Shown here piece after piece: positions 1-18,354 of a DNA stretch of 18,354 bases. Numbering within the stretch: the stretch's first letter is position 1; each line of letters starts with the position of its first letter. Source of the DNA: Verrucomicrobiota bacterium (lineage in GTDB: Bacteria; Verrucomicrobiota; Verrucomicrobiia; Limisphaerales; CANJXF01); NCBI GenBank assembly GCA_038214755.1, contig JBBQRQ010000102.1, positions 1-18,354 of the forward strand, given 5' to 3'. Below the pieces are notes generated by a model, which was not told the origin of the DNA, did not search any database, and was given only the letters and a program-made list of their open reading frames with translations. The position numbers and the translations under genes are program-made.

Positions 1-140
1 GACCGCGACGGTTCAAAAAATCATGGACAAGGTCGCGCGGGGGCGAGCCGCCTTGGAAACGATCAAGCCGGGCTGGTCGCAAAAGAAAAAGCGGAAAAAG
101 CGAAGAAAATAAGTATAGTCATTTATGGGACACTAGACTA
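1..140 (+). mobile_element. Right end of an IS630-family insertion sequence (partial, runs off the left edge)
   Basis: A transposase-like C-terminus at 2-112 is followed by ATTTATGGGACACTAGACTAG (121-141). This ends in CTAG, the preferred IS630 target, where TA is duplicated. The junction coincides with the abrupt end of the 133..1842 gene. The exact end (135 or 140) cannot be fixed without the left IR. Confidence 0.68.
2..112 (+). CDS. C-terminal fragment of an IS630-family transposase
   Basis: Manual translation gives TATVQKIMDKVARGRAALETIKPGWSQKKKRKKRRK*, with TAA at 110-112. It resembles the (W)TAT-x-x-x-I-x-x-K-x-x-R helix and basic tail recalled for IS630 transposase C-termini. Not in the ORF track. 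Confidence 0.65.
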   Translation, partial: TATVQKIMDKVARGRAALETIKPGWSQKKKRKKRRK

Positions 141-1842
141 GATAGTTGACTTGGTCAATCGTGAGATGCTCGCCGGTAACGGTGGCGTCACCGTCCAGAG
201 CCGTTTCGCAATTGGCGATTAAACAATTCCGAATGGGAACCTCGTAGTAGAGATAACCCCACGCGCTTATGGCCGAGTTACAATTAACAATCTGGCAATT
301 CTCCACCTGGGTATATCCTGGAACGCTCGATACGCTTATTGCATAATATGCATACTTAACCCGGAGATGTTCGATAGAAGCACTGCTGGAGACACCAAGC
401 GCCGTGCCCGCATAATAACCAGAAGGGGAGCCGGTACTACCATCAATAATTTCGCCCACACTGTCGTCGTCAACGCAGGTAAGAAAAGCGGGCTGGTACG
501 GTTTTGTGAAACAAGTCACCATGTCACTATTTAGTTCGGCGCCAGATGATGATTTAATTACCGTTCCACCCTCGATAGAAATACCAGAAAACCACATCAT
601 GTCCGAAATTAAGTAAGTGGTGTCTGATCTAAACGTCCATGAGTCCAGATATTCAACTATTTCGTAATCCATAACGAACCCTTGCTCTTTTGTTGTAAGA
701 GAAGCGACTTGTAATTTGTCGGTTGGTATCGACTTTAGCTTCAAGGGAGTTGGTGCGATACGGCCTTGAACAAGTTGTAAGTCTTGGGTTCTGAATTTTA
801 AATTCTTTGCCTGCGGACGCGCCGGAAGTTTTACCAATTCTGCCATGGCGGATTTGTAACTAACACTCTCAATTAAGAACGATCTGCCTTGCACGGTGAC
901 CCATTCCTTTTTCACAGGTGTTCCTTTGCGCCGCTGTTTTTCATCGCCCGCATTGAAGGCAAAACCGGGAATAATCTGGATGTCGCCGAAATTTAGAATT
1001 CTATCATTGGTAAGTCCTGTTGCTTTCTCTTCCTCGCTGCGTTTGGTCGGTTGCGGGGCATTCAGGAATTCTGTCCACACTTCTACTTCAAGTGTCTCTT
1101 CGTTGAGTTGCAAATCTTTCGCTGAAACTAACTCTTGAAAAATTACATCCTGACTCATCCCGGATTTTTTGAATGTATAGCGAACGTTTGCGCGCGTTCC
1201 TTTCCCGGCCAGCGCATTTTCATAGATGACTTGATTCTTATCAACGATAGCTCCAACGGAATCTTGAAGACCCGCGATTTGCAGACTTTGATTCTTCTTC
1301 CAATCGTGAAGATAAATAGCAATGACATGGCTGCGAAGATGATTTCCGGTAGGCGTGGTCAGATCAATCGCTCCGGCAGTGTTGATGTTGGGTTGGAATT
1401 GGATGGAATGTTGCGCCTTTTGCGCCAGACCTTTTCCGTTGGCCGCGACCACGATTTCGGGATCGGCGTCAATCCATTGGCCTGTCAGCGGGTCTTTTCG
1501 GGAAAGGCCTGTGCCGAGTTCAGTGTAGGTGTGGACCTGTTCGCTGACTTTTCCGTTTTCATTGGTTTGAGAAGTCTTGTATTGCCACACACGGTGATCG
1601 GCTCCCCGTTCAGCGACCTTTAAGTCTGCCTTTTGCGGTTTTGTTGAGATTCGATTAACCGAAGAATTCGTAGCAATGCCGAGGGCCGTCATCGTTCCCG
1701 GCATCATCGGTCTCTGTCCACCCCCCCGCGCTAATGGCGAGGTTTGGCCTCGTTTCAAAGGCGAACGCCAATCTTGCGCCTGACCGGGTTGGAGGAGAGG
1801 AGCTATCGTGAAAACGGCCGCGAGCAACAAAACATTTTTCAT
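133..1842 (-). pseudogene. Large secreted Verrucomicrobia-type protein (uncharacterised N-terminal domain, then the start of a right-handed beta-helix-like region), probably truncated by the IS
   Basis: Signal peptide MKNVLLLAAVFTIAPLLQPGQA, followed by a domain with ERGADHRVWQ, YTELGTGL, NINTAGAIDLTTP and VRYTF-SQDVI. Beta-helix-like repeats follow (IEGGTVIK, FTCVDDDSVGE-like, ENCQIVNC, RNCLIANC). The stop TAG lies in the IS terminal sequence, mid-repeat. Confidence 0.7.
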
Positions 1843-1955
1843 AACACGTGCCTGATGTAGCGCAAAAGTAAGGTTGGACTTTTACGACTGAGTTTTGGGT
1901 GACGCGTCGAATAAATAAAAATTTCAGAACTGTGTCAATCAGAAACTAACTTTGT

Positions 1956-3458
1956 TCAGGACTTTGCCGCGTTCCGACTCCCGGATTTCCATTTTCGCTT
2001 CGGCTCAATCGTCTTGGGGCGCGGCTTGGGCACGAGCAAAATCGGGCAGCCTTCGTAGCCGAAAGCCTTGCGCATTTCTCCCGCCAAATATTTTGCGTAT
2101 TGATCGGAAAAAACGTCGTCGCGATTTACGAAAAGCAGGAAGGTAGGCGGCGCCTGCCGGACCTGCGTCGCGTAAAAAAATTTCAAACGATTGCCCGAAG
2201 TGCTGATCGGTTGTTTGCGAATGATGGCGTCGTTCAAGGTGCGATTCAAAATGCCGGTGGGGATTTTTTGTTCGAGTTGCGCAGCGACGTAGCGAATCGA
2301 TTCCAGCAAACGTTCCAGGTGAAATCCGGATTTCGCGGAAGTAAAAATCACCGGCGCGTAATCGAGAAAAAATAATTGCCGCTGCACCCATTCCGCAAAT
2401 TCCGAAAGTGTCGTCAATCGCTTGGTCGAATCATCACGAACCTTCTTTTTTCCGCGCCGTTCAATTTCTTCGCGTCGCGCTTTCTCCACATTTTCGCCGA
2501 CTAAATCCCATTTGTTGACAACGACGATGCAGGCTTTTTTTTCGTCGATAATTTTTCCGGCAACCTTTTTGTCCTGCGCGGTGATTCCCGCTTCCGCATC
2601 CACTACGAAAATCACGATGTCACTGCGCGCGATCGATTCTTCGGTGCGATTGACACTGTAAAACTCGATGGAGTCATTGACGTGCCGTTGATGGCGCACG
2701 CCCGCCGTGTCGATCAAAATAAATTTTTGGCGCACGCCTTCGGTCTCGACTTCAAAAGGGACATCCACCGCGTCGCGCGTCGTTCCCGGAATGGAACTGA
2801 CAATCACGCGATCGGATTTTGTCAGCGCATTGATGATGGAAGATTTTCCAACATTGGGCCGGCCCACGATGGCCAGCTTCAAAATCTTGCGTTCGGTTTT
2901 TTTCTCTTCCCCCGAATCGTCGCTCGCCGTTTCCCCAGTTTGGATTTCCTGCTGCGACAGGAACGCGACAGCCGCATCCATCAATGCCTCGATTCCTTCG
3001 CCATGAATTGCGGTGACTGGAAAAATTTTCTCGAAACCCAGCGCGGTAAATTCATCCGCACCCGCTTCGGCGCGATAGGTATCGACCTTGTTGACTGCAA
3101 CCAACACCGGCTTGTTGGATTTGCGAAGTCGCTCGGCAACTTCACGGTCGAGCGGGACAACACCCTCCTGAACATTGGTGACTAAAATAATGACGCTCGC
3201 CGCTTCGAGAGCGAGTTCGACTTGTTCCAACGCCGCCGCGATGATGACGTCGTGCGCTTTTTCTCCGCGCAACAAACCGATCCCGCCGGTATCCACCAGC
3301 GTGAATTGCCGTCCGTGCCACTCGGCTTCCACACTGATGCGGTCGCGCGTCACGCCGGGTTCGTCGTGAACGATGGCGACGCGCTTTCCGACAATTCGAT
3401 TGAACAAGGCAGATTTGCCGACATTCGGGCGACCAACAATCGCGATTAAATCTGACAT
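1956..3458 (-). CDS. der: Ribosome biogenesis GTPase Der (EngA)
   Basis: Two tandem G domains (GRPNVGKS, GVTRD, DTGG, NKVD; GRPNVGKSS, GTTRD, DTAG, NKWD) and a KH-like C-terminus (YATQ..PPTF, FGYEGCPI). Confidence 0.98.
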   Translation of the reverse strand: MSDLIAIVGRPNVGKSALFNRIVGKRVAIVHDEPGVTRDRISVEAEWHGRQFTLVDTGGIGLLRGEKAHDVIIAAALEQVELALEAASVIILVTNVQEGVVPLDREVAERLRKSNKPVLVAVNKVDTYRAEAGADEFTALGFEKIFPVTAIHGEGIEALMDAAVAFLSQQEIQTGETASDDSGEEKKTERKILKLAIVGRPNVGKSSIINALTKSDRVIVSSIPGTTRDAVDVPFEVETEGVRQKFILIDTAGVRHQRHVNDSIEFYSVNRTEESIARSDIVIFVVDAEAGITAQDKKVAGKIIDEKKACIVVVNKWDLVGENVEKARREEIERRGKKKVRDDSTKRLTTLSEFAEWVQRQLFFLDYAPVIFTSAKSGFHLERLLESIRYVAAQLEQKIPTGILNRTLNDAIIRKQPISTSGNRLKFFYATQVRQAPPTFLLFVNRDDVFSDQYAKYLAGEMRKAFGYEGCPILLVPKPRPKTIEPKRKWKSGSRNAAKS

Positions 3459-3509
3459 GCAAAGACGATGGCGGACGACACGCGAATGAGAAAGAGGATT
3501 TTGACTGGG

Positions 3510-4559
3510 TTAGTTTGGGGGCCTGGTTTTTGTCGCGGCCTCTGAATCAATGCGCTTGAGAAACAACGCGGCATTTTCGCGAATAACCTCAACGCGGCTA
3601 TTCAAAGATTTAACCAACACGGGAACCAGAAGAGTTTTCTTCTCGTCCTTCGAAAGAATTTTTTCCAGCCCAAATGCCGCGCCAAGCCACACGTTATTGT
3701 CGGTGTCGGACAAACATTGCAAAAATTTCGGCACAAATTGCTCTTTCGCAGTTTTGAATTTACGGAGCGAATCAATAGCACTTCTACGCACTCCGGCGTC
3801 TGGATCGTCCAAACAGTCGAGTAATGCAGGCACAACGAGTTCAGGATTTTTCGCGATTCCGCCGAGGGCATCGGCTGCCAGTTCTCGAACGTCGGCATTT
3901 GTACTTTGCAAAGATTTAACGAGCAAAGGCACGACTGGCTCAGCGTTCGCGCCAAGATATTTTGCGAGGTAAGCCGCACGTCCCCAATTTGTAAAGTTGG
4001 TTTCCTTCAACATCACCAAGAGTGGCGCGACGGATTCCTGCCTGATTTTCATCAACGCTGCCTTGGCCCGAAGACTGAGCAAAATATCTTTGTTGGTTGC
4101 TGCCGCGGTTAGCGCCGGAATTGCGCGAGACGCCGTTGGGCCAACTTCACCGAGCGCAGTTGCGGCTTGGGCCTGATAAACACTTTCGGGAACCACGTAA
4201 CGCGGAGCAATAAATCTGTTATGAATGTCTGCGTGATGGCGCGAGTATGCGACAAATTTTCGTTTCAATGCGGAATCCCGCTCCTCCAAAAGTGAAATCA
4301 GTTTTTTGACTGCCGCTTCCCCCATGGCCAGCAGTGCCACGCGCTGTTCGTCGGTGGGATTTTCGTATTCCAAACCGCGTATCCATTGAGAAAGGCGTTT
4401 CCCCTGATAACTCGGTTCATTTTGAGAAAGGGTAAAAAGTAAAATTGAAACAACCGCAATGAACAATGCGACAAAAACAATGCGCCAAGTTCGTGCACGA
4501 CGAGCGAAAGATTTTTGATGCTCCATCTCATGAGGTTGCAAAAAGCTACTGTTTCTCAT
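3510..4559 (-). CDS. Membrane-anchored HEAT-repeat (PBS-lyase-like) protein
   Basis: N-terminal TM helix, then EPSYQGKRLSQWI and repeated units (AATALGEVG, VRELAADALG, VRRSAIDSL, IRENAALFL). Alternative start ATG at 4526. Confidence 0.85.
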   Translation of the reverse strand: MRNSSFLQPHEMEHQKSFARRARTWRIVFVALFIAVVSILLFTLSQNEPSYQGKRLSQWIRGLEYENPTDEQRVALLAMGEAAVKKLISLLEERDSALKRKFVAYSRHHADIHNRFIAPRYVVPESVYQAQAATALGEVGPTASRAIPALTAAATNKDILLSLRAKAALMKIRQESVAPLLVMLKETNFTNWGRAAYLAKYLGANAEPVVPLLVKSLQSTNADVRELAADALGGIAKNPELVVPALLDCLDDPDAGVRRSAIDSLRKFKTAKEQFVPKFLQCLSDTDNNVWLGAAFGLEKILSKDEKKTLLVPVLVKSLNSRVEVIRENAALFLKRIDSEAATKTRPPN

Positions 4560-4791
4560 ACTCGCCTTTATTCACGCGTTTCAAAACGGTGAAGCCGGAT
4601 TTTTTTGCGTCGGAGATGGAAAGCGGCTTCAACTTCACCGGGGAGTTGAAGTTCGAAAGAATTTTACGCACGGGCTTTTTGCAGGCGGGACATTTCGTCA
4701 ACTCGGGCGCGCTCGCCGGCCGGCGCAACGTGAATTTTCCGCCGCAAACTTTGCAGTCGCCTTCGCACAACTCGTATTCGTAAAACGGCAT
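4546..4791 (-). CDS. FmdB-family zinc-ribbon protein
   Basis: MPFYEYE start with CxxC (CKVC) and CPAC; 81 aa; upstream AAGGAG on the minus strand. Confidence 0.88.
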   Translation of the reverse strand: MPFYEYELCEGDCKVCGGKFTLRRPASAPELTKCPACKKPVRKILSNFNSPVKLKPLSISDAKKSGFTVLKRVNKGEYEKQ

Positions 4792-4816
4792 AAATTAAAT
4801 TCCGGGACTCCTTCCG

Positions 4817-4927
4817 GAAATAGTGGGGCAGGCTTCCAGCCTGTCTCAGCGGGCATCTTGCCCGCGAATTCTAACCTCGCGGGCTGGAAGCCCGCGCAGG
4901 CAGACAAGATGTCTGCCCCACTATTTC
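4817..4927. repeat. REPIN-like element with four hairpins (GTGGGGCAG family)
   Basis: Perfect 15-bp terminal IR, GAAATAGTGGGGCAG (4817-4831) / CTGCCCCACTATTTC (4913-4927). Internal hairpins: CAGGC-TTCCA-GCCTG, GCGGGC-ATCTT-GCCCGC, GCGGGC-TGGAA-GCCCGC, GCAGAC-AAGAT-GTCTGC. Confidence 0.88.
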
Positions 4928-5217
4928 ACTCGCCGTCTCAAGATGCGCCCACGAAAATGGATTGCCAAAAAAATAAAAACGCCGTGTAGCGCGAGTAAAA
5001 GCAAGGCAAGCCATTGTTCTAATTTTACAGAGGCGAAAAATGCCACGATGCTCCGAGCCTCGCGCAGTTTATCCAGGTCAACGCCGATAATCCAACCCGC
5101 GCCGACCGACGGAAAAATCCAGAGAATCGAAAGCACGAAAAACAAAATGGCTTTCGACGCCTTGACGCGTGGTTCGCCCGCGGCGTTTGCGGCTGATGAA
5201 TGTTCATCATCACTCAT
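4921..5217 (-). CDS. Small hypothetical membrane protein (about 98 aa, 2 TM segments)
   Basis: ATG at 5217 (MSDDEH...), two hydrophobic segments and a basic C-tail. The longer ORF from 5325 merely translates the upstream repeat. Confidence 0.6.
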   Translation of the reverse strand: MSDDEHSSAANAAGEPRVKASKAILFFVLSILWIFPSVGAGWIIGVDLDKLREARSIVAFFASVKLEQWLALLLLALHGVFIFLAIHFRGRILRRRVK

Positions 5218-5251
5218 TTTTAAACCACAAATTGGATTTTGCCATAAAGCC

Positions 5252-5359
5252 GTAGCGCAGGTTTTTAACCTGCCGTATCGCGGGTTTGAAACCCGCTGGA
5301 TGTCGCAACGTCCTGCCGGTTGCAAACCGGCGATACAGCAGCTTGCAAAGCTGCGCTAC
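5252..5359. repeat. GTAG-type REPIN-like element with four hairpins
   Basis: GTAGCGCAG ... CTGCGCTAC ends. Four 17-nt palindromes: GCAGG-TTTTTAA-CCTGC, GCGGG-TTTGAAA-CCCGC, GCCGG-TTGCAAA-CCGGC, GCAGC-TTGCAAA-GCTGC. Same layout as 11978-12129. Confidence 0.9.
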
Positions 5360-5934
5360 TTTCGTTTCCACCAAAACATGCGTTCGAGGTTGGTGCGGTT
5401 TTCGAAGGAGCGCGGGACCCATTCTTCAAGCAGATCGAAGTGCGGCGAAAATCTCGCAAGTTGTTCGTCGCGCGTCGTGCCGAACGGCGGGCCGTCTTCG
5501 TCGGGAATTAAATAATTTACCGCGAGATATTCTCCGCGCGGTTTCAACCAGCGGAGAACAGCTTCGACGTAATCATCGCGGCGATTTGGCGTGACGGCGC
5601 AAAACAAAGTGTGCTCAAAAATCCAATCAAAAAGTTGCGGCGGTTGGTCCGCCAAAAAATCTCCCAAATAAAATCTCTCGCGCGGTTTCTCCCCTTTGAT
5701 TTTTTCTTGCGCCAGGCGAATCGCACTGGGCGCGATGTCGTAGCCGGTGACATCGAATCCCGCTTTTGCCAACGCGCGAACATCGTGCCCTGCGCCGCAA
5801 CCGGGAACCAAAACCGTCCCGCGTTTCAATTGCGGATGCGCCGCGAGAAAATCAACCAGGCCCGGCGAAGTCTCGCCTTTATCCCACGGCGTGTCGTTCG
5901 TTTGATAACGCGATTCCCAATCAGTGTTTTCCAT
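5356..5934 (-). CDS. Thiopurine/thiol S-methyltransferase (TPMT)-like class I SAM methyltransferase
   Basis: WESRY..TPWD, VLVPGCGAGHD, DWIFEHTLFCA and GPPF motifs. Likely start is ATG 5934; the extension to 6033 is repeat-derived. Confidence 0.9.
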   Translation of the reverse strand: MENTDWESRYQTNDTPWDKGETSPGLVDFLAAHPQLKRGTVLVPGCGAGHDVRALAKAGFDVTGYDIAPSAIRLAQEKIKGEKPRERFYLGDFLADQPPQLFDWIFEHTLFCAVTPNRRDDYVEAVLRWLKPRGEYLAVNYLIPDEDGPPFGTTRDEQLARFSPHFDLLEEWVPRSFENRTNLERMFWWKRK

Positions 5935-5975
5935 ATTCGTTTGACGCAAAGACAAAGCGCACACCGCCGCCACAC

Positions 5976-6045
5976 CGGAGCGCCGGTTTGCAACCGGCTT
6001 TGCGTCAACGCGCGAAAACCGAGCCGGTTGCAAACCGGCGCTCCG
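5976..6045. repeat. REP doublet (GGAG type)
   Basis: Perfect 24-bp IR, CGGAGCGCCGGTTTGCAACCGGCT (5976-5999) / AGCCGGTTGCAAACCGGCGCTCCG (6022-6045). Each arm is itself palindromic. Confidence 0.9.
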
Positions 6046-6135
6046 TCACGCGAAAAATCTTGTCGGAAATGCGCCACCTTTCGACATAGTAATTTAAGAC
6101 GGGACTTAATCGCGGATGAACACAGATTAACACTC

Positions 6136-7683
6136 ATGAAAATATTCTTTTTTATCCTCGTATTCTTCTGCGCCCACCTCGGCAGTTTTGCCGTCAATTT
6201 TTCCAACCCCGTTTTGCCCGGCGATTTTCCCGACCCCTCCATCGTCCGCGTGGGAGAAGATTATTGGGCGACGGCGACCTCCTCGGAATGGGCACCGCTT
6301 TTTCCAATTCTTCATTCGCGCGACTTGGTCAACTGGGAACTGAAAGCAACTGTTTTTGACCAGAAGCCCGCGTGGTCCTCCAAAAATTATTGGGCGCCGG
6401 AAATTTCATTCCACAAGGGAAAATTTTACGTTTATTACGTCGGGAAAAAAATAGACGGCCCGCTCTCGATTGCGGTGGCAACCGCGGAAAATCCAACAGG
6501 TCCATGGACAGACCACGGCCCGCTCATCGGCCAAAGCGAAGGCTCGATTGACGCGGTGGCTGTAACCGACGAAAACGATGAGCGCTATTTGATTTGGAAA
6601 GCCGATGGCAACAGTCGGGGCAAGCCGACCGTTATTTACGCGCAAAAACTTTTGGAAGACGGGACGAAGCTCGTGGGGGAAATGAAGGAGATTCTGCGCA
6701 ACGATACGCCGTGGGAAGGCAGCATCATCGAAGGGCCGTTCGTGCAGAAACGCGGTGATTGGTTTTATATTTTTTATGCGGGCGGCAATGGCTGTTGCGG
6801 CAAGCAATGCAATTATGGGACGGGGGTGGCGCGTTCGAGAAAGTTGCTCGGCCCGTTTGAAAAATATTCAGGCAACCCGATCCTCGCGAGCAACGAGACC
6901 TGGAAATGTCCCGGTCACGGCAGCATCGTGACGACGGCAGACGGGCGCGATTTTTTTCTCTGCCACGCCTACGACGCGAAGAGAATGAATTACGTCGGAC
7001 GCGAAGGCGTGTTGAATGAAATCAAATGGAACAAGGAGGGCTGGCCGATCATCAACGAAGACAAAGGTGTCAGGAGCCAGGGCGTCTCGCCACACGGGAA
7101 AGTCCAACGAACCGATTTGGAATTCGTGGATGATTTCGCCACGACCAATTTAAATTTGCGCTGGCAATGGCCTCATTCGCTTGAGCCGCATTTCAAAATT
7201 GAAAAAGGGGAATTGATTCTGACCGCGCCAGCCGATGCGCGAAACAATCTTTTCGGCTCCGTGATGGCAGTGCAGACCACCACGGGAAATTACGCCGCGA
7301 CTGCATTGGTGGACGTTCGCGAAATGCCGAGCGGCTCGCGCGCGGGACTTTTTGCTTTTGGGGATTTGGACAACGCGCTCGGCGTGACGCTCGGAGATGG
7401 AAAGGTCACGTTGCATCGCCGACAGAAAAATAAAACAGAAACGTTGGGCGCGATTGATTCTCCGGCATTATCAGAAATTTATCTGCGGATGGAAGCGAAG
7501 GAAGGTCACCGTTTCCAATTTTCAGTCTGGTCAGGAACCAACTGGAAAAGCGTGGGAGAAAATTTGGATCTCGAAGGAGATTACCTGCCGCCGTGGGACC
7601 GGGGAGTGCGCATCGCGCTAACCGTCGGCGGAGTGGGCGACGCCACGGCAAAATTTGATTGGCTGCGCGTCGTGCCCAAGTGA
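6136..7683 (+). CDS. Secreted glycoside hydrolase family 43 (beta-xylosidase/arabinofuranosidase-like) with C-terminal beta-sandwich
   Basis: Signal peptide from ATG 6136; NPVLPGDFPDPS, WAPE, SIDA, IEGP and GHGS motifs carry the GH43 Asp/Asp/Glu triad. The ORF extension to 5611 overlaps the TPMT gene and is spurious. Confidence 0.93.
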   Translation: MKIFFFILVFFCAHLGSFAVNFSNPVLPGDFPDPSIVRVGEDYWATATSSEWAPLFPILHSRDLVNWELKATVFDQKPAWSSKNYWAPEISFHKGKFYVYYVGKKIDGPLSIAVATAENPTGPWTDHGPLIGQSEGSIDAVAVTDENDERYLIWKADGNSRGKPTVIYAQKLLEDGTKLVGEMKEILRNDTPWEGSIIEGPFVQKRGDWFYIFYAGGNGCCGKQCNYGTGVARSRKLLGPFEKYSGNPILASNETWKCPGHGSIVTTADGRDFFLCHAYDAKRMNYVGREGVLNEIKWNKEGWPIINEDKGVRSQGVSPHGKVQRTDLEFVDDFATTNLNLRWQWPHSLEPHFKIEKGELILTAPADARNNLFGSVMAVQTTTGNYAATALVDVREMPSGSRAGLFAFGDLDNALGVTLGDGKVTLHRRQKNKTETLGAIDSPALSEIYLRMEAKEGHRFQFSVWSGTNWKSVGENLDLEGDYLPPWDRGVRIALTVGGVGDATAKFDWLRVVPK

Positions 7684-7685
7684 AC

Positions 7686-7780
7686 GTGCTGCCGACATCC
7701 TGTCGGCAGAAGAGAGCCGATTAGTGTGGCGCATTCTCGAAGTCGCGACCTCTACTCTGCCGACAGAATGTCGGCAGCAC
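7686..7780. repeat. REP doublet between convergent genes
   Basis: GTGCTGCCGACATCCTGTCGGCAGA (7686-7710) and TCTGCCGACAGAATGTCGGCAGCAC (7756-7780) form a 25-bp IR with one mismatch, in the loop. Confidence 0.9.
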
Positions 7781-8936
7781 ATTTTTTCCGCCAAAGCCGC
7801 GCCAGAATGGTTCCGACGACCAGCGCAATGAGATAACCGTAGGGCAGGGCACTCGCCATCAGCCCGACCAGCAGCGCGAGAAAAAAATCCCGCTTGGAGT
7901 CGGTCATGTCGCGAATCAAAAGCATCAAAGCCAGGCCTTCGAACAAAAGAATCACTCCGAGAATCGGCATCGGAAAAACTTGAATCACATTTTGAAATCC
8001 GCTGCTGAAGAAGAGTCCAATGGTCAGATAGAGCGCTCCGTAAATGATGACCGAGCCTCCCGTGCGCGCGCCAAATGCGTAATGCCCAGCCAGGCCGCCA
8101 GAGCCGTGGCACGTAGGAATTCCTCCGAAAAATGGATTGATTAGATTCATCAGCGAATAGGTGAAGCTGATTTTTTTCAGCGAAGGCGCGCGATCAGAAA
8201 ATAAATCCTGAGCGGTCTGGCGCGCGGCGAGAATGGAATTGCCGATGGATAACGGCACTTGCGGCAACGCCAGCAACAAAAATCCCGCCCAAATATTTTG
8301 CCAGGCCAGTGGGCGAATTTTTGGAACTTTGAAGCCGATTTGCTGCGTGACGGAATACAAATCCAGCTTCACTCGCACCAATGAATAAATCGCCCCCAAA
8401 ATCAAAACGAAAATTGCGCTGGGATATTTTCGATTTTGGTAAAGCAACAAGCTGATGACGAACGCAATCGCCGCCAGCCAATATCCTCCGACGCCTTCGC
8501 GCTGGACATAATCTTTCAGCGCCAAACCGGCGAGTTGCAGACCCAAGCCGAATTGAATTCCGCGCACCACAACTTTTGGGATGACGCGACCCAGCCAATC
8601 GACCAGCCCGGTGACAGTCAGCAACAACATCGTCAGACCAATGGCGAAACCGCCGCCGTAAAGAATTTCGGGCGTGATTTGTTTCGCGGCGCTCTGCGCG
8701 ATGACCATCACCGCGACCGCCTTGAGCGGTTGGACCGCCATGGGCAAACGATAAAAAAATCCGGTGAAAACCTGCATCGCGCCGTAAATAATCAAGACGC
8801 TCACGCTGTCCAAACCGGCGGCGAGAATCATCCCAACGACCAGCGGCAGATCGGTGCCGATGTCGCCAAATGCTCCGGCCAGTTCGTTGCGATCAAAGCG
8901 AATCGGCATTGGCGAAATTTTTTCCGGTAGTTCCAT
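7752..8936 (-). CDS. Putative molybdate/sulfate transporter (MOT1-like family)
   Basis: NELAGAFGDIGT, PMAVQPLK, PQVPLSIGNS and PTCHGSGGLAGHYAFGARTGG motifs, plus many TM helices. Confidence 0.9.
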   Translation of the reverse strand: MELPEKISPMPIRFDRNELAGAFGDIGTDLPLVVGMILAAGLDSVSVLIIYGAMQVFTGFFYRLPMAVQPLKAVAVMVIAQSAAKQITPEILYGGGFAIGLTMLLLTVTGLVDWLGRVIPKVVVRGIQFGLGLQLAGLALKDYVQREGVGGYWLAAIAFVISLLLYQNRKYPSAIFVLILGAIYSLVRVKLDLYSVTQQIGFKVPKIRPLAWQNIWAGFLLLALPQVPLSIGNSILAARQTAQDLFSDRAPSLKKISFTYSLMNLINPFFGGIPTCHGSGGLAGHYAFGARTGGSVIIYGALYLTIGLFFSSGFQNVIQVFPMPILGVILLFEGLALMLLIRDMTDSKRDFFLALLVGLMASALPYGYLIALVVGTILARLWRKKCAADILSAE

Positions 8937-9033
8937 CGACGCAAAAGTTTTTCAACGATTCAGTGCGAAAGCAAAGAGCGATTTGCAGGAATCGTGGGAA
9001 GAGCGCCCAGCAAGGGCGTGCTGCCAATCAAGT

Positions 9034-9131
9034 GGAGCGCGGACAAGCCTTGTCCGCGTATTTCTAAATAGACAAAACCCAAGGCGTTTTTCACTACTTC
9101 GGATTCGCGCGGACAAAGTTTGTCCGCGCTC
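9034..9131. repeat. REP doublet (GGAGCGCGGACA family) in a divergent intergenic region
   Basis: GAGCGCGGACAAGCCTTGTCCGCG (9035-9058) / CGCGGACAAAGTTTGTCCGCGCTC (9108-9131); differences lie only at the palindrome centre. Confidence 0.87.
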
Positions 9132-9221
9132 TTTTCGTTTTTCTTCCTGCGCAGGCGAGACGCACCGCGCTAATTTGATTTTGTCTTTGTCCGGTTTGGG
9201 TTTTTGTTACTTTCGCCCGCG

Positions 9222-9902
9222 ATGGAACAAAAAATTATTTTAGACGGGCTGATTTCTTATTTGTGCCTGGTGATTTTAATTACCTTTCACGAATTCGGAC
9301 ACGCCTGGATGGCGGCGCGGCGGGGAGATGACACCGCCAAATTGCTGGGTCGAATTACTTTAAATCCGCTGGCGCACATGGATTTGTTGGGGACGTTTAT
9401 TTTGCCGTTGCTGGCGGTGTATCTGGCCGCGAGCGGATCGATGCTGGGCCGTTTTGTAATTGGCTGGGGCAAACCAGTTCCGGTCAATTCGGCGAATTTA
9501 AAAAATCGCGGATTCGATTGGGTCCTGATCGCGCTGGCCGGTCCGGCGATGAATGTTTTGCTCGCGATCGTCGCCGTTGCGCTGGCCCGCACGGGAGTTG
9601 TTTTCAATTCGGTTGGCATCGTCGATTTCGGATTTCGCCTCGCGCATTTGAATTTCATTTTATGTTTTTTCAACCTCATACCTGTCCCGCCTCTGGATGG
9701 TTCGCATGTCGCGCGTTATTTCATCGGCATGACCGAAGAAACTTATTTGCGTCTTTGCCAATACGGATTTTTGTTTGTGATCCTAATCATTCAAATTCCT
9801 CAAGTCGGATTGGCTCTTCGATTTCTCACCAACAATTCCATGTTGTTGCTCTCGCAGGTTTTTGGAATCCACTCGCTTTGTTTGCAGTGGCTGTTCGGGT
9901 GA
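9222..9902 (+). CDS. Site-2 protease family (peptidase M50) membrane zinc metalloprotease
   Basis: HEFGH, GRITLNPLAH, GWGKPVPVN, AGPAMN and FNLIPVPPLDG motifs; ATG at 9222. Confidence 0.95.
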   Translation: MEQKIILDGLISYLCLVILITFHEFGHAWMAARRGDDTAKLLGRITLNPLAHMDLLGTFILPLLAVYLAASGSMLGRFVIGWGKPVPVNSANLKNRGFDWVLIALAGPAMNVLLAIVAVALARTGVVFNSVGIVDFGFRLAHLNFILCFFNLIPVPPLDGSHVARYFIGMTEETYLRLCQYGFLFVILIIQIPQVGLALRFLTNNSMLLLSQVFGIHSLCLQWLFG

Positions 9903-9951
9903 GATCAGAGCGGGACAGGGGTTTTTGCTGGTAGCGGAGACGGCGGTTTTT

Positions 9952-10052
9952 TTAACGCAAAGGACGCAGAGTTTTTCGCAGAGGAACGCAGAGTGAGAAT
10001 ATTCCTGCTGAATTGCCTTTTTCTAAACTTCCCTTTGCGACCTCTGCGTTAA
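9952..10052. repeat. Inverted repeat built from short CGCAGAG tandem units
   Basis: TTAACGCAAAGGACGCAGAG (9952-9971) against CTTTGCGACCTCTGCGTTAA (10033-10052), 17/20 complementary. There are four CGCA(A/G)AG units on the left and two inverted units on the right. Confidence 0.7.
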
Positions 10053-10220
10053 GCCGAGAACCCAGTGTATATTTCTATAAAATTCCATCACCCAAATGCA
10101 CCTTGAGTCATTTATTTTCTCTCAGCTTTTCCCCGCTTGAGTTTGGGAGAGCGCTGTTTAATTTATTTTTTGTAAATCAGATTTTCGCGACGTAAAAACT
10201 CCCGTTTCTAAATTGTTTCT

Positions 10221-11900
10221 ATGAGCCTTTCCTTAAAACCGCAGCACCTCAAACGCTACAAAGACATCGCGCTGCTCCTTTTTAAATATGGCAACGCCGA
10301 CATGGTCAATCAGTTTGGCCTGCGCGCCGCGCTCAATGATGACGACGTCACTACCGGCCAGACTTCTCCGCCAGAGGAACTCGCCGACGACCTCGAACGG
10401 ATGGGGCCGACCTTCGTCAAGCTGGGCCAGATTTTATCCAGCCGCGCCGATTTGTTGCCGGAAGTTTATCTGAAGGCGCTGTCGCGTTTGCAGGACAAGG
10501 TCAAGCCATTTTCCTATGAAGAAGTGGAAACGATTGTCACCTCCGAATTGGGCGTGCGCATTTCAAAAGCTTTTTTGCGTTTCGAACGCGAGCCGGCGGC
10601 GGCGGCTTCGTTGGGACAAGTTCACCGAGCCGAATTGCGCGATGGCCGACAGGTTGTCGTCAAAGTGCAACGACCCGGCATTCGTCAAGAGATTGCGCAA
10701 GACCTCGAAGTGCTCGAAGAACTCACGGATTTTTTTGAGCAACACACGAAGATGGGTCGGCAACATCGATTGGTAAAAATTTTCGAGGAGTTTCAAAAAA
10801 CGTTGATCAATGAACTCGATTACACGCGCGAGGCCGCGAATCTTTCGGCGATTGGAGCCAACCTGAGCGAGTTCCCGCGCATCGTGGTGCCTGGCCCCAT
10901 CGCCGATTACACAACGCGAGCGGTGTTGACGATGGATTTTATTCCGGGAAAAAAAATCACCGAGATTCAACCGCTGGAACGAATGGAATTGGACGGCGCG
11001 CCGCTGGCCGATGAACTTTTCCAAGCCTATTTGAAACAAGTTTTGGTCGATGGTTTGTTCCACGCCGACCCGCATCCCGGAAATGTTTTTCTGATGGATG
11101 ACCGCCGCATCGCACTGTTGGATTTGGGAATGGTCGGGCGAACGACTCCCGCCATGCAGGAAAAATTGATCAAGGTCTTAATTGCCATCAGCGAAGGCAA
11201 AGGCGATGAAGCGTCGTCGCTCGTCATCCACATGAGCGAGACCACGCCACAGTTCCAAGAAGCGGAATTTCGCCAGCAGATTTCCGCGATGGTCTCCGAA
11301 CAGCAGGACAACACTCTGGCGAAAATTGATGTGGGACAAATTTTGATGGCCGTGAGCCGAAGCGCCGGAGAAAACGGTTTGTTCGTTCCCATCGAGTTGA
11401 CCTTGCTGGGAAAAACGTTGCTGCAACTCGACCAGATTGGCCGCGGCCTGGATGCTAATTTTAATCCGAACGCGGCCATTCGCCGTCATGTCAGCGACAT
11501 CTTAAATCGCCGGTTGAAAAAAGATCTAACGCCGGGGGCACTGCTGAACTCGGTGCTCGAGTTGAAAGATTTCATCAGCGGTTTGCCGCGGCGAATCAAT
11601 AAAATTTTAGACACGGTGGGCGATTCTGATTTCGAAGTAAAAATCCGCTCGCCGGACACGGTTTTTCTGATGGAAGGATTCCAAAAAATCGCCAATCGCA
11701 TCACGACTGGTTTGATTCTGGCCGCGCTGATTATTGGCGCGGCGTTGTTGATGCAAGTGCGGACATCGTTCGAGATTCTGGGTTATCCAGGATTCGCCAT
11801 GCTCTGCTTCGTCGCGGCAGCGGGGGGTGGGTTTTGGCTGGTGTTGAGTATTTTTTTCAGCGACCAAAAATCCAAACGCAAGCAACGGCGGTCGAAATGA
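10221..11900 (+). CDS. ABC1/AarF/UbiB-family atypical kinase
   Basis: GPTFVKLGQILSSRADLLP, AAASLGQVH, VVKVQRP, ELDY, FHADPHPGN and LDLGMVG motifs; two C-terminal TM helices. Confidence 0.95.
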   Translation: MSLSLKPQHLKRYKDIALLLFKYGNADMVNQFGLRAALNDDDVTTGQTSPPEELADDLERMGPTFVKLGQILSSRADLLPEVYLKALSRLQDKVKPFSYEEVETIVTSELGVRISKAFLRFEREPAAAASLGQVHRAELRDGRQVVVKVQRPGIRQEIAQDLEVLEELTDFFEQHTKMGRQHRLVKIFEEFQKTLINELDYTREAANLSAIGANLSEFPRIVVPGPIADYTTRAVLTMDFIPGKKITEIQPLERMELDGAPLADELFQAYLKQVLVDGLFHADPHPGNVFLMDDRRIALLDLGMVGRTTPAMQEKLIKVLIAISEGKGDEASSLVIHMSETTPQFQEAEFRQQISAMVSEQQDNTLAKIDVGQILMAVSRSAGENGLFVPIELTLLGKTLLQLDQIGRGLDANFNPNAAIRRHVSDILNRRLKKDLTPGALLNSVLELKDFISGLPRRINKILDTVGDSDFEVKIRSPDTVFLMEGFQKIANRITTGLILAALIIGAALLMQVRTSFEILGYPGFAMLCFVAAAGGGFWLVLSIFFSDQKSKRKQRRSK

Positions 11901-11977
11901 TAGGAAAGATTTTTCCTCGGAAAATCGTGATCGGGCAATTGCCGGTGCGATATTAACGGGCGGTCAGTTGTTCAGTT

Positions 11978-12129
11978 GTAGCGCAGGATTGCATCCTGCC
12001 GTATCGCAGGTTTTCAACCTGCGAAATGCCGTCGGGAACGGGAGACTTTCGTGAACCAAAGACTTTCTCTCTTTGCGACGTTCAGCCGGTTTCAAACCGG
12101 CGCTACAGCAGGATGCAATCCTGCGCTAC
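11978..12129. repeat. GTAG-type REPIN-like element with four hairpins (same family as 5252-5359)
   Basis: Perfect 22-bp terminal IR, GTAGCGCAGGATTGCATCCTGC (11978-11999) / GCAGGATGCAATCCTGCGCTAC (12108-12129). Inner palindromes GCAGG-TTTTCAA-CCTGC and GCCGG-TTTCAAA-CCGGC. Confidence 0.92.
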
Positions 12130-12139
12130 GTGGCGCGTC

Positions 12140-12179
12140 TTGACCCGGTCGGGACGAAAGTCATACTCTCGGATATGAC
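12140..12179 (+). promoter_or_regulatory. Putative sigma70 promoter and operator palindrome of the TA operon
   Basis: TTGACC (12140-12145), 16-nt spacer, CATACT (12162-12167). The inverted repeat GTCATA-N8-TATGAC (12160-12179) overlaps the -10 box and the ATG. Confidence 0.55.
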
Positions 12180-12450
12180 CAAAACTGAAGAAAAGAAAAC
12201 CAAAACGATTTCCGTGAAATTTCCGGTGCGCGATTTGCACAAAATCCCTGGCAACTTCAGCCAATTTTTTCGCGACGCTGCTTACGAGAAGTTTAAACGG
12301 ATGGAACAACCCAAGTGGAAACCGAAAACCGCGCTGGGCAAAAAGTTAATGATGGCGCGCCAGAAATTTATCAAATCAGGTGGAGAGCTTTTGGACTCCG
12401 ATGGCATCGCCAGAGAACTGCGTGAAAGGTCAGGAGGTTTGCGTGATTAA
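12175..12450 (+). CDS. Putative antitoxin (ribbon-helix-helix-like N-terminus)
   Basis: 91-aa basic protein with an alternating strand (KTISVKFP) followed by helices (NFSQFFRDA) and a C-terminal PKTALGKKL..GELLDSDGIAREL segment. It overlaps the PIN gene by 8 nt. Confidence 0.72.
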   Translation: MTKTEEKKTKTISVKFPVRDLHKIPGNFSQFFRDAAYEKFKRMEQPKWKPKTALGKKLMMARQKFIKSGGELLDSDGIARELRERSGGLRD

Positions 12451-12847
12451 AACGTTTTTGGATTCGGGCGTTTTAATGGCCGCCTGGCGTGGAACTGAGG
12501 ATCAAGCCAGCGCCGCACTGTCCTGCATGGAAGATGCGAACCGCGAATTTTACACCGCGCAAATGGTGAAATTGGAACTGTTGCCCAAAGCCCATTTTTA
12601 TCACAAGCCGGGCGAACTGGAAATTTACGAGCCGCATTTCGCCCGGACAAAAAAGGAGGAACCTTTAAGCGAATCTCTCGGTCGCGATGCTATGAGGCTC
12701 GCCAAAAAGCACGGTGTGTCCGCCGCCGATGCGCTGAACATCGCCGCGGCCATTCGACTGGGCGTGGAAGAGTTTTTCACGAGCGAACATTCCCAAAAGC
12801 CATTATTCCGAGTGCCAGGAATCAAAGTGATTTCTATCGCCAGCTAG
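12443..12847 (+). CDS. vapC: PIN-domain toxin (VapC-like)
   Basis: GTG at 12443 preceded by AGGAGG (12432-12437). Motifs FLDSGVL, KLELL, SAADALNIAAA and FFTSE give the PIN acidic-residue pattern; 134 aa. Confidence 0.88.
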   Translation: MIKTFLDSGVLMAAWRGTEDQASAALSCMEDANREFYTAQMVKLELLPKAHFYHKPGELEIYEPHFARTKKEEPLSESLGRDAMRLAKKHGVSAADALNIAAAIRLGVEEFFTSEHSQKPLFRVPGIKVISIAS

Positions 12848-12869
12848 TTTCGCGAAAAAATTCGCGAAA
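12848..12869. terminator. Hairpin between convergent genes, possible terminator
   Basis: TTTCGCGAA-AAAA-TTCGCGAAA: a 9-bp stem directly after the PIN gene stop. The stem is weak and has no long U tract. Confidence 0.35.
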
Positions 12870-12895
12870 GGTTGCGAGCGAAAAACTCATTCTTC

Positions 12896-14182
12896 TCACT
12901 GACTGCCTCTCCCCATTTCCGGCACGAGCGGCTGGGTCCAGGCGCGCTCAACTTCTCCCTTGATGGGGCTGATTTTTGGTTTGGATGAAATGACTCGGGC
13001 GCGCACATAAATTTCGTCGCCGCTCAATTTGTAGCTCGCCGACGTTCCTGTCACTTCCGCCAACACGACGCCGACCTCTTTGCTGTAGCGATGCGTGACA
13101 CGCAATGCGGCGCCGCTTTCCGTTCGCAACGGCTCGTGGCTCGGATCAAATCCACGGCGGGTTCCGATAAACTGCGTGGTGTAAGTGATGTTTTTCTCCG
13201 GCTCGATTTCCACCGAATAGATTTTGGGGCCGCGTTGAATATTTTTTATTTTCACCCCACTCGACGCGTAAAAATCTCCCGCTTCCATCGCCGCGATCAA
13301 CGATTTGGCGGACAATTCTTTCGCTTGAACCATGACCCAGCCGCGACCGGGATTATTTTGTTTGTTACCGAAAGATTGATAGTTATGCGAATCATCCGTG
13401 CCCAAACCGAAGAGCGGTTCGAGATGCAATTCGGCGATTCGTTTGGTCAACAAAATATCCCAGACGCGATCCGTGCTGGCGTGAATGTCATCGCCGTCGT
13501 TATGCACGCCGGGATGGCCGTTATAAACTTCAAAAAATTGTTCCCCTTTCACGGGCAGAATTTCTTCAGCGGTCACGCCCCATTGCCAGTTGGGATGATT
13601 CAAGTGCGGGAACATGGGTTGGCCCGTTCGTTGTCGCTGCTCCAACACGGCGTTGACATTATTTTGAATCACCTCGGTCACGCTGTCGCCGCCTTGTGGT
13701 TTGATCGCTTCGCGCAAATTGATCGCGCCCATATGCACGGGAGATGAGAGATGGCGATCACTGACTTCCTCGCCGGGCATCAGAAGAAATTTCTTTGGCT
13801 CTTCAAATAGTTTTCGAAATTCCAAAAAAGTTTTCAGGCGAACTTCTGTTGCGCCATTAGTCTCGCGTTGTTCCACCCTGTTTGGGCCGAAACGTTTGAG
13901 GTAGCGCGCGAATCCGTTTGTGCCCGCCTTGTTTGTCGCGACGCTCGTCCAGCGTTCCTGCTGTTGAATGACATTGTGATCTGACAGGACGAGGAACTGA
14001 TAACCGTTCGTTTTATACCAATCGACGATCATCTCCGGATAGTCGTCGCCATCACTCCACAAGCTATGGGTGTGAAGATTTCCTTTGAACCATTGCGTCG
14101 GAGTTTCGGCGCGACCGAGATGGAGGAAAAGCACAGTGAACGTGACGACGAAAGAGGAAACGAATTGTGAAAAATATTTCAT
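12896..14182 (-). CDS. Secreted PHP-domain metallohydrolase (histidinol-phosphatase/CehA-McbA-like)
   Basis: Signal peptide; KGNLHTHSLWSDG, SDHN, GEE, NHP, EVYNGH and TDDSH metal-binding motifs. Confidence 0.88.
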   Translation of the reverse strand: MKYFSQFVSSFVVTFTVLFLHLGRAETPTQWFKGNLHTHSLWSDGDDYPEMIVDWYKTNGYQFLVLSDHNVIQQQERWTSVATNKAGTNGFARYLKRFGPNRVEQRETNGATEVRLKTFLEFRKLFEEPKKFLLMPGEEVSDRHLSSPVHMGAINLREAIKPQGGDSVTEVIQNNVNAVLEQRQRTGQPMFPHLNHPNWQWGVTAEEILPVKGEQFFEVYNGHPGVHNDGDDIHASTDRVWDILLTKRIAELHLEPLFGLGTDDSHNYQSFGNKQNNPGRGWVMVQAKELSAKSLIAAMEAGDFYASSGVKIKNIQRGPKIYSVEIEPEKNITYTTQFIGTRRGFDPSHEPLRTESGAALRVTHRYSKEVGVVLAEVTGTSASYKLSGDEIYVRARVISSKPKISPIKGEVERAWTQPLVPEMGRGSQ

Positions 14183-14218
14183 CGGTAGTTTTTACTTTGA
14201 TTCCGAAAACGTAAATCG

Positions 14219-14303
14219 GGAGAGCGAGACTCCGTCGAGTTCCATTTTTAAAAAGCGGGCGCAACAGGAAAAGGTCAGAACTCGACCGGAGTCTCGCTCT
14301 ACC
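14219..14303. repeat. REP doublet (GTAGAGCGAGACTCC family)
   Basis: AGAGCGAGACTCCGTCGAGTT (14221-14241) / AACTCGACCGGAGTCTCGCTCT-ACC (14279-14303); IR with a 1-nt bulge and GGTAG on the minus strand. Confidence 0.85.
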
Positions 14304-14336
14304 GTTGTCATTGTCCGTTTCGTAAAAAAATTTTAG

Positions 14337-14603
14337 TTATTTGGGAGTCTCCGTCGAGTTGGTGCTTGGAACACCTTTTGTCTTCGGGGGCAATTCTGTT
14401 GTTGTTCCCGATTGGCCGACGTTTCGGCTTGAGCTGGCCTGATTAGGATCGCTTGATTGACTTTGCGAACCGAGCGGCTCCTTCATGATTCCCGATTGAG
14501 AAGCACCGCGTTTCTCATCGGATGATGCGCGATCCGAACGCCAGTTTTCGCAACCCGCGACCAGTAACACGATGGACGCGACCAAGCCTAAATTTTTTTT
14601 CAT
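14337..14603 (-). CDS. Small lipoprotein with a low-complexity Ser/Thr/Gln-rich tail
   Basis: MKKNLGLVASIVLLVAGC gives a lipobox (VAGC); ATG at 14603 with upstream AAAGGA; 88 aa. Confidence 0.75.
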   Translation of the reverse strand: MKKNLGLVASIVLLVAGCENWRSDRASSDEKRGASQSGIMKEPLGSQSQSSDPNQASSSRNVGQSGTTTELPPKTKGVPSTNSTETPK

Positions 14604-14911
14604 CTGAATTCCTTTGATCGACTTTTGCGTGAACGAAATAAAAGACAAGACATAAACCCGCTTTCGAACGTCAGCAGTCAAGCGTTTAAATTAATTGTTG
14701 GCGAACATATTCCTCCCTCGAAGCGATCAATGTTTCACCCAGTGAAGTGGCGGCGCCTACCCGGGCAAATTACTCGTTTCTTCCTGCACCGCGGTGATGT
14801 TTTGTCGCTGGAAAAACTTGAGGCGCTGGCGCGCCAATTGACATAAAAATATTTGCGGTGGCCTGAAGTTGCGGTGAATAAACTGAACGAAGAATTTCTG
14901 TGGTCGTCGTT

Positions 14912-15943
14912 CTACGCGCCCATGCCCTCCTCAAATGATCCCGCTGCAATCGGAAAACAAAGATTGTCGCGCACGAATTGAATTCCATTTGCGCTCGTTG
15001 CATCCAGGTCGCGATAGGCACTTTCGGCTTCGACGACGAGCGGTGCCGTTTGCGTGCCCATCACTTGGCGATAACGTTGCGGGTAGCCGCATTGGATCAT
15101 CAACTCGGCGTAGCGCGTCATGTTCAAATCGCCGGAAGGAATATCGCAAAACTGCATGCCGCGTTTCTGCCAGTTCGGTTCCATCATGCGAACCGGAATG
15201 CCTTTGCGGATGGCAAAATTTTTCACGTGGCAACCGTAAATTCTCGGAGCAACTTTCAAAAAGCGCGTCTCAAAATCTTCGCCTTCCCAACAGTGCGAGG
15301 GATCGGCATTGACGCCGAGACATTTGTCGCCGTCGCAAATAGTCACGAGCAGGTTGAAATCATCCGCCGTCATCGCCGCTGTGCCGCCATGAATTTCGTG
15401 CGCGAGAAAAATGCCAAGCTTGTTCGCGCGCTCGCGGAGCTTCGCCGTTTTTTTTACGAAACGTTCTTTGCCTTTTTCAATCAAATCGTAATCGCCGCCT
15501 TTCCAAAATCCCCACGGATAACCGGTGGCCAATTCCCAGCCGAACGCCACGCCCCAGAACATCGGAAGAATTTTCACGCCGAGATTTGCGGAAAGATTCA
15601 TCAGCCGCAGAAGATAATCTTCGCACCACGCTTCGATTGCCGTGGAAGATTTCTTCGCGACATCCGGCGGGAGAAAGGGTCGAATCGTCGGGCTGTTTGT
15701 CCACGCGGTGGTGTGAACCCAAAACGGGCAGTGGCACGAAATGCCGTCGAGCTTCATCTCGCGCTCAGCAAAAATATCTTTAATCTGCTGCGCGGTTTTA
15801 AAACGCTTGCCGTCCTGGAGCATGAAGTTGGACGGTTGCGCGCCGGTTGCGCCAGAGGTTTTGGCGTAATCCAGAAATTGTTCGAGGGTTTTCGCGCCAT
15901 GTTGCGCGCCTTCGACGCTGGGGTGAAAAAGAGGTTGTGCCAT
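14912..15943 (-). CDS. Sugar phosphate isomerase/epimerase (xylose-isomerase-like TIM barrel)
   Basis: AHEIH, NADPSH, HVKN, G.GDLN and VEAE motifs of the AP_endonuc_2/IolE-like family. Start is ATG 15943 or 15976. Confidence 0.87.
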   Translation of the reverse strand: MAQPLFHPSVEGAQHGAKTLEQFLDYAKTSGATGAQPSNFMLQDGKRFKTAQQIKDIFAEREMKLDGISCHCPFWVHTTAWTNSPTIRPFLPPDVAKKSSTAIEAWCEDYLLRLMNLSANLGVKILPMFWGVAFGWELATGYPWGFWKGGDYDLIEKGKERFVKKTAKLRERANKLGIFLAHEIHGGTAAMTADDFNLLVTICDGDKCLGVNADPSHCWEGEDFETRFLKVAPRIYGCHVKNFAIRKGIPVRMMEPNWQKRGMQFCDIPSGDLNMTRYAELMIQCGYPQRYRQVMGTQTAPLVVEAESAYRDLDATSANGIQFVRDNLCFPIAAGSFEEGMGA

Positions 15944-16069
15944 ATTTTTTTTGGGTTTGTTGTTGGCGTTGAGCATTAGCGAGGTTGGAAAACGAAAGCA
16001 ACGGGAAATCCGGGCAAGGTTAGATAAAGGGTGTGATCAAAAGCGGTTGAGGCGGGATTTTGGTTTCCT

Positions 16070-16192
16070 TGGACTGCGGCGGCATGACGCCGCTTTTCCT
16101 GCGCGTGACGCCATGGAGGAAGCGCTCAACCTGAAGAACCTTTCCGGCTTTTCCACCGTGCAGCCAAAGCGGGGACGTGTCCCCGCAGTCCA
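16070..16192. repeat. REP doublet (TGGACTGCGG...CCGCTTT family)
   Basis: TGGACTGCGGCGGCATGACGCCGCTTT (16070-16096) / AAAGCGGGGACGTGTCCCCGCAGTCCA (16166-16192). The flanks are complementary and each arm folds on its own with a different inner stem. Confidence 0.85.
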
Positions 16193-16298
16193 GATACGAT
16201 CAGTTCCAACCTCCCCCCTTTTTAATCACACCCTTGGATATCGAGATAATACTTTCGCTTTCGGCCTCGCAAACAGGTAATGATGTTCAAACTTTTTC

Positions 16299-17630
16299 AT
16301 GCGCCCCTCTTATAAAATAAATTCCCTGCTGATCCTGTTAGTTGTGCTGTTGGCCCATCTCTCCGCCCGCGGCGCGATCACGACCAACACGTGGATTCCG
16401 GTTTTCAAAGGCGTCGAGTACAACACTGGACAAGCGGACACCAACGAGGTGCGGCAGCAGAAAGTTTTTATTTTTCGCGTCGATTTACAGACGCCCGGTT
16501 TGGAATTTTATTCCACGCCTTCCAATGGGACGAACGCGATGGAAACCGTCGGCCAAACGACGACCACCTTCGTCAACACTTACAAAGTCGCCTTCGGGAT
16601 CAACGCCAATTTCTTCTCGCCCGTTTCCACCATTCCCGATGACCCGCGTGATCTCAGCGGCCTCGCCATTTCGCGGGGAGACACTGTATCGCCCTTTGAA
16701 AGCGGGCGACCGTATTCCCTGCTCATCACTCGTAGCAATCAGGTTTCAATTGTCACGGCCATGCTCGCCAGTTACACGAATTATTGGACGGCGGTTTCCG
16801 GTTCCGACCGCATTCTCATCAACGGCGCGCCGCAACTGGCTAGTTGCACGAATAGTTTCTGCAATGAAAATCCCCGCAGCGCCGTCGGCTTTTCTTCCAA
16901 CGCGCGTTACTTCTACGCGATGGTCATCGATGGGCGGCAACCCGGCTGGAGCGATGGCGCGACTCTTGACGAGACTGGTCAATGGCTGCTGCGCTTCGGC
17001 GCGTGGAACGGGTTGAACCTCGACGGCGGGGGCTCAACTGCTCTGGCGAAAGTGGAAAATGGCGCGGCGATTTTGTTGAATAGGCCAAGCGGCGGCGTGC
17101 AGCGAGTGGACGGAAATCATCTTGGTCTTTTCGCCGCGCCGATTGCGCCCGTGATTTTAATGCAGCCGACGAATCGCAACATCGGTTTTGGGCAAAGCGC
17201 CACGCTCACCGTGATCGCGGGAGGAACGACGCCGTTGCAGTATCAGTGGCGATTTAACGGAACCAACATCACTTCCGCCACGAACAGCGCCTACACTCGG
17301 AGCAATGTGCAACTTGTTGATCTTGGTTACTATTCTGTCCTCGTCGGCAACGCCACGGGAACCGCGCTCAGCGCGAATGCCGCGCTGATTGCGACCAATC
17401 CACCCGCGCCGCCGCAATTCACATCGCGCCCGATCCTTAGCAACAGCACGGTTCGACTTATTTTCTCAGCGGACATCGGACGGGTTTATGAATTGCAGAC
17501 TTCGTCGAACCTCCTGCAATGGGTGACATTCACGAATTGGTTCAATCAGCAAACCTCGAACAATTTTTTGCACACCAATCCCGACATTTCTCCGCAACGC
17601 TATTACCGGCTCCGCTGGACGACGCCATAG
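16299..17630 (+). CDS. Secreted phosphodiester glycosidase (NAGPA/DUF2233 family) with an Ig-like domain and a C-terminal beta domain
   Basis: Signal peptide; INANFF, NPRSAVG, IDGRQPG and NLDGGGST motifs; Ig domain (QPTN..YQWRFNG..GYYSV); C-terminus YELQTSSNLLQW..QRYYRL. Confidence 0.92.
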   Translation: MRPSYKINSLLILLVVLLAHLSARGAITTNTWIPVFKGVEYNTGQADTNEVRQQKVFIFRVDLQTPGLEFYSTPSNGTNAMETVGQTTTTFVNTYKVAFGINANFFSPVSTIPDDPRDLSGLAISRGDTVSPFESGRPYSLLITRSNQVSIVTAMLASYTNYWTAVSGSDRILINGAPQLASCTNSFCNENPRSAVGFSSNARYFYAMVIDGRQPGWSDGATLDETGQWLLRFGAWNGLNLDGGGSTALAKVENGAAILLNRPSGGVQRVDGNHLGLFAAPIAPVILMQPTNRNIGFGQSATLTVIAGGTTPLQYQWRFNGTNITSATNSAYTRSNVQLVDLGYYSVLVGNATGTALSANAALIATNPPAPPQFTSRPILSNSTVRLIFSADIGRVYELQTSSNLLQWVTFTNWFNQQTSNNFLHTNPDISPQRYYRLRWTTP

Positions 17631-17659
17631 ATTTAGGGCAAAAAATTCTCATCGCGCTC

Positions 17660-17914
17660 GTAGCCGCCGACGTGAGGAGGCGGATTTCAAAGTTCGCTGG
17701 TAGCTGCCGAAGTGAGGAGAACCGCAGCCACGGAAAGTTGGGGCATCGGCACCATGAACCGGGCCAGCGTTGGTAGGGCGCGTCACTCCGTGCGCGCCGT
17801 GGGCGACGCCAAGCCAAATGCGGCGCGCCCGGGGTGACGCGCCCTACCTTGAGGTTCATGGATAGGCGGATTTCAACGAGCCTATTCAGTCCGCTTCCCC
17901 AAGTCAGCGGTTCC
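17660..17914. repeat. Composite REP cluster (GTAGCCGCCGACGTGAGGAGGCGGA family): one intact copy, one interrupted copy and one degenerate inverted copy
   Basis: Copy 1 at 17660-17690. Copy 2 is split into 17700-17719 and 17864-17876. The inverted copy at 17890-17914 matches the reverse complement at 19/25. Confidence 0.8.
17772..17848. repeat. GTAG-type REP doublet nested in a 144-bp insert
   Basis: GGTAGGGCGCGTCACTCCGTGCGCGCCG (17772-17799) / CGGCGCGCCCGGGGTGACGCGCCCTACC (17821-17848), 26/28 complementary. Flanked by CCATGAACC (17752-17760) / GGTTCATGG (17853-17861). Confidence 0.9.
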
Positions 17915-17968
17915 TTATTTTAATTTTCTCTTGCCGCACTTTCCTTCGTTGCCACAGATTTCAATGGC

Positions 17969-18354
17969 ATGGCCATTTTCTACGACACCCACGCGCACCT
18001 GGATTATCCGGATTTCGAGACCGACTTTCCGCAATTGATCGAACGCGCCCACGCCGCCGGGATCACGAAAATGATTTCTATCGGCACCGATTTGGAAAGC
18101 AGCGCGCGGGCAATTGCGCTGGCGGAAAAATACGATTCGATTTACGCCGTCGTCGGCTGGCATCCGACGAATGCGCTCGAAGCACCAGAGGAATTATTTG
18201 AGCCGCTGCGAAAATTGGCCGCGCATCCGAAAGTCGTTGCGATTGGCGAAACTGGTTTGGATTATCATCATCTTCCAAGTGAGAGCGGCGCGCACGGAGT
18301 GACGCGCCCTACCTCAGCAGGCGTGGTAGGGCGCGTCACTCCGTGCGCGCCGTC
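17969..18354 (+). CDS. tatD: TatD-family hydrolase/DNase, 5' part (open to the window end)
   Basis: Manual translation from ATG 17969 gives MAIFYDTHAHLDYPDF...ISIGTD...AVVGWHP...VVAIGETGLDYHHLPS..., with no stop before 18354. The ORF track omits it, presumably because it has no stop codon here. Confidence 0.93.
   Translation, partial: MAIFYDTHAHLDYPDFETDFPQLIERAHAAGITKMISIGTDLESSARAIALAEKYDSIYAVVGWHPTNALEAPEELFEPLRKLAAHPKVVAIGETGLDYHHLPSESGAHGVTRPTSAGVVGRVTPCAP
18286..18352. repeat. Perfect REP doublet inside the tatD reading frame
   Basis: CGGCGCGCACGGAGTGACGCGCCCTACC (18286-18313) / GGTAGGGCGCGTCACTCCGTGCGCGCCG (18325-18352), 28/28, with an 11-nt spacer. Positions 18324-18353 are identical to 17771-17800. 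Confidence 0.93.

Follow-up and report, generated by a model that had tools for sequence, protein, structure and literature searches.

Results

A GTAG REP arm is split by a 144-bp unit

The window, that is the whole stretch of 18,354 nucleotides analysed here, is contig C102 of a 5.1-Mb genome in 175 contigs (labelled G000). In an intergenic region, with a 443-aa open reading frame without NCBIfam match on one side and a tatD-family gene on the other, lie two arms of a GTAG REP family that we term family A, the second of which is interrupted by 144 bp. The features are as follows:

17660..17690, + strand: intact GTAG REP arm of family A that displays the unbroken target; a paralogous copy standing alone, 40 bp upstream of the split one (from the sequence)
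17700..17717, + strand: left half of the split family-A REP arm, the left side of the target (from the sequence)
17718..17719, + strand: left copy of the AG core (from the sequence); the same AG flanks autonomous IS110s
17720..17863, + strand: 144-bp non-autonomous IS110-derived element (mini-1)
17720..17751, + strand: leader of 32 nt that represents the parent IS110's outer left end (from its likeness to the left end on G330:C603)
17752..17760, + strand: left subterminal inverted repeat CCATGAACC; autonomous sister elements have it too, ~30 nt in from their left end
17772..17848, no strand assigned: cargo, a family-B GTAG REP doublet with 28-bp arms at 17772-17799 and 17821-17848
17853..17863, + strand: right subterminal repeat GGTTCATGG (17853-17861) plus AT, the right end of the parent IS110
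17864..17865, + strand: right copy of the AG core (from the sequence)
17866..17876, + strand: right half of the split REP arm, identical to 17680-17690; with the core it reads AG-GCGGATTTCAA (17864-17876)
17891..17914, - strand: decayed partner arm of the host family-A doublet (18/24 matches to the arm, read from the sequence)

These coordinates agree base for base with those of an earlier note on this DNA, which had described the intact and split arms, the insert with its leader, 9-bp inverted repeat and GTAG doublet, and the AG on both sides. The last bases of the left half together with the core read TGAGGAG, the sequence predicted for the left target guide in autonomous relatives that occupy this site. 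With a folding energy of -51 kcal/mol (z -5.7), the insert is more stable than each of 200 shuffles.

The uninterrupted target at 17660 had been taken to show the empty site; it does display the unbroken sequence, but as a neighbouring paralogous arm and not as an empty allele of the locus. An orthologous empty allele was not found among eight same-genus genomes, in five of which tatD is present but the DNA upstream of it differs and has no REP. The filled locus is covered with zero differences by contigs of the probable source sequencing run, a match that is not independent support, and an excision or circle joint was not seen in these contigs, a neutral result as contigs drop rare forms.

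Other REP-like doublets are present in the window. At least six further families lie between genes (4817-4927, 5252-5359, 5976-6045, 7683-7783, 9035-9131, 11978-12129 and 16027-16235, the latter with a doublet nested at 16070-16192), and at the contig end a family-B REP doublet sits in frame within tatD (18286-18352). At this spot of tatD, genome G005 has a similar in-frame insert, G002 a worn one and G003 a different one, while G001 and G004 have none.

Mini-1 opens family-A REPs at one AG throughout the genome

We found at least 21 two-ended copies of mini-1 in the genome, nearly all of which open family-A GTAG REPs at the same AG, and copies with shared boundaries and core, for which the earlier note had proposed to search, therefore exist. 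The tally, combined by hand, comprises 21 copies with both ends, 4 with the right end only and 1 left-end remnant of a sister type. AGGCGGATTTCAA, which might have been a common independent fragment, is not one, with 4 occurrences in the 5.1-Mb genome. The copies measured (n = 19) are 112 to 166 bp long and have in common a leader of ~30 nt (shorter in a few), the subterminal repeat and a right end near CRTGGAT before AG; several are eroded at their ends. Cargo from at least five REP-doublet families bears out the expectation of variable cargo between the 9-bp repeats, with the refinement that the inner letters of the repeat vary between subfamilies, both sides changing together (CCATGAACC, CCACGACGC, CCATGTCAC, CCATGTCGT).

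Across the genome, 230 of 303 family-A halves run on unbroken, and among the remaining 73 many are variant forms of the repeat sequence. Among 142 family-A doublets, 26 span at least 150 bp; inspection by eye shows a broken arm in 19 of these 26, with the break at this AG in 16. A looser tally of break positions proved too permissive and was replaced by this stricter one; the mini counts that it gave near families C-F were within chance.

Next, we compared inserts with the host spacers around them. For 23 pairs among the 19 copies, inserts are 81-97% alike whereas host spacers are 27-67% alike, save for one pair with spacers at 81%. Such similarity of inserts within unlike spacers favours separate and repeated insertions of what would be a mobile unit into pre-existing family-A doublets. 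The same distribution bears on an alternative in which a few IS110-derived insertions were followed by copying of host doublet and mini together, as one REPIN, by RAYT. Consistent with such copying, the host doublets are GTAG REPs, the genome has Y1-domain matches (17, see below), one pair of similar inserts does have similar spacers, and a second miniature, mini-2, carries whole family-A doublets. However, the spacers are at most 67% alike in 22 of the 23 pairs of similar inserts, and a single spacer subfamily holds different minis in opposite arms (C11 and C49 versus C17 and C37), and we consider REPIN copying improbable compared with repeated insertion.

A junction of the right end with the left end of mini-1 was not found in G000, where 10 pattern matches included none that was convincing. 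A scan of a genome collection gave 96 matches, 18 of them in a family-A context and most of the others looking like chance. Relatives with the same feature, where named, are mostly Verrucomicrobiota, with Limisphaerales among them.

The ends of mini-1 are those of autonomous IS110 elements in related genomes

Of 401 genomes of the order, 24 contained a 15-nt left-junction pattern, whereas the reversed control gave a single match. In genome G339 this pattern opens two identical 1622-bp elements that encode a 439-aa IS110 transposase, use the same AG and have the same end layout as mini-1. A metagenome scan returned 80 relatives; for the closest 36 of the 80 (69-89% identity) the left flank is readable in 30, and all 30 start, by eye, after a REP-like half ending in AG. 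A sister group at ~50% identity has the same or a nearly identical 9-bp repeat pair. In G000 itself, a G339-type left end lies in a family-A arm at C22:42820-43127 and is followed by REP doublets with no right end; this locus is a remnant of a sister element.

The exact right end of mini-1 is present in 13 of the 401 genomes, and positions 17851-17863 are identical (13/13) to the last 13 nt of a transposase-bearing element in G330 and G013. The right end was found on transposases on two contigs of each genome, in each case followed by the rest of a family-A-type doublet. There, the right-end bases encode the C-terminal E-V-H-G of the transposase, and the stop codon overlaps the AG core. Full-length homologues exist, and 6 of the 7 fetched end in EVHG. 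For the left end, the leader and repeat of mini-1 are identical at 34 of 42 nt to a left end on G330:C603. The DNA beyond that left end matches a profile of autonomous leaders (E 1.5e-6 among 3 test sequences), which two cargo sequences do not match; it is by this profile match only, across a contig break, that the left end is linked to the transposase. A complete exact partner on one contig was not found in 120 relatives of G330, 301 genomes of the class, 5 further genomes and viral contigs. In G330:C527 (L318), the partner transposase gene is broken at ~2207-2320 by a ~110-bp palindrome.

These matches also bear on whether there was an insertion at all. The locus could be thought of as a tandem pair of decayed family-A doublets separated by another REP, the right end being a worn family-A arm: it lies in register with the arm, both reading C-R-T-G before AG, and at one locus of another genome (L115/L142) an intact arm takes its place. 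Against this, a family of transposases has this right end as its last codons, and the leader resembles an IS left end and not a REP spacer. By these comparisons the reading without insertion appears largely refuted, and we give it next to no credence.

The proteins of the partner elements, including that of G339, score 205-206 bits against the NCBIfam IS110 model NF033542 (cut-off 140). In a tree of 22 proteins, midpoint-rooted and with the IS110 resident in G000 left out, the EVHG, G339 and CCATGAACC groups fall in one clade with support 100/100. Protein P0003 has the motif residues D14, E57, D94, D97 and S336 (DEDD RuvC-like domain and C-terminal serine domain), whose roles we take to be those of their counterparts in IS621. 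P0003 matches IS621 (PDB 8WT6) at E 1.6e-7. In the partner clade the core is AG, a 9-bp subterminal repeat lies ~31 nt in from the left end, and the long non-coding end, ~200-260 nt, is the left one. We rejected an assignment to the IS1111 group: repeats of at least 9 bp are present, but the long non-coding end is on the left and not on the right.

Collectively, autonomous IS110s with matching ends at the same AG uphold the view in the earlier note that the insert is a small non-autonomous unit targeting REPs. Its preference for IS110-type recombination over a classical MITE, which was based on the 2-nt core and asymmetric ends, also held, as the ends match those of IS110s and the repeats lie 32 and 2 nt inside. 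A MITE mobilised by a DDE transposase would have 9-bp terminal inverted repeats and a 2-bp target duplication, and a 9-bp inverted repeat and a 2-bp direct repeat are indeed found at the borders. With 32 nt and 2 nt between them and the ends, however, the repeats are subterminal, and the enzymes encoded by autonomous elements of this end type are DEDD recombinases. A DDE MITE appears already refuted by the partner elements and has a negligible probability.

The resident IS110 and the Y1 loci examined do not have the ends of mini-1

The partner transposase was not found in the 175 contigs of G000, nor was any part of its leader RNA region. Multi-copy IS are often missing from fragmented assemblies because their copies collapse. 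In a genome of 175 contigs, the absence of the partner accordingly lowers the case for present activity and not that for ancestry. Given this absence and the erosion of many copies, the mini-1 family is probably inactive here and its copies are probably decaying.

The one IS110 assembled in G000 (L001, C98:1-1270) is apparently intact, multi-copy and IS621-like, has a CT core and sits in the CCCTCTCC repeat family. Further ends of it, at least five right and three left, lie at contig borders (contig ends C8, C14, C30, C33, C81 and C109). As a partner of mini-1 it was rejected, having a CT core, other ends and the CCCTCTCC family as target; its leader matches its own target and donor and not those of mini-1. 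The likeness to IS621 proposed in the earlier note fits less closely than the rest of its reading: the IS621-like element of this genome has other ends, target and guides, and the clade is closer to ISPpu9 and MITEPpu9.

We also examined the 17 loci with Y1-domain matches. The ends of mini-1 were not found beside the 14 whose flanks were examined, where other repeats occur; the three within long open reading frames were left out. Of the two kinds of locus on which the ends might have been expected, IS110 and RAYT, it is thus the IS110s of related genomes that have them. Three Y1/RAYT-like domains lie in frame within 970-1440-aa open reading frames (C33, C64 and C88; L010, L014 and L015), two of which look helicase-like by eye.

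A RAYT (HUH Y1 nuclease) might nevertheless have moved the unit as single-stranded DNA, since C|T cuts at both ends and at the target would also leave a CT, AG on this strand, on each side. In passages of one study, TnpA-REP of E. coli is reported to require C|T for cleavage and single-stranded circles are proposed (PMC3333891), and the insert is a strong hairpin whose cargo is a GTAG doublet. The flanks of the 14 Y1 loci, which lack these ends, speak against such a route, as do the ends of the unit, which belong to IS110 elements, and the composition of the copies, some of which have no cargo while the others have cargo families that differ between constant ends. Transfer by a RAYT is in our view very unlikely, and movement by an IS110 recombinase is the reading that we follow below.

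Leader segments of autonomous elements track target and right end

Of 91 autonomous leaders that were aligned, 6 were dropped as not being true left ends and 85 were kept. In these, a 7-nt leader segment tracks the target of the element (68/85) and its right end (40/42). For the target, the 5 bases before AG equal those at one fixed leader position in the 68 elements; over 40 distinct pairs the mean match was 4.05 of 5 bases, compared with a shuffle mean of 1.97 and a maximum of 2.67 in 10,000. At a second leader position, the bases are those of the element's own right end in 40 of 42, although these are 6 distinct pairs only and 21 of 10,000 shuffles reach that value. Both tests are inflated by the relatedness of the elements; the segment nevertheless follows targets that are highly diverse.

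The behaviour of these segments would fit that of bridge-RNA guides in the IS621 scheme. Right-hand guides were not located in the leaders of the clade, and a footprint of the form 7+2+2, in which the bases to the right of the core would be fixed, was rejected: across the clade these bases vary, and none of the leader columns tracks them clearly. The guides of the exact partner, TGAGGAG for the target and TGGATAG for the donor, are a prediction, its own guide region not having been recovered. The predicted guide pattern was found in 0 of 276 genomes, where the partner is rare and fragmented, so that this result says little.

Miniatures carry REP doublets and are nested

REP doublets do land inside IS110 elements of these families. 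Family B, the cargo in the window, occurs at ~40 loci of the genome, and a mini end lies alongside at 10 of these, which hints that minis account for a real share of REP spread. Mini-2, of which there are ~15 copies, has the same repeat as mini-1 and a different leader, and its cargo is mostly family-A doublets, some of which already hold mini-1. Wherever its flank can be recognised, mini-2 sits in the CCCTCTCC repeat family, and its leader matches autonomous IS110s at three other genomes or loci (35/38, 34/41 and 35/41 nt). At C49:3460-3760 of G000 there are five layers: a CCCTCTCC repeat holds mini-2, which holds a family-A doublet, which holds mini-1, which holds a family-C doublet. Two kinds of IS110 miniature are also nested at C37:31340-31600, where the outermost repeat is unrecognisable. 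In G330, a mini with nearly the leader of G330:C603 has a family-A doublet as cargo.

Minis without cargo, 67-71 bp long, were found in G212. In G211, a 587-bp element (L168, C96:535-1121) has G339-type ends around a very AT-rich filling without transposase similarity, and G127 has abutted right-end/AG/left-end junctions. Sister IS110s at eight loci (L226, L245, L251, L257, L258, L269, L270 and L301) have a target that resembles the right end of their own kind, and so land in or beside chains of miniatures.

Discussion

Taken together, our results make it very probable that mini-1 is a gene-less miniature with both ends of an AG-core IS110 around a REP doublet, likely moved in trans by the recombinase of that IS110 and a predicted bridge RNA. 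What we observed is that its ends are shared with autonomous elements, that it occupies one fixed AG, that its many copies lie in unlike host repeats and that relatives have guide-like segments. The unit of 144 bp has no transposase of its own, its copies are dispersed, and its site and 2-nt core are those of the autonomous element, the AG of family-A REPs. Movement in trans is what we infer from these sequence comparisons.

We propose the following course. The IS110 recombinase would join the two ends of mini-1 at AG, and the unit would be excised as a small circle. A bridge RNA with the guides TGAGGAG and TGGATAG would set the insertion site, and integration in trans into a family-A REP would leave one AG on each side. 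The cargo doublets would have entered empty or internally deleted elements, probably via their own RAYT enzymes, and then hitch-hiked. The partner IS may since have been lost from this genome, or was not assembled, and the copies are probably decaying. The cargo-less minis, the 587-bp element and the end junctions of G127 give indirect support to circle excision and RNA-guided integration.

The principle of a passenger element that uses IS110 ends in REPs is already published. ISPpu9 of Pseudomonas putida KT2440, an IS110-group element, is described as inserting at AG in REPs with one AG per end, and MITEPpu9 as lacking the transposase, keeping two ends and forming circles, with movement in trans proposed (passages of PMC12288879). 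Mini-1 shares the AG in REPs, the one AG per end and the transposase-less module with two ends (PMC12288879). Its layout is also similar: in our own reading of Table S2 of that paper, ~35 nt of the left box precede a short motif, and the complement of this motif is found just within the right end (PMC12288879). Mini-1 is thus a non-autonomous IS110 derivative like MITEPpu9, but smaller and with REP cargo, a likeness judged by site, ends and layout. According to the same passages, MITEPpu9 has a small-RNA gene and lies beside its transposase (PMC12288879), whereas mini-1 has REP doublets and no partner in the assembly. Mini-1 further differs in its 112-166 bp (67-71 bp when empty, in other genomes), in its several REP families, in up to five nested layers and in the end sequences.

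With the bridge recombinases of IS621 and the IS110 family, as described in passages of PMC11208160, the partner clade shares the DEDD plus serine recombinase, a long left non-coding end, a short right end, a REP target and a 2-nt core, as well as, in sister elements, leader segments that match the left side of target and donor. The core is nevertheless AG in the partner clade and CT in IS621, in gene orientation, and the 7 matching nucleotides are on the left side only, with no right-hand guides located. Subterminal repeats are given as 2-3 bp in the IS110 group and 7-17 bp in IS1111 (PMC11208160); the partner clade departs from the IS110 group in having a repeat of at least 9 bp, ~31 nt inside the left end.

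REPINs and GTAG REP dimers resemble the system described here in that host and cargo of mini-1 are GTAG-tagged or related doublets. Di Nocera et al. described REP dimers within recurring palindromic wrappers in a few species; the passages concerned do not link the wrappers to an IS, and IS110 occurs 0 times in the main text (PMC3733652). In contrast to those wrappers, the wrapper here is an asymmetric pair of IS110 ends. Among the open-access papers searched, none dealt with IS110 miniatures that carry REPs, nor with this clade from Verrucomicrobiota. That very small IS110 passengers carry REP doublets and are nested in cascades is well supported.

A wider reading, which we put forward as a tentative possibility, is that in Limisphaerales IS110 miniatures are a second, RAYT-independent vehicle for REP doublets, and a cascading one: mini-2 would deliver family A, the target of mini-1, and mini-1 would deliver further REP families, in G330 its own target. 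The hairpin formed by subterminal repeats and palindromic cargo may enable these 70-170-bp units to bring their ends into contact, which would explain why the inner letters of the repeat change on both sides at once.

With these results, a common wrapper around REP doublets acquires a concrete origin in these bacteria. They also suggest that bridge recombinases are responsible for part of the spread of REPs, for which RAYT enzymes are usually given the credit. For the AG-core IS110 clade, the minis define a natural minimal donor that consists of ~41 nt at the left end and 11 nt at the right, and the 85 elements with matched target and guide constitute a natural specificity table that is directly testable. 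The finding would have greater weight if the hairpin is needed for movement, or if minis account for a real share of REP spread.
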